A stretch of 64,000 nucleotides of DNA from a virus (IMGVR_UViG_3300032123_000052:103401-167400); one strand, 5' to 3'; positions 1 through 64,000 are shown, numbered from the stretch's first letter. Numbers and translations: made by a program. Notes: generated from the letters alone by a model not told the origin.

Positions 1-306
1 AACGCCTCCAGCAATGTCTATGAATCACACGATGTGAGTGTTGGTCGTATCACTACCGTCGAATCATACGGCGATCGTTTCAAAGTTGATTCAGAAGGCT
101 ATTCCGGAACAATTGTTGCCGGTGAGGACTTAATTGTTTCAACAACGTCCGGCACCGAAGGTAAGCTGGTTGGTATTGCGAATCAAGCAGAAGCTACTGG
201 CAACTATGAAGTTGTTGCTCGTGCAGAAGAGGTGAATGGTACTGCAGGCTATATTGTTTTCAGAACACTTTCACCTGGAACTGTTGCAGCTTACGCAGCA
301 GCGTAA
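1..306 (+). CDS. 5'-truncated virion protein, probably head decoration/cement
   Basis: Frame is open from position 1. Small Gly/Ala/Val-rich protein directly upstream of the putative capsid gene. Confidence 0.4.
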   Translation, partial: NASSNVYESHDVSVGRITTVESYGDRFKVDSEGYSGTIVAGEDLIVSTTSGTEGKLVGIANQAEATGNYEVVARAEEVNGTAGYIVFRTLSPGTVAAYAAA

Positions 307-387
307 TAGTGGTTGATATTGAAATCCCGGGCCGGGTAACACCGGCCCATTAAAACTATTAAAACTACTCAAAAGTAGGAGCTAATT

Positions 388-1413
388 ATGCTTGATCATG
401 TAACGGCCATGCAAAGTAACGAAAGTTTCCTTGAAAAGGTCAGTACTCTTGAGGGTCAATCACAGCTTTCCGAAGCCGGTCGGCAGTATGTAAAGACCGA
501 ACTCCAGGAAGCGGCATTTACTCGTGCCATCATACCCCAGGAGCCAATTACTGTGGCGGACTGTCAGAGAAACGTCAATGACAACTCTCTGTATCTGATC
601 CGTGACATAGAGCCAGATGCAGCTGCTGTCGCAGTTGATAATCTGGGTGAGCCTGACGGAAAGTACGTCAAAGGCGAGCGGTACATCATACCAGTTATCA
701 ATTTCGTTACCCGGCGTTTCCAGATTACTGTTGAAGACCTTCGGGCCTATCAGTATAAAATCACCAAGCGTATTGAGGATAAGTCAGTTCCTGTTCTCGA
801 AAAACTTGAAGATACTTATTTTTTACGCCTGGCTGGCGCATCTCTTTCAGTTGCTGCCTCAGGATCTCAGAAAGCTGTTAAGCATTCTGGTTCAACCGCT
901 TTGACTATTGAAGCTAAAGATATAGTCAACATCAAAAATACTCTTGCATCAGGTGTCAATGGTTCAGACGCAAAGAGAAAAGAAGTGGCATGCCTGTTGA
1001 TGTGTCAGGAAGCCTTCGAAACCGCAGTATTTCTGCCTGGCGCAGGTGACGATTTCGGCAAAGATCGTGTTCTTCATGGCATCACTTCCGATACGCTGTA
1101 CGGAACAAAAGTCGTGAAAACAATCAAAAGCGACCTGTTGCCAATTGGTCACATCTGGGCATTTACCACTCCGGATTTTCTTGGCCATAACTTTGCACTC
1201 GGCGATCCGAGCTTTGAGATCAAATCCAACTTCGGTCTCATTGAATGGCAGACCAAAGAGTCAATTGCCACAGGTATCGGAAACGCTTTGTCAACATGTC
1301 TTCTGGCGCTGCTAGGCTCAGTTAATCCTGGTGGATCAACTGACCTTACTGTTACAACAACTGGCACTGTTGATGCAGATATTACCGCTTACTATGCTGG
1401 GCTGGTAATATAA
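388..1413 (+). CDS. putative major capsid protein
   Basis: 341 aa with a strong RBS (AGGAG), followed by a strong terminator. Size and position at the head of the structural module fit a capsid gene. The call is by context. Confidence 0.6.
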   Translation: MLDHVTAMQSNESFLEKVSTLEGQSQLSEAGRQYVKTELQEAAFTRAIIPQEPITVADCQRNVNDNSLYLIRDIEPDAAAVAVDNLGEPDGKYVKGERYIIPVINFVTRRFQITVEDLRAYQYKITKRIEDKSVPVLEKLEDTYFLRLAGASLSVAASGSQKAVKHSGSTALTIEAKDIVNIKNTLASGVNGSDAKRKEVACLLMCQEAFETAVFLPGAGDDFGKDRVLHGITSDTLYGTKVVKTIKSDLLPIGHIWAFTTPDFLGHNFALGDPSFEIKSNFGLIEWQTKESIATGIGNALSTCLLALLGSVNPGGSTDLTVTTTGTVDADITAYYAGLVI

Positions 1414-1446
1414 GTCTGAGAAAAGTTTTAATCATAATATTGTCTC

Positions 1447-1482
1447 AAAAGGCCCTGCCCAGGAGTTGGGTTGGGCCTTTTT
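1447..1482 (+). terminator. intrinsic terminator
   Basis: aaaaggccc...gggccttttt stem-loop with a U-tract after the capsid gene. Confidence 0.75.
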
Positions 1483-1506
1483 ACATCTTAGCGGAGGGTT
1501 AGGAAA

Positions 1507-1965
1507 ATGAAGTATATTAATATTTCAGATCAACCACGGCGAGTCGTAAGGCACCGTGTTAAAGTTCTGATAAAACCAGGAGATGTTATCAATCTTGAAA
1601 CCACCGACATTAACCATTCAAGCTCTGCATTACGTTTTTTTGAACCATATGTAGAAGGTCAGACGCCTGATGAACGGGCACCTGATAAAAATCAGAAAAC
1701 TGCTGAAAACCAGCAACCTGATGAAGATCAGTGGCAGGGTGAAGATCAGGAGCGAGATCCTGAAAATAAAGAGGAGGCAGAACTAAAAATGCCAGTAGAA
1801 GAGGAGAAGGCTGATGGACAAACTGAAATTCCTAAAAGTGAAGTGATTTTGGATTCCGAAGGAGCTGGCGAACAGGTTGACGCTGAAAATACGAAAGAAG
1901 ACACTGGGGAAAGTGAAAAAGAACAAAAAGTCGAAGAAGCCGAAATAGTAAATAAAGAAGAATAA
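1507..1965 (+). CDS. hypothetical protein, acidic C-terminus
   Basis: 152-aa ORF with GGAGG RBS. N-terminus resembles the next ORF (IKPGDVINL vs ITPGERVDL). Confidence 0.7.
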   Translation: MKYINISDQPRRVVRHRVKVLIKPGDVINLETTDINHSSSALRFFEPYVEGQTPDERAPDKNQKTAENQQPDEDQWQGEDQERDPENKEEAELKMPVEEEKADGQTEIPKSEVILDSEGAGEQVDAENTKEDTGESEKEQKVEEAEIVNKEE

Positions 1966-2015
1966 TATAAAAAACTAATTCGAAAAATCGTATACTATTA
2001 AAAAGGGAGTAACTC

Positions 2016-2420
2016 ATGGCGTTATATGAGAATGTTGCGAAAGTTCGCAAACTTATAGGTGTGCGCCGCGTTAAGAGATGGATTACGCCTGGCGAACGGG
2101 TTGATCTTGATTCGTCTGATGTGAGGCACCTTAGTGGAAATGCCGCTTTTATGCAGTTGGCTAAAAAAGAAAAACCAAAAGAAAAAAAGCCCGCTGTCAA
2201 AAAAACTACTTCTGATGAAGTTGATAAACAGCAAATGATGATTGATAAAAAAACCCTTATGGAATCTTTGACTGGCATGACCAAGGAACGCATCATTGAA
2301 GTTGCTGAGAGCATAGTTGGTATCGATGTTCTTTCAAGGACAAAGAAAGCGAAACTTATCAAACAGGTCTTGGCGGCTTCTAAGAATAAAGGTTATCGTT
2401 ACGTATTAGAACACTCTTAA
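2016..2420 (+). CDS. hypothetical protein (basic)
   Basis: 134-aa ORF with GGGAG RBS, in operon. Confidence 0.7.
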   Translation: MALYENVAKVRKLIGVRRVKRWITPGERVDLDSSDVRHLSGNAAFMQLAKKEKPKEKKPAVKKTTSDEVDKQQMMIDKKTLMESLTGMTKERIIEVAESIVGIDVLSRTKKAKLIKQVLAASKNKGYRYVLEHS

Positions 2421-2432
2421 GGAGTATTTACT

Positions 2433-2768
2433 ATGAAATTTATATCGAACAAAGGAAAAATGAAACAGGTTAAATACTCCTCTGGAATGTTGATGGGTAT
2501 TCCTAAGGGCTCTTCTTCATTACCTGATGATTCAGCTCTTGATAAATTAGTAGGTGTCAGTCCAGATCTTTCTTATATTTCAAAAGATGAGTTTTTTAAA
2601 CAAAAGAATATAATTACTACCGAAGAAAAGATCACAATTGCTAAGAAAGAACGGCCACCATTAGAGCCACCAACAAAGAAGGATAAAAAGAAAAAACCTG
2701 TAGAAAAACCAGCAAGCAAATCGGGGGAAAATACAGAGAAGAAAACCGCAGAACCGCAGGGTGAATAA
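2433..2768 (+). CDS. hypothetical protein (Lys-rich)
   Basis: 111-aa ORF with AAGGAG RBS; stop overlaps the next start. Confidence 0.7.
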   Translation: MKFISNKGKMKQVKYSSGMLMGIPKGSSSLPDDSALDKLVGVSPDLSYISKDEFFKQKNIITTEEKITIAKKERPPLEPPTKKDKKKKPVEKPASKSGENTEKKTAEPQGE

Positions 2769-3247
2769 TGACTTTAGTAGAATATAATACAGCATTAAGG
2801 AATTTTATCAAAGACAAAGAATTGCTTAATAGGCTTCTTAAGTTTGTTATAGAAAATGAAGAAGAAGATCTTGATCTATATATTAATATGGCTCTTGGCT
2901 TTCTTCAATATATACCGCCGTTTCTTGGGAATCCTACTATTGAAGAATTTCCGATGCCAGCGTTGCTCATTCACCAGGCGACTATTGAGTGTTTAATATC
3001 AAATAGCATTGTCCAAGCGCGAAACGATCTCACTTACAACAACGGTGGCGTCACTGCAAAAGTTTCTGATGGTGAAAGATATCTACGGTTATTGCAGCAG
3101 TTATATAGAATGGCTGATTTGGAAATAGCTGCGTATAAACAGTTAAAAATCGCTCAAAATATAGCCGCTGGATATGGTGGAGTTTATTCACCATATTCAA
3201 CGATACACGGAACTCAACAAAGTTTATTACCGAATAGTATTTTTTAA
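2768..3247 (+). CDS. putative head-tail adaptor/neck protein
   Basis: 159-aa helical-looking protein downstream of capsid; context-based call. Confidence 0.45.
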   Translation: MTLVEYNTALRNFIKDKELLNRLLKFVIENEEEDLDLYINMALGFLQYIPPFLGNPTIEEFPMPALLIHQATIECLISNSIVQARNDLTYNNGGVTAKVSDGERYLRLLQQLYRMADLEIAAYKQLKIAQNIAAGYGGVYSPYSTIHGTQQSLLPNSIF

Positions 3248-3261
3248 ACAAAGGAGTCAGA

Positions 3262-4059
3262 ATGAAACCTTTGACTGATGAAGAGATTACTAAATTCGCT
3301 GGGGCAAGTTCAAAATTCAAAGAGCTTCTTCTTAAAGCAGCTGCTCAGAATGAGTCAACTGGATTTAACGAAGCCCCTCCTGTGAATGATGATGGAGAAG
3401 GAAATAATGGCGAATCGCCTAAGAAAAAAGAGGTTAAACCACCTGAACAAGCACCAGCACCACCTGTGGAAGCTGTTTCTCCGGAAGTCGCGCCTGCACC
3501 TGCCGTTGCTGGAAGCCCGGAAGAGGCTGGCGCTCGAGCAGCACAAGCTTTTATCGGGCCTGAAGTAATGGCTGCTGCCGCAAGTGGAGACCCTGGTGCC
3601 GCAGATGTTATAGCAAGAACTGCAGGCGCAATAGCTGCAGCGGTAACCGAGAAGGCATCTATGGCCATGGGTGGCGGGGCGCCGGCAGATGTTCCTCCTG
3701 AAGGAATACTGCCTGAAGGTGAATTGCCAGTTGAAGGCGCTCCTGCAGGAATTGCAGCAGTACCTGCCGGCCCTCCTGGAACAGCGGCACCTGGAACGGC
3801 GGTACCTGCACCAGCTCCAACTCCTGAAGGTGTAGTTGCTGATAGTATAATTCCGCCTCAGAATGCAACACCACCAACACCACCTCAGCCCCCAGCGGGC
3901 GGTATGCCACCGCAAGGTGACAGTAAAGCGCCAAATACAATGGTAGCTCCGCAACCTTCTGGGCAACCTGTTCCTGCAAATGGTGGCCAAGGAGACATGA
4001 CTTATGACGCCCAGACCGTAGCTAAGATGATTCAGTTGGCAAAGGCGGGAAAGATTTAA
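3262..4059 (+). CDS. Pro/Ala-rich low-complexity protein
   Basis: 265 aa, AAGGAG RBS, rich in P/A/G. Confidence 0.7.
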   Translation: MKPLTDEEITKFAGASSKFKELLLKAAAQNESTGFNEAPPVNDDGEGNNGESPKKKEVKPPEQAPAPPVEAVSPEVAPAPAVAGSPEEAGARAAQAFIGPEVMAAAASGDPGAADVIARTAGAIAAAVTEKASMAMGGGAPADVPPEGILPEGELPVEGAPAGIAAVPAGPPGTAAPGTAVPAPAPTPEGVVADSIIPPQNATPPTPPQPPAGGMPPQGDSKAPNTMVAPQPSGQPVPANGGQGDMTYDAQTVAKMIQLAKAGKI

Positions 4060-4187
4060 TTGTTGGCGAAAATCAATTATTGCTATATAATAAAGGGGTA
4101 GAAATCTTTTCTGCCCCCTTTTTCATAATTGGTTAATAATGTTTTTTTAACTATATTATAAATATAGCCTTAACTAAGGGATTTATT

Positions 4188-4760
4188 ATGTCGCAAAAGA
4201 TTACCAAAAACTTTTCATTCTATGAATTCAGACCAAAAGGAAAGCCAAAATCATGGTTGCCGACTAATGAATTTACCAAAATGTTAATAACAAACCTTAC
4301 TACGAACTTACAAGTAGTAAGATCAGTACTGCCCAAACGGTGCTGGATGCAAATCACTTCCGGCGTTCGTATGCCGGAAGATTACAAGAGATTGGTAAAG
4401 GTAGGATACAAACCATCTACGACGAGTGATCATAATTTTGGTAACTCCGTTCCTCTGAAAGTTAATTCGAGAAAATATAAAAAATACGGGCCTACATATA
4501 GTTTTTCAGTAGGCGCCGCCGACTGTGTATCACATAATCTGAATGTCCGCGATTTATTTAATATTGCGTGTGAATTAACAAAGGGTAATAAGTGTAGATT
4601 TGGACAAGTGATATATGAAGAGAATCCTAAAACAGGTGCTCAATGGGTGCATTTTGGTGCTGACCCAACTTATTATTTTTCAGAAAAGATTGTTCAATTT
4701 ATTGGACGATATCCTTTTCTGGTTAGCCTGGATGGTGGGAAAAGCTATCAAATCCCTTAA
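4188..4760 (+). CDS. peptidase M15-like Zn peptidase (possible endolysin or virion lysin)
   Basis: Motifs KNFSFYEF, ITSGVR, SDH..G, GAADC, QVIYE, WVH match the M15A pattern. Confidence 0.7.
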   Translation: MSQKITKNFSFYEFRPKGKPKSWLPTNEFTKMLITNLTTNLQVVRSVLPKRCWMQITSGVRMPEDYKRLVKVGYKPSTTSDHNFGNSVPLKVNSRKYKKYGPTYSFSVGAADCVSHNLNVRDLFNIACELTKGNKCRFGQVIYEENPKTGAQWVHFGADPTYYFSEKIVQFIGRYPFLVSLDGGKSYQIP

Positions 4761-4769
4761 AGGGTAGAC

Positions 4770-6248
4770 ATGGAATTTGCATTTGTCGAGGTCATAAAGA
4801 CCAAAGAGAATTGGTTCTACATAGAATGGGATATGACCCCTGGGTCGGGCGAGTCTGTTGATGATTATAAATTCCAGATATGGTGGAGTTTTGATCCAGC
4901 GTCAGGTTATGTCGCCGTGTCCGATGAAACTGGCGATCCCATCGAAATAGACGGTGCCGTTGGCCCGCTGTCTTATACTCATGAGCATAATCAGTATAAC
5001 TTCAATAAAGACCGGTATTATCGTGTTCTTGCCATAGATAAATTTCCCCCACCAACTGGTGGGGCAATTGCTGTATTTGGACAAACAGAAGAACTTGACC
5101 CTCTCCTTATTACAACATTTGGATATCTAAACGCCGGCTCATCTGCCGATGGTTTCTTTTCAAATAAAGTCTGGATAGGGATGTACAAAGATGGCGTACA
5201 CGAAACAATAAAACACGCCGAAGACACTTTATACACCATGTATCATGGTGAGCCATGTATGGTCATCAAGCGTAAAAGTTTTGGTGCTCGGTGCCCGGTT
5301 TGCTGGTCGCAGGAACGTAGGCAGGTAACTAAATCTCATTGTGATACCTGCCACGGAACCGGTTTTGTTATCGGTTATTACCAACCAATCCTCATTCAGA
5401 TATCTTTCGATTCAGATCCCAGGAAAGCAGATGGCCAAAAAGAATGGGAGAACGTATATGATTCGAAACGCGCAAGATTGTGCAACTACCCTCTGTTAAG
5501 ACCAAAGGATTTAATCGTCAATATTGATGATTATAAACGATATGTCATCACGCATGTTGAAACAACGAAGATCCCAAGATTAAGTGAGAGTGCTATTGTT
5601 CTTTCAAAACAGAATTATATCCTCAGCCAGTTATTAACCATGGAAGAGCTTAATCCTGACGATAATGAATATTTTATTGATGTAGACAATATACCAGAGG
5701 TTCCACAAGCAGAAGAGGGCAACACCGGTAGCACACAGCCTTATTTTAATGACCATATGCCTGTTACGGTTAGCGCCCCATTGATTATAACGGATGGCCA
5801 GCAACATCTTGAGCTTGATATTAACACTGATGATTTTATAATTCAGGACGGTAAATTAAAACTTAAATACGGCGCTGGTACAATTGGTGTCGATTCATTT
5901 ATATCGGCTGAAATAATATCCACTCCACTAAAAGTATGTGCAATAAATGATGATGGCGAGGTAATAGTTGCTAATTATACAAACGTTAATCATCTTAACA
6001 GAGTGGTAGGAATTAGCCTGAATGTCGCAAGTGTAGGAACTGAAATATTTGTTCAAAAATTGGGAATTCTATCAAATATAGGCTGGAACTGGAACATCGG
6101 AGAAAGTATTTTCTTTGATGCAGCAGGAAACTTAACTCAGACACCACAAACAGAGGGCGTTGGCTTCTTTATGATAATAGCAAAACCATTATTAGAAACG
6201 TCAATCGATATATTGCTTAGAAGCCCGGTGATTAGGGCAATCCCATAG
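4770..6248 (+). CDS. putative neck/head-closure protein with Zn finger
   Basis: 492 aa; CPVCW...CDTCHGTGF motif; beta-rich C-terminal domain; inside the structural module. Confidence 0.45.
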   Translation: MEFAFVEVIKTKENWFYIEWDMTPGSGESVDDYKFQIWWSFDPASGYVAVSDETGDPIEIDGAVGPLSYTHEHNQYNFNKDRYYRVLAIDKFPPPTGGAIAVFGQTEELDPLLITTFGYLNAGSSADGFFSNKVWIGMYKDGVHETIKHAEDTLYTMYHGEPCMVIKRKSFGARCPVCWSQERRQVTKSHCDTCHGTGFVIGYYQPILIQISFDSDPRKADGQKEWENVYDSKRARLCNYPLLRPKDLIVNIDDYKRYVITHVETTKIPRLSESAIVLSKQNYILSQLLTMEELNPDDNEYFIDVDNIPEVPQAEEGNTGSTQPYFNDHMPVTVSAPLIITDGQQHLELDINTDDFIIQDGKLKLKYGAGTIGVDSFISAEIISTPLKVCAINDDGEVIVANYTNVNHLNRVVGISLNVASVGTEIFVQKLGILSNIGWNWNIGESIFFDAAGNLTQTPQTEGVGFFMIIAKPLLETSIDILLRSPVIRAIP

Positions 6249-6374
6249 AGAAATCGATTGATAATGGCAAGAAGTTATAAATGGCTAGAAATAATTACAA
6301 TAATCATCCTGTATTAGATTTTGATGCTTAAACAGATGAAGCTATTTATTTAAGGAATATGGACTTTTCAAATT

Positions 6375-7460
6375 ATGTTATACACACAGCAGAGTACAGC
6401 CACAATTGCCAGTGGAAATTCAAGCGTAGATAAGACATTGGCTTCTAATATAACTGATTTGTCAAGAGCATTTCTTTTGATGTGGTCAACAGGTCCTAAT
6501 GATTCTAATTCTATTGCTACAGGATACCTGTGGAATGATGGCGGTACAACTAAAATAAAATTTGAACGATATGGTTCTACTCTTGATTGCAGTATTGGTT
6601 ATATGGTTGTTGAGTGTAGAAATCAAGAGTTTTCGGTACAAAGAGGAGTACAAGCATTTACTACTGCGGAAGTAACTAAAACATTAGATTTCGGTACTGC
6701 TGTAGATACTCAACGATCCCTTGTTATTGTTAACGGTAGAGGAAACATGTCTGCCGGCGATCTTAATTGCCATTGTGCTTATTTCACCGGGGAATTCACG
6801 AACGTAGTAGCTAACTCTACGGATGATATTATATTGACAAGAGGGGCATCTGCAAGTTTAACTGGTACTGCTAGATATGAAGTTGTCGAATGGTCTTCCG
6901 CATCTGGTGTTACTGTGCAAACTGGAGAAAAAGATTGTTCTGGAGATTTATCGTCTGGAGTTACTGATACAATAGACACAGCCGTAACACCTGCAAGAAC
7001 ATGGCTTTATACCACTTACCGACATGCAGTTACAGGTCTTGAACAGACCTCAATTAGAGACGTGTTGACAAACGGGACAACCATTACTTTTGATAGATAT
7101 GATGAAACGTCTTCTTATCAATCATATGGTAGGTGGTGGATTATAGAGTTTCCGGCAAATGGCGTTATAGTAGAGCACTTGACAGATGAAATTGCCAGTG
7201 CGGATGCTACAGAAGATACACCATGTACAGCAATCACCCTGGCAAACTCTTATATATGGGCTGGAAATAATGTTAACGGTACAGGCAATGCCATTCCCAG
7301 AGATAGATTGTATTGGCAATTCACCTCTACAACAAATACAAGAGCAACTCGCGTATATACTGGACAAGCCGCCCAATTAGCTGTACAGACTATAGATACT
7401 TCTGCATGGGATACATCTCCAACAGGTGGTAATCCTTGGTATGCTTATTCACAACAATAA
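6375..7460 (+). CDS. virion-associated beta-rich protein (fibre/appendage related)
   Basis: 361 aa, Thr/Ser-rich, with internal repeats; precedes the giant repeat protein. Confidence 0.45.
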   Translation: MLYTQQSTATIASGNSSVDKTLASNITDLSRAFLLMWSTGPNDSNSIATGYLWNDGGTTKIKFERYGSTLDCSIGYMVVECRNQEFSVQRGVQAFTTAEVTKTLDFGTAVDTQRSLVIVNGRGNMSAGDLNCHCAYFTGEFTNVVANSTDDIILTRGASASLTGTARYEVVEWSSASGVTVQTGEKDCSGDLSSGVTDTIDTAVTPARTWLYTTYRHAVTGLEQTSIRDVLTNGTTITFDRYDETSSYQSYGRWWIIEFPANGVIVEHLTDEIASADATEDTPCTAITLANSYIWAGNNVNGTGNAIPRDRLYWQFTSTTNTRATRVYTGQAAQLAVQTIDTSAWDTSPTGGNPWYAYSQQ

Positions 7461-7478
7461 ATTAATAAGAGGTTTATT

Positions 7479-10400
7479 ATGCCAACAATTTGGATGGACG
7501 TAGATGCAGCATTAAGTGAAGTGCCAGTTAATATTCTTGCACTAATTGATGACACTGATTTCAAAACAAGAGAAGAGTCTGTCACTTATAATCAAGCCGG
7601 CATGGATCTTGTATGGAATTTTGTATCTACCGCAGGAGTTTTTACTCAAACTGCTGTTACTCCTACATCAGGTGGTGATTATGATTGGGTAAACCAAGGA
7701 AATGGCATATATACAATAGAAATACCTGCTTCTGGAGGTGCTTCAATAAACAATGATATTGAAGGATTTGGATGGTTTGTTGGATATGTAACTGGTATTT
7801 TACCATGGAGAGGACCAATAGTTGGATTTAGAGCTGCTGCACTAAACAACGCTTTGATTGATGGTGGCGATGTTCTTGATATCAATACTACACAATGGAA
7901 TGGTACAAATGTAGCTACTCCTACTGTAGCTGGTGTTCCTGAAGTTGATGTTACTCACATAGAAGGTGCTTCTCAATCAGCAACAGATCTTAAAGATTTT
8001 GCTGATGCTGGATATGATCCTGCTACTAATAAAGTTCAAGGTGTTGTTTTGGTAGATACTACTACAACCAATACTGATATGGTAGGAACTAATGGTGCCA
8101 ATACAACAATTCCTGACGTAGCCGGTATCGCAGCAACTCTTCATGGAATAACAGATGGTAAAATTGATGATGTACAAACAACTGTAGATGCAATAGAAAC
8201 AGACACTCAAGATCTTCAAACACAAATTGGCACTGCTGGTGTTGGCTTAACTGATTTAGGTGGAATGTCTACTGGAATGAAAGCAGAAGTTAATATAGAA
8301 GCCGACGCTGCCTTAACAGACTATGATCCTCCTACAAGAACTGAAGCTACTGCTGACAAAAATGAAATAATTGTAGAAGTTGATGCTAATGAAACTAAAA
8401 TAGATGCAATACAAACAACTGCTAATGCAATAGAGGTGGACACACAGGATATCCAGAATTCTATTGGTATTGTTGAAGATTTAGGCAATGGTACTACGTT
8501 AGCTAAAAACAATAGAGACATTGCAGGTGCCACATTTATTACAGGTACTGATTCAAATGAAGCAATAAGAGATAGAGGTGATACTGCATGGACCACAGGA
8601 GCTGGTGGTGACGCTACTGAAGCTAAACAAGATTCCATAATTGCCACAATCGGTACTGCTGGTGCTGGATTAAATGATTTAGGTGGAATGTCTACAGCAA
8701 TGAAAGCCGAAGTTAATATAGAGGCTGATGCCGCACTATCTGATTATGATCCTCCTACAAGAACTGAAGCTACTTCGGATAAAGATGAAATAATTGTAGA
8801 AATTGATGCTAATGAAACTAAAATAGATGCTGTACAAACTACTGTTGACAATATTGAAACTGATACACAAGATCTTCAAGGAAGATTACCAGCATCATTA
8901 ATTGCAGGTAGAATTGATGCTGATACGACTGCTATTAGTGGTGATGTAACTGCAGCAAACAATCTTGAATTAGACTATGATGGTACTGGTTATGCAAAAA
9001 CAAATTCAATAATTGGCACAACAACAACAAATACCGATATGGTAGGAACCAATGGTGCAAATACAACGGTTCCTGATATTGCTGGTACTGCTGCTACACT
9101 TCATGGGATAACTGATGGTAAAGTTGATGATGTACAAACTACTGTTGACAATATTGAAACAGACACGCAGGATCTTCAAAGTTCAATTGGTACTGTTGAA
9201 GATTTAGGAAATGGCACTACATTGGCTAAGAATAATAGAGATATTGCAGGCGCCACATTCGCAACTGGTACTGATTCAAATGAATCAATAAGAGATAGGG
9301 GAGACGCTGCATGGTTAACTGGCGGTGGTGGAGCAATATCTCAAATAATTAATCCTAATCAAGTTATTCCTATTTCTATAGACCTTGCAAACACATCAAC
9401 TGTTAGACTTGGATTTATGTTAATAAATGCTGTAGATGATCTTCCAAGCACAGCCGAAATAACTCCTGGAACAATAAGTATTGAAAGAAAAGCTATTGGT
9501 GGAGCTTCATGGAGTGCTATTATAACTGATGCTGCATGTAGTGAACAGGCCGGTATGGTTTATTATGATGAGGTTTTTGATACGGGGGCTGGATATGCAG
9601 AAGGTGATTCAATAAGAATAACCTTTAAATCCCAATCAGTTATAGCAGATGCAAATACATTTGAAATTACTGATAGTAATGGTGTAAGTTTTCAAACATA
9701 TATCAGAGAAACAATGAGAGGCACAAATAGTGCAAATACAACAGTCCCTGATATTGCTGGTACAGCAGCTACTTTACATGGAATTACTGATGGTAAAGTT
9801 GATACAGTTGATACTAAGGTTGATACTATTGACACTGTTGTCGATGCCATTAAAGTTGTTACTGATGTTCTTCCAAACGCAGGTGCGTTGACAGATATTG
9901 ATACTGGAATAAACAACATTGAGGCGAAACTTCCTACTAATTATATTATGGGATCCTCTATACAGGCTGATAAAGATGACGAAATCGACTCAATTAAAAC
10001 AACTGTTGAAGCACTGAACAATATCTCATCTGGTGATGTACAAACAGCTTGTGATACCGCGATTACCGCCAATACTGATATTGACAATATCGATTCTGGT
10101 GTTAATAATATTGAAGCTAAACTTCCTACCAATTATATCATGGGATCGTCTGTACAGACTGACAAAGATGACGAGATTGACGCAATCAAAGTAGTTACTG
10201 ATGTTCTTCCAAACTCAGGCGCACTCACTGATATTGATGCCGGTGTAAATAATATTGAAGCAAAACTTCCAAGCAAAACATATCTCACCGGAACTACAAA
10301 TGCTGATGGTGATGTTCAGCTTGATGAGGCAACTGGCGCATTGCCTGCTGGCGCATTCGCGAACCATCCAACTGTTGGTCTTAATGATGACGCTATCACT

Positions 10401-13400
10401 GCTTCAAAATTCGATGAAACTACTGCATATCCTATTGCCTCTGCTGATTCTGGTTCAACTGCCGTTGCAAGAGTTGGGGCTGATGGCGATACCCTTGAAA
10501 CTCTTTCTGATCAGATTGATGGCGTGCAGACAAGTGTTGACGGTATTCAGAATAATACGAAATTTGTTGCTACAGTTCCAACCAACATGCTGATACCTGA
10601 CTCCGGCGACACGATGTACAAAATTACTGCTCACTTTTATGATTCAGATGGCAATATGGAAGATCCTGACAACGACGAAATTAATATCCTTTATGAAGAT
10701 GTGTCAGGCGCTGATAAAGACGCATTTTTCGACGATGCAGGCGGGTCAACTGGCGCAACTGCTGGCGTAATAGATGTGAATATGTGGCAGATGGTAAGGG
10801 CCAGTACAGGTGTTTATGAGTCATATTATAAACTTCCTAATACCGAGACGCCGGAACAATGGACCGCTTCATTTAAGCTTGAGGAGGCGTCTTCGTTGCT
10901 TAATTATTCTCGCAGCACGAATGTTGTCGAAGAGGCCCCTGGCTCGACCACACTGGCTGACAATACGGTGAATAAAGATATTATCGCCGAAGCCCTGAAA
11001 GAACGTGATGTGTCTGGTGCTGGGGCGGTGTCTGGTTCTATTTACCAAGACATAAATGATAATATCGACACGAATGAAACTAAGATTGACACAATATACA
11101 CAGAAGTTGGTTTAATTAAAACTGCAACAGACGCACTGCCTAATGCTGGGGCCCTGACAGACATCGACACTGGCATTAATAACATTGAGGCGAAACTTCC
11201 AAGTAAATCATATATCGCAGGCACAGCCAATCCTGATGGTGATATCCAACTCGATGAAGCAACTGGTGCTCTTGTAGTTGGTGCTTATGCCAATCATCCT
11301 GATGTCGATTTAAACGCTAATCAAAGCGGTGTGACCGTAGGAACAGTTAATGCTCTTGGTACTCAAGCAAAAGCTGATGTACAAGCAGAATGTGATTCTG
11401 CGATTACAGCAAACACCGATATTAACAATATTGACACCGGCGTTAACAACATCGAAACCAAATTGCCATCAAAGTCATATCTCGCAGGAACGGCAAACTC
11501 AGATGGTGATGTTCAGCTTGATGAAGCAACTGGGGCATTGCCAGCCGGTGCATTTACAAATCATCCTGATGTTGATTTGAATGCTGATCAAAGTGCTATC
11601 ACAATTGGGATTGTAAATGCTCTTGGGGCACAAGCAAAATTAGACGTTAATGCCGAAGCCGATATAGCTCTATCAGATATCGGATTAGACCATTTGATTC
11701 AGGTTGCGGTGGCCGGAACTGACGTTACTGACAATTCGATTATAGCACAAATAGTATCAAAGTCGGCAACAGCTGATTGGGACACCTTTGATAATACAAC
11801 AGATGCACTTGAAGCAATTTCTGATTCTGGTGGCGGTGGACTTACAGCGCAGCAGGTTAGAGACGCTATGAAGCTTGCTCCTACGGTTGGAGCGCCAGAT
11901 GTTGGGTCGGTTGACAATCATTTAGATGATATTCAAGCTGTAACAGACAATCTTCCAAACAGCGGTTCTTTAACCGACATTGATACTGGTGTGAATAATA
12001 TCGAAGCGAAACTTCCAACTAATTATATTATGGGATCGTCTGTGCAGACAGACAAAGACGATGAAATCGATTCGATTAAATCAACTGTTGAAGGCTTAAA
12101 CGACCTGTCTGCAGCCCAAGTAAATGCTGAGGTTGACACTGCGTTATCAGATATCCGTCTTGACGAGCTTATGACATCCGCTATTGCAAGCCAGCCGGTT
12201 GCCGGATCAATATTTGCAGACCTGACTGAGGATGATGGTGGAACCCAGAGATTCAACGCCAACGCCCTTGAGCAGGCGCCAACCGGTGGAACCAATCCAA
12301 ATGTTCTGATTGATACAACAATCAACGTCGTTACAGATCAAACTCATTTTACACTTAACTCAGGATCAAACGATGATGATGCTTATAAAAACCAGGCATT
12401 TGTCGTATATGATGCGAGCGATAGTGACTCCCCGTCTATAAGAGTATGTGCTGGTTACGTTGGTTCTACAAGAACTGTAACTCTTGATTCCGCTCCAGAT
12501 TTTACAATCATAAGTGGCGATGGGGCCAAAGCTTTTGTAACCGCTCCTGGAACATCGGCACCAACTGTTGGTCAAATACGGACTGAGATGGATGACAATT
12601 CGACCAAGCTTATCGCTATTGACACTGGTGTTGATAACATTGAGCTAAAACTGCCAACCAATTATATCATGGGATCAAGCGCTCAAACTGATAAGGATGA
12701 TGAAATCGACGCAATTAAGGCGGTTACTGACTTGCTGCCGAACTCTGGGGCGCTTACTGATATTGATACCGGTATAAATGCTATTGAGGCGAAATTGCCT
12801 ACTGATTATATCATGGGATCATCTGTACAAACAGCCAAAGATGATGAAATCGATTCTATCAAATCTACCGTTGAAGGTTTGAATAACCTGTCTGCTGCTG
12901 AAGTAAATGCAGAAGTAGACACCGCACTGTCTGATATTGGATTGGACCACTTGGTGCAAGTTGCTGTCGCCGGAACAGATATCGTAGACAATTCGATTAT
13001 AGCACAAATTGTATCAAAGAGCGCTACTGCTGACTGGGATACATTTGATAATACGACAGACTCTCTTGAGGCTAATACTGATTCATTGTCTATGGTTGAT
13101 GGAAAAGTTGATACTATAGATACTGTAGTAGATGCGATTAAGGTTGTTGCTGACTTGCTTCCGAATGGTGGAGCGCTTACCGATATTGATACCGGTGTAA
13201 ATAACACAGAAGCGAAGCTACCAACAAATTATATCATGGGGTCTTCTGTGCAGTCTGGAAAAGACGATGAAATAGATTCTATCAAATCAACAGTTGAAGG
13301 TTTGAATGATTTGTCTTCAGTTAATGTGCAGGCTGCTTGTGACGCCGCAATAACGGCCAATACTGATATCAATGATATTGATACTGGTGTTAATAATATA

Positions 13401-14387
13401 GAAGCTAAATTGCCTTCGAAAAGTTATCTGACAGGATCAAATAATACAGATGGTGATATCGAACTTGATGAAGCAACTGGTGCTTTTGCAGCTGGTGCGT
13501 ACACTAATCATCCTGATGTGGACTTAAATTCTGATCAGAGTGCAGTAACAATTGGTACCGTAAATGCCCTTGGTGCTCAAGCAAAACTCGATGTGAATGC
13601 AGAGTGCGATACTGCCCTCAGTGATATCGGTCTTGACCATTTGATCCAAGTTGCTGTAACTGGAGCAGATGTAACGGATGACTCAATCATTGCAAACATA
13701 GTTTCTAAAGCGGCAACCCCTGACTGGGACACTTTCGACAATACCACAGATTCATTAGAAGCGATTGTCGATGGAGGTGGGGCTGGACTTAGCGCTCAGG
13801 AGGTTAGAGATGCAATGAAACTCACTCCGACCGGCGGAGCTCCTGCGTCCGGTTCTGTGGATGAGCACTTAGATACCATTATAACAGATGTCGGAACAGT
13901 CGATACTGTTGTTGACGCTATTAAAGTGGTAACCGATGCTTTGCCGAACTCCGGTGCTTTGACAGATATAGATACTGGAATTAATAATATCGAAGCTAAG
14001 CTACCTACTAATTATATCATGGGATCGTCTGTCCAAGCTAATAAGGATGATGAGATCGATGCTATTAAAGTCCGTATTGAACTTGCGCTTCCTAATGCAG
14101 CCCCGAGTGGGGCTGCTGGCCTACCTACAGTTGATGCATCGAACCATATTGTAGGAGTCCAAGGTTCTAAAAATGTATTTGATGATCTAAATGATATTAA
14201 TAATAGTGACATCCTCGGTATGGCTATTGATGGAACTGCCACATTTGCAATAGCAATGAAACAGATATTGGCTTATTGTGGCAATGATATAACCAGATCT
14301 GGCGACGTATACACTTATAGAAATTATGACGACAATGCTAACACTATGGCAATAACAGGCTCGGATTCAGGAAGAGTTCGTTCATGA
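7479..14387 (+). CDS. giant acidic repeat protein, probable virion fibre/appendage
   Basis: 2302 aa, Asp/Thr/Ala-rich, many copies of modules such as LPNxGALTDIDTGxNNIEAKLPTNYIMGSSVQxDKDDEIDxIK. Confidence 0.7.
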   Translation: MPTIWMDVDAALSEVPVNILALIDDTDFKTREESVTYNQAGMDLVWNFVSTAGVFTQTAVTPTSGGDYDWVNQGNGIYTIEIPASGGASINNDIEGFGWFVGYVTGILPWRGPIVGFRAAALNNALIDGGDVLDINTTQWNGTNVATPTVAGVPEVDVTHIEGASQSATDLKDFADAGYDPATNKVQGVVLVDTTTTNTDMVGTNGANTTIPDVAGIAATLHGITDGKIDDVQTTVDAIETDTQDLQTQIGTAGVGLTDLGGMSTGMKAEVNIEADAALTDYDPPTRTEATADKNEIIVEVDANETKIDAIQTTANAIEVDTQDIQNSIGIVEDLGNGTTLAKNNRDIAGATFITGTDSNEAIRDRGDTAWTTGAGGDATEAKQDSIIATIGTAGAGLNDLGGMSTAMKAEVNIEADAALSDYDPPTRTEATSDKDEIIVEIDANETKIDAVQTTVDNIETDTQDLQGRLPASLIAGRIDADTTAISGDVTAANNLELDYDGTGYAKTNSIIGTTTTNTDMVGTNGANTTVPDIAGTAATLHGITDGKVDDVQTTVDNIETDTQDLQSSIGTVEDLGNGTTLAKNNRDIAGATFATGTDSNESIRDRGDAAWLTGGGGAISQIINPNQVIPISIDLANTSTVRLGFMLINAVDDLPSTAEITPGTISIERKAIGGASWSAIITDAACSEQAGMVYYDEVFDTGAGYAEGDSIRITFKSQSVIADANTFEITDSNGVSFQTYIRETMRGTNSANTTVPDIAGTAATLHGITDGKVDTVDTKVDTIDTVVDAIKVVTDVLPNAGALTDIDTGINNIEAKLPTNYIMGSSIQADKDDEIDSIKTTVEALNNISSGDVQTACDTAITANTDIDNIDSGVNNIEAKLPTNYIMGSSVQTDKDDEIDAIKVVTDVLPNSGALTDIDAGVNNIEAKLPSKTYLTGTTNADGDVQLDEATGALPAGAFANHPTVGLNDDAITASKFDETTAYPIASADSGSTAVARVGADGDTLETLSDQIDGVQTSVDGIQNNTKFVATVPTNMLIPDSGDTMYKITAHFYDSDGNMEDPDNDEINILYEDVSGADKDAFFDDAGGSTGATAGVIDVNMWQMVRASTGVYESYYKLPNTETPEQWTASFKLEEASSLLNYSRSTNVVEEAPGSTTLADNTVNKDIIAEALKERDVSGAGAVSGSIYQDINDNIDTNETKIDTIYTEVGLIKTATDALPNAGALTDIDTGINNIEAKLPSKSYIAGTANPDGDIQLDEATGALVVGAYANHPDVDLNANQSGVTVGTVNALGTQAKADVQAECDSAITANTDINNIDTGVNNIETKLPSKSYLAGTANSDGDVQLDEATGALPAGAFTNHPDVDLNADQSAITIGIVNALGAQAKLDVNAEADIALSDIGLDHLIQVAVAGTDVTDNSIIAQIVSKSATADWDTFDNTTDALEAISDSGGGGLTAQQVRDAMKLAPTVGAPDVGSVDNHLDDIQAVTDNLPNSGSLTDIDTGVNNIEAKLPTNYIMGSSVQTDKDDEIDSIKSTVEGLNDLSAAQVNAEVDTALSDIRLDELMTSAIASQPVAGSIFADLTEDDGGTQRFNANALEQAPTGGTNPNVLIDTTINVVTDQTHFTLNSGSNDDDAYKNQAFVVYDASDSDSPSIRVCAGYVGSTRTVTLDSAPDFTIISGDGAKAFVTAPGTSAPTVGQIRTEMDDNSTKLIAIDTGVDNIELKLPTNYIMGSSAQTDKDDEIDAIKAVTDLLPNSGALTDIDTGINAIEAKLPTDYIMGSSVQTAKDDEIDSIKSTVEGLNNLSAAEVNAEVDTALSDIGLDHLVQVAVAGTDIVDNSIIAQIVSKSATADWDTFDNTTDSLEANTDSLSMVDGKVDTIDTVVDAIKVVADLLPNGGALTDIDTGVNNTEAKLPTNYIMGSSVQSGKDDEIDSIKSTVEGLNDLSSVNVQAACDAAITANTDINDIDTGVNNIEAKLPSKSYLTGSNNTDGDIELDEATGAFAAGAYTNHPDVDLNSDQSAVTIGTVNALGAQAKLDVNAECDTALSDIGLDHLIQVAVTGADVTDDSIIANIVSKAATPDWDTFDNTTDSLEAIVDGGGAGLSAQEVRDAMKLTPTGGAPASGSVDEHLDTIITDVGTVDTVVDAIKVVTDALPNSGALTDIDTGINNIEAKLPTNYIMGSSVQANKDDEIDAIKVRIELALPNAAPSGAAGLPTVDASNHIVGVQGSKNVFDDLNDINNSDILGMAIDGTATFAIAMKQILAYCGNDITRSGDVYTYRNYDDNANTMAITGSDSGRVRS

Positions 14388-14593
14388 TCATGAATGCTAA
14401 TCAAATATACCAGAAAGCCTTTGATGATGAACTTGAGAAGTTTGGATTCAGGATTCCCAGCCTATCCAAAATAGAAAAAATTATTGATTATGGTAAAAAA
14501 TTAAAACAGCGGTTTGAAGAAAAATACGAATCGCGTAAAAAGAAAAAGCGAAAACATAGACGGGGTTCATCTTTTGTTTTTTTTGGGAAATAA
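14384..14593 (+). CDS. small basic hypothetical protein
   Basis: 69 aa, start overlaps the previous stop. Confidence 0.55.
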   Translation: MIMNANQIYQKAFDDELEKFGFRIPSLSKIEKIIDYGKKLKQRFEEKYESRKKKKRKHRRGSSFVFFGK

Positions 14594-14596
14594 TAT

Positions 14597-14818
14597 ATGG
14601 CTCTTTTGGGACCAAGATCAATAATAGTTGGAGGGTGGTTTGGTGCCGATGGTGTGTCTGCGCCAGATATCAATCTCATAACAGATGGTTGGTTTTTACC
14701 ATTACCACCAGTTGAGATAAAAGCTATATATATTAATAGTGATGGTAATTATGAGGAGATTGGTGTTCCATTATTGGGATTACATGAAGACGGTTATTAT
14801 AAAGAGGTTGATCCTTAA
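14597..14818 (+). CDS. hypothetical protein
   Basis: 73-aa ORF in operon. Confidence 0.55.
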   Translation: MALLGPRSIIVGGWFGADGVSAPDINLITDGWFLPLPPVEIKAIYINSDGNYEEIGVPLLGLHEDGYYKEVDP

Positions 14819-14844
14819 ACATCACATTTTCCCTGTTCAAAGGT

Positions 14845-15225
14845 ATGGGAGACATTATGAGCGAATCTGTGGACAGGGAGCTTGGAAAGTTATCTCAACA
14901 GATTGAGAATACAGCCAAAAACCTTGGAGATGTAAAAAACGACCTTACACGCCTATTCGACACTGTTGATGAAGATTCTAAAGGAATTGTCAAGGAAATA
15001 GCGGTATATAAAGTTCAACAAAAAGAAACAATCAGAAGATTCGATGATTTAAAAAAAGAAGTTTCTGATAATAAAAATGCCATAATAAAAGAGCGTGAGG
15101 AGAGGATAACATTTGAAACAGAAACTAAAGCTGGTGTTAAATTTACAAAAAACGCAGCACTCATTCTCGGAACGCTGGCAACACTCATCAGTGCCGCGGC
15201 TGCTTTATTTGTATTGTTAACTTAG
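14845..15225 (+). CDS. coiled-coil protein with C-terminal TM helix (possible lysis accessory)
   Basis: Heptad-like N-terminus and hydrophobic tail AALILGTLATLISAAAALFVLLT. Real start may be 14857. Confidence 0.55.
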   Translation: MGDIMSESVDRELGKLSQQIENTAKNLGDVKNDLTRLFDTVDEDSKGIVKEIAVYKVQQKETIRRFDDLKKEVSDNKNAIIKEREERITFETETKAGVKFTKNAALILGTLATLISAAAALFVLLT

Positions 15226-15234
15226 GAGTTTAAT

Positions 15235-15675
15235 ATGAAGATAGCAATTATAGTAAATGATGACAAAGCTATATACTATCTACAAGATGCAATAAATAAA
15301 ACAGCCGATTGGGATGTAAGTTTCTTCTCAGACTCTCAAGGATTTGGCATGTTTGACGTATCTTACTTTAATGTTATTATCGCAAGCTACGATCTTCCAT
15401 CTATTAATGGGCAAGATTTGCTTCAAGCAATTCATGAGAAAACATCTGCAGATCTATATCTTCTGTGCGATTCTGTTGATTGTATTTCAAAAACGGATCT
15501 ATCTAGGAATTATATCAAAGGTGTAATAAAGAAAGATGTCTTATCAATAATAAATAAACTGCATTATCTTGAAACAAAATATAGAATTAAAGAAATGATT
15601 TCGACTGAAGAAGAAAAATGGTGTTTTGCCACCAGGAGGATAGAAGCATTGACACTCGCCGTGAATGCAAAATAG
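15235..15675 (+). CDS. CheY-like receiver-domain protein (pseudo-receiver)
   Basis: MKIAIIVNDD and FNVIIASYDLPSINGQDLL follow the receiver pattern; the phosphoacceptor Asp position is Ser. Confidence 0.6.
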   Translation: MKIAIIVNDDKAIYYLQDAINKTADWDVSFFSDSQGFGMFDVSYFNVIIASYDLPSINGQDLLQAIHEKTSADLYLLCDSVDCISKTDLSRNYIKGVIKKDVLSIINKLHYLETKYRIKEMISTEEEKWCFATRRIEALTLAVNAK

Positions 15676-15826
15676 ATAGAATAATGCCTATTTTTGAAAA
15701 CCAAGAAGAGGCAGTTAGTTTCTTATATACTTAAAGTAATGATTTTAGGAGCTTATCTTTTGCCTTTCGAGTCTTTTAGACTTATATTATAAATAGATAA
15801 TGCTCTTTGAAATTGAATGAAAAATT

Positions 15827-16747
15827 ATGGTATCATTTACAAACTTCCCCTTAAAAGCTATCACCGACGGTGTAATAAGTTATACCAAATTCTTATTTCT
15901 TAATGAGAATATCACACCGCCTTCATACCGCTATTCTGAAGATGACAGAGCAAGCCGTTTAAGGATACAGGGGCCGTTTGTTATTGACAATGAAAAACCT
16001 ATGAGTGCCCCTTTTATAGTGGTTGAAAGGGGAACGTTTGTCTTTGCCAATAGTATGATAGATAATTTAAAATCAGCCACACCAAATACCTTCGAGATGA
16101 AGCAGAAGGTTGATATTATGGACGGTTATATAAATATAATCGTCGGCTCCCGATCTGCGGGAGAGGCTTCAAATATAGCAAATTTTTTAGCTATTAATTA
16201 CCAGGCTGACCGTCATGGGATTATAAGTGAATTAAAGTTTGTGCGAAATTTTAATTATGTTGACGTTGGGCCAGAAGTACCGGTTTTTAAAGACTCTGAG
16301 GTAAAAAGATGGGAAGTAACCTTACGAATAATGGTGTCTATGCAGATAGGATGGGCAACAACGATACGCGATCCAGAACCGTGGAATAAAGTATCAATAT
16401 ATGCTGTTAACTCAAATTGGGGAAGCTCCTCAAACACCGGTATAGTAGCAGAAGGTCTTGATACATTAACTGATGCGAATGCAAATTTTGGACTGCTTGA
16501 AACAAGTGATCCGAGACTTATTGAAAAAGAGCTGCAAGAAGGGTATTATTATATTAAGTTCGCTAACGGCGATCAGTTTTATCCAGTTGCAGACATTGTG
16601 GACCCGAACACTTTGCAACTTCTGACGCATGACACAAACGGGGACCCAGTACCATACTCAGCGCCAGAAAGTGCTGTAGATTTAGAATATGAATTGTATT
16701 GGAATTGTGTACATATACGCGGTGATATTCCGAACAATAATACTTAA
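15827..16747 (+). CDS. putative tail completion/terminator protein
   Basis: 306 aa directly upstream of the sheath gene; context-based call. Confidence 0.4.
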   Translation: MVSFTNFPLKAITDGVISYTKFLFLNENITPPSYRYSEDDRASRLRIQGPFVIDNEKPMSAPFIVVERGTFVFANSMIDNLKSATPNTFEMKQKVDIMDGYINIIVGSRSAGEASNIANFLAINYQADRHGIISELKFVRNFNYVDVGPEVPVFKDSEVKRWEVTLRIMVSMQIGWATTIRDPEPWNKVSIYAVNSNWGSSSNTGIVAEGLDTLTDANANFGLLETSDPRLIEKELQEGYYYIKFANGDQFYPVADIVDPNTLQLLTHDTNGDPVPYSAPESAVDLEYELYWNCVHIRGDIPNNNT

Positions 16748-16762
16748 GCAAGGAGATATAAA

Positions 16763-19321
16763 ATGACTGCATATCAAGGACCGCACGTTGCGGTGACACA
16801 GAAATTCGTTACCAGCCCTGGTGCGATTGCCATAGAAGACTTGCCTTCGGTAGCTGTTGGTACTGCCTTCGATGTTTTTGAAAAAGAGCGGATCGGATCA
16901 TCATATGGAATCGTTGACAGAGAACTCGCGTGGGGTGCAAATAAAGTCGTTTACGATAAAGATGTGATTGATCAAAAAGCATATGATTTTTATCCAGCAA
17001 AAGCATTTGCCAACTCTCCGTTCGGGAATGTCGATCTCGAGCTGTTGGATGCTAATCTCTCAAGCACAGGGGTAACGCTTGTAAGGGGCAAGACATATAA
17101 AGTTCCTGATACCGAAAAGGTGGTTGGTGCGTGCGAAGGAATCGTTCCTTACTACAAAAGGATTCTCACGGCTGGCGATGTACAGATACACGCCGCTGAT
17201 CTGAGAACTGTTGTTATTGTCGGCGGAACAGTAGTAACCGCCCAGTTGAAACCTGGCCAAAAAGTGTTTGTTACTATTGATGGTGGGACAAGCTGGACTT
17301 TGGTTGGGACTGTCGGCTCTATTGGAAATGATGAGACAAAAATACGTCTCGCAACTCCTTATGCAACCCCTATTACCACTGGTGATGGAATAGCGGTCGG
17401 AGCAGTTTCTGATACGCTTATTGATATTCCAAATACCATCTATGACGCAACTGCAGATTTTATTACAGCAAAAGTCAGAGTGGGAGATATTGTCTATATA
17501 TCAAGCTTGGCAATTGCTGCCTCTATTGCAAATCCAATCGCTGCCTCTGTCGTGTCAATCATTGACAAAAATACATTGAAATTCAATACTGAAACGCTCG
17601 TTGCGGGCCAGGTTGATTACGATTACCTCAAATATCAAGATTTTGTCGAAACCCCCGGTTCAACCCTTCAGCTTTATACTTATTGGGTTGAACGGTACGC
17701 AGGGTTCTCTCAGAACTACGGCATTAAACTGCTTAATACAGGTGCTGGCGTCGCTGTTGGAAAAACAAGCTCTAGCGTACTGACTGTACCTATTGCCGGA
17801 TTTCCAATTGTAAATGAAGGTGATGTATTCATAATTACTACAGCAAATGTTGCTGCCGGTTCAGAGGAGCGAGATGTAACTCCCGGATTCAGACCTTATC
17901 GAATTCAGACTATTACTACTTCAGGTGTGAATTATGAAATCACAGTTAATGGTACTATTTACCATTCAGGCGTTGCCCCGGAAACGGAATTCTCCGGTGG
18001 TGAGTTTATCAGTGTGTGGGCTCCTAAAGTAGAGACTTCTATTCTTGTCGATTTCCGTGCTGTACGGGAAGAAGAGCTTGGTGTTGTAAAACGCATTACT
18101 AGCCTTGAAGATATTGCAGCCGCCTGGTCAAGAGATGAAGACATCAGTATCCATAATGAACTTGCCTTCATGGCTCAAATTGAATTTGCCCTGAACCGTG
18201 GCAAAGTCATGTACGGTGTAAATGTTGATGCTACCGAAGCCAATTTGTCCGCCCAGTACTCTGCAGCGTTTGAGGAACTTAAGCTGCACGATGTCTATAG
18301 CCATGCTCTCGGAACAGATGATGCTGGCGTTAATGCACTTCTTGGACCGTATGTTGATGGCCAATCTGCACCGTATGAAGGCCACGAAAGAATTGGTGTA
18401 GTTGCCTATGATGAAGATGATATATATCTGCAGGGGGCCGATACAGGGTCTGTTGATATTGCCGGCCTGATAACAATTGACGGTGCTTTCGACCCTATCG
18501 CTGCAGGAGTTACTGTTGACGATGTAGTAAAGATATATGACTCAAGTGGTGATTTTGTAACTGAGGTTCTGGTTACTGAAACGCCAACAGTCGTCACAGA
18601 GGTTCAAACCGACTATGTTGGAGCGATTCTTGCTGCCGGCCACTCATTTAGATTTCAAAGTGGGCGCAAAGATGACCAATCTGTCCGTATCGGCGCTATC
18701 GGTTATGGCAATCGGCGCGTGCAGGTTGTATGGCCCGGGTGGTTTCAGGCTGATTTTGGCGGAGTGACTTATACCCTTCCTCCTTATTATATCACGGCTG
18801 CATTAGCCGGAATGGATGGTGGGATAATTGTTTCACAGTCTTTTACCAATTACACTTTCAGCATACCTGGACTATCTAATATTCAACTTAACACAAATAA
18901 CTACTTCAGAAAACTTCAGCTCGACGAAATAGGTGGTGGTGGTGTTAGTGTTATGATTCAGGATACGCGTGTCAGCCAGACTATCAAATCGAGGCATGAT
19001 CTTACATCCAACATGGATGCCGTTCAATATCGCGAGCATTCAATTACCAAACAGGCTGATGTGTCAGCGAAGACGGTTCGTAATGCAATTAACCCTTATG
19101 TCGGCAAGTATAACATTACTCCTGACCTGTTCAGATTTATAGGCCAGGTATGCGCGGTGGTAAGCACCAAGCTAGTTAAAAAAGGTGTTATTGCTCGTCT
19201 TTCTGTGCTGAAGATTGCTCGCGATGAAGTAATTGATGATAAAATCAACATCACAATGCAGGCGACTGTTTTTATCGCCGGCAATTACTATGACGTAACA
19301 CTGATAATTGTTTCTCGTTAA
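16763..19321 (+). CDS. tail sheath protein
   Basis: 852 aa; N-terminal Y.GP.V.V; sheath-like C-terminus (LPPYYITAALAG, EHSITKQAD, YVGKYNIT). Confidence 0.75.
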   Translation: MTAYQGPHVAVTQKFVTSPGAIAIEDLPSVAVGTAFDVFEKERIGSSYGIVDRELAWGANKVVYDKDVIDQKAYDFYPAKAFANSPFGNVDLELLDANLSSTGVTLVRGKTYKVPDTEKVVGACEGIVPYYKRILTAGDVQIHAADLRTVVIVGGTVVTAQLKPGQKVFVTIDGGTSWTLVGTVGSIGNDETKIRLATPYATPITTGDGIAVGAVSDTLIDIPNTIYDATADFITAKVRVGDIVYISSLAIAASIANPIAASVVSIIDKNTLKFNTETLVAGQVDYDYLKYQDFVETPGSTLQLYTYWVERYAGFSQNYGIKLLNTGAGVAVGKTSSSVLTVPIAGFPIVNEGDVFIITTANVAAGSEERDVTPGFRPYRIQTITTSGVNYEITVNGTIYHSGVAPETEFSGGEFISVWAPKVETSILVDFRAVREEELGVVKRITSLEDIAAAWSRDEDISIHNELAFMAQIEFALNRGKVMYGVNVDATEANLSAQYSAAFEELKLHDVYSHALGTDDAGVNALLGPYVDGQSAPYEGHERIGVVAYDEDDIYLQGADTGSVDIAGLITIDGAFDPIAAGVTVDDVVKIYDSSGDFVTEVLVTETPTVVTEVQTDYVGAILAAGHSFRFQSGRKDDQSVRIGAIGYGNRRVQVVWPGWFQADFGGVTYTLPPYYITAALAGMDGGIIVSQSFTNYTFSIPGLSNIQLNTNNYFRKLQLDEIGGGGVSVMIQDTRVSQTIKSRHDLTSNMDAVQYREHSITKQADVSAKTVRNAINPYVGKYNITPDLFRFIGQVCAVVSTKLVKKGVIARLSVLKIARDEVIDDKINITMQATVFIAGNYYDVTLIIVSR

Positions 19322-19363
19322 ACACTAATCAGTTTAAATGTAGAATATTAAATAAAGGAGGAA

Positions 19364-20182
19364 ATGCATATGCCACCTCTAACAAAAGTGGATCTGCAAG
19401 AGTTGATAGACCAATCAGGCGGTTGGGACTGGGAAGATGCTCACGTATCTCAGGCTTATATTTCCCCTCATGGTATTGACACAAAAGAATCGATTGCAAT
19501 AAATGATATTATTGAATCGGGAACCGTTCTTATCGCCGCAGGTCCGTCCGATCTGGATAAGGCTGTAGAAGATCCTGATGGTTTTAGGGTCGTCCCTATC
19601 GGTCTCATCGAAACGGCACAGATAAGTATGAATAAACCATTGAGTCGGATATTCGAAATCGGCTCAAAACTCAGCTATATTATACCGGGTCGTACCGTTG
19701 GTGGGATAAGTCTAAGCAGGGTATTTTTTGATGGACCAAGTTTACTTAAAGCAATATATATGGGCGAGGTAAAAGCTGACTTTGCCACACAGGATAAAAA
19801 ATTTGCAAAATTTACCTCGAATCCTTATCATGTGGATGGGGAAGAAAAATATCAGAAGTTTGCCAATATCGGTTCGGGAAACTTGGCGATGAACCTTGCC
19901 TCGTCTTTCTTTGAACAACCTATTGGTCTGGCGTTTTATTTCAAAGACCAGCAGGACGATACTGTCGGACAGACCTATTTTGAAGGGTGTCGTGTCAGCA
20001 CGCTCAATCTTGGTATATCAGCTAATATGAATGTGCTTACCGAATCTATCAATATGGAGTTTATTCGCTGCAGGCCAATTAACACTGCTGCCTCGAAAAA
20101 TTACATTAAGGGCGACAATCTGGCTGATCTTAATATTGTCTCTGCGCAGACCAACTGGGATCAAAGCGTTGTCGATGGTTAA
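19364..20182 (+). CDS. tail tube protein
   Basis: 272 aa following the sheath; PIGLIE...RIFEIGS, YFEGC and ESINMEF resemble tube-protein motifs. Start may be 19370. Confidence 0.65.
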   Translation: MHMPPLTKVDLQELIDQSGGWDWEDAHVSQAYISPHGIDTKESIAINDIIESGTVLIAAGPSDLDKAVEDPDGFRVVPIGLIETAQISMNKPLSRIFEIGSKLSYIIPGRTVGGISLSRVFFDGPSLLKAIYMGEVKADFATQDKKFAKFTSNPYHVDGEEKYQKFANIGSGNLAMNLASSFFEQPIGLAFYFKDQQDDTVGQTYFEGCRVSTLNLGISANMNVLTESINMEFIRCRPINTAASKNYIKGDNLADLNIVSAQTNWDQSVVDG

Positions 20183-20204
20183 TTGAGAAATTCTTCTAAT
20201 AGCT

Positions 20205-20239
20205 AAAAAAAAAGAGAGCTGATTTCTGCTCTCTTTTTT
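20205..20239. terminator. bidirectional intrinsic terminator near the convergence of the + and - blocks
   Basis: A9-gagagc...gctctc-T5. Confidence 0.75.
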
Positions 20240-20635
20240 ATTTTCTCTAACTAAAACTAGACCGAGTTTGGCTATTATATTTTGGCGGAGCCGAAATTGC
20301 ATCTCCAGATGCCAAACCGTTCACCACCAGCACTTTTACTGGTGGTCTAAAAAAGTAAAAAATTTTTAACCCTGCTGAAACAGCAGAATATAAAAATTCT
20401 TAGAGAAAAAAAACTCCAACTTAATATCGCTCAGTATTGCATTTGTAATTACCACCACCAGTCACCCCGGGCCCATCCGTTGGAGACACCCCCAACCTTC
20501 CGATAACCATATAATTACCACTCCAGTGGTATTTTATACCTTGACGAAACGTCAAGTGTAAAATCTTGGAGTTAATATCAATCATATCCGTTGCTCATAA
20601 AAGTTAAAGTAAAATAACTGCTTTCATAAATATTA

Positions 20636-21187
20636 TTAACACATTTCGTTCTTTTTTATTTTTAATTTACCCATTTTTACCCACCTACAAATAGTCGTAG
20701 GCTTTACATGGTGTATCTCGGCATACTTTAAAAGTATGCCTGATTTAACTTTTTTCTTTGAACCAATTTTGGGCCCTCTCGTTAAATCCGTCTTAGGTTT
20801 AAACTCATATTCAATAGGCATTATCTCACCGCATTTCGCCCAACCGGGAACCCACCGGAAGGTTTTTCCATTTACTACAGCCAGAGCAGATGTCAGAGAT
20901 ATGTTAAACCCCCTACCCAATTCAGCAGCGCTTACACCATTCTTCAAACTCAATTGCCGGATTTTTTTTACCTGCGATATAGTAAGATTGGAACTTTTTA
21001 AGTATCTCTGCTGCATTTTTTTTGATACTTTTCTTGGAGGAATCAAATCAAAAACATGATGAAGCACACTATTTGGCCGGCAATTGAACTTTCTGGCAAC
21101 ATATAGTACAGCATACCCTTCATCCACAAGACTCCGTATCTGCTGTACCTGTGCCGAAGATAATTTGCTGTGATATTTACTTTTCAT
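20636..21187 (-). CDS. multi-HTH DNA-binding protein, 5' end disrupted by IS
   Basis: Repeated HTH-like segments (VARKFNCRPNSV, ELGRGFNISLTSA, YAEIHHVKPTTICRWV). The original start appears to lie at 22446, beyond the IS. Confidence 0.65.
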   Translation of the reverse strand: MKSKYHSKLSSAQVQQIRSLVDEGYAVLYVARKFNCRPNSVLHHVFDLIPPRKVSKKMQQRYLKSSNLTISQVKKIRQLSLKNGVSAAELGRGFNISLTSALAVVNGKTFRWVPGWAKCGEIMPIEYEFKPKTDLTRGPKIGSKKKVKSGILLKYAEIHHVKPTTICRWVKMGKLKIKKNEMC

Positions 21188-21196
21188 AATTTTTAC

Positions 21197-22428
21197 GCAA
21201 GGAAACCTCGACCCTTGTGGTCGGGGAGGAATTGCGCCCTCCTATTAAATTAAAGTTTGACTATTTCAATACAAATATAGTATATTGTTTACTGTGAAAA
21301 CAATAAGAACTATTAAACTGAAATTCAATGGGAATCATAAAGCCAATCAAGTGCTTCCATGTTGGCTTAACGCCTGTAATTGGCTTTCTAAAATAGTCTT
21401 TGATTCTAAAGAAATTAACTCTAACAGGCTCTCTCAAGCATATTACAAAACTGTCCGTGAAAAATTTAAACTTACTTCCCAATTGACTTGTACCCTTTTT
21501 AGAACTGTTTCTGCAACATATAAAACTCAAAAAACTAATAAAGAATGGAATCTTTGTATTTATAGAAAGAAATCTATTCCCGTTGTTTGGAAAAGAGACT
21601 TTGCTCGAACCAAAAAAAACATCACTCTCTGGGCTGACCCTATTATGTTTCAAGATTCTCGACTTATTCCTGATAATTGGAAAGATTCTAAAATTTTTCT
21701 TAAAAAGGGACAGTGGTTTTTGAATTTGTCTTATGAAATTGACATCCCTGAACCAAAAGATAAAGGAACTATCGTAGGAGTAGATCAAGGAATCAAAAGA
21801 CTGTTTGTAGCTTCTGATTCTCAAAATAATAAATTGTTTTATAAATCAAACTATCTTAACCATAAACTTTCTAATATCCGAAAAGCAAGAGCTAAAGTAC
21901 AAACGGTTGGAACCCGTTCTTCCAGAAAACTTCTTGAAAGAATGTCTGGCCACGAGGCTTCCGTAACCGAACATGCTGTGCATGTTGCTTCTAAAAGACT
22001 TGTAAAATGGGCTTGTAAAGTAGGGGCGCGAAAGATTGTGGTTGAAGATTTGTCTAACATACGAGAGTCCTCTTTGAAAAAGGGAAAACAGCTTCGTAGT
22101 AAAATCAATCGCTGGCCTTATGCCTTGTTTACTTTTTTTATTACATACAAAGCTGCAACGCTGGGTATTACTGTTGAGCGGGTTTCCCCAAAAAACACTT
22201 CTCGCATGTGTAGCAAGTGTGGTCATATTGATGAATCCAATCGAAATGGTTTTTCTTTTAAATGCAAATCATGCGGTTATACCGCAGATGCTGATTATAA
22301 TGCCAGCAAAAATATTGCTGGACGCTATATGTCTATCGGGTTGAACTCGATAGATACAGGGATTAGTAAACACCCTGAAAACCAAATTATCGGTTAAAGC
22401 CCCGACCCTCGTGGTCGGGGTAGTTTAC
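21197..22428 (+). mobile_element. non-autonomous IS200/IS605-family (IS1341-like) element carrying only tnpB
   Basis: Near-identical subterminal hairpins cctcgacccttgtggtcgggg (left) and ccccgaccctcgtggtcgggg (right). Right end ...ggggtagtttac. TTTAC lies 5' of the left end. Removing the element restores an ORF. Confidence 0.85.
21285..22397 (+). CDS. tnpB: TnpB RNA-guided endonuclease
   Basis: RuvC-I VGVDQG, RuvC-II VVEDL, Zn ribbon CSKC..CKSC and RuvC-III DADYNAS.NI are all intact. Confidence 0.93.
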   Translation: MFTVKTIRTIKLKFNGNHKANQVLPCWLNACNWLSKIVFDSKEINSNRLSQAYYKTVREKFKLTSQLTCTLFRTVSATYKTQKTNKEWNLCIYRKKSIPVVWKRDFARTKKNITLWADPIMFQDSRLIPDNWKDSKIFLKKGQWFLNLSYEIDIPEPKDKGTIVGVDQGIKRLFVASDSQNNKLFYKSNYLNHKLSNIRKARAKVQTVGTRSSRKLLERMSGHEASVTEHAVHVASKRLVKWACKVGARKIVVEDLSNIRESSLKKGKQLRSKINRWPYALFTFFITYKAATLGITVERVSPKNTSRMCSKCGHIDESNRNGFSFKCKSCGYTADADYNASKNIAGRYMSIGLNSIDTGISKHPENQIIG

Positions 22429-22494
22429 TATTCTTGTTTTATCCATTTAATTTTCTCCAATTGTTTAAGATGAGTTTAGTACTCATGTTATATA

Positions 22495-22872
22495 GGGAAG
22501 TGTGGAGATTGCTCCCCACACCCCCTTTGCAGTATACGATTCTAGCTGCAACTTACCATTGAGTAATAAAAAGGACTTTTATTTCCCAAGAGCCTTCAAT
22601 TATCGCTGAAGCGGCGATGGAACTTAGAACCATACTTGGAAAAGATTTCTCAAACTAAAGTTCGAGGAGTTCGGCGAGGTTATCGTTCCGCTGGGTTCTT
22701 ACGGCAGCATACGAGACCTGGCATCGAGATCCACGATCGCAACACTTCCCGAGCCGGTCGAGCCGACCACCACCTTATACGAGTCGCGCTTTGATTTACT
22801 CCAGTAAATCAGCGACCAAACCAAGATGTTGACCTTGCAGGTCAACGTCATTGGTTCTGAGTATAAGGTGGT
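22495..22872 (-). ncRNA. candidate large structured ncRNA
   Basis: ORF-free region with nested and long-range perfect helices, downstream of a phage promoter motif at about 22955-22990. Strand is inferred. Confidence 0.45.
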
Positions 22873-22994
22873 ATGAGTAAACGATGTTGAAACAACACCG
22901 CGTTCATATCCTTTGAGAAAAAAGGGGTAAAGAAAATAATTAACCCATTCACCATAATAGTTATTTCAAATTTGTATAAAAAATAACATCAGTA

Positions 22995-23300
22995 TCATAC
23001 CCTTATCTTGTCGTAATATTTCTTTTCCTTTTGCAGACCCTCAATAACACTTTGAACCTTACCGTTATCAAAAATAATAACTGTCGGAAGAAACATAACA
23101 GAATATTGTATTGCTACATCTCTATCTTTAACGAAATCAAGCTCGACAAGCTCAACATCATTAATTTTTTTCATTATTTTTCTGAGAATCGGCTTTACCA
23201 CATTACAGTGGTGGCACAAATCGCTTGAAAAAAAGACAACAGTTCGCCTTTTCTCTATTAGAACCAGTCTTCTAAATGTGCAATTCGCCATTTTCTTCAT
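22995..23300 (-). CDS. thioredoxin
   Basis: VVFFSSDLCHHC (CxxC), Y.V...PT.IIF.NG; 101 aa. Confidence 0.85.
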   Translation of the reverse strand: MKKMANCTFRRLVLIEKRRTVVFFSSDLCHHCNVVKPILRKIMKKINDVELVELDFVKDRDVAIQYSVMFLPTVIIFDNGKVQSVIEGLQKEKKYYDKIRV

Positions 23301-23683
23301 TGTGTTTCATGAAACACATCGCCAAGAATGCTATCAACCTCTTCCTGAACAGTTTTTGGTGTCCTTCTTGTTCCTGGAAAAAATTCCTTCATATATGTGA
23401 ATCCTTCATGACAATTAGAACATGGCTTCCCGGTGTCAGTCCATGCTTCACAATACCCGCATCCCGATCTCCCAATGCGCTCATCATCTTCGATTTCTTC
23501 TATATCTTCTTGATATATTCTTAAACCACAACTAGTCACTTTTTGTATCGGCATTGTATTTAGTTGATCTGTAAAAAGATTTCTAGTGTCGATTTTAATC
23601 CATTCGCCTTCTATTGATTCAAGCTTTTTTGAATAACTGCCTAAGTACCTTTGGTAGCAATTACTCTTTAATCTTATTCTCAA
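23297..23683 (-). CDS. hypothetical protein with CxxC...CxxC Zn site
   Basis: CGYC...CSNC. Confidence 0.6.
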   Translation of the reverse strand: MRIRLKSNCYQRYLGSYSKKLESIEGEWIKIDTRNLFTDQLNTMPIQKVTSCGLRIYQEDIEEIEDDERIGRSGCGYCEAWTDTGKPCSNCHEGFTYMKEFFPGTRRTPKTVQEEVDSILGDVFHETQ

Positions 23684-23836
23684 TAGGATCCTCCTTTTTA
23701 TTATTGTAGTACATTTTTCTAATTCTTACCGGCCGTTCCCTGTCACTGTTTAAGGCATTGATGTTGTTTATAAAATGAGTAAATTTTTCTAAAAAGTCGG
23801 TTGGAATAGACAGGACGATATTAATTCTACCATCCA

Positions 23837-24532
23837 TCAATCGCCTCTGGCGTCGTATATAGGTTCGAACCCCTTTGGCGCATCGTTCCAATTATCCATT
23901 TCGTGTGCAGCTATCATTTGAGGATACTCTCTTTTTACTAGCGCAATATTCTCGGCATCAGCAAGTAATATCATATTAGCCAGATATGTAACAAATGATC
24001 CTGATTTGTTCAAATACCAAAAGAATGATCCATAACCATAATTTCCAGACTTTTCGCTCGACCCTCTATTGCCAAGTGTCAATGGGGCGTCAACAACATC
24101 GCCAGCAAATATAACATCCCAAGATCCAGACACGTTTGATTCAAACAAATGTCGATATATATTCTTCAACCTCGCTTTGTTTTCAACATCAGCATTCATA
24201 ACGACAAATGCCAGCTGGCTGATAAATTTGCTAGGATGGTTTACATACCAGTCAAACGATCCCCTTTTAAACGGATATCCAACATCCTTCGGAAACTTAA
24301 GCGATTGCAACTCTATTTCCCGATTGATGGCCTTTTTGAATGCAACATTACTATAATCATTACCTTCAGTTAATTCCCTTGCATCAAACTGCCATGTTCC
24401 ATCTGGATCATCTGATGTTGTTGTAAACCAGTTGTTAAGCTGTTCGTCATACATATCATCATCATACGCATGGAAGATACATACGCCAAAATATTCCAAA
24501 TATAGCTCAGGTTCTACCCACTTGTATGGCAT
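23837..24532 (-). CDS. hypothetical protein with duplicated domain
   Basis: 231 aa; two copies of GSFxWYxN..SxF..LA.....ADxEN. Confidence 0.65.
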   Translation of the reverse strand: MPYKWVEPELYLEYFGVCIFHAYDDDMYDEQLNNWFTTTSDDPDGTWQFDARELTEGNDYSNVAFKKAINREIELQSLKFPKDVGYPFKRGSFDWYVNHPSKFISQLAFVVMNADVENKARLKNIYRHLFESNVSGSWDVIFAGDVVDAPLTLGNRGSSEKSGNYGYGSFFWYLNKSGSFVTYLANMILLADAENIALVKREYPQMIAAHEMDNWNDAPKGFEPIYDARGD

Positions 24533-24801
24533 TAACCCTCCTTTATTATTGGTTTAATGTTATGCTTTGATAATAAATTAATCAAACTTTTATATGATAA
24601 GGATCTGTTCTTTTCGAACAAGTGTTCGATATCATTCTTATTCAAAAAATACCCTAATGGTAAATTCATTATTATATGGGCAAATTTTTCCCGAGTTGTA
24701 TTATGATAATATCTCTGCAAAAATTCATATAGGAATTCTTTGAATTTCGATTCCACCAGAGGATCGAAATTTTTCATTAACTCATTAACCTGCTGTGACA
24801 T
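24532..24801 (-). CDS. hypothetical protein
   Basis: 89-aa ORF, translationally coupled to neighbours. Confidence 0.55.
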   Translation of the reverse strand: MSQQVNELMKNFDPLVESKFKEFLYEFLQRYYHNTTREKFAHIIMNLPLGYFLNKNDIEHLFEKNRSLSYKSLINLLSKHNIKPIIKEG

Positions 24802-25225
24802 TATTTTTCCTTATTCTTTTTGTACAAAATAATAGGAATTCGGGTTTTACACGTTGGACATGTAATAGAGGCGTTCTCGTTGTCATACAGCGCAAGCCAT
24901 ACATTTTTACAGCGATGACAACGAACATGTTTGGTAAGATATCCAGCTCTGGTGTATTTTTGTAAACGGATTTCTTTCTTAATCGCTTCAAGAATATTGT
25001 GTGCCATAAGATCGTCACAACGACGTTCTTTCGTACGCTTTTCCTCGTACGCTTCTACCATCGCAATCATTAAACTCAAGTCTTGATCGTTTTCAAAAAA
25101 TACAAACATAAGTATCCCTAACACTTTAGTTATTACAATAAATTTACAAATATCACACAGATAAAAAAAAGGTAGTGAGATTTCTCCCACTACCTATAAT
25201 ATACTATAAAATGTCATATTTGACA

Positions 25226-25822
25226 CTAAGTCTTGCTTTCTGGTCCGGGCTCACCTTCTTGCATTTCTGGCCCACCTTCTTGCATTTCTGGATCACCTTC
25301 TGGCACTCCTCCCCCGAGCCCATTTATTAGCGACTCCTCTTTTGGAAACGCACCTTTCTCAGGTTTTGTATTCGTATCATCAGGAACTTTATTTTCTTTG
25401 TCCGGCGTTACGATAGACAAAGGCTGTTGATCTGATGGTGTTGGTTGTTGAGATGAAGTTTTTACATCTCTGTTTTCAACAGGATGGTTATGTTTTCCCG
25501 GAGTTACATTTCCTTGTGGGGGTACTGTCGGCATTGGTGGTTGGTACCCGCCTTGTGGAACCTGCGGCGGTGGATAGTCCTGTGGCAACACAGGTTGCTG
25601 AGGCAGTGTTGATTGTTGTGGCATATGCTGCCGTGGCGCCTGTTGCCCCTGTTGTGAATCAGGTAAAATAGTTACCTTGAATGCATCTTGCCCTTGGCCT
25701 GCCGCATACTCGAATCCAGGGACATACAAACGGACCGATTCCGTGTTGTAGCCCAGTGGGTGAACAAATAATGATCCCCATCTGGCAATTAGATTATCGT
25801 TGATATCAATAACAACCCTCAC
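25226..25822 (-). CDS. Pro/Gln-rich hypothetical protein
   Basis: 198 aa, GGAGG RBS, low-complexity tail with duplicated PEMQEG. Confidence 0.65.
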   Translation of the reverse strand: MRVVIDINDNLIARWGSLFVHPLGYNTESVRLYVPGFEYAAGQGQDAFKVTILPDSQQGQQAPRQHMPQQSTLPQQPVLPQDYPPPQVPQGGYQPPMPTVPPQGNVTPGKHNHPVENRDVKTSSQQPTPSDQQPLSIVTPDKENKVPDDTNTKPEKGAFPKEESLINGLGGGVPEGDPEMQEGGPEMQEGEPGPESKT

Positions 25823-25920
25823 TAACCCTCCTTTTTTTTGTTAAAATTAATCTACAAGAAAAAATACATTAACTATACGCAAATCGCATCATGTTTTTTA
25901 AAAAAAAGGGGTAGTCGGTA

Positions 25921-27603
25921 TTATCCGACACCCCTATCCAAATGCCATTCAACCAGCTTGGCTGATCTTCCCTCATGCCCTCTTTTAGAACGTATTTTCG
26001 CAACCATCCCAATCAGATTGTCCCCGGCCCGCATAAACTCTACGCACTCGTTCTCCTTTCCGATCTGGCCAGGTCCGAGCTTGAACTGTTTACCAGAATC
26101 AAGAGATCTGAACCAGATTACCCCTGCAACTTTCCCTTTAGGCCCCCATTTCAAATTGACCGATTCAACCTGCCAATCATAAGCCTCGGCTCTGGTAGTG
26201 TGTTTTCGGCCTTCGTTAATACCCTTCCCCATAGGTACACCAACAAACCCTTCAACCATATTTATGATATGCTTGAATTCAGACGCCGGAACTATTTCAG
26301 GTGGCCTAACAAAATCGCTCAGTTTAGAGAACGCCTCTTGTAATTTACGGTTATCAAAAAACTGTAGATTAGACACATCATTACTGTTCCATTTATCCAT
26401 ACGATAAACAACAAATAGGGGTAATATATCAAGAGGTCTTATCTTATCCGAATTAAGAATACCACCTGTTTCAGCGGCTGTGAGGGTTAATGGTTTGAAT
26501 GGTCTGAATATATTGAACCTTCTGTAGAATACCAATTCACCCATGCCACGAGCACTATCTTCACGCTTTATTCTATAGAGCTCTGGCAGTTTTCCGGTAT
26601 ATTGAATCCTATCACCAGTTTCGATACTTACTCTCGGAGACCAAAAAGTAGTCTCTTTGGAACCTGAACTAAAATGAACACCAGCACCATCATACTTCAA
26701 GGTCACAGTACCAGAATCAACATGGTTCAAAAAAGATTTAAGGTCTTTATCAGATTTAAGATTAAGCCGTTCGCCAAAAGACGGAGACGGCTTCTTTATC
26801 ACACCCCATGTTACTATAGGGGCTTTTTTATTATCTCCGTGGTATAGTTTGTGCAAATAGAGTAACCTATGTTTATTAAGTGTCGGGCAATACATCTTAA
26901 TTGTCTTACCATCACCATTATCAACAGACATTATCTCTACAGGCTTGTTAACTACAGTCTGCCTGGTTAACCCTGAGCCGTAGCCTTTGATTCCAGCTTC
27001 GCCAACATTCCATGATGTTTCAGCGTTCCTTATCGAATGATCAGCATTCTGTGCCATTCTGGAATTGTTCATCACCTCTTCTCGGAGAAAATTCATAATA
27101 GCCATCTTACTTTTTTCGGTAAGCTCGCCACTCTTGTTGAACTTTATATCGTTCATAATTGATTTTCCCCCGATGTTGATGATCAAGCTCAGATGGCCGA
27201 TATGGATATCCAAATGAGGATTGGTCGCATGATGAAACACAACCCTCATCCGTTTTACCACCCGCCTGTTTTGATCAATCTCTCCATCTATCCAGGTTTT
27301 ACTACTCCTGCCATTAATGTTGATAATTGGACGGCGGGTAACCTCCGTCTTTTTACAGACACGCTCTATACCTTTACCAATATTGCCAAACACAACACCC
27401 TTAATAAGACCCTTTGAAAATATTCCAACTACATCATTAATCGATTTTGCTTTATGGTATTTCTTGACAATGGATACGGCTTTAACCACCAACAGTATCC
27501 GCTTTATTTTGCATACTTTAAAAACTTTAGGCCAAGCCGGGCTTATTTCTTGATAAAGGCCCTTTCCCCTAACCAGCCCTTTCGCCAGTAGCCTCATGCT
27601 CAC
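25921..27603 (-). CDS. ATP-dependent ligase-like nucleotidyltransferase with possible LigD-type phosphoesterase domain
   Basis: KYDG motif I, GEL, EGFV, OB-fold-like C-terminus (GKQFKLGPG), N-terminal HHATNPHLDIH. Confidence 0.55.
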   Translation of the reverse strand: MSMRLLAKGLVRGKGLYQEISPAWPKVFKVCKIKRILLVVKAVSIVKKYHKAKSINDVVGIFSKGLIKGVVFGNIGKGIERVCKKTEVTRRPIININGRSSKTWIDGEIDQNRRVVKRMRVVFHHATNPHLDIHIGHLSLIINIGGKSIMNDIKFNKSGELTEKSKMAIMNFLREEVMNNSRMAQNADHSIRNAETSWNVGEAGIKGYGSGLTRQTVVNKPVEIMSVDNGDGKTIKMYCPTLNKHRLLYLHKLYHGDNKKAPIVTWGVIKKPSPSFGERLNLKSDKDLKSFLNHVDSGTVTLKYDGAGVHFSSGSKETTFWSPRVSIETGDRIQYTGKLPELYRIKREDSARGMGELVFYRRFNIFRPFKPLTLTAAETGGILNSDKIRPLDILPLFVVYRMDKWNSNDVSNLQFFDNRKLQEAFSKLSDFVRPPEIVPASEFKHIINMVEGFVGVPMGKGINEGRKHTTRAEAYDWQVESVNLKWGPKGKVAGVIWFRSLDSGKQFKLGPGQIGKENECVEFMRAGDNLIGMVAKIRSKRGHEGRSAKLVEWHLDRGVG

Positions 27604-28015
27604 CCTCCTTTATTTTATTTTCGAGTAGTGTGACTAGCAATAGGATTATCAAGACAGATATTACCGGAATAACCATTGGGGCCTCTATAAATGCGGGTAT
27701 CCATATAAAGTTAGGCAATTCCCCTATGAGGAATATGAGACCTATTGTGGCAAGCGACAATATTACAGCCGCCTCCCAATTATCAATAATATCTTTCCAG
27801 ATATCCTTCGCTTCCTTCATTATAACTTTGGCCAGCTCATCTGCCTGTTTCTTTATGTTATCCCAATTTGCTTTACGGCCATCTTCTGTTTTCATATTCT
27901 TTGAGAAATTATACACAAAAGTTGAGACGTTTATTGTAATATTAATTGTCTGGTTAATTGCCTCTGCGACCAATTCAGTGGCGGTTTCACACTTTTCTTT
28001 GAAATTAAATTTCAT
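27569..28015 (-). CDS. membrane protein (2 TM)
   Basis: Two hydrophobic segments near the C-terminus; preceded by promoter motif and AAGGAG. Confidence 0.65.
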   Translation of the reverse strand: MKFNFKEKCETATELVAEAINQTINITINVSTFVYNFSKNMKTEDGRKANWDNIKKQADELAKVIMKEAKDIWKDIIDNWEAAVILSLATIGLIFLIGELPNFIWIPAFIEAPMVIPVISVLIILLLVTLLENKIKEGEHEATGERAG

Positions 28016-28110
28016 TCTATTCTCCTTTTCGTAAATGATTATTATCCTCTTAATAGTTATACCAAATTTAGGCTATTAATAACTAAAAAAAAGGCAGAGA
28101 AAACTCTGCC

Positions 28111-28338
28111 TTAAATCGAATTGAACAGACCAAACCATTCGAAAAAACCCATTATCTTCTTATGTTTTGTTATGATCAATTTGTAACCTTTCTTCTGACA
28201 CTTCCAGCATGGGAGGAAGATACCATAGTTAGTTTGATACACAGCATGTTTCTTACCGCAAACCGCACATGGCATATTATGATGAACAACAAGGCCGTCA
28301 CTATCAATCTCGATGACAGCCAAAGGTTTTAAACCCAT
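28111..28338 (-). CDS. small Zn-finger protein
   Basis: CAVC...CWKC; AGGAGG RBS. Confidence 0.6.
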   Translation of the reverse strand: MGLKPLAVIEIDSDGLVVHHNMPCAVCGKKHAVYQTNYGIFLPCWKCQKKGYKLIITKHKKIMGFFEWFGLFNSI

Positions 28339-28603
28339 GTGTCACCTCCTGAAATAAAAAAAGGCAGTACAGACTCGCGTCAAAGGTATTTTAATGGGAG
28401 ACAAAATAATACCTTCTCAGCTAGTCCATACCGCTCGTACAGAACACGTCAGACCTAACGGATCTCACCCCACCCACCTTCGTACTGTGCTATGTTGAAT
28501 AGTTCCATTCCACTCTATCCAACGCAAGAAGTTGCGCAGCACCCGATTAAGCAGCCCATGAGAGTGTAGCACACACTCGTAGGGGTGTGTTCCTTTTATA
28601 AAT

Positions 28604-28677
28604 TAGCAGCGGACGGATTCGAACCATCGACCTCAAGCTTATGGGGCTCGCAAGCCCCTTGAATGGTTTCCGCAACC
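28604..28677 (-). pseudogene. degenerate tRNA with CAT anticodon
   Basis: Good T-arm (GATGG TTCGAAT CCGTC) and anticodon arm (CGAGC CCCATAA GCTTG); poor D-arm and acceptor stem. Confidence 0.45.
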
Positions 28678-28791
28678 TTTATTACAGATATCTTATATGT
28701 TGGCACATATTCTCCTTTTATGTAAAAATAATTATTATCTAACACTATGGATATATCAGAAAAAAAATAATAGCCAAAAAAAAGCTGGCGA

Positions 28792-29202
28792 TTAAACGCC
28801 AGCTCTTTGTTTATTGATTTTGCTTCCCCTAGTTTCTTTTATCCCCAGCTTACCATCAAAAGGTTGTTCGTTAATATACTGGCGAACCGGCATGGCAATG
28901 TAGCACCTGTATGGGTACCTGATGGCGCCCACCATAACAACATCTTTGAGAAACGGCATAATACTTTCAATTCTGCATGATTGTATATATTTACACATAT
29001 GGCCAGCGGTATTTTGAAAATTAAAATATTCAGTTGACAATATCTTCTCTTTAAACACGAGACTTGATTGTACAGTAAAACAGTTTTTACTTAATTTGGT
29101 CACATCATCATTTACCGGGATTCCTTCTATTACTTTAATAATTGTAGCTCTGGTCTTTTCTTCGACGTTCTTTAATTTATTAAGAGTCTTTTCCAGATCC
29201 AT
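28792..29202 (-). CDS. hypothetical protein
   Basis: 136 aa, GGAGG RBS. Confidence 0.65.
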   Translation of the reverse strand: MDLEKTLNKLKNVEEKTRATIIKVIEGIPVNDDVTKLSKNCFTVQSSLVFKEKILSTEYFNFQNTAGHMCKYIQSCRIESIMPFLKDVVMVGAIRYPYRCYIAMPVRQYINEQPFDGKLGIKETRGSKINKQRAGV

Positions 29203-29211
29203 GTCGGCCTC

Positions 29212-29562
29212 CTAGCCGACACCTTTATCCCAGGCGCCGGCGGCTTTTACAAATTTGTCGTACTGATCACCAAGTAACGCACGAACCATATGGTCCATAG
29301 CAAAAGCTTTACGCTCGCTTTCTTGGGCAGTACCGTAATCCATCGCTATTTTAAGCGCTTTGATGATTCTTCCGGTAGGTTCACCTATTTGAAAAGGATC
29401 GATGCCAAGTGCGTCAATGCAACCAACATAGCATATACCAGTTCGTGTGCATTTGAGGCAATCGTGCGGCTCCTCATTATTGAAGTGCTTGTTTTCAACC
29501 TTTATATCAGCAGCTTCCTGATGCATTTTAAGCCCGTTTCCTGGACCAGCATTCTCATTCAT
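29212..29562 (-). CDS. hypothetical protein
   Basis: 116 aa, coupled to the upstream gene. Confidence 0.6.
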   Translation of the reverse strand: MNENAGPGNGLKMHQEAADIKVENKHFNNEEPHDCLKCTRTGICYVGCIDALGIDPFQIGEPTGRIIKALKIAMDYGTAQESERKAFAMDHMVRALLGDQYDKFVKAAGAWDKGVG

Positions 29563-29927
29563 ACTGAAACCTCCACATCAGGTTTTTTCTCCCTTACCAA
29601 CTTATCCCGCATAAGGCGCTCAGTTATCAGCGCTTCAAGAAGAATCAAATAATTTATCGCATCACCGATTTTATCATCAAGCCATTTTTGATTGATGTAA
29701 TCGTAATTATCAGCTTCGATATCACGGATACCATCGAACACTGACAAATTATGCTTCTCGGCCATTCCGTGCAATGCAAATTCCGGTGTTTCATGCTTGC
29801 GCATCCCGATTTCTTTAAAATGATGTAACCGATCCTCGCGCCCATACCCTTTGCCTTTACTGGCAAGAATAGCTAGGCTTTTCTCTATACGCTGTTTTAC
29901 CAGAGCATCAAAAGTGGTATCGTCCAA
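29559..29927 (-). CDS. all-alpha NTP-pyrophosphatase-like (nucleotide-modification-associated) protein
   Basis: K.K.YG..D...F and DKIGDAINYLILL motifs. Confidence 0.5.
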   Translation of the reverse strand: MDDTTFDALVKQRIEKSLAILASKGKGYGREDRLHHFKEIGMRKHETPEFALHGMAEKHNLSVFDGIRDIEADNYDYINQKWLDDKIGDAINYLILLEALITERLMRDKLVREKKPDVEVSV

Positions 29928-29939
29928 ATTATCCTCCTT

Positions 29940-30287
29940 TTATTTTTTTTTGTAATAATCAATAATATCTTTAAGGGATTTCATTCCCTTCTTTGCAACA
30001 AATCCCACAATCTCATCAAAATAATCCATCCCTTTAGGATCATGGTACAACTCGTAATACTTATCACCATCCATGAAGAAATGGTCAGTGCTTGACGACC
30101 TAATAACGAATAGGTGGTGTTTATCAATATATTTACAATAATCCACCCAGTCGATAATAGGGTCGCCTGTATCGAACTTTATTGTCTTTTTTCCAACTTT
30201 CAAGTCGAACGATTTGTATGATGATTGACTTTTATCATCATAATCTACTGATAGGAATCCCTGTTGGTTCATGGCATTCTTTCGCAT
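29940..30287 (-). CDS. hypothetical protein
   Basis: ORF in operon; probable start 30272. Confidence 0.55.
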   Translation of the reverse strand: MRKNAMNQQGFLSVDYDDKSQSSYKSFDLKVGKKTIKFDTGDPIIDWVDYCKYIDKHHLFVIRSSSTDHFFMDGDKYYELYHDPKGMDYFDEIVGFVAKKGMKSLKDIIDYYKKK

Positions 30288-30637
30288 TCCGGGATTTGGT
30301 GCACTACACCATCACAGTCAGGGTAAGGACACTTTTTGTGTATGTCTGTATAAAACCCGAGACAATCTCCGAAACATTTTCCACAGGTAAGAACAATAAG
30401 CTCATGAAATTTAAGAGGACGCATTGCATTAAAAGTTTTCTCAATACACTCTCTTTTCTTATCAATGTTACCACCATCACTAATTCGTGGGCCCCCTGTT
30501 CTACATGTGGCACATTGAAGAAAATATTCTATTTGAGCATTATTGTCTATATATTCGCGTTTTAACTCCATCTCCCCACTGCAATATATGCAATAATATT
30601 TAACTTCAGGCAAACTTTCTTCTGCTTTTTCTGTCAT
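30269..30637 (-). CDS. multi-CxxC Zn-binding protein
   Basis: CIYC, CATC, CGKC, CPYPDC. Confidence 0.6.
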   Translation of the reverse strand: MTEKAEESLPEVKYYCIYCSGEMELKREYIDNNAQIEYFLQCATCRTGGPRISDGGNIDKKRECIEKTFNAMRPLKFHELIVLTCGKCFGDCLGFYTDIHKKCPYPDCDGVVHQIPECERMP

Positions 30638-30647
30638 TTTATTCTCC

Positions 30648-31238
30648 CTATTTTATTCTGAATACAGGCTTTATCCATGGCTCCTGAACGAGCCGATAAA
30701 ATTCTTCTTCAGTCGGTGTTGGCACTACCACGTCGGTTCCTTCCCAACGAAGGTATCCACCTTTCGATTCCATCCCAACCTTCTTAGTCTCCTTGTCAAT
30801 CATACGTTTTGAATACTCAACCGGGCCAGTACGGAACATAACCATCAAGCCATAGTTGTCTCGAGTAACCATGTATAGGTTAATTGTGATATCATGTTCA
30901 GGATGAAGCCTCTGAGTGTATTTGCCTTTCAGCGGATCGCCCTTCATCCTCAACCATGAGTTGACTAACTTTACAAACCCGTCAACACGAACAGGACCAA
31001 AAGTAAAGAGATCTGTATCCATATTAATAGTTTTCGGGATGCAAACAATGTCAATACTCTTTACTTTACTTCGATCACGCCTGAGATCGCCAACAATACA
31101 CAAACCCTTCTCCTCGCAATGGTGATACAAGCTGATGCATATTTCCTGGGCAATCTTTTTTGCCTCTTCTCTCAAAATGTATCCCGGATCAAGCTTCTTC
31201 ATTTGAGCCACGCCTCCTTTTGTCTGCTGGCCATTCAA
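30648..31238 (-). CDS. DNA polymerase X-family (palm/thumb) protein with non-canonical catalytic residues
   Basis: VGDLRR...SIDIV, FRTGPVEY and TEEEFY..V..PWI.P..R are PolX hallmarks. Probable start 31202. Confidence 0.75.
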   Translation of the reverse strand: MNGQQTKGGVAQMKKLDPGYILREEAKKIAQEICISLYHHCEEKGLCIVGDLRRDRSKVKSIDIVCIPKTINMDTDLFTFGPVRVDGFVKLVNSWLRMKGDPLKGKYTQRLHPEHDITINLYMVTRDNYGLMVMFRTGPVEYSKRMIDKETKKVGMESKGGYLRWEGTDVVVPTPTEEEFYRLVQEPWIKPVFRIK

Positions 31239-31569
31239 AGTCTTCAGGGGTCATAGGTTCTTCTCTTTCAAAAAAGAATGATAGCGCATACCCATGAGTA
31301 TCGTATCCCATCGCAATCATTATATTCTCTACTTCACCCTGAATATCAGTGTAGAAAAAGAACTCCTCATCATCCCAGGTATGTGCCCTGATACCGCTGT
31401 GTGGGAGCACATAGGTTTTATCAGGGGTATCATCGACAACAGGCAGTTTTTTCTGCTCGAGGAATAGTCCTTCCTTCCCGGCTGTTTCGATAAGCCCCTT
31501 TCTATCTTCTTCGTTTATTGTTTGTTGATATGCCAATATCTCTATTATCTTCAGTAATGTTTGCTTCAT
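31189..31569 (-). CDS. hypothetical protein
   Basis: 126 aa, GGAGG RBS. Confidence 0.6.
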   Translation of the reverse strand: MKQTLLKIIEILAYQQTINEEDRKGLIETAGKEGLFLEQKKLPVVDDTPDKTYVLPHSGIRAHTWDDEEFFFYTDIQGEVENIMIAMGYDTHGYALSFFFEREEPMTPEDFEWPADKRRRGSNEEA

Positions 31570-31600
31570 TATTATCCTCCGTCCAAATTTTGTTTAGCAT

Positions 31601-32167
31601 TTATTTTATAAATTTTTCTATCATCGCCATAGTGACTTCAGGCAAATTCATTCCGGTGTAACGAATTACCTGCGGGTGCTTAAGGCGTTTATTGTAGTCA
31701 TGGGCAGGCATTATGACGAGCCCTCTTGGTCTCCATTTCAACCACCCTTCTATATAATCCTGATAGTCATCAACTAGTATATTGCCGTACACCTGGCTTT
31801 TATTACGGGTGATGGTGATGTCAACATCCTCACCGAGATGTGTGTCTACCCACATCTTTTTTCCCATCCATGACTTTGGATTCCTTTTCGGCCCCTGGGT
31901 TAATACCATTCTCTGGAATCCTATATTTCCAGCAACTGTCCAAATGTCCATACCGAGCTTAAATGTTTTAAGACCAGTCCACCAACTTGCTTTAGAGCGT
32001 ATTAAATCCATTCTCGCCCTCAAATATGTTGGGTGGTTTTTTCTTGACAACACGGTAATAACATCTTCATTTGGCGATCTCAGACCCTCTAAACTTTTGA
32101 GTAGCGCCTGATCATAATCACACAACGTTCCATCAAGATCAAATAGTGCAATATTATCTGATTTCAA
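31601..32167 (-). CDS. HAD-family 5'(3')-deoxyribonucleotidase-like protein
   Basis: LFDLDGTLCD motif I, K..W, ILVDD motif IV. Confidence 0.8.
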   Translation of the reverse strand: MKSDNIALFDLDGTLCDYDQALLKSLEGLRSPNEDVITVLSRKNHPTYLRARMDLIRSKASWWTGLKTFKLGMDIWTVAGNIGFQRMVLTQGPKRNPKSWMGKKMWVDTHLGEDVDITITRNKSQVYGNILVDDYQDYIEGWLKWRPRGLVIMPAHDYNKRLKHPQVIRYTGMNLPEVTMAMIEKFIK

Positions 32168-32265
32168 TATTCTTCTCCTTTATATAAAAATAGGGTGGCG
32201 GCCGCCTTGGTAGTATAAAGCCGGAGGATAAATGGCTTAATCGCTACCAGCCACCACCCTTCTGA

Positions 32266-32655
32266 TCAATTCGGCTCACCTTCGAACTCGAGTATCCATA
32301 CTCTCGAGTCACTCATGTTCTCCCTTTCCCGATCAACACGTTGCCACTCTTTGAAAATAGCGGGTTCGCCATCGTCTTCAAGAAGAAATGATGATTCTAA
32401 TCCCTCCTGCAGCATCAAACAGAAAAAAGGAATTTGGCCTTTATGTTTCAATAACCATTCGTAAATAACCAGCGCGTCAACACATATCGCCTCTTTCGTG
32501 GGTTGAGGCGATTTGGCTTTTTTAGCACGTTTTGGGATCGAAAATTTTATTACTTCTTCAATTACGTCCATTAATTTAGGCATTTGGTAATCCTCCGACA
32601 ACAACAGGTTGTATTGTAAAAGACCCATCTTTCGAACAGGTCTCGGTAAACTCAT
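32266..32655 (-). CDS. hypothetical protein
   Basis: ORF; probable start near 32583 (MPKLMD) after GGAGG. Confidence 0.5.
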   Translation of the reverse strand: MSLPRPVRKMGLLQYNLLLSEDYQMPKLMDVIEEVIKFSIPKRAKKAKSPQPTKEAICVDALVIYEWLLKHKGQIPFFCLMLQEGLESSFLLEDDGEPAIFKEWQRVDRERENMSDSRVWILEFEGEPN

Positions 32656-33001
32656 TCAATATTTTATTAAATTCATGTGCCGCAGTAAGGATAGATATAA
32701 CGTTCTGTGCAGGTTCACTCATAATCATATCAGCCTTAAAGATGTCGATAGCGCATTTTAACATCTCTTTCTTTGCATATTTCTGATCATAATCATGGTC
32801 AGCAACCCTAAGAATCCACGGATATGTATACACCATCTTGAGAATGTGCATAAGTGCTGGATCTGGTTTGCTTTTCTTCATTTCTTTTTTAATTGTGCCC
32901 TGGTCGAGATCGAGAGCGCGCTCAACACTCGATTCGTTATGTCCAAGCTCACGTTCTATTGCCGCCCACAGTGTTTTCAGCTTTTTATATCTCATAATCA
33001 T
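32576..33001 (-). CDS. putative HTH protein
   Basis: ELGHNESSVERALDLDQGTI resembles an XRE-like HTH. Confidence 0.5.
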   Translation of the reverse strand: MIMRYKKLKTLWAAIERELGHNESSVERALDLDQGTIKKEMKKSKPDPALMHILKMVYTYPWILRVADHDYDQKYAKKEMLKCAIDIFKADMIMSEPAQNVISILTAAHEFNKILNEFTETCSKDGSFTIQPVVVGGLPNA

Positions 33002-33019
33002 TCTCCTGCATAATGTTTA

Positions 33020-33301
33020 TTATACGTTCGACAAATCTATCTCAAGGACATCACTGTCTACCAGACCCCTGATGCGCTCAAGCATACTGGCGAAATATGC
33101 AAGTTGCTCCACATCATCTTCATTTTCCGGACATAAATAATTTTCGTCTGTGTATATATCCAGTTCCATAAATTCCTTTTTAGTAAGGATAAAATACTGA
33201 TCATCTTCAGGAAGTTCGCCTTCATCATCCAGAAAACTATACAGCGTTTCAAGCTCCTCAGGGCTGAATTCAGGGTTCCACCTATCAATTCTTATTGCCA
33301 T
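33020..33301 (-). CDS. acidic hypothetical protein
   Basis: 3' part of the 33020..33454 ORF; ATG at 33301 follows AAGGAG. Confidence 0.55.
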   Translation of the reverse strand: MAIRIDRWNPEFSPEELETLYSFLDDEGELPEDDQYFILTKKEFMELDIYTDENYLCPENEDDVEQLAYFASMLERIRGLVDSDVLEIDLSNV

Positions 33302-34089
33302 GTTTCTTACTCCTTTTTGTTTAAGGTAATCAAACTTTGAATGCAAATCTGGTTTCGTCCCATTCATGGATGTTGCAGAAAACATCCTCAACGGGTTTAG
33401 GCTTATTATCACACTTCGCTGAAATATACAAATCTGCACCCTCCATACAATCAACGATTATAAGAAAATTGGAATTGTTCTTCCTAACTGCATTGGTAAC
33501 AGTTTCCATATTGAATGTACCTTCTATACAATAGAACACGCTATCCCCCTTGGTCGATTATTTGACCTAAACTCACTCGTTATCTTCCCTGTCTTCATCT
33601 TCAATTTCGTACCCACATTCCGGACACTGAGTTTCGTTTATCGATATGTCCATATTACATCCCGGACATTCGATGGTATCTTCAGCAGGCATGGTTTGCG
33701 CCCCTTTCTCTTACGAGTAGATATATCGCTCGATATGGGCACTCCCGAACAGGCTCCAGCCTCAGGTTGCCACCACACATAATGTATTGGCCATCGCAGA
33801 AATCTAATGGAAATATCGCAGAATTGGTGCAGGTGGCTGGGTCTGCCAGCTCACATATCTGAACAACATCGTTCTTTTTCTTTGGTTTAGTATGTTTTTT
33901 CGGCATTAAATTATGCCCCTTATCTTCAGCAGGCATACCTTGCCTCCTTTTCTATTTTGAGACGATATATAGACCGATATTGACACAGCTTAACATTATC
34001 ATTATCCTCGGGCCCAATACGTATGTAGTGCCATGGACAACTCGCATATCGGAACTATATACCCTTTCGGTTTTGGGTTGATTTTCTTA

Positions 34090-34380
34090 TTAGGCATTAA
34101 ATTGCACTCCTTCCAATTTGATTAGTTTCGAATCTCTGAGAAGATGACGCATGCCTCCCCCATCTTTTGACTCTGCAGTATCATCCCAATTAGCGATAAC
34201 ACCATATACAGAGAATCCTTCGTTTTTGTCGCAATGAGCTTTCGCTTCTTCAAATGTCTGCCACACACCCCCGCCGGGATAATCATTTGTTCTCCCCTGC
34301 TTGATTACCCGGTCCTGTGATAAGAAATACCTTTCGTAATCGAGCGTGAAGCCAATTGTATAAATAATATCATTAGGCAT
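34090..34380 (-). CDS. hypothetical protein
   Basis: 96 aa, coupled to the upstream gene. Confidence 0.6.
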   Translation of the reverse strand: MPNDIIYTIGFTLDYERYFLSQDRVIKQGRTNDYPGGGVWQTFEEAKAHCDKNEGFSVYGVIANWDDTAESKDGGGMRHLLRDSKLIKLEGVQFNA

Positions 34381-34914
34381 TAATCATCGTTCTCCTCATC
34401 AACTCTTTTCTGTTCTTCGAAATAATGATCAACGATTTTTTTGTTATTGTCAGGGTGACTCTCCCATGCTTGACGAGCTTTAAATTTATCGCCACCTATA
34501 TCAGTATACTTATCCACATAATCAATACCATCAGTATCACCATCGAGAGCCAAAATGTCCATATGGCCATCTGCTGTGATATCTTGGATACGGCCGCCTT
34601 TTACATAGATAAATATTCTCCCAGGGCGCTTACGGGCTTTTTCGAGCTCATTCTCGATATACTCGATGTATTCACTATCTTCAGCACAGTAGCTGCATAT
34701 TTTATTATTATCATTAAAATACCCGATGAACTCATCACCAAATTTACGTTGTGACATGCTTATCTCCTTTTTTTTGCTTTGTTCCTTTTTAATTGGATAA
34801 TAATGACATGATTTCTTCGAATGTTTTACGAAATCCAACCGAGCTGAATTTATATTGCATGGCATTTTCTCCATTTTTCTCTATTTTTCTCAATTTTACA
34901 GTTTAACATGCTCA

Positions 34915-35271
34915 TCACCAATTGCCCTTTTCTATTGGTAGTGTGAATTTAATCTGGGCACTTTCCGCCTTACGATAGTTTAATGGTATCGGGGCTTTTG
35001 ATAGGGCTATTATCGCAAGCTCTACTGACATCATATTGTCTCCATATGTATCCCAGAAGAATCCTTGTTTAGGCCCGCATGAATACCTTAAAAATGTACC
35101 CTTATGCTTATTTGGATATTTAACTACAACGGTTGGTTTTGTGTCAGCATTAGGATATGGCGGCATGTAATCAGGAATTATTTCACACTCTTTATGCCAC
35201 CTCTGATCCAGAAGTAATTCGATCAGCTTTTTTATGCTGAATTCAGGAATATTAATTGGTTCAATATTCAT
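34915..35271 (-). CDS. hypothetical protein
   Basis: 118 aa, GGAGG RBS. Confidence 0.6.
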   Translation of the reverse strand: MNIEPINIPEFSIKKLIELLLDQRWHKECEIIPDYMPPYPNADTKPTVVVKYPNKHKGTFLRYSCGPKQGFFWDTYGDNMMSVELAIIALSKAPIPLNYRKAESAQIKFTLPIEKGNW

Positions 35272-35304
35272 TGATTTTACCCTCCATTTTGTTAATATTA
35301 TACT

Positions 35305-35748
35305 TTATGCGCGTGGAACGCTCACAGTGCCAAGTATATTTACATCATTGTAAGGCCACGGCTCTTTACAATTTGTTTGAGTAAACCAGTCATGAAGAGG
35401 TTTGTTTGAGAAGGCCTCCTGTTCAGCATTAACAAACGCCTGCCATTCAGGGTCAGTTTTCTCATTCATAGCGTTTGTAATTCTGTCATAATGGTCTTTA
35501 TCAATAAGATTTGCATGCACCTCGTCTGACTCACCCCACATTAACAGATACCCTTCTTTAAAATTTATCACACTGCCCACTTGGTTTTTTTTATTTAGGG
35601 CCTTATTTGCTGATTCTTTTAAACACTCAAGAGTATTTTCGGCTTCTTCAACTTCTGCATCCATTCCCTCTTTTTTAAGATTGGTGATCAATTTTTCTGC
35701 TTCTTCAATCTTCTTTGCGATGTAGCTTAGATCTGTTACTTTTGACAT
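35305..35748 (-). CDS. hypothetical protein
   Basis: 147 aa, coiled-coil-like N-terminus. Confidence 0.6.
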   Translation of the reverse strand: MSKVTDLSYIAKKIEEAEKLITNLKKEGMDAEVEEAENTLECLKESANKALNKKNQVGSVINFKEGYLLMWGESDEVHANLIDKDHYDRITNAMNEKTDPEWQAFVNAEQEAFSNKPLHDWFTQTNCKEPWPYNDVNILGTVSVPRA

Positions 35749-35920
35749 AGGTATCCCTTCTTAATTAAACGTTAATACCGTGGCTGCGATTATAAATCTC
35801 ACTTTTCGTTTTCCATAATAGTTTATAAATATTCCAAATTTATTCTGCTAACATGGACAAATCTGCTGTTTAAACAGACAATATTGCAATAGTTTACCCT
35901 ACATAATAGTTATGCCAGCT

Positions 35921-36301
35921 TTATCCATAAGATAACCAGCTCTTAAGTTCAGGCTCAACATTCATACCACCAAGATTTTCCATTAATTCAGAGCGCGTAC
36001 TGATAAACAAATCGTCCTTATCAAATAAAAAGTACGAACCTTCATCTAAACTATCTTGACTGTAGCATTCGCCATAATAGAATAATTCTACATTTATCTC
36101 TTTATGGCGAATTGTTAGTTTTAAATCCTCACACCCCATTGCTAATTCATCAAGTATATCTAAAACAGTTTTATCTTTATCATTCCATCCTTTTTTACCA
36201 AATCGATCAACAAGCATCTCTTTTGTAATATTGAATGCATTTATAGAATCTTCATTAATTTGGATAACATATCCAAAGTTAGTAATAAAATCACTGCTCA
36301 T
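35921..36301 (-). CDS. hypothetical protein
   Basis: 126 aa, AAGGAGG RBS. Confidence 0.6.
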   Translation of the reverse strand: MSSDFITNFGYVIQINEDSINAFNITKEMLVDRFGKKGWNDKDKTVLDILDELAMGCEDLKLTIRHKEINVELFYYGECYSQDSLDEGSYFLFDKDDLFISTRSELMENLGGMNVEPELKSWLSYG

Positions 36302-36747
36302 AAAACCTCCTTATAATTTGTTGCCTGTTCCAGGCATATTGAATATTCTTAGAATCAAAGAACTCTCGGTATTCGTTAAAAAGATGCGTCGAGATGATAC
36401 ACTTTAGCACAACATCGCCATGAGCCCAATGTAAATTAAAAAACTTAATTCTTCCCAAAAAGAAGAATGGAACCTTACGCTCTACTGTTGATAACATTGC
36501 CATTATGCAGAACTCATCTTCCATTATCATAATCGCCTCTACCTGCCTCTTAGGCTCATTTGGGAGATATCTATGTATGTGACCTTCCAGAAGCCCTTTT
36601 GTTATATTCAACACCATTACATCATCATTGTTTTTTAAATATATACTCACATCATAATAGTCCATCCAAATCCTCCCTATTCCCTCACAAGAAAATACCA
36701 AGGGCAGGCAGTTTGTGCCAGCCCCTGGTTTTGAGACATAGTGACAC

Positions 36748-37518
36748 CTATTCTACATTCAGCATATGTTCGGAAATTGTATCACCAACAGTTATTGCAT
36801 TGAAACCTTTCAGCTCATGCGAAGCGATAAATGTTAATGCAGAATACAGGCCGAACAGCGTTGCCTGTTCGGTAGCAAGACGAGCGATTACATTGCCCCA
36901 TTTGCTGTGTGGAATCTTTGTATTTTGATAAGCATTGACGATATGGCCGGAATTAAGCTCAATATTGGAAAGCTCCTGAATTCGTGGAGCAACCCTTATG
37001 AGATTGTCAGCGCCGGTCGAGATATTCTCAATAGCATCATCAATCTGCCATGAATCAGCATCATTGTGATAAATAGCAAAATAACCAAACCGTTTGCGTG
37101 AAACAAACTGGTTGGTGCATGCGTAATCACAGGCAAACATTTCCATACCGAATTTTCCACTGCCGTCGTATGCATTGCGCATCATCATTCCAAGATGCAA
37201 CTGGTGGATATCACTATCCTGACCACCAACCACAACCTGGGTAATGGGTGCTTCTGTAATGAAATAATGCGCATACCTCTTACCGTCCCATAGAACTTTC
37301 AGTTCTTTCCATTCATATGGTGAGCGACTCATTATGTTGTCTCCAACATCTTTGGCAATTGAGTTTTTGATAAGCTGCCATCCCGCATGCTGAATACCAG
37401 CTAATCGCCAATCTCCATCGTCATCTTTGACTCGTACGCCTACTTTTGCGACTTCATCTCCGCCAACCTCGACGGGCTCCTGTACCACTTCCGCGAACGG
37501 ATCGCTGAACTTTGCCAT
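36748..37518 (-). CDS. DUF932/DUF945-like phage protein
   Basis: RNAYDGSG and C.YACTN motifs, downstream H; own promoter motif. Confidence 0.55.
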   Translation of the reverse strand: MAKFSDPFAEVVQEPVEVGGDEVAKVGVRVKDDDGDWRLAGIQHAGWQLIKNSIAKDVGDNIMSRSPYEWKELKVLWDGKRYAHYFITEAPITQVVVGGQDSDIHQLHLGMMMRNAYDGSGKFGMEMFACDYACTNQFVSRKRFGYFAIYHNDADSWQIDDAIENISTGADNLIRVAPRIQELSNIELNSGHIVNAYQNTKIPHSKWGNVIARLATEQATLFGLYSALTFIASHELKGFNAITVGDTISEHMLNVE

Positions 37519-37625
37519 GCATAGCCTTTCTGTTAAAAATATTAATAACTAGTGTACACATTATAGTAATTCCAGAATAGTTGATTTGATAACAGCTAAA
37601 AAAAACACAGACCACTCTGCGCTTT

Positions 37626-38159
37626 CTAACCATCTGGAATGCCTAACCAGAGCATCGTAACATCAGACAGGTTGGGTAATTTTAATATATCTTCGATCCT
37701 CATAAACAGCTGCTTGTTGTGTTTGTGGGGTTCTTTATTCTCAAGAGTTCCAATGTATTCCAATGCCTCAAAGACATGACTGTGCGTATTGACTATTACA
37801 TTGTTCTTTTTATATACAAACATTCTGTCTTTTAGAAATACAGTTTTGGTTATAATCAAACCTGTCTCTTCAAACATTTCCTTACTTATTGTTTCCTTGA
37901 GAGAACTTTCCGGCACCACTTTACCAGCAGGAATAGTCCACTTGCCGATCTTGACATGCTTCTGCATTAAAACTTCATTGTTTTTATTTTTAATAACGAC
38001 AGCAACGCCCGAATGGTCCTTCAGGTCTTCTTTGGTATACAGCGCGCTGTACGATTCTCTATGTATCATAATGACTCCAGTATTGTTACACCTCTGTTGT
38101 TTTTGGGTAAAAAAAAGCGCAATACCACTTGCGCTTCTTTCCAGAATAGTTGAAAACAT
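37626..38159 (-). CDS. NUDIX hydrolase
   Basis: WTIPAGKV...ET..KEMFEETGL Nudix box; real start probably near 38070. Confidence 0.8.
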   Translation of the reverse strand: MFSTILERSASGIALFFTQKQQRCNNTGVIMIHRESYSALYTKEDLKDHSGVAVVIKNKNNEVLMQKHVKIGKWTIPAGKVVPESSLKETISKEMFEETGLIITKTVFLKDRMFVYKKNNVIVNTHSHVFEALEYIGTLENKEPHKHNKQLFMRIEDILKLPNLSDVTMLWLGIPDG

Positions 38160-38773
38160 TAAACCGTCGAATAATTATACACTATAGTCTTACTGTGTAC
38201 ATTTGGGTTCAACCCAGATTCTATAACAGGTTTATTTGGCTCACCAAGCAGCCTTTTCGCAACTTTTTCATAATACCTCTTATCATAATTGTTGCTTTTA
38301 CTACGAATATCCAGCCAATCTGAAACGACAGATATCGCATTGTCCTCGTCGACAGTTTTAAAGGTGTGGCTGGTAAAGGATTCGCTAAACTCTTCCCGGT
38401 TCATAAACTCAATCTCTGCACCATTAAGCACATTTTCTATCTTTTTCAGATCATCAACTGACATCGCTGACCATGGGCCGCTCATATTCGCCCCGGTACT
38501 TGTAAGCACATCGCCTCTCTCAGGATACCGCTGAAAGATACAGAATATTTCAGGATATTCTTTAGGGGCTTTCATAAAAGAAGCGTTCTGAACTACCCAC
38601 AACAAACCTGTGACAAAGAACATGCGACCATTCTGATCAATTCCCCAACACGCCTTCTTTGGCATTGTTGACCACCTGTCAAGATATCCAGTGCTTCCTG
38701 TTTGTGGGGCGTCAACCTTTGGAATATCGAGTGTATCAATTAACTTTTTTAATTCTTTAATTGTAGCACGCAT
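38159..38773 (-). CDS. hypothetical protein
   Basis: 204 aa, AGGAGG RBS. Confidence 0.65.
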   Translation of the reverse strand: MRATIKELKKLIDTLDIPKVDAPQTGSTGYLDRWSTMPKKACWGIDQNGRMFFVTGLLWVVQNASFMKAPKEYPEIFCIFQRYPERGDVLTSTGANMSGPWSAMSVDDLKKIENVLNGAEIEFMNREEFSESFTSHTFKTVDEDNAISVVSDWLDIRSKSNNYDKRYYEKVAKRLLGEPNKPVIESGLNPNVHSKTIVYNYSTV

Positions 38774-39282
38774 ACCATCCTCCTATTAAATTAATTATTT
38801 GGTTTTTTAGTTATTTGGGCTTCAGCCATATCTCTCATTTCTTTAATAATTTCATACGTTTTAATATTAGTAATAGCTTTGTCACATTTGAGCATGAGGA
38901 CACAGGTGTGACATGCGTTAAATCCATTGAGTATAAAGTTTAATGAACACACACTACTATTTGCTCCATGTTTAAACGTCATTTTCGAATCAGGCATACA
39001 ATCTCCAGGTTAATGTTTTTAGTATTTCTTAATAACCTCCACATCATAATGATCAAGATATTTATCTATTAATTTGTTAACAACAAAGTTTAGGCTGAGC
39101 GGCCTTTTCAGAATTAATTTTTTAATATTTCCAGCAGAAGCTTCTGCAAGCATACCAATATTGTCAAGCTTGAATTCTTTAATAAGTTGGTTCTGTATCA
39201 TCTCACTAATCATGTTCAGGTTTTTAGAATCAATCTTTTGTTTTTCTTTGTTAAGCATATACTTCCTCCTAAAATTTTATAG

Positions 39283-39355
39283 TACTTCCGGTAGGATTCG
39301 AACCTACGACCCCCTGCTTAAATGGCAGGTGCTCTACCAACTAAGCTACGGAAGT
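39283..39355 (-). tRNA. tRNA-Lys(UUU) with atypical A33, no encoded CCA
   Basis: Full cloverleaf: acceptor ACTTCCG/CGGAAGT, D-arm GCTTAGTTGGTAGAGC, anticodon arm CCTGC-CATTTAA-GCAGG, T-arm GTAGG-TTCGAAT-CCTAC. Confidence 0.8.
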
Positions 39356-39482
39356 ATATAAAAGTTTAATAAACATAACCATTCTATTGTTACACAAAGG
39401 GTTGGTGGCGCCTTTCAGCAACCACCGCACCTTTCCTGTATTTTATGTATCTGTGACAATATCAATAAGACCACCATCGGCG

Positions 39483-40103
39483 TTATCGAGCATTGTTCTT
39501 CGATTTTGTGGCTTTCTTCTTGGTTGTCTTTTTCTTTGCTGTCTTTTTCACCTTGGTATTTTTCTCATCAGGATCATCGCCACCAGGCAATATCCCAGCC
39601 TGTACGAGTTCACCCTTTTTCTGCTCGAGAACCTCATCGGGAATATCCAGATTCTCTATGAATGTGGCGAGGAAGCTTTTTCCCATCTTGGCCATTATTT
39701 CAGAACGGTCCTCAACAGCATCTTCGACATAATCACTTATCGACTCGCCACAATTCGTCGATAATTCAGCCATTACATGACCGACGTTTGGTTGTTTTTC
39801 ATAAGCGTCAGTAAGCTCTTGAACTGCTTCAAAGAGTTCTATACACTTATTATAAGTGTGCTCAGCAGGGCCGGCAAGATCAGCGACTATCGTCGCAACC
39901 TCGTCAGCATTCTCGTGAAGTGTTGCTTCCATAGCATCAACACCAGCCCCCATGGCTTTGAAAATATCTGAATACATCATCCCAAATTGATTTATTATCC
40001 CAGTAAGTTCTCTGAGATTGATTTTCTGGATACGGCTTTTAACAACCTTTTTGACGATAAGTTTTTTTACTGATCCAAATAGGTTAATCATAAAATCCTC
40101 CAA
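39483..40103 (-). CDS. helical hypothetical protein with Lys-rich tail
   Basis: ORF with KKTAKKKTTKKK tail; probable start 40091. Confidence 0.6.
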   Translation of the reverse strand: MEDFMINLFGSVKKLIVKKVVKSRIQKINLRELTGIINQFGMMYSDIFKAMGAGVDAMEATLHENADEVATIVADLAGPAEHTYNKCIELFEAVQELTDAYEKQPNVGHVMAELSTNCGESISDYVEDAVEDRSEIMAKMGKSFLATFIENLDIPDEVLEQKKGELVQAGILPGGDDPDEKNTKVKKTAKKKTTKKKATKSKNNAR

Positions 40104-40356
40104 AGATATGCGCCAAAGCGTAGCGCGTTTATAAATGAAATTCCATCAGCAATTAAACCGCCACGATTTTTCATTATCTCAATGATTTTATTATCACCGA
40201 AATTGTCATCATGATAATGGCGGCGCAAACCGTAATGATACCCCTGAAAATATTTGGTATCACTATGTTGCATGATCCATTTTATACCTCATGTTAAATG
40301 TTGCATTTTACATTTCGCAAATGTCAAGCATTTTCTTTTCTGTCGGCCAGTCGTTT

Positions 40357-40737
40357 TCATAAAGGCCATTCCTGAAATAATGCTATGGAATTTGCGTAAT
40401 ATTGTGTGCCGTCATGAGTGGCACACTTTTTCAATAATGCCCATCCCCACAGACGATTTGCCTGAAAGGAATAATATGTTTTTGTTATTTGAGGGTTTGT
40501 CCCTGTCTTTTCCACGTCCTCAAAAATGAACAACATCTCCATCTGGGTTTTTATCGCTTCGTGAACAGATGGGGAAATTCTAATAAGTTTTCCCTCATTT
40601 GCTCTCTCTTTTAATGTTAATTCGATGTATTTTTCAAAATCGTCATCGTTAAGTGATTTTCTTGATTTTTTCCAGTCGCTTATCGTTGCCGCGTCGGTTC
40701 TGAGTTTCGCAAGTACTTCCAATCTTGTGTGTTTCAT
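40357..40737 (-). CDS. hypothetical protein
   Basis: 126 aa, AGGAG RBS. Confidence 0.6.
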   Translation of the reverse strand: MKHTRLEVLAKLRTDAATISDWKKSRKSLNDDDFEKYIELTLKERANEGKLIRISPSVHEAIKTQMEMLFIFEDVEKTGTNPQITKTYYSFQANRLWGWALLKKCATHDGTQYYANSIALFQEWPL

Positions 40738-41317
40738 TTACAATCTCCTGTTAATTGTTTTTTACATTTCGCAATTGCGAACACAATTATTCTTTCCGAC
40801 TCTTATTATCTGAGAACTATTTTCATATAACAGTTGAATGATATAGCTGCCCAATATTTCATCCAATGTTAATTTTTTAATGTTAACTGACTCAACCATT
40901 TCCAAAAAATCACCGTTTTTATAAACTGAAAACGTGCCTTCGTCATTTATTTTAATTTCTATCATTCTCCACCTCCTGTTAATTGTTTTCGTTTTCGCCT
41001 CTCGCCGGCCTCTCAACCTGGGGCGCTATCCTGTTTGCCGGGGATTCGCCTCGGCACGTGGTTAATTATTTAATTCGTTTTCTCCATTTTCTCTGCACGT
41101 CTCTATCCATCCAGTTGAAGAGACAATAGTCAGCAGGAATCGGATCCCCTGCATATATTTTCCGAGGTTCATTGTTTTGAATTTTTTAATATCCGTTAAT
41201 GATAATTATTTCTCTTACAATATACTTATACCAGATTCCGAGACTTTCTAACACCCTGATGGCTAAAAAAAAGCTCAACTCATAGTCAAGCGACGCAACC
41301 TCTTAGCGCGTCATCAA

Positions 41318-42094
41318 TTATAGAGATAGAGCTTCTTCTGGTATACTGATGGGAAGTGTTGGTTTTTCTATCCGCACACACGGTGCGTTAATTACATCCG
41401 CAAATGATTTCATATTATTAATATCTATATCAGGACTATGCCACTGAACGGGCTTAATCATTTCTGGGGACAGAAAGGTTTTTGCAATAAATACGTTACC
41501 AAAATCCTCGAGCACAACTACACCAGACACTATGTTGAGATGGTAATGGTTCTCAATTTTTCCATATTCAAATGGAGAACCAATTATCATCATTGATAAG
41601 ACATCTACTGTGGTTGGGAAAGAGCCGGCAATTGCCTTTATCCTATCCATAATAAATTCGTACACAATAGGATCAACACGCTCTTCAAATCGCTCAAGAC
41701 AATGTTCGGTATAGAAAATATTACCACACGCTTTGTGATAATTTGCACCGAACAACCTGCCATGATCTGTAACAGTAAATACTCGATCAAGATTGGTTTT
41801 GAACTGTATGTGATAATTGCCTTTTAGTTTGAAATTAGTCATATTGACCCATTTTCCGTATTTTTTACGAATTCGTATAGCAACATATTCTTTTATTTTT
41901 TTCTCTTTACGTTTACTAATCCGTTTCTTGGCAAAGGTTTTGCCAAGCGTTTTATTACACGCCTCGCTGAAGATAAGATTCATCATCGCATCATTGTATT
42001 TCTCGAGGGAAACAGTTTCAAAGTGTTCGTTCAACAGGGCAAGATAAACCTGCTCCTGCTCTTTATTTCTTGTGATAGAGCTTTTTCTTTCCAT
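41318..42094 (-). CDS. hypothetical protein
   Basis: 258 aa; T.HCLERFEER segment. Confidence 0.65.
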   Translation of the reverse strand: MERKSSITRNKEQEQVYLALLNEHFETVSLEKYNDAMMNLIFSEACNKTLGKTFAKKRISKRKEKKIKEYVAIRIRKKYGKWVNMTNFKLKGNYHIQFKTNLDRVFTVTDHGRLFGANYHKACGNIFYTEHCLERFEERVDPIVYEFIMDRIKAIAGSFPTTVDVLSMMIIGSPFEYGKIENHYHLNIVSGVVVLEDFGNVFIAKTFLSPEMIKPVQWHSPDIDINNMKSFADVINAPCVRIEKPTLPISIPEEALSL

Positions 42095-42293
42095 TTATTT
42101 ACTTTCGCACCCCTTTTGGTTAAAGTAAGGAAAGCCTCGCCCGAGTCTCGGGTGAAACAAAACGTCCGGTAGTGAAGTTGCAGCCGCACCAACCGGAAGA
42201 CGCATGCCTTTTAAGGCGAGGCAGTCCTAATTTTTAGTCCAGAAAAGCTACATCCTATTTTTGTATTGTTGTAATATTTTAAAATATTTATAA

Positions 42294-43202
42294 TCACTCC
42301 ACCTTATATTTTTTACTTACTACTTCAGATAGCTCGGGACCCTTCCAGTACGGAAGTATCCAGATTCTTTTCCGCAATAAATACCCTTTCCCGTACGCCT
42401 GATTAGTCCAATGTCCACGAACAATAAAGCGCTTATCAATTGTGCGACCAGTCTTCTCGCTGTGAATAGATATATATCTCTTCGGCGGTCGAAGCAGAAT
42501 GAATTCGCTTCTTACCTTATTCTTCTTACCACCCAGTTTGTATTGAACGCAATGTCTGGATTCTGTTTCGGCGGGAACTCTGGTCGAATCATTGATATAC
42601 ATTATTGTGTTGAAAAAGATATTTACTGCACGTTGGGCCTCAGGAAGCGTTACCACACCCCGATTCTTAACTCTTGGTGCAACTTTACACGCCGTCTTAA
42701 TAGTTTCATTATTGCGAAGATTAACCCACATATGGTCGAGCCCGTAATCACCTAAACCTGGAGACAGGCCTGAAATTGACACGTCCCAATCTACGCTATC
42801 GCGCACTTCTCCATCTCTTGTTATTATCATTGTATCAACAGCAGTGCTAATTGCAGATCTGTCAATAAACAGTAGTGCGTAAACACTCGCGTCTTCATTT
42901 TCCCTCATATCGACTTTGTACAATGGCTTCTCACCCTCTATTAGAAAAGTCTTAAATGGGTATTTAAAATCAGAAGGTTTGATATCAAGAGGAACATCAG
43001 TTAGCGCAAATGCATCAATAAGCTCTTTCGATAACCTGAATGTTTTGGCGCCATTGTCAAGCCACACCTGCAACTTTGCATATAACGTAGAAAACTCATA
43101 AATAATACTCATTGCGTAGTTACTCATACTTTGGGATGTTGTTTTTTTTTTCATTGATAACACAAGAGCTTTTGTCTCCTCCATTCTCTTAAATATATTC
43201 AT
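42294..43202 (-). CDS. phage hypothetical protein with C-terminal VRGHW motif
   Basis: 302 aa; RFIVRGHW..Q..G...RIWI.PYWKG. Confidence 0.65.
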   Translation of the reverse strand: MNIFKRMEETKALVLSMKKKTTSQSMSNYAMSIIYEFSTLYAKLQVWLDNGAKTFRLSKELIDAFALTDVPLDIKPSDFKYPFKTFLIEGEKPLYKVDMRENEDASVYALLFIDRSAISTAVDTMIITRDGEVRDSVDWDVSISGLSPGLGDYGLDHMWVNLRNNETIKTACKVAPRVKNRGVVTLPEAQRAVNIFFNTIMYINDSTRVPAETESRHCVQYKLGGKKNKVRSEFILLRPPKRYISIHSEKTGRTIDKRFIVRGHWTNQAYGKGYLLRKRIWILPYWKGPELSEVVSKKYKVE

Positions 43203-43696
43203 ATTATCCTCCTAATTAAAAAAGGCGCCTTTAAAGCGCCATTGTGTGGGCAAGGTTTATCATGAATAACACTATGACGATACATACCCAGAATAAAATC
43301 TTCCACTTCATGCTACCCTCCTTAAATAATGGCGGCCAGGATCCATAGGCCAGACATACCTAAAACATAAGTATGGCTACCCTACTTATCAACCAGCCGC
43401 CGTACCCGTATTTCTACGAGTCCAATAAGTGCGAAAATTCAGAATCGTCGTCTATTGATACTTCCTGCCGATACGATGTTTGTACATCGTTGCCAAATTG
43501 GTCCTCAAAATTATTCTCTGGAAAATAGAAATAATTATCTTTCTTCTGAATCCTATCTTCCGGATCTTGCAAATCTTCAAAGAGTGACACGCATCCTCCT
43601 ATTAATAAAAAAATTATACTTATCCGTTAACATTATTGTTATACCATGAATATAAAAATAATCACACCAATTTGCTACACTTTCATTCTTTTTTTT

Positions 43697-44317
43697 CTAC
43701 GATCGATTTAGAGGAAAATACCCTTGTTTTATCAGCATTTTCTTAACAAGTTGTAATTCAACACGATATGCGTCACGATCATCGTGGTGCTTCTTCTCGA
43801 ATTCTCTTACATACTTTCTCGCCTCCTTAATATTCTTTGCCACGAAATAGAAATAACCGTTCAGATAGTTACTGTAAACATTTTTGTAGATATATATGAA
43901 TATCTGTTTCGCCTGTTGTGGTTTGAGCTTCCTCTTCTTGTCTATACGTGCTTTAAAATCTTCTGGAGCTTCGACACCTTCAGTTGGTTCAAGCAGTTCA
44001 GGTTTATAATCTCTCGATCCGGAATGATCTTTTGGATTTTCCATCATCTGTAATGGCCCACCAAACCAGCTAAATACCACCATCCCATCATTAGCTTTAA
44101 ATACATCAACATTACCAATGCAGTCGCTAGATCTTGGAACTTTACTGAGCCAATCAATTGCCATTTGCTGGAACTCAACCTTGCTGGCGTCCATTACAAA
44201 CCCCAATTGGTCCTTTTCCATCGGTTTGTTTAAAAGACCTACTGATTGTGGTGATGATTGAATTCCCAACACACCTTTGTAAACAAACACTTGTGTTTTC
44301 ACATTTACCCCTTTCAT
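43697..44317 (-). CDS. hypothetical protein
   Basis: 206-aa ORF. Confidence 0.6.
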   Translation of the reverse strand: MKGVNVKTQVFVYKGVLGIQSSPQSVGLLNKPMEKDQLGFVMDASKVEFQQMAIDWLSKVPRSSDCIGNVDVFKANDGMVVFSWFGGPLQMMENPKDHSGSRDYKPELLEPTEGVEAPEDFKARIDKKRKLKPQQAKQIFIYIYKNVYSNYLNGYFYFVAKNIKEARKYVREFEKKHHDDRDAYRVELQLVKKMLIKQGYFPLNRS

Positions 44318-44395
44318 GTTAGTTAAAAAAAAGGAATCAAGCCTGTACAGCGCTCAATTCCTGATCTTGTCGTAAATATAGCCGGGACAATCAAT

Positions 44396-44515
44396 TTACT
44401 GCTCGTCAGTCTTCTTTTCTTTCTTAGTTCTCTTTTTGAAGATTTTCGGAGCAAAAATAGTACCCAACACGCCAACAGCAACGCTACCAGCATATTTTAA
44501 GATCTCCTTAACCAT
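44396..44515 (-). CDS. 39-aa single-TM small protein (absent from ORF track)
   Basis: MVKEILKYAGSVAVGVLGTIFAPKIFKKRTKKEKKTDEQ, with its own promoter motif at about 44562-44596. Confidence 0.5.
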   Translation of the reverse strand: MVKEILKYAGSVAVGVLGTIFAPKIFKKRTKKEKKTDEQ

Positions 44516-44837
44516 AATGGAGCCCCTTTCTCCCCACAGTAGTGAGGACTGTTTGTGTCTACATTATACTTATACCAGATAATGCAGAATAATCACGATT
44601 TTTTTTTGATAGTTAAATGAAATCTGACACATTTCTTCCATTGACTTTTCACTACTCTCCTACTACTCTTGCTTCTTTCGTTTTACTATACTACTCTTCA
44701 CTCGTTCTTCCGTTTTCGTTACTTCGTTTGCGGCTTATGTGTGCTCCATGCCAGTTGCCCGGCTGGAGCTACAAACTCCATTACTATATTTATACCAGAT
44801 TATGTGCCAAAATCACACAACTTGCAACCAAATTTAT

Positions 44838-45239
44838 TTACATATCTTCCAGCATCTTTTCCAGCGTCACTTTATCCATATCTTTGAGAGCGCCGACCTT
44901 CTTCTCATGAAGAATCTCCAATATTTGCTCTTTCTTAGCTTTGGTAGCAGCGGCCTTCTCAACCCTGGCGGCAACATCGATCTTATAATCTATCACACGC
45001 CTTACGATACCGAGACTAACCTTAGCATCTGTATTTTCAACAGTCTGCTTAACAACATAGGATTCTTCATCAGCACTGTTCTTCAGTGCCTTATTCAAAC
45101 CCTTCTCAATATAATCGAGAGAAATTCCATCATTTTCAAAAGTCAGTGGCAGGTCCCAAAGGTCTTCAGTCGTAAGATTACCAATTCTTGTTCCAAACCT
45201 TAATTTCTTGCGACTGGCATATTCGAATAGCTCAACCAT
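44838..45239 (-). CDS. phage hypothetical protein
   Basis: ASRKKLRF...LTTEDLWDLPL; coiled-coil-like C-terminus; operon with the upstream gene. Confidence 0.7.
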   Translation of the reverse strand: MVELFEYASRKKLRFGTRIGNLTTEDLWDLPLTFENDGISLDYIEKGLNKALKNSADEESYVVKQTVENTDAKVSLGIVRRVIDYKIDVAARVEKAAATKAKKEQILEILHEKKVGALKDMDKVTLEKMLEDM

Positions 45240-45251
45240 GAAAAACTCCTT

Positions 45252-47267
45252 TTAAAAGTTTATTTTGATTGTGCGGGAAAAGCTCCCGCTTAATTTGCAA
45301 AGAACCGATGCGTCTTTGGTGCTTGAGAATCCTAGACCACTTAGTTGATTATCAGCCTTTTCAACCTTCAGTTTGGATCCCAATACCTCGAACACTTTCC
45401 GATGCTCAGTTAACTCATTGCTAAGGAATTCGTTGAAGAACCCCCTGGCTCTTTTATCATTTTTACATCCATCAAGTATGAAAAATACATGCCTGTTACC
45501 TGTTTTATGACCATCCCAATGATTGGGAGAATTCATAATAAGAGAAGCCTTATAGAACTGCTGTGTTGAAATATTCCAAACGGCTTTCTTTGCTGCGGTC
45601 GATGGCAGTGATTCGATGAACTTTATCCCATCCTTTTTCGATAACTCAAATTCTGCCACAGTGACATCGCGAGATACACGCTTGCCATAATGGAACTTAT
45701 GGATATTCCCACCGTATTCAATCTCAGCATCGAACCCAACATCAACATCTTCACGCTGACCATATTGACGTATGAATAATTTGTACTTACCTTTATTCAT
45801 TTTGGCCAAGTTGGGCCATACAATATTCTCAACAGCGTTTCTTGAACCAGAGTTCTCAACATTCATATCAACATCAAGATTTCCGCCTGTATTAGATATC
45901 TTGTTGGCAAAATAAATATCATTACCACCAGGCTCTATAACATGAATATCCAAATCGTCGTAATTAAACCACCCGAGTGAGCACCGAAGTACCCCGTTGA
46001 TATTGCCACCAGCAGTCTTCACCCTTTCCTTAATAGAATCGGCAACCTCACCGCTATATGCCCAGGAAAAGTTATTATCCCATTGAAAAATATGTTTTGC
46101 ATCAATATTCATTGGTGCTATGAGACTCATTAAATTGTTTATATGACGGTTCTCAAACATCAACTCAACAGTATCTACCCTCGGAAGAATATCACTTATA
46201 AAAGTGTCAATTCCAACCTCCTCGACTTTATCAAACTTCTTTGCATCAAGCGGAACATTGCTTTCAATAGCGTCGAATACACCCATCGACTTTCTCGCCT
46301 CCCTATCTGCGAAAAGAACATTATTAACAGCGATGTCCTCAGTAACCGCAAACCTTCTTGTAAGAGAATCTTCGATGCCAAGTTCGGCAACCTTCTTCTG
46401 TGCTTCTGTTATCATACCTTTGGTAATAAGTGCAGTTGGGCGCTTATAGTTTTCTGGAGCAACCTTCGATTCGAACATCCTGACAGCTTCGTTAAGATCC
46501 ATATCGCTGGACATGTCAACAAGCAATGTTCCGATAACAGAATTCTTCATCCGTGAGCTTCCTCCAAGTTCCATTGATTCAACCCAGCAATAGTTATCAC
46601 GATCTTTTTCAGGAATTTTGTCAAATTTCTTTTTCTTTTTTATAAATAACTCAACTGTAGCTTTATGCTCTTCACCCCTGTACAGAGAATTCTGTTCAAT
46701 AAGGTCGAGGCATGTCTCAGCAGCCGATAAAGATATTTCATTCATACCTCTTATGAACAAATCTTTATTGGTATTTAAATGAGACATCGTAGTGCCCATT
46801 TCATCATTTGGCTTTATAATTGTTTTAGGGAGCTTTATAAAGAAGTGCTCCCACTTTATTGTTTCCCCGTCTTCAAGGAGTTGAATATTATAATCATTCC
46901 CAACAGTGTTCTGAAAATATAGAAACGGACTGGTTATTGCTTTAGACTTTACAACCTTTGACAGCGCCTCAGCAACAATTTTATACAGCCCATCTATTTC
47001 AATATCCCAAATAGAAACCGGTTTATTATTCACAATCGCAACCATGTGTCCACATGCTCTTATGAATTGTTTGCATGACTGGCAATCATACTCAGCGCGC
47101 TCTCTAAACATTTTATTAACACCTTCAGGAAAGCTACTGAGATAAGTTTCCCATAATAAATCTTTATCAACATCTACAGTGAAGAGCTTTAATCCCTTCA
47201 TAGAGTCGAACTGCTTTTGCACAGCGACCTTAAAATCTTTAAAAATTAATTCTTCCATTTTACCCAC
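45252..47267 (-). CDS. large phage protein with YfaP/DUF2135-like domain
   Basis: 671 aa; DLDIHVIEPGG...LDVDMN...VENIVW; N-terminal CQSC. Confidence 0.6.
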   Translation of the reverse strand: MGKMEELIFKDFKVAVQKQFDSMKGLKLFTVDVDKDLLWETYLSSFPEGVNKMFRERAEYDCQSCKQFIRACGHMVAIVNNKPVSIWDIEIDGLYKIVAEALSKVVKSKAITSPFLYFQNTVGNDYNIQLLEDGETIKWEHFFIKLPKTIIKPNDEMGTTMSHLNTNKDLFIRGMNEISLSAAETCLDLIEQNSLYRGEEHKATVELFIKKKKKFDKIPEKDRDNYCWVESMELGGSSRMKNSVIGTLLVDMSSDMDLNEAVRMFESKVAPENYKRPTALITKGMITEAQKKVAELGIEDSLTRRFAVTEDIAVNNVLFADREARKSMGVFDAIESNVPLDAKKFDKVEEVGIDTFISDILPRVDTVELMFENRHINNLMSLIAPMNIDAKHIFQWDNNFSWAYSGEVADSIKERVKTAGGNINGVLRCSLGWFNYDDLDIHVIEPGGNDIYFANKISNTGGNLDVDMNVENSGSRNAVENIVWPNLAKMNKGKYKLFIRQYGQREDVDVGFDAEIEYGGNIHKFHYGKRVSRDVTVAEFELSKKDGIKFIESLPSTAAKKAVWNISTQQFYKASLIMNSPNHWDGHKTGNRHVFFILDGCKNDKRARGFFNEFLSNELTEHRKVFEVLGSKLKVEKADNQLSGLGFSSTKDASVLCKLSGSFSRTIKINF

Positions 47268-47517
47268 CTACCGTTAAATTGGATTAATTGACATTAAAAA
47301 AAATGTATAATACGAATTGATATTTACACAATAGTTATACCAAAACAAATTCTATTATAACCATTTTTTCTTTATTTTGCGATAAAATGGGGGCATTGAC
47401 ACCCTCCAGGCAAGATGTTTCGCACCGCAGCGCAAACAGAGTTTCCCGAAGAAAAGAAGGTATAGATAACTTACCTTCGATATTGATTTGCAGAATGGAC
47501 AGTTGATAAAGCTATGC

Positions 47518-47832
47518 TTACTCTTCTTCTCTATCTTCCATCGGTTGTGAATTAAAGCCGCGGGGTAAAATTTCAAGATTATACTTCGAAAGGATATTTT
47601 CTCCACCATTACCTCCATGTTCTATAGCATTAAATAACAACTGATCATTATCATGGTATATTCTGTTATTTCTATTTAGATCAGCATAAAACTGATCAAG
47701 ATATTCTTTAGTGAAAATTCTTTGAACTTGACTGTGCCCACGCGCCATTTCCTGTTGCGGTGCCACTGCCTCTTTATCCTTACGAATAAATCCGGCCTGA
47801 TACTCAGCCCAATCTTCAAAAATCACATCCAT
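47518..47832 (-). CDS. hypothetical protein
   Basis: 104 aa, directly after the helicase. Confidence 0.55.
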   Translation of the reverse strand: MDVIFEDWAEYQAGFIRKDKEAVAPQQEMARGHSQVQRIFTKEYLDQFYADLNRNNRIYHDNDQLLFNAIEHGGNGGENILSKYNLEILPRGFNSQPMEDREEE

Positions 47833-47834
47833 AA

Positions 47835-49421
47835 TTACCCCACTATTGATTGAATAAAATATTCAGGGAAAAAGTGTTTATTCCTAATAAGAAAACTTCT
47901 GAATGCAGAGTCGAGGATGTAAACATTACACCAATCCTCCTTATGGCGGACTCCGCGGCCAGTAACCTGGATTAAAGTTAGTGAGGTTTTCCAGAGATAC
48001 CAGTCTGGATCAATTTCTTTTCTTCGCTTGATCTGCGGATCGCCAAGGAATCCAAATGGCATCTTGCAAATTATGATGAATCTAGCAAGATCATCTTTGA
48101 GATCAACCCCTTCACTTAACGATGGAGATATCATAACCTTTGGATCTTTATGTTTTATAAAATATGAAAGCGCCTCACTGCGATCACCACCATCATGCCC
48201 AACCAACCTTCTTTTATTTGTTATCGCAACACTATCCGTGATGTATCTCGATATTTTAAAACTATGTGTATAAATAAGACCTTTATGAGGCATATGGACA
48301 TCCATAATCTCATTTACTGCCTTTGTTACTTTTGGTAATGTCTCATCAATATTAGTATAACTCATTGATCCGGTATTTACAAATATCGTCTTCCGGTTCT
48401 CAACAGGAAAGGTTGGTGGTACCTGATAGAACTCAGCTTCATCGGGAGGTATCCCAAGGTTGCGACAAAAGTTCTTCTTATCCAGTATAGTGGCAGACAT
48501 CATAAGATGACGCTTGCCAAAACTGAATAAAAGATCATCAGCATACGGTGCAACAGTAACTGGTTTAAAGAATATCTTATCGTCATCAGGGTTATTTTTT
48601 CCGCGCTGAATTTCGTGAACCCATTCGTTCTGCTCACAAGTCTTAAGGAAATTATCAATCTTCTTGATCTGTGTATTCAGTCTGGTATTCATCGATGATA
48701 GTTTTTTTATCTGCTCGATTATATTGTCACGACCAGCGACAGAAACTAATAGGTCTGATTTTAAACTCAGTATGTCAGATAAGTTACTTTTAACCTCATC
48801 AGCAAAACAATCTGAAATCTGATTAAGCCAGTCAATATAATCTTCAACCTTATCGTATTCTGGTATATCAGAAAGTGACCCTAGTTTTCTCATATATTTC
48901 GATGTAAACTTGATTTCAACAAAACCCATTAACTCTCTATCCACCCCATGACATTCATCACAAACGATTAGGTTTGCAGGTTTAAATATTTTTGCATATT
49001 GAGTTGCATAAAGAAAATATGTATAATTTAACAATGCTATTTTAGCATTAAGCGCAGCACCCTTTGCCGATTCATATGGACATTCGGTGATATCTGGACA
49101 CCTTCCTGTTTGACAAAATCCATTGTTACAAAAGCTATCCATATGAGCGCAGCTGTAATTGTTACGGCCCATCAACTCAACAAATTCCGGCGATCCGTAA
49201 TCATATACGTACTGGGTCTGCAGGACTTTCTGAGATGTTAATAGGTATGTTGGCGCAAAGTGCATACCAAGGGCAACAGCGATCGGGGATTTTCCCGACC
49301 CTGTTGGTGCCTCTAATATTACATATTTAATCCCACTGTCAAAAGCTTTTTCTATCGTAAGAATGGTCTCGCGTTGATACCGGCGGTAGGTGCCATGCGG
49401 AAAGTGAGTTAGTATATCCAA
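47835..49421 (-). CDS. DinG/XPD-like SF2 helicase
   Basis: Q motif RRYQ, Walker A APTGSGKS, Cys cluster, DECH, SAT, EGVD, Q..GRGVR. Confidence 0.88.
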   Translation of the reverse strand: MDILTHFPHGTYRRYQRETILTIEKAFDSGIKYVILEAPTGSGKSPIAVALGMHFAPTYLLTSQKVLQTQYVYDYGSPEFVELMGRNNYSCAHMDSFCNNGFCQTGRCPDITECPYESAKGAALNAKIALLNYTYFLYATQYAKIFKPANLIVCDECHGVDRELMGFVEIKFTSKYMRKLGSLSDIPEYDKVEDYIDWLNQISDCFADEVKSNLSDILSLKSDLLVSVAGRDNIIEQIKKLSSMNTRLNTQIKKIDNFLKTCEQNEWVHEIQRGKNNPDDDKIFFKPVTVAPYADDLLFSFGKRHLMMSATILDKKNFCRNLGIPPDEAEFYQVPPTFPVENRKTIFVNTGSMSYTNIDETLPKVTKAVNEIMDVHMPHKGLIYTHSFKISRYITDSVAITNKRRLVGHDGGDRSEALSYFIKHKDPKVMISPSLSEGVDLKDDLARFIIICKMPFGFLGDPQIKRRKEIDPDWYLWKTSLTLIQVTGRGVRHKEDWCNVYILDSAFRSFLIRNKHFFPEYFIQSIVG

Positions 49422-49464
49422 TTATTCTCCTTTTGTGTTTCTATTGATCGAAGTTTTTCAGTCA

Positions 49465-50118
49465 TTATTTTAATCCGTATACTTTATCAACCATATTCAG
49501 AAGAGTTTTAAGAGCAGACTCAAACCGAAGTTTCGATATCTTTTCCATCCATTCAAAACCATCGAGTGTCCTGATTGGTATAATATCTTTTATTAATCCA
49601 ATCGCCACACTCTCACCTTTAATGTTCTCAAACTTTATGATCGTGGCGTATTGTAAGTTGTCAATCCCAATAACTTTGAGATATGTCCACCAGTAATCCG
49701 TCTTTTCTTTCGAACTGGTGTAGCTGTTCTTCCTGCGGAAATGTTTTCCAATATATTTCTTCTCGAGGTCAGGAATTAGAAATTCAGCATCAATATTGCC
49801 GATTTCCATATGGAGCTTCCTGCATTGTAACTCAACTTTCTTGTGTTTCTTTACAAGCCCAAGTCTTTTTTGGACCATCTCGATTCTTTTAAATGTCTCT
49901 TTTTTCATTATAATCCTTTCGTGCAGGCATCGTCCACCCACAACCACTGTAACGTTACTTTTAAAATCATCACCCCATGGATTTCCACCCTTAGCCCATT
50001 TGACTTTGAATTTCGTATTCTCACAATACGCGTGTAACGCAAGCGCCACACTATCCGGATTCAACCATAGTGGATCGTTCGGCGAGTCATATTCAATCAC
50101 AACTGATATTTTAGGCAT
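49465..50118 (-). CDS. hypothetical protein
   Basis: 217 aa, AAGGAG RBS. Confidence 0.55.
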   Translation of the reverse strand: MPKISVVIEYDSPNDPLWLNPDSVALALHAYCENTKFKVKWAKGGNPWGDDFKSNVTVVVGGRCLHERIIMKKETFKRIEMVQKRLGLVKKHKKVELQCRKLHMEIGNIDAEFLIPDLEKKYIGKHFRRKNSYTSSKEKTDYWWTYLKVIGIDNLQYATIIKFENIKGESVAIGLIKDIIPIRTLDGFEWMEKISKLRFESALKTLLNMVDKVYGLK

Positions 50119-50191
50119 AAATCTCCTTTGATGTTAATACTGTACGCAAAATCACTTAGTTATAATGTATTAATCACTAATCTTTATAATA

Positions 50192-50713
50192 TTAAGATTT
50201 GAGAGCTGGCTCTTCCCCATTAGCCTTTACACCATTATCAGGTGCAAGGAAATTGCCTGCGCCAACGGATGCGCCGCTTGGCAGATGAATGAATTCGACA
50301 CATCCATCTATCTTTTCATCCAGGGCTAATGGTAATAACCAATTGAGGCAATAAACGCAGGAACCGTCGATACAGAATCCTATATCTCCACGGCCTCGAA
50401 TTATACTTTTAACTATTGTTTCTGTTTCCACAGTATGAGCATCAAAATATGCTTTACGGTCTGATGCTGTGTAGAAAATCACTTTAAAACTTTTCATATC
50501 TGTTATAATTGCGAATCTTTTCCAATTTTCATAATGAACACCAGTTTCTTCTTTAAATTCTCTGATCATAGCGACGCGCTCGTGCTCGCCTTTTTCTACT
50601 TTTCCACCAACACCATTGAGCATGCCTGCTTGCCACTCAGGTTTTTGTTTTCTAATGAGGATGACACTACTCATTCGCTGGTTAAACATGAAACCACATA
50701 CGTATTTTTGCAT
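50192..50713 (-). CDS. NUDIX hydrolase
   Basis: NGVGGKVEKGE...AMIREFKEETG. Confidence 0.85.
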   Translation of the reverse strand: MQKYVCGFMFNQRMSSVILIRKQKPEWQAGMLNGVGGKVEKGEHERVAMIREFKEETGVHYENWKRFAIITDMKSFKVIFYTASDRKAYFDAHTVETETIVKSIIRGRGDIGFCIDGSCVYCLNWLLPLALDEKIDGCVEFIHLPSGASVGAGNFLAPDNGVKANGEEPALKS

Positions 50714-50845
50714 ATTTAATATAGTATTCTTTCTTCAAAAATCTTCTTCACCAAATTATAATAATGTTTTCATAATATTTTAAAAAAGCGAGAAGGTATT
50801 TAGTGTGTATCCTCCTCGCTTTTGAAATGATATTACCCTAACCCT

Positions 50846-51820
50846 TTATTTTCGTCTCCATTTATCATTTATATATTCGTACAAAACCCTATCTTGATGG
50901 CTGAGTGTTGGTGCTCCGGATACTATCTCAACAACTTTATAGCCTATCTGTGGCATAGGCATGAGATATTTATCACCATTAACACTGGCGAGGGATGTTT
51001 CAATATCCAGAAAGTGGTCACGTATCTCAACATTAACATTCCCTTGCCCTTTGACCTTTTCAAATGATACGGTGAAGCCTGTCATTTCATACATCTGGCT
51101 GTAATCAGGAGGCGCTTCGCTTGGAATAACCTGTGCACCTTCAGGTTTTCCTCCTGAGTTAAACTGATTTCCAGTAGTCCTGTTTCTGGCTATTCCACCC
51201 TCTTGACGCTGGTTATTTCGTGCATCCTGCACCGACTGGGAGTCAAATCCAGGTTTTTTGGATTGAGTGAGCCTCTGCTCTTCAATCACATTATCCATAT
51301 TAATACAAACCTCTGGAGTTATGGGTTTCTCTTCAGACTTTCCAGGCATACTTCCTTTAATTATTGTTCCATCTTCATCATTTTTTACCGGGATGTCAAT
51401 TTGTTCGAGTTCTGCAATTGCACCTTCAAGACTTTGGTTCGTCTCTTCGGCAACTGTCTCGTTGGTACCATTGGCAATTTCATCCATAGGTGTTTTTTCA
51501 ACAACCTGTTCTTCATCATCATCACCTGGAGGCTTCGGGGCTGAATATTCAACTCCATCAGTTGGGAGTTCGACATCAGATTCATCAATCTCTTCATTGC
51601 CGCCAATTTCTAAATCCGGACCTTGCACAGTTTCCCCTGGTGTATTTTCACTACCAGTGTTATCATCAGTCTCTTCTAAAGACGGCCCGCCTGTCTGCGG
51701 CGTATATTCACCCTCACCATCAAGGTGCGCTTCACCAGTGTTTAAATCTTGATCATTATTGTTCAAGACTACTCCTTTTAAGAAATTGTTCAATATCAAT
51801 CCATACGCCATGCATTTCAT
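50846..51820 (-). CDS. acidic, mostly disordered protein
   Basis: E/D/G-rich ORF; start probably near 51766. Confidence 0.6.
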   Translation of the reverse strand: MKCMAYGLILNNFLKGVVLNNNDQDLNTGEAHLDGEGEYTPQTGGPSLEETDDNTGSENTPGETVQGPDLEIGGNEEIDESDVELPTDGVEYSAPKPPGDDDEEQVVEKTPMDEIANGTNETVAEETNQSLEGAIAELEQIDIPVKNDEDGTIIKGSMPGKSEEKPITPEVCINMDNVIEEQRLTQSKKPGFDSQSVQDARNNQRQEGGIARNRTTGNQFNSGGKPEGAQVIPSEAPPDYSQMYEMTGFTVSFEKVKGQGNVNVEIRDHFLDIETSLASVNGDKYLMPMPQIGYKVVEIVSGAPTLSHQDRVLYEYINDKWRRK

Positions 51821-52103
51821 CAGTGAGTATTTGATTTTTGACGATTATATATATAGGGTATTCCAATGTAATAATACCGGTCCTATCAACAAACCCAACT
51901 TCACAATCCTCACTCAGTTGTCTGCAAAGAGCTACGAGCAATTCATCATTTGTTACCTTGTCGCCATTCACTTTGAGATGATATTCATTCTTAAGTTTAC
52001 CATTTACATATACTATCTCAACATCAAATCCATCAAACGATTCGTAACCATAGGTTACATTATCAGGATTGATCTGCAGGCTCTTTCCAAACGGATGGTC
52101 CAT
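51756..52103 (-). CDS. hypothetical protein
   Basis: 115 aa, AAGGAG RBS. Confidence 0.6.
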   Translation of the reverse strand: MDHPFGKSLQINPDNVTYGYESFDGFDVEIVYVNGKLKNEYHLKVNGDKVTNDELLVALCRQLSEDCEVGFVDRTGIITLEYPIYIIVKNQILTDEMHGVWIDIEQFLKRSSLEQ

Positions 52104-52109
52104 TTCTTT

Positions 52110-52598
52110 TTACTCCTTATTATTTTTAGGAATTTCCCATTTCAAACTTTTGCAACATGGACACATTATTGGTTTTTTATTTTTTCTCGGAATCCAGATG
52201 TGTCCACATCTTTTGCATTTAGTTTGCTCCAAATGGTATATTTTATTTTTTAGCTCCACCCAATGAAGGCTTTTATCACTATGGTGTTTAGACCTATCAA
52301 TTCTAAGTAAGTTCTTAGGTCTATTATCCCTTTTTATTAAATTTATATGATGAATTATATCACCAGGTCCTAAAATCTCATTATAATACCTCTCATAAAC
52401 AAGCCTGTGTAAAGGAATATTTTTTCTTTTAAAATATATAGATCTATACCCATCACCATCAGATACCAAAGATCTTTTTATACTCCATTCCATCTGGCAG
52501 ACCACACACCGGTAGTGTGTTATATATACTTCGCTTTTTATTGTATAATCAATTACTTTGTGAGGTTTACTTTTACACCCAGGACACTCCAACATCAT
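52110..52598 (-). CDS. HNH endonuclease with Zn ribbons
   Basis: LHRLVY...IHHIN..KRDNRPKNL...H; CxxC pairs at both ends. Confidence 0.8.
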   Translation of the reverse strand: MMLECPGCKSKPHKVIDYTIKSEVYITHYRCVVCQMEWSIKRSLVSDGDGYRSIYFKRKNIPLHRLVYERYYNEILGPGDIIHHINLIKRDNRPKNLLRIDRSKHHSDKSLHWVELKNKIYHLEQTKCKRCGHIWIPRKNKKPIMCPCCKSLKWEIPKNNKE

Positions 52599-52681
52599 TT
52601 ATTATATCCTTAAAATATAAGTAAGCTTACTTATAATATAAGTGTGTTTGTTTCAAAATTCAAACATTTTTTTATATATTT

Positions 52682-53452
52682 TCAATAAATATCATCAATA
52701 CGCTTTATGCTGTTAATGTTAATCTCTGTGATTGAGCTACCATCCCACATTCTGATACACAAAGCATCGGCATACCTGAATTCTCCAACATAAATCACAC
52801 CACTATACTGATGGATAGCATAGTGATGATTTGTCTCAAGGCATTTTCCTGCAACATCCCGCCGCCAGTAATCACACATCTCAGAATAGGTCATCAGGAT
52901 GACATTTTCAATATTATCAATATTAACAATGTGAAACACACCTTCAGCCTGTGTCATCCTTATCGTACCGTCGCGCCCAAGGCTGCAGAATTCTCCAATA
53001 ACATCATTACCACCATTTTTATCTTTAATCTTATAATGGTTTCCGGGGCGCATTTTGGTATTATTGATAGTAACTCCCTGTTTACCATCGAAATGCTGAA
53101 AGCCCATCCAGTCCTGTTTTGGGATATCATCTTCATCCTGGGCCGCCGTCTCAAGTATATTTGATTCAACTAGATCGTCATCACCATTCTCATCATGATT
53201 TGTTTCATAGTAATCCCACTCTTCTTCTTCAAACATTTCTCTCTTCCATGGTATATATACCAGAAGAGCTTCAATTACCGGACAATTCTCCGGTTTATTC
53301 TCTATACACCACACTCCGAGACTGCAATTACAATCCTGCTCACCACGAGCGTCTGTATGCATATCATCATAATTTAAGTGTGGGCAAGGCATATTTCTGA
53401 GTTCATTGAATATCTGCTCAGTTCCGCTGGTTATATCGGTCTTTGTTATCAA
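52682..53452 (-). CDS. hypothetical protein with tandem C-terminal beta domains
   Basis: 256 aa; two copies of NHY.I...G..V.GEF...IRM...IN. Confidence 0.6.
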   Translation of the reverse strand: MITKTDITSGTEQIFNELRNMPCPHLNYDDMHTDARGEQDCNCSLGVWCIENKPENCPVIEALLVYIPWKREMFEEEEWDYYETNHDENGDDDLVESNILETAAQDEDDIPKQDWMGFQHFDGKQGVTINNTKMRPGNHYKIKDKNGGNDVIGEFCSLGRDGTIRMTQAEGVFHIVNIDNIENVILMTYSEMCDYWRRDVAGKCLETNHHYAIHQYSGVIYVGEFRYADALCIRMWDGSSITEININSIKRIDDIY

Positions 53453-53507
53453 AATATTCCTTTCTCCATATTAGACATAATACCATCATCAATCGCGTCG
53501 TCCCAAT

Positions 53508-53948
53508 TTACCATATACCACCTTTCTTTTTAATTATTCTCTCCACATGTGGAATACCATATTCATACATTGCTGTAAATTGATTTGGGCCCCATCCTGC
53601 TTTTTTAAATATTGTAATAAGACTTTCAGCTAATTCGCCCATTTCTCCCAACAATACTACCTGTGGGTGTTTTATATTATACAAAGCTTTAATTAAACCA
53701 TTAAAATCATCAGCGCTTATTTTTTTTTCCTTTTTTATATAATAATTAGCGATAGTTTCGGTTACAGCTTTTTGATTTATCTCAAAACACTGGCTAATTA
53801 ATTGGATCATTCTACCTGCCAGATTCATATGAATCATACACCCATATGTTTTTCCAATTATCCCACGGATACACTGACAAGATAAATATCGTGGGGACTG
53901 CTCTTCCTTTTTTTTCAACCTAAACCTCCGTTCAAAATCAAAAATCAA
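53508..53948 (-). CDS. hypothetical protein
   Basis: 146-aa ORF. Confidence 0.5.
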   Translation of the reverse strand: MIFDFERRFRLKKKEEQSPRYLSCQCIRGIIGKTYGCMIHMNLAGRMIQLISQCFEINQKAVTETIANYYIKKEKKISADDFNGLIKALYNIKHPQVVLLGEMGELAESLITIFKKAGWGPNQFTAMYEYGIPHVERIIKKKGGIW

Positions 53949-54578
53949 TGACTTATTTTTACAACATTTTTACTAATCTTCTAAAAATCAATGCCCCAAA
54001 TTTACAAATTCCTTTACAAAATGAATGGTTCTGAGAACCTGCAAGAATCGTGCCAATCGTTTATTAAGCGATTAAACCAAAACTCGAGCCTTGTGACATG
54101 ATTGCAAGTAGTTTTGCTGTTATGTCACTATACCTACTGTTCGAGTAGAGCTTTTTAAACCTTGCCTTGAATTTACGCTTCTCAGAACTATTCATTTTGT
54201 CAAGCCTTATATAAACATAAGTCTATACTATATATATAATTAACTAATATATATAATAATAATAATATATAATAAGTAATTGATATTAATATACTTATAT
54301 AGTATTAATATATCTTTTGTACTTTTTTACATATGTATGTTATACATACTCTAAAGATTCACAAAAATTTAGTGACACATTAGCAAGGAGAAAGTGTGTT
54401 TGTAGATAATAGATATTTCCCGCGCGTTATATACAAAAAAAAAGTACAAAAAGTTTGAGGGTATTTCTCTTTAATAGACCAGAAGGTGGTCAAGAGAACC
54501 GAATAATATAATGGATTTGTATTTTAGAAGCAAGAGGTTTTTTTCTTTTTTTCAAAGTTTATATCTATCAGGTATCCT

Positions 54579-55037
54579 TTAACCTCCTGAGAATATCTCA
54601 TCAATTAATTGATTAAACGATTCGACCACACCTGCAGGTTGAGAATTATCATCACACTGTATTGTGTTGCAGCTCACACACCTTTCGTCCCAGTGTTTCC
54701 ACATATCACCACAACCGGCACATAATGGTTTCCTAACACGACTCCAAGATGAACAATTTATCACTGTGATCATATATTTAATTCTTTGCCAGAAGAATGG
54801 GTTAAATGGTATATGTTCGCACGATATTCTTTTTTTATCACGAGAGCATGTGCACGAATAACATTCATCACCGTACAATTCTGCGTTAGTAACAACAAAC
54901 GTGCTTTTGATTTTATCATAGAAATGTAAAAAAATTTCTGTATTAAACATTACATATTCACCAGGGTCTCCAGATATTGTTGCATAAAATGACCCCCATG
55001 GAGGGTATGCTTTGACTTCATATTTTATTCGTACCAA
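54579..55037 (-). CDS. Zn-finger protein (paralogue of neighbour)
   Basis: CAGCGD.W.H...RC..C C-terminus. Confidence 0.6.
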   Translation of the reverse strand: MVRIKYEVKAYPPWGSFYATISGDPGEYVMFNTEIFLHFYDKIKSTFVVTNAELYGDECYSCTCSRDKKRISCEHIPFNPFFWQRIKYMITVINCSSWSRVRKPLCAGCGDMWKHWDERCVSCNTIQCDDNSQPAGVVESFNQLIDEIFSGG

Positions 55038-55494
55038 AAGTTTCCTCCATTAAGATATTAAATTCCGTTGCGACATCCAAATTCTGTGCACACCTACAGC
55101 CATTGCACCTTTTCCCAGGGAAATGAAGCCACGCATCACCACACCCGTGACATTCGACACAAAACATCAACCTGAATTCCTGTATCATATTGTACACATC
55201 TTTCCAGAAATTATAAGCAGGTATTTTATTAATCATTATTGTGGTTTTTGTTGTATCTATATCGATAATACAAGCCCCATGAATATCTAAAAAATTACAC
55301 CCAATAATATTATTATTATAAGCGGTATAATAATTTAGATTAATTTTTTTGTTATATTTTGATATGGTGGCTTCAGGAATGGCCCCTTTTTGCATTTCAA
55401 TCAACAAAACTCCATATTGGGTAATTTTACTCAACGCGGATTTGAATAACACTTTTATTGGTGGACTGTTTGGTTTTATCAATTTATCAGACAT
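55018..55494 (-). CDS. Zn-finger protein (paralogue of neighbour)
   Basis: CHGCGD.W.H...RC..C; AGGAGG RBS and promoter motif. Confidence 0.6.
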   Translation of the reverse strand: MSDKLIKPNSPPIKVLFKSALSKITQYGVLLIEMQKGAIPEATISKYNKKINLNYYTAYNNNIIGCNFLDIHGACIIDIDTTKTTIMINKIPAYNFWKDVYNMIQEFRLMFCVECHGCGDAWLHFPGKRCNGCRCAQNLDVATEFNILMEETFGTNKI

Positions 55495-56249
55495 AAGAAC
55501 TATCCTCCTGAAATTAATTAAAAAATAATTACCTCATCTATAATTGTTATATCAGATTTGTAGATGCAATAACAGCTAAAAAAAAAGAGGCAAGTTGTTC
55601 TGCCTCGATTTTCTACGTTTACAGTACCACGCAATGGCGCAGCTTATAATTCCACCATCGTATGTGAAATGTGTGCTGTTACGCTATGACCGCATTGATA
55701 CGCTCATTATTGTCGAGAAGCCACTCTTGACGAAGAGCCGGGCCGTGAATAGCTGCACACTCTTTAAGCAAAGTAATGGCATCACTTTCGTTGTTGGTTG
55801 ATGTGGAGCGTAATGCTGCCTCTACATCAGAAAGTTTGACATACACTGGTACCCCTTCACATTTACCACGCATCATACCATCAACAGTATCAGGATAGTA
55901 TCTAGTAACTTTTTTCAAACTTTTTATCATAATATTCTCCTTTAAGCGGAATTTCAACCATCTGCTGATATACCGTGCTTTTGTGCTACGGTTATTGTGT
56001 GACGTTTGCTTCGATTCCACCCAAAACGCGGTTTGATTCCACCTTAAACAATGGAAAAGGGCTGGTAGTGTCTACTAACCAATGGCGGCCACACGGACAC
56101 CTAGCGATATATACTGTTTTGCCAGAAACACAGTCTACAAAGTCAGGCTCGTGGCCGGTCATAAACCAATGAAGACCTAAATTACATGTTATCATATCAC
56201 CTCCAATTTTAAAAAAAAATAAATATGTGAAGTGAACGTACAACGTTTG

Positions 56250-56579
56250 CTAAACGGCTGATAGCTGCCGAAGCTGATCAACAACCTCGGCAATGTCTTT
56301 AATATGATATTTTGCACCATAATGATTTTGGGTTTCTAATACATCTGCGGCCTTGGAAATTTTTGTCTTTAGCTGTTTTGTGACCGTTTCTGTTGATTCC
56401 TTATCTAAAATCACAGCGGCTTTATAAGCCGCTTCCACATTGCACTTTTTTTTATGCTTAATATCACTGATGAGCCACGCCTTTTCTCCACATCCACGAC
56501 ATACCGACAGAATATTGTCGCTATCATAAAGCCATTCACCAAATGCATATTCTATTAATACTTCGACTAATTTGCTCAT
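56250..56579 (-). CDS. hypothetical protein with CxxC..H..C motif
   Basis: 109 aa. Confidence 0.55.
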   Translation of the reverse strand: MSKLVEVLIEYAFGEWLYDSDNILSVCRGCGEKAWLISDIKHKKKCNVEAAYKAAVILDKESTETVTKQLKTKISKAADVLETQNHYGAKYHIKDIAEVVDQLRQLSAV

Positions 56580-56627
56580 AATTTTCCTTTCTGGTAGTAT
56601 TATTTGTAGAGGATTGTTCCCACAGCT

Positions 56628-57470
56628 TTATTTGCAGACGATTTCGAAGAACATCGCATCAATGTGTTTATAATCATCATCAGTTAATTCTTTAACGTCT
56701 AATGCATCTGCGTAATTTCCATACACATCAAATTGTTTTTCGCAAAACGTGTCAAGAGTTTTAATTCGTGGGCCGCGGCCAAGCTCATCACCACTCTTTT
56801 TCTGTGAAATTAGATCCTTAACGATATTCTCTATATCGGTAAATTCATCAGATTGAACCGTTCCAATATATTTGATTATCTTATCAAATTTCATTGGGGG
56901 GATGTCGCCACCATGCCTCATCATCCATTCACACGCATAAATAGGCCTGAGTACGTACAGGTATTTTTTAACTATTACATCACCTTCGACGTTTTTAATG
57001 TACTGAGTAAAATTCTTCCTGGCCATATACTCGTAATGATGAATACCAGATTTGGTTTTAAAAAACTTTTCAGCCAATTGTTGTATAGTATAAACGATGA
57101 ATGGTTTTTTTATATATACTATAGGAGAATGTAGCCACTCAGCTACTGCTGGGTTTCCTTTTGATATTAACCTGAGTGCTTTGCTGATATCAAAACCAAC
57201 AAAATCTAACTCCTCATCCTCGAGAGATCGTATGTACTTACTTGTACCAATGTTACCTTTGTTACGGTCGATAACGTCACGCACTGGATTTATTGAGAAG
57301 TACTTGCTAATCGGCCGGGTGTAAACAAACCGGATATCATAGTCACTATCATCAGATTCAAAACCCCAAGCCCTGCTACCTGACTCACAAGCGTAGATGA
57401 TTTTTATATTCTCCATTATTTCGATATTTTTCAATATCTCGATAATTCTATTTATTTTTGTAAATTCCAC
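56628..57470 (-). CDS. Pol-beta-superfamily nucleotidyltransferase (YcgL/RlaP-like)
   Basis: ACESGSRAWGFES.DSDYD.RFVY, K.NP...EWL.SPIVY, KKYLYVLRP. Confidence 0.85.
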   Translation of the reverse strand: MEFTKINRIIEILKNIEIMENIKIIYACESGSRAWGFESDDSDYDIRFVYTRPISKYFSINPVRDVIDRNKGNIGTSKYIRSLEDEELDFVGFDISKALRLISKGNPAVAEWLHSPIVYIKKPFIVYTIQQLAEKFFKTKSGIHHYEYMARKNFTQYIKNVEGDVIVKKYLYVLRPIYACEWMMRHGGDIPPMKFDKIIKYIGTVQSDEFTDIENIVKDLISQKKSGDELGRGPRIKTLDTFCEKQFDVYGNYADALDVKELTDDDYKHIDAMFFEIVCK

Positions 57471-57566
57471 AAAACCCCCTTTATAGCGCTTGGTTAAAGA
57501 GATTGAATTATTATACGATTTTTATTATCATAAAATCTATTAACACATATTTTTCTGCTATCCTTC

Positions 57567-58193
57567 TTATTTATTTACAGGGTCCCTAAAGGATTGGCTA
57601 TCTTTTTCTTTAGGGTCTGTACAGATCTCAAGCATGTTGGGAGACTCAAAAACGTCATACCCTATATGGCTTTTACAGGGTATGAAGTCCAATATGCCAT
57701 ATACATGCTGTTTGAACATCTCATCTTTTATTACAAATAGCTTTTTGAGTTTCAGTTTACTTTTATATCTTTGCGCCACCTTCTCCGTTTCTTGCGATTC
57801 ATTATTGTTATAAAATGAAGACGTTTCCACTTTTTGTATTATACAATCCTTATTGACTATTATTTTTAAAGGAGAATCGGATGTGTGGCTAAGGCCGCCA
57901 CCCCAATCTCCATATCCGCTATACACCCTGCCTATCCCGATTTCTATAAAACAATTGTCATATAGATAATCATCAGAAATAAATCCGAATCCAACACCAT
58001 TTCGGATATACGACTTTCTACCAAACGCCTTAAACAGACTAATATCAGAAACAGTATCTAAAATCTTGTTTCGAAATAAAGCAAATGGCCATTTCATTAT
58101 TTTCTCCTTATGAATAAAAAAGGTGAGCAAGTGTTCCAAGCGAATGGTAAACACCTCATTAATTAAAAATTGCGAATGTGTTTTCTTTTTCAT
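57567..58193 (-). CDS. hypothetical protein
   Basis: ORF; probable start near 58097 after AAGGAG. Confidence 0.55.
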   Translation of the reverse strand: MKKKTHSQFLINEVFTIRLEHLLTFFIHKEKIMKWPFALFRNKILDTVSDISLFKAFGRKSYIRNGVGFGFISDDYLYDNCFIEIGIGRVYSGYGDWGGGLSHTSDSPLKIIVNKDCIIQKVETSSFYNNNESQETEKVAQRYKSKLKLKKLFVIKDEMFKQHVYGILDFIPCKSHIGYDVFESPNMLEICTDPKEKDSQSFRDPVNK

Positions 58194-59138
58194 TCTTCTT
58201 TTTATTTTTCAACTCTTCCCAATGCTTTCTACTCTTACTGCAGGTTTTGTATAGTATACAATCTGTCCCGAAAAAAGATATTTTATTAGGGCCTGCCCGC
58301 CAAGCCATACCGCAACGCAACTTAGAGAAATCAACATCACAAGTATCCTCATGATAGCATTTAGGCTTTTCCAAATTATCCTCCTTATTAATAAAAAAAG
58401 GTGAGCAGACGTTTCAGGCGCTCACTAGAAAAACGGTGGTTTGAAATCTTCGTACCAACATTATCCTAATTTATAATATATAATGCCTATATAACAACGG
58501 ATGTATTCAAACTCATCAGACCGCCATTACCTCGGAAATCACAGCTAATCCTCGACTTTGCTTTCGCCTTCAGCACTTATCAGCCCCCTGTGTGGGTACT
58601 CCGTGCCAGCGTTGCTATATAGGTGTTTGTGTCGGCTTTGCGGAGTCGAACCGCTTCCACCAGTCCCTCAATAATTAAACTGGTGTGTTTTTGACATCTG
58701 AACCGCCTGATGAGTGCCGAAGTGATGGGCCGGGAGGGGTTGGCCTAGTCCCGTATCAGCAGTCGCTTATAGCCAACGTTGGGCCCCTCTTGTAATCACT
58801 CTTCGGTTTAGTCGGACTTTTACCGAACCTGACTGGCAGGAGTTGTATTTTTAGAGGCCTCGGCAAGGGCAGGAGCTTATCCCCACTCACTTTTATATAG
58901 CGACCTCGGCCGACCCAGCGCTTTGTTGATAATAAATTGATACGTGTGCTTCTACGCCAAAAAATCCACCTACACGTCCACATTAATACCTACTGGATAC
59001 TACGTGATAAATATTTGATTCCCAGTACCCCTATATAAAAATAGGATTCACGATTCTATGTGGAGGCGATTTACTCATTAAAGATGGCTGCCTCTAAGCC
59101 TACTACGTATCAATCAACCTTTATATATCGACATTTAG

Positions 59139-59624
59139 TTAAAGTTTAGCCGAATTAACCGCAGTTTCTATAATATCTATTTTTGTTTTAAGATCGTTTA
59201 TCAGAATGGCACTTTGTTCGACATTTACTATAATTTTGTTTTTATTAACAAACATTTCGCAAGCTTTTGGATTTATAAATCCTATACTAACATCACCATC
59301 ATTAAATCCTAATATTACACCAAGTTGAAGTGTTAAAGATTCCTTGCCCCAGTTTGGTTTTATGATTTCATTTATCTTTTTTTCAATTTGACGATTTGCG
59401 CATCTAATATTAATAAATGAACTATCGGCAGATGTTAGAAGCATCCACCCAGAACCATGAAGCACACCGCTGTCAAAAAGGACATTTATTTTTTCTTGTA
59501 ATGTTCTTGCGGATAGTGTATTGATATCATTTTGAAGCACATCAATAGCACCTCGATGATAATTTATTTTATCTTGTAATTGGTTAATTTTATCTTCCAT
59601 TAAATCCTCCATGCAAAAAGACAT
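59139..59624 (-). CDS. hypothetical protein
   Basis: ORF; probable start 59600 after GGAGG. Confidence 0.55.
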   Translation of the reverse strand: MSFCMEDLMEDKINQLQDKINYHRGAIDVLQNDINTLSARTLQEKINVLFDSGVLHGSGWMLLTSADSSFINIRCANRQIEKKINEIIKPNWGKESLTLQLGVILGFNDGDVSIGFINPKACEMFVNKNKIIVNVEQSAILINDLKTKIDIIETAVNSAKL

Positions 59625-59925
59625 AGGCCGGATTGGCTACCGGCCCACGCATTACTTTTTCTTTGCTTTAAATAGTTAAAAAAAGATGTTCGGGAGAATC
59701 ATTTTTTTTATAATACATCATAAGGGACAGCATGCTAAGCGAACTCTGGCAGTTACACGCATCCGGTCGTCGTGACGCGCCCTGACGAGATTAGTCATGG
59801 CTTTTATACTTTTATCTACAACAGCAACACTTGCCATTGTATTGCACATATTTGCCTTGCCAGTTCTGTGGTCTTTTAAGATACTACCAACCTCATCAAC
59901 AGTGTCAAGACATTTTTTCTGCGCC

Positions 59926-60165
59926 TCAAGACTGATAGCATTTCCGTTTCTTGACACAACCAACCTCCTTTTTTAATTGTTTAAATGATACTTTTCCAGT
60001 ACGAAATACACGTCGTAATTTTGCATCTTCTCCAAATCTTGGAAAATACCTTCTCCTTGACCCGTGTTCGTTCCTTCTACACCGCTCATTGTGATACTCT
60101 TGCTTCGGTGTTTCAGGAACGAACAATATTCCGCAATGTGGACAGATTTTACTTTGTAAAGGCAT
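59926..60165 (-). CDS. small Zn-finger protein
   Basis: CPHCG..F....Q.YH...C; AGGAG RBS; directly downstream of the CRISPR locus. Confidence 0.6.
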   Translation of the reverse strand: MPLQSKICPHCGILFVPETPKQEYHNERCRRNEHGSRRRYFPRFGEDAKLRRVFRTGKVSFKQLKKEVGCVKKRKCYQS

Positions 60166-60183
60166 TTTTATCTCCTATAAATT

Positions 60184-60265
60184 AAAAATGCGCGTGAGGG
60201 TGCTCCGTCGGAGCATTATGTCGCATCGTGGCGACACATACGTTAAATGGTAAACGCTAAACAAC
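60184..60265 (-). ncRNA. tracrRNA-like RNA, copy B (trailer side)
   Basis: Paralogue of 61103-61184 with compensatory changes; anti-repeat CCCTCACGCGC, loop CCATTT and a U-tract. Confidence 0.7.
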
Positions 60266-60311
60266 ATTTGGAACTATTTTTAATTTATTTAGGAAAAAAA
60301 ATAAGCCTTTT

Positions 60312-60999
60312 GCGTGCGCGGAAGAAACAATCGTTCTAAAATAATAAACGGATTATACCACCCATTTCCCTCGCGTGCGCGAAAGAAACGAGATAAAAAA
60401 CAGCCTGGTGATGTTTGCCTCCCCATTTCCCTCGCGCGCGAGAAAGAAACTGATACCGTAGTGCTATAAGGCATAACGCCTCCCCATTTCCCTCGCGCGC
60501 GCGGAAGAAACCCATGGCCAGTGAGAGTTTGACATTTTTCCTTCCCATTTCCCTCGCGCGCGCGGAAGAAACTAGAGAGAGAATTGTTAGATAACTGATA
60601 AGAACCCATTTCCCTCGCGCGCGCGGAAGAAACAGATCGTCAATGGCAATAGGGTTACCTTCACCCCCATTTCCCTCGCGCGCGCGGAAGAAACCGTCAC
60701 CAAATATTTTGCATAGTCTTTCGAAACCCATTTCCCTCGCGCGCGCGGAAGAAACGCCAGCAGGTGCCCACGACCTTGGATCCCCAGCCCATTTCCCTCG
60801 CGCGCGCGGAAGAAACTTTTCAATTTTCTCCTTATTCATTGTCAACCCCCCATTTCCCTCGCGCGCGCGGAAGAAACCGAAAAAATTAGGAGCCTCGCTG
60901 ACCTCCTCACCCATTTCCCTCGCGCGCGCGGAAGAAACAGTGGAAGCGAATTTGCGGGCAATTGGTGCTGCCCATTTCCCTCGCGCGTGCGGAAGAAAC
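60312..60999 (-). CRISPR. CRISPR array: 11 full 29-nt repeats, 1 truncated repeat, 11 spacers of 32 nt
   Basis: Repeat GTTTCTTCCGCGCGCGCGAGGGAAATGGG (- strand). + strand starts run from 60361 to 60971 with an exact 61-bp period. Repeats degenerate at the low-coordinate (trailer) end. Confidence 0.97.
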
Positions 61000-61102
61000 T
61001 GCTGGCAATTGGCCCGTCGTCACTAAACAAACAAAATACGATCTGCATTCTTAACTATAGAATTTGTATATAAAGCCTGAAATTGCATAAATTATTATTT
61101 TT
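61000..61102 (-). promoter_or_regulatory. probable CRISPR leader
   Basis: About 100 bp, mostly AT-rich, next to the non-truncated end of the array. Confidence 0.5.
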
Positions 61103-61184
61103 AAAAAAGGCGCACGAGGGGGAACCGTCGGTTCCTTATGCTGCATCGTGGCAGCACATACGTTAAATGGTAAACGCTAACAAC
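61103..61184 (-). ncRNA. tracrRNA-like RNA, copy A (between effector and leader)
   Basis: Three hairpins. The 3' CCCTCGTGCGC is complementary to repeat GCGCGCGAGGG. Loop CCATTT is complementary to repeat AAATGG. Ends in a U6 tract. Confidence 0.75.
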
Positions 61185-61196
61185 TTGTTTAATAAT

Positions 61197-62525
61197 TTAT
61201 ACAACTTCAGTTTCAATCTGGACAGCAACTTTCTTATCGTCCGGTGTGGCAAAGACAGCGTCGCCTGACGTTTCTTTTTCTGGAGCTTTGGCAAGAATGG
61301 TTGTTAATTGTCCTTTTAGCTCATCTTCAACCTTATATCTCAATATGGATTCAAACTGAGATAGCTGCCATTCCATACCGCATAATAATTTTGAAGGTAG
61401 ATTGAGAATAATTATATGGCCACAGCCCCATGACTGCGCGTTGGAAATAATTCTTCTGGTCCAAAGATGGTTCTTCTCCTTTTTGCCGTTAAGCTTTCTA
61501 TTAGTAATATTTTCACTACGACCATTAATTACCTTTAGAATTTTACGGGAACCCCAATTATTAAATTTACTTCCGACAGATGCTCTTTGGTCTTTGAATT
61601 TGCTGGTAAGAATAGCCAACTCCTTGTTCCAAGCACGAGCCTCAGTAACATCTATCTTATCTGAATAATGAAACTTCTCATCACAATACATCGTAATGGC
61701 ACACTCAGGATCATCAGTAAATTCAACATACATAACCCTGTTTTTAAAGTCTTCAACAACCTTTTCCGGCATTTTGTAAGTTACTGTAAGGGTTAAATAT
61801 CTGTGCTTCTGGCCATCAGACCCATTCTTATAATTAGACCCAAGATACATTGTACCAGGTCTCCACACGTCGTCACGGAGATTTTTAAACTTCCAGAACA
61901 TGTTGTTTGGAAGACTACTCTTAACATGAAACTCTACAGGGCCAATTGAATGGTCCCATTTAACAATAATACTTTTTTCCATAAATTTCGGCTTTGCCGT
62001 CAATCGCGGCATGCCAATGCCTATTTTTCGAAACCTGGCAAAAGCACGAGATCCTTGAAGGGTAAGCCAACCGCGCGTGATTGTTTTTTTTTTAGTTGAA
62101 AATTCCGGATCTGGGTGTTTCCATGTTCCAACCACCTCATCCTTACATGAGGTCCACACGTATGACAGGACTGTAGGCATTTCCTCTTTATTTGCAAAAT
62201 CCCGAAGTTCATAAGCGTCGGCCTTATATCCAACTACACCATATGCGAGTTCAAGGATTTTTTTTGCAGATCCTTTAAATCCTTTTTTTGGTGTTAAAGT
62301 TAAATTGCCTTTTTTTGTTGTTATGGTCGCGCCTGTTGCCATTGCCATTGCTATAGCAGAAAACATTTTTCGTGCTGTAGCACGGTATAAATCTATTGAT
62401 GCAAAAATTCTACGTACCAACCCTGTTTTATCAGGATCATCAACAAAAACTTCAAACACTTGTGCCCTTGTGACTTTGTAATAGTCATCTTCATATCTTT
62501 TCTTTTGGCCTTCTTTCTTATTCAT
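61197..62525 (-). CDS. compact type V (Cas12f/TnpB-like) CRISPR effector, predicted nuclease-dead
   Basis: 442 aa next to the array. Cas12f-like segments: QGSRAFARFRK, LTVTYKMP..NRVMYVEF, NHLWTRRIISNAQSWGCGHIIILNL, WQLSQFESILRYKVE. No catalytic D/E, no Zn ribbon and no RuvC-III. Confidence 0.72.
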   Translation of the reverse strand: MNKKEGQKKRYEDDYYKVTRAQVFEVFVDDPDKTGLVRRIFASIDLYRATARKMFSAIAMAMATGATITTKKGNLTLTPKKGFKGSAKKILELAYGVVGYKADAYELRDFANKEEMPTVLSYVWTSCKDEVVGTWKHPDPEFSTKKKTITRGWLTLQGSRAFARFRKIGIGMPRLTAKPKFMEKSIIVKWDHSIGPVEFHVKSSLPNNMFWKFKNLRDDVWRPGTMYLGSNYKNGSDGQKHRYLTLTVTYKMPEKVVEDFKNRVMYVEFTDDPECAITMYCDEKFHYSDKIDVTEARAWNKELAILTSKFKDQRASVGSKFNNWGSRKILKVINGRSENITNRKLNGKKEKNHLWTRRIISNAQSWGCGHIIILNLPSKLLCGMEWQLSQFESILRYKVEDELKGQLTTILAKAPEKETSGDAVFATPDDKKVAVQIETEVV

Positions 62526-62562
62526 TCATCCTCCAATATCTGTTATTAGATAAGGCTATTTG

Positions 62563-62601
62563 TTACTATTGTTATACCACACTAGGGTATGGAATAACAG
62601 C
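62563..62601 (-). promoter_or_regulatory. phage promoter motif upstream of the Cas12f-like gene
   Basis: GCTGTTATT-N-TGGTATAACAATAGT; the same motif occurs upstream of about 10 other - strand operons. Confidence 0.6.
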
Positions 62602-62608
62602 ATACAAG

Positions 62609-63115
62609 CTAAACTTCTATTATGTTAATTCCTCTTTCACAACTATCTTTTGTTTCTATAACTTTGTCAATAATTTTTTTACCAATCTCTTTGGCTTTAT
62701 TGACAAAAGGATCGTTTTTCCCATTCTTCATATCATCAACCATCTTCATAAACATCTTCATACCGCGTTCTTCAGGAGCAACATCATAAATTTCCTGGAT
62801 AACATTCTCTGCGCCTTTGGGTGGCGAAAATTCGATATAAGCATACGTGCTATCAATATCACAGTTATAATTTTTAATATAGCACGGGTGTTTTTTCATT
62901 GCTTCAAAAACATATTTATAGTCAGATCTATTCCCGCCACCATTTCTCGTAAACAAGATTATTATCAAATCATTATCTCTCTTTACGATATATATATCTC
63001 GGATTCTTCCTACTGGATACTTACCATCTACCACATTTTCCATATTAAAACTCATTATGGCAAATAGATGTTTTGCAAACGGATGCACACCAAGTATTTG
63101 GTTATATAAACTCAT
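62609..63115 (-). CDS. phage hypothetical protein
   Basis: 168 aa; GRIRD...TRNGGGNR...D.TYA. Confidence 0.65.
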   Translation of the reverse strand: MSLYNQILGVHPFAKHLFAIMSFNMENVVDGKYPVGRIRDIYIVKRDNDLIIILFTRNGGGNRSDYKYVFEAMKKHPCYIKNYNCDIDSTYAYIEFSPPKGAENVIQEIYDVAPEERGMKMFMKMVDDMKNGKNDPFVNKAKEIGKKIIDKVIETKDSCERGINIIEV

Positions 63116-63134
63116 ATTTCCCTTTTCCCTTTCG

Positions 63135-63533
63135 TTAATCGATTATTTCAAAACCGTTGAAATATTTCATGTGAACTGTTATTATGTAGAATGATTCTGT
63201 AGATAGAGGCCAAAAAGTATTATACTCATATTCTATCTCAATGGGGTTTTGGCAGATATCCCACAAATCAAATGGTGCCGGATAGTCACCAAACATAAGC
63301 CTGTATGTTATACGCCAATTATCTGGATTTTCGTAATGCTCATCACACCCATTTGTATGAGTCTTGGTTATACTCGAGCGGAATATGAGAAGGTCTCCGT
63401 AAAAATTTCTTTTTTGCTTTATACTCCAACATTGTGGATACGGTAGTTTTAGCGAGTCCTGAACTAAAACCACCGTTTTCTTTTGTACAATTTTGCTCAG
63501 CTGCAATGCGACAGGCGCATCTTTAGGTTTCAT
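63135..63533 (-). CDS. hypothetical protein
   Basis: 132-aa ORF. Confidence 0.55.
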   Translation of the reverse strand: MKPKDAPVALQLSKIVQKKTVVLVQDSLKLPYPQCWSIKQKRNFYGDLLIFRSSITKTHTNGCDEHYENPDNWRITYRLMFGDYPAPFDLWDICQNPIEIEYEYNTFWPLSTESFYIITVHMKYFNGFEIID

Positions 63534-63542
63534 AGGTTGCCT

Positions 63543-63782
63543 CTATTTGCTGAAATAAGGTTCACCGTAATTAGGATCGTCTTTTGGTAAGTCCCAGGCA
63601 TATGTGACTTCATAATTAGTTTCTTCTTTCTCATCATACCAATTAAGGGTAGCGTCAGTCAAATCAGCTAACTTATAGCCAATCTTTTCACCAAAATATT
63701 CTAAGGTCCCATTATTAACCGAAATCAGATCACCCGGTCCAAGAAAATATTTATCACCGATTTTGTTTGGCATTTTTACCAT
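63543..63782 (-). CDS. hypothetical protein
   Basis: 79-aa ORF. Confidence 0.5.
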   Translation of the reverse strand: MVKMPNKIGDKYFLGPGDLISVNNGTLEYFGEKIGYKLADLTDATLNWYDEKEETNYEVTYAWDLPKDDPNYGEPYFSK

Positions 63783-64000
63783 CCTTTTTTATAACTATTT
63801 TGAATCAGTTACCACCCAACACTCAAGCGCTGCATCTTCAATATCAGCACCATCAGTCTGAGAATTGAAATTATAATCCATACCCTCAAGAATATCAGAA
63901 ACTTCAATGCCCTCATCGGCCCGAATAATAAGGCGGGTTTCAACTGTAACATAAATTTTTCTAGCCATAATTATTTTTTCCTGTTTTAATTAATCAAATT

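Follow-up and report, generated by a model that had tools for sequence, protein, structure and literature searches.

We find that a phage genome of 208,085 bp carries a CRISPR array of eleven spacers beside a gene for a Cas12f-like protein that lacks a complete RuvC site. We predict that this pair probably binds DNA without cutting it and silences genes in a CRISPRi-like fashion. The original prediction for this DNA, that the guides serve repression rather than cutting, fits with such an effector. Its narrower proposal, that the guides aim at the starts of genes, is unproven.

The CRISPR array and its genomic setting

The window analyzed here is a stretch of 64,000 nucleotides that covers bases 103401-167400 of the virus record (IMGVR_UViG_3300032123_000052), which is rated complete by CheckV; positions refer to the window unless the genome is named. 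The array occupies 60300..60999 on the minus strand and is built of 12 units of a 29-nt repeat and eleven spacers, all of them exactly 32 nt long. Eight of the 12 repeat units are exact, one has one mismatch and two have two mismatches. The terminal unit (60300-60328) is degenerate, and the degenerate units lie at the low-coordinate, or trailer, end. At the high-coordinate end is an A+T-rich leader (61000..61097, minus strand), placed between the first copy of a structured element and the first repeat, in which no consensus sigma-70 promoter was called. Because the leader is A+T-rich, the degeneracy is at the trailer end and the neighboring genes are all on the minus strand, the array is likely transcribed from the minus strand, which is the sense in which the original prediction read it. 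The six strings that it quoted from the spacers are all present on that strand, at the coordinates given below with each spacer.

The gene order, on one strand throughout, is effector, 85-nt structured element, leader, array and second copy of the element. The combination of a 29-nt repeat with a 32-nt spacer is that of the E. coli I-E arrays used as controls below, and such a geometry is typical of class 1 arrays. The exact repeat had no match in IMG/VR and none in the contigs of 185,579 species genomes, and a search of metagenomes with a two-repeat pattern returned three loci, none of which is a related array. In a sequencing-run search, the runs holding the locus were marine-sediment metagenomes only, all from one sample. 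The array is unchanged in the contigs of this source sample, and no variant spacers occur among the contigs listed.

One local irregularity was seen in the same contigs. Over 60853-60926, which covers spacer 2 and its repeats, the summed word depth is 28-34, compared to 55-64 in the flanks. This dip may be a filter effect or may reflect heterogeneity at the leader end, and the contigs listed hold no variant there.

The adjoining gene encodes a Cas12f-like protein without a complete RuvC site

A 442-aa protein, which we call P0001, is encoded at 61197..62525 on the minus strand and probably serves the array as its effector. The gene ends with a stop codon at 61197, and the array's first repeat follows on that strand at 60999. 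P0001 matches the PADLOC models for Cas12u3 (4.5e-6) and Cas12f (4.5e-5). Its relatives are few: only three were found among 5.8 billion protein clusters, at 79%, 67% and 28% identity, with none in IMG/VR and none in GenBank phages by tblastn. Against solved structures, a profile made from P0001 and these three relatives gives matches that range from 4.2e-7 for SpCas12f1 (9i8y) to 2e-3 for a natural dCas12f (9n9c), with OsCas12f (9nzq) and AsCas12f also matched, and it scores nearer to solved Cas12f proteins than to TnpB. The AlphaFold model of P0001 is of low confidence (pLDDT 46), and the top ten Foldseek matches of this poor model, all Cas12f or dCas12f, have a TM of only about 0.2. The ESM Atlas's own model of P0001 aligns at a TM of 0.62-0.66 over 331-356 residues to TnpB/Cas12f clusters, several of which are mostly viral. 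We are highly confident that P0001 is Cas12f-like.

The Asp-Glu-Asp RuvC triad of active type V-F Cas12f enzymes is not found in P0001. In the profile alignment, the first Asp (VDLG) is replaced by Glu (VEF) in all four family members, and the second-position Glu (IENL) is replaced by Leu, Thr, Asn or Gly, so that the motif reads I(L/T/N/G)NL across the four. P0001 then stops about 31 residues past RuvC-II and the aligned part, whereas SpCas12f1 runs about 130 residues further. These extra residues carry the zinc ribbon and the third RuvC Asp, and P0001 has neither. Consistently, the TNB domain model (PF07282) has no match on P0001. Its sole match in the six-frame translation of the genome, at window 22122-22316 (genome 125522-125716), is in a separate IS-type TnpB gene (window 21285-22397), which carries the genome's only TNB domain. 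TnpB/Cas12f models are matched by only two genes in the genome.

From these substitutions and the truncation, we hold with good confidence that P0001 cannot cut DNA, although the Glu that stands in for the first RuvC Asp may retain metal binding. Since P0001 lies next to the array and lacks a complete RuvC site, binding without cutting is its likely mode of action, and it would thus silence its targets rather than cleave them.

On the far side of the array is a 79-aa ORF (59926-60165, minus strand) that begins 18 nt past the second element copy, has its own AGGAG site and carries a zinc-ribbon-like N-terminus of the form CxxC...HxxxC. No family matched it, and it may assist the module or have nothing to do with it. 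The idea that the small zinc-ribbon ORF after the array supplies the missing Cas12f C-terminus was rejected.

A duplicated structured element resembles a tracrRNA

An 85-nt element lies between the effector gene and the leader (61098..61182, minus strand). It has three stems and a 3' tail, CCCTCGTGCGC, that is complementary to repeat positions 12-22 over 11 bp, one of them a G-U pair. A second copy (60178..60262, minus strand) stands directly after the array, and its tail, CCCTCACGCGC, has one mismatch to the repeat. A covariance model found only these two copies in the 231 kb searched, with the next match at an E of 3.1, and on this basis the idea that the element belongs to a dispersed hairpin family was rejected. 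The three stems comprise 19 predicted pairs, of which five show compensatory changes between the copies and none is broken. No Rfam family was found for the element.

Complementarity of this kind is rare in the genome. Matches of 11 bp to the repeat with at most one G-U pair occur at four loci in 414,730 genome positions, all outside the array, and the chance of finding one within the effector-array interval of about 200 nt is therefore about 0.002. Cofolding of the element with the repeat gives a gain of -18.7 kcal/mol, compared to -8.3 +/- 2.8 kcal/mol for 200 shuffled repeats (z about -3.7), and just one of the 200 shuffled repeats reached the gain of the real one. In addition, by direct reading, the six repeat bases that come next (AAATGG) could pair with loop 1 of the element (CCATTT). 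Given the 11-bp anti-repeat in an element that flanks the array, we consider it a likely candidate tracrRNA.

Among the four loci with an 11-bp repeat complement is a 12-nt stretch outside the window (genome 62804-62815, plus strand) that is complementary to repeat positions 16-27 and sits at the junction of two minus-strand ORFs. This complement may be due to chance or may be a second anti-repeat.

Class 1 and adaptation genes were not found in the phage

The original prediction had placed the array in a type I-E frame with an AAG PAM. This frame is not supported: the searches of the phage for genes of Cascade, Csf, Cas1, Cas2 and Cas3 came up empty. The Pfam scan covered 71 of the 89 window ORFs and 141 of the 143 outside-window ORFs of at least 70 aa (212 in all), leaving out two large ORFs and ORFs under 50-70 aa, and the PADLOC scan covered 75 proteins. 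A six-frame search of the whole genome for Cas1 (PF01867) and Cas2 (PF09827) gave no matches, while the positive controls for these two models matched in 7 and 6 of 14 control genomes.

A helicase of the DinG/XPD family is encoded at 47835-49421 on the minus strand, 11 kb from the array, and can mislead a type IV call because PADLOC reports it as typeIV_DinG (2.5e-71). The NCBIfam models place it with YoaA (2e-22) and DinG (2e-18), far above Csf4 (0.011), although all three scores are under the cut-offs of their models. The NCBIfam Csf models had no match on eight neighbors of the helicase. It is probably a replication or repair helicase.

Some spacers resemble gene starts, over a broader bias at the repeat junction

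We scored the spacers with a start-site matrix derived from 116 SD-ATG starts of genes in the phage itself. In the crRNA sense, spacer 3 (60817..60848, minus strand) has the top score, 10.9. It reads GGGTTGACA-ATG-AATAAG..., with a TTGACA and with the ATG at position 10 in a frame that is open to the end. Spacer 9 (60451..60482, minus strand; score 9.5) reads GAGGCGTT-ATG-CCTTAT... and holds a well-formed start site, in which GAGG is followed after 4 nt by the ATG. Spacer 8 (60512..60543, minus strand; score 8.2) reads AAGGAAAA-ATG-TCAAAC..., with AAGGA and an ATG at position 9, at an aligned SD-to-ATG spacing of only 1 nt. An SD sequence precedes 46-65% of 223 phage ORFs, compared to 6% of random positions, and the SD-to-ATG spacing of phage genes peaks at 4-6 nt and is 1 nt or less in only 8%. 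The spacing in spacer 9 thus fits the phage's own genes, whereas that in spacer 8 is atypical.

Three of the eleven spacers score above the 95th percentile of random 32-mers (6.3-6.4; P of about 0.015), compared to one of eleven in the antisense direction. When all eleven spacers are ranked against background, no significant shift is seen (P 0.10-0.16). The resemblance to a translation start stands for three of the eleven spacers, and the look of a gene 5' region for three to four; the estimate of about half was too high.

A related claim was that spacers begin with sequences like a ribosome-binding site. GGAG, GAGG or AGGA occurs in the first 8 nt of 4/11 spacers in the crRNA sense and 0/11 in the antisense. 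The rate expected is 3.3% from the phage genome and 4.3% from 200 kb of assorted bacterial loci, which gives a nominal P of 3e-4 to 9e-4. Ordinary I-E spacers had been proposed as the proper comparison, and the excess holds against them: among 56 unique spacers from the arrays of seven E. coli strains, the SD-like 4-mer is found in 3/56 in the sense and 1/56 in the antisense direction (Fisher P 0.011 for 4/11 against 3/56 in the sense direction). An important caveat is that the spacer features were picked after the data had been seen, so that these P values are optimistic. Moreover, two of the four spacers with SD-like starts have no ATG, GTG or TTG 3-9 nt downstream, namely spacer 2 (60878..60909, minus strand), which starts TGAGGAGG and scores -1.9, and spacer 10 (60390..60421, minus strand), which starts GAGG and scores -0.1.

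The suggestion that an AAG PAM would by itself enrich for such starts did not hold up. The best 3-nt PAM gives SD-like starts at 4.4% in the phage genome and 5.9% in the bacterial loci, AAG gives 3.6-4.5%, and real I-E spacers are at 5%.

Spacer 11 (60329..60360, minus strand) had been described as starting with a perfect extended -10 element. It does start TGGTATAAT, which agrees with the extended -10 consensus and has a background of 0.06-0.2% per 32-mer, but this is a single instance. The two promoter-like motifs, TGnTATAAT in spacer 11 and TTGACA in spacer 3, occur once each.

The strongest and broader signal in the spacers is a richness in G at positions 1-4, locked to the repeat junction. 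G fills 21 of the 44 cells at these positions, compared to 19% in the background and 18% at positions 9-32 (P 2e-5), and GG occurs in the first six nucleotides of 8/11 spacers, compared to 19/56 E. coli spacers (P 0.02). A bias locked in this way may mark a sequence preference in acquisition or in stable binding rather than a gene start.

Searches for targets

The phage's own genome holds no match to the spacers with up to eight substitutions, and the longest exact words shared are 10-13 nt. Partial spacer seeds occur there in about chance numbers and without convincing gene-start sites, and none of the phage's genes has an N-terminus resembling the spacers. By blastn of the whole array, the best match in 50,697 phage records has an E of 0.7, as does that in 72,556 plasmids. 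Exact 20-22-nt 5' seeds of five of the eleven spacers (1, 2, 3, 8 and 9) each gave no match in IMG/VR. The array was also compared with samples of 401, 401, 401, 401 and 381 species genomes from five phyla, with two candidates scored per genome; no protospacer was found in these samples, which held no Pseudomonadota or Fibrobacterota genomes. Two matches of 23/24 to spacer 3 were rejected as expected by chance and lying inside a longer ORF, and two that span a spacer-repeat junction were rejected as not being protospacers.

A model for the array and its effector

In the mechanism that we propose, the structured element would serve as a tracrRNA that pairs with the repeat, the crRNA would carry the spacer at its 3' end, and the resulting complex would sit on DNA and block RNA polymerase. 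Because the phage has no Cas1-Cas2, the uniform 32-nt spacers would have been added by a Cas1-Cas2 integrase that was supplied in trans or was present in an ancestor.

The orientation of the guides would suit such a roadblock. The gene-start-like features lie in the crRNA sense, so that the template strand would be the one bound by the crRNA. Inside transcribed regions, repression by dCas12a likewise works through template-strand targeting (PMC12873800). The sense orientation is the one in which a type V roadblock can stop transcription. The translation-start-like spacers 3, 8 and 9 and the -10 box-like spacer 11, all in the sense orientation, fit selection for the 5' ends of targets.

How far the spacers can be read in this way is less certain. 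We tentatively propose, as a possible if somewhat doubtful reading, that the guides have been selected for the ribosome-binding, start-codon and promoter stretches of host or rival-phage genes, which would amount to multiplexed CRISPRi in the polymerase-stopping orientation. However, the start-like spacers are a minority of the array, atop a general G- and purine-rich bias at positions 1-4, and it is possible, if somewhat doubtful, that the purine- and G-rich starts reflect a sequence preference only, with the gene-start look a by-product or chance and the targets being ordinary sites in rival phages or plasmids. Such a preference could come from the integrase, from an extended TAM-proximal motif, or from the stability of an RNA-purine:DNA-pyrimidine seed in a pure binder. 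The position-locked enrichment of G speaks for it, with GG within the first six nucleotides of 8/11 spacers and G at 21/44 of positions 1-4 against 18% at 9-32, as do the lack of a start codon in two of the four SD-like starts, the non-significant global rank test and the choice of features after the data were seen. On the other side, no 3-nt PAM raises SD-like starts above 6%, and real I-E spacers reach only 5%. Composition bias alone also predicts neither the ATG at positions 9-10 in three spacers nor the strict sense polarity (4:0 and 3:1).

Two further accounts deny P0001 its role or the array its function. We consider it improbable that the array works with a class 1 system belonging to the host, a type I-E or IV-A Cascade, the Cas12f-like gene being unrelated. 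Such an arrangement would account for the E. coli I-E geometry of 29-nt repeat and 32-nt spacer and for the typeIV_DinG match of the helicase (2.5e-71), and phages that borrow host Cas proteins have been described (PMC7162821). However, csf1-3/5 and Cascade genes were not found among the phage ORFs scanned, the NCBIfam score of the helicase is far better for YoaA/DinG (2e-22) than for Csf4 (0.011), and no copy of the exact repeat turned up in IMG/VR or in 185,579 species genomes. The effector also adjoins the anti-repeat element and the array without interruption on one strand, in a genome with only two TnpB/Cas12f-matching genes and four 11-bp repeat complements outside the array. Likewise improbable, in our judgment, is that the array is an inactive relic carried by the phage, its spacer features having no present function. 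The phage's lack of adaptation genes, the three degenerate repeats at the trailer end and the absence of spacer variants among the listed contigs of the one sample that holds the array would agree with a relic, but eight repeats are identical, the effector gene has kept an open frame whose product is 67-79% identical to two relatives, and the two copies of the element keep their stems through five compensatory changes.

Relation to known systems

A non-cutting module of array and Cas12f-like protein, the reading that we prefer, has precedents, and CRISPR-linked dead Cas12f proteins are already published (PMC13472631; PMC7162821). In the CRISPR-linked dCas12f cluster of Hoffmann et al. (PMC13472631), C-terminal truncations remove part of the RuvC site, and the predicted guides sometimes match promoter regions, which suggests repression. 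P0001 resembles these proteins in having a C-terminally truncated RuvC domain, a place beside an array, a predicted structured RNA upstream of that array and a predicted role as a repressor. The present case differs in its 208-kb phage, its I-E-like 29/32 array with 11 spacers and its two flanking copies of the RNA. The 'dCas14' of huge phages (Al-Shayeb et al., 2020, PMC7162821) is a miniature type V protein without a catalytic residue that was read as a repressor, and phage spacers matching host intergenic regions were reported in the same work. In the dCas14 case the host target was glycyl-tRNA synthetase, whereas for our array no protospacer was found in the searches above.

Among active enzymes, the type V-F Cas12f1 proteins (SpCas12f1 9i8y, AsCas12f 8j12, OsCas12f 9nzq) are the best sequence and fold matches. 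They share with the present locus a layout in which the tracrRNA, a candidate one here, sits between effector and array and the crRNA carries its guide, here as predicted, at the 3' end. In contrast to these nucleases, P0001 has neither the complete D-E-D triad nor the zinc-ribbon TNB domain.

Two other kinds of non-cutting proteins are comparable. TldR (bioRxiv 10.1101/2023.11.30.569447) is likewise a small, phage-encoded, nuclease-dead RuvC protein of the TnpB/Cas12 lineage that acts as an RNA-guided repressor, but it uses one omega-RNA-type guide and no CRISPR array, as opposed to the eleven-spacer array here. The compact type V-M effector Cas12m (PMC10442227) protects by DNA binding and silencing, not by cutting of dsDNA, and is in this respect like P0001 as predicted here. 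Cas12m is, however, a protein of about 600 aa and thus bigger, it retains a RuvC triad in altered form, and it is a weak fold match to P0001 (Foldseek E of 8e-3 to 3e-2, with the poor P0001 model).

What is distinctive here is that the module belongs to a jumbo phage, that its eleven guides sit in an array of class 1-like 29/32 geometry and that the candidate helper element is duplicated. The module adds one phage instance to a published kind, and its gene-start reading is a testable lead, not a result. Should the guides prove to lie over gene starts, we would have a naturally occurring case in which a virus achieves programmable repression with many guides and an effector that does not cut, and the placement of guides on the sense strand and over the start would offer rules for the design of miniature CRISPRi tools. 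The module takes little space, with a 442-aa protein, an 85-nt candidate helper RNA and 29-nt repeats. That a type V effector goes with an array of class 1-like geometry also bears on the filling of arrays in trans.

Other loci in the phage

Several other genes are of note. A 500-aa protein encoded outside the window (genome 179031-180530; L015:14031-15530, minus strand) matches RRXRR (1.8e-68) together with HNH, a pair of domains that typically marks RNA-guided nucleases of the IscB kind. Besides the IS TnpB and the dead Cas12f, this would give the genome a third gene of RNA-guided-nuclease type. Also outside the window, a reverse transcriptase gene (genome 88957-90633; L013:16957-18633, minus strand) adjoins an RNase H gene, and its best PADLOC matches are RT_XIII, RT_III-A and the retron type. 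Within the window, 3 kb downstream of the array, a gene at 56628-57470 on the minus strand encodes an RlaP-family protein (4e-69), a family of the RNA repair pathway and of the DNA polymerase beta family.
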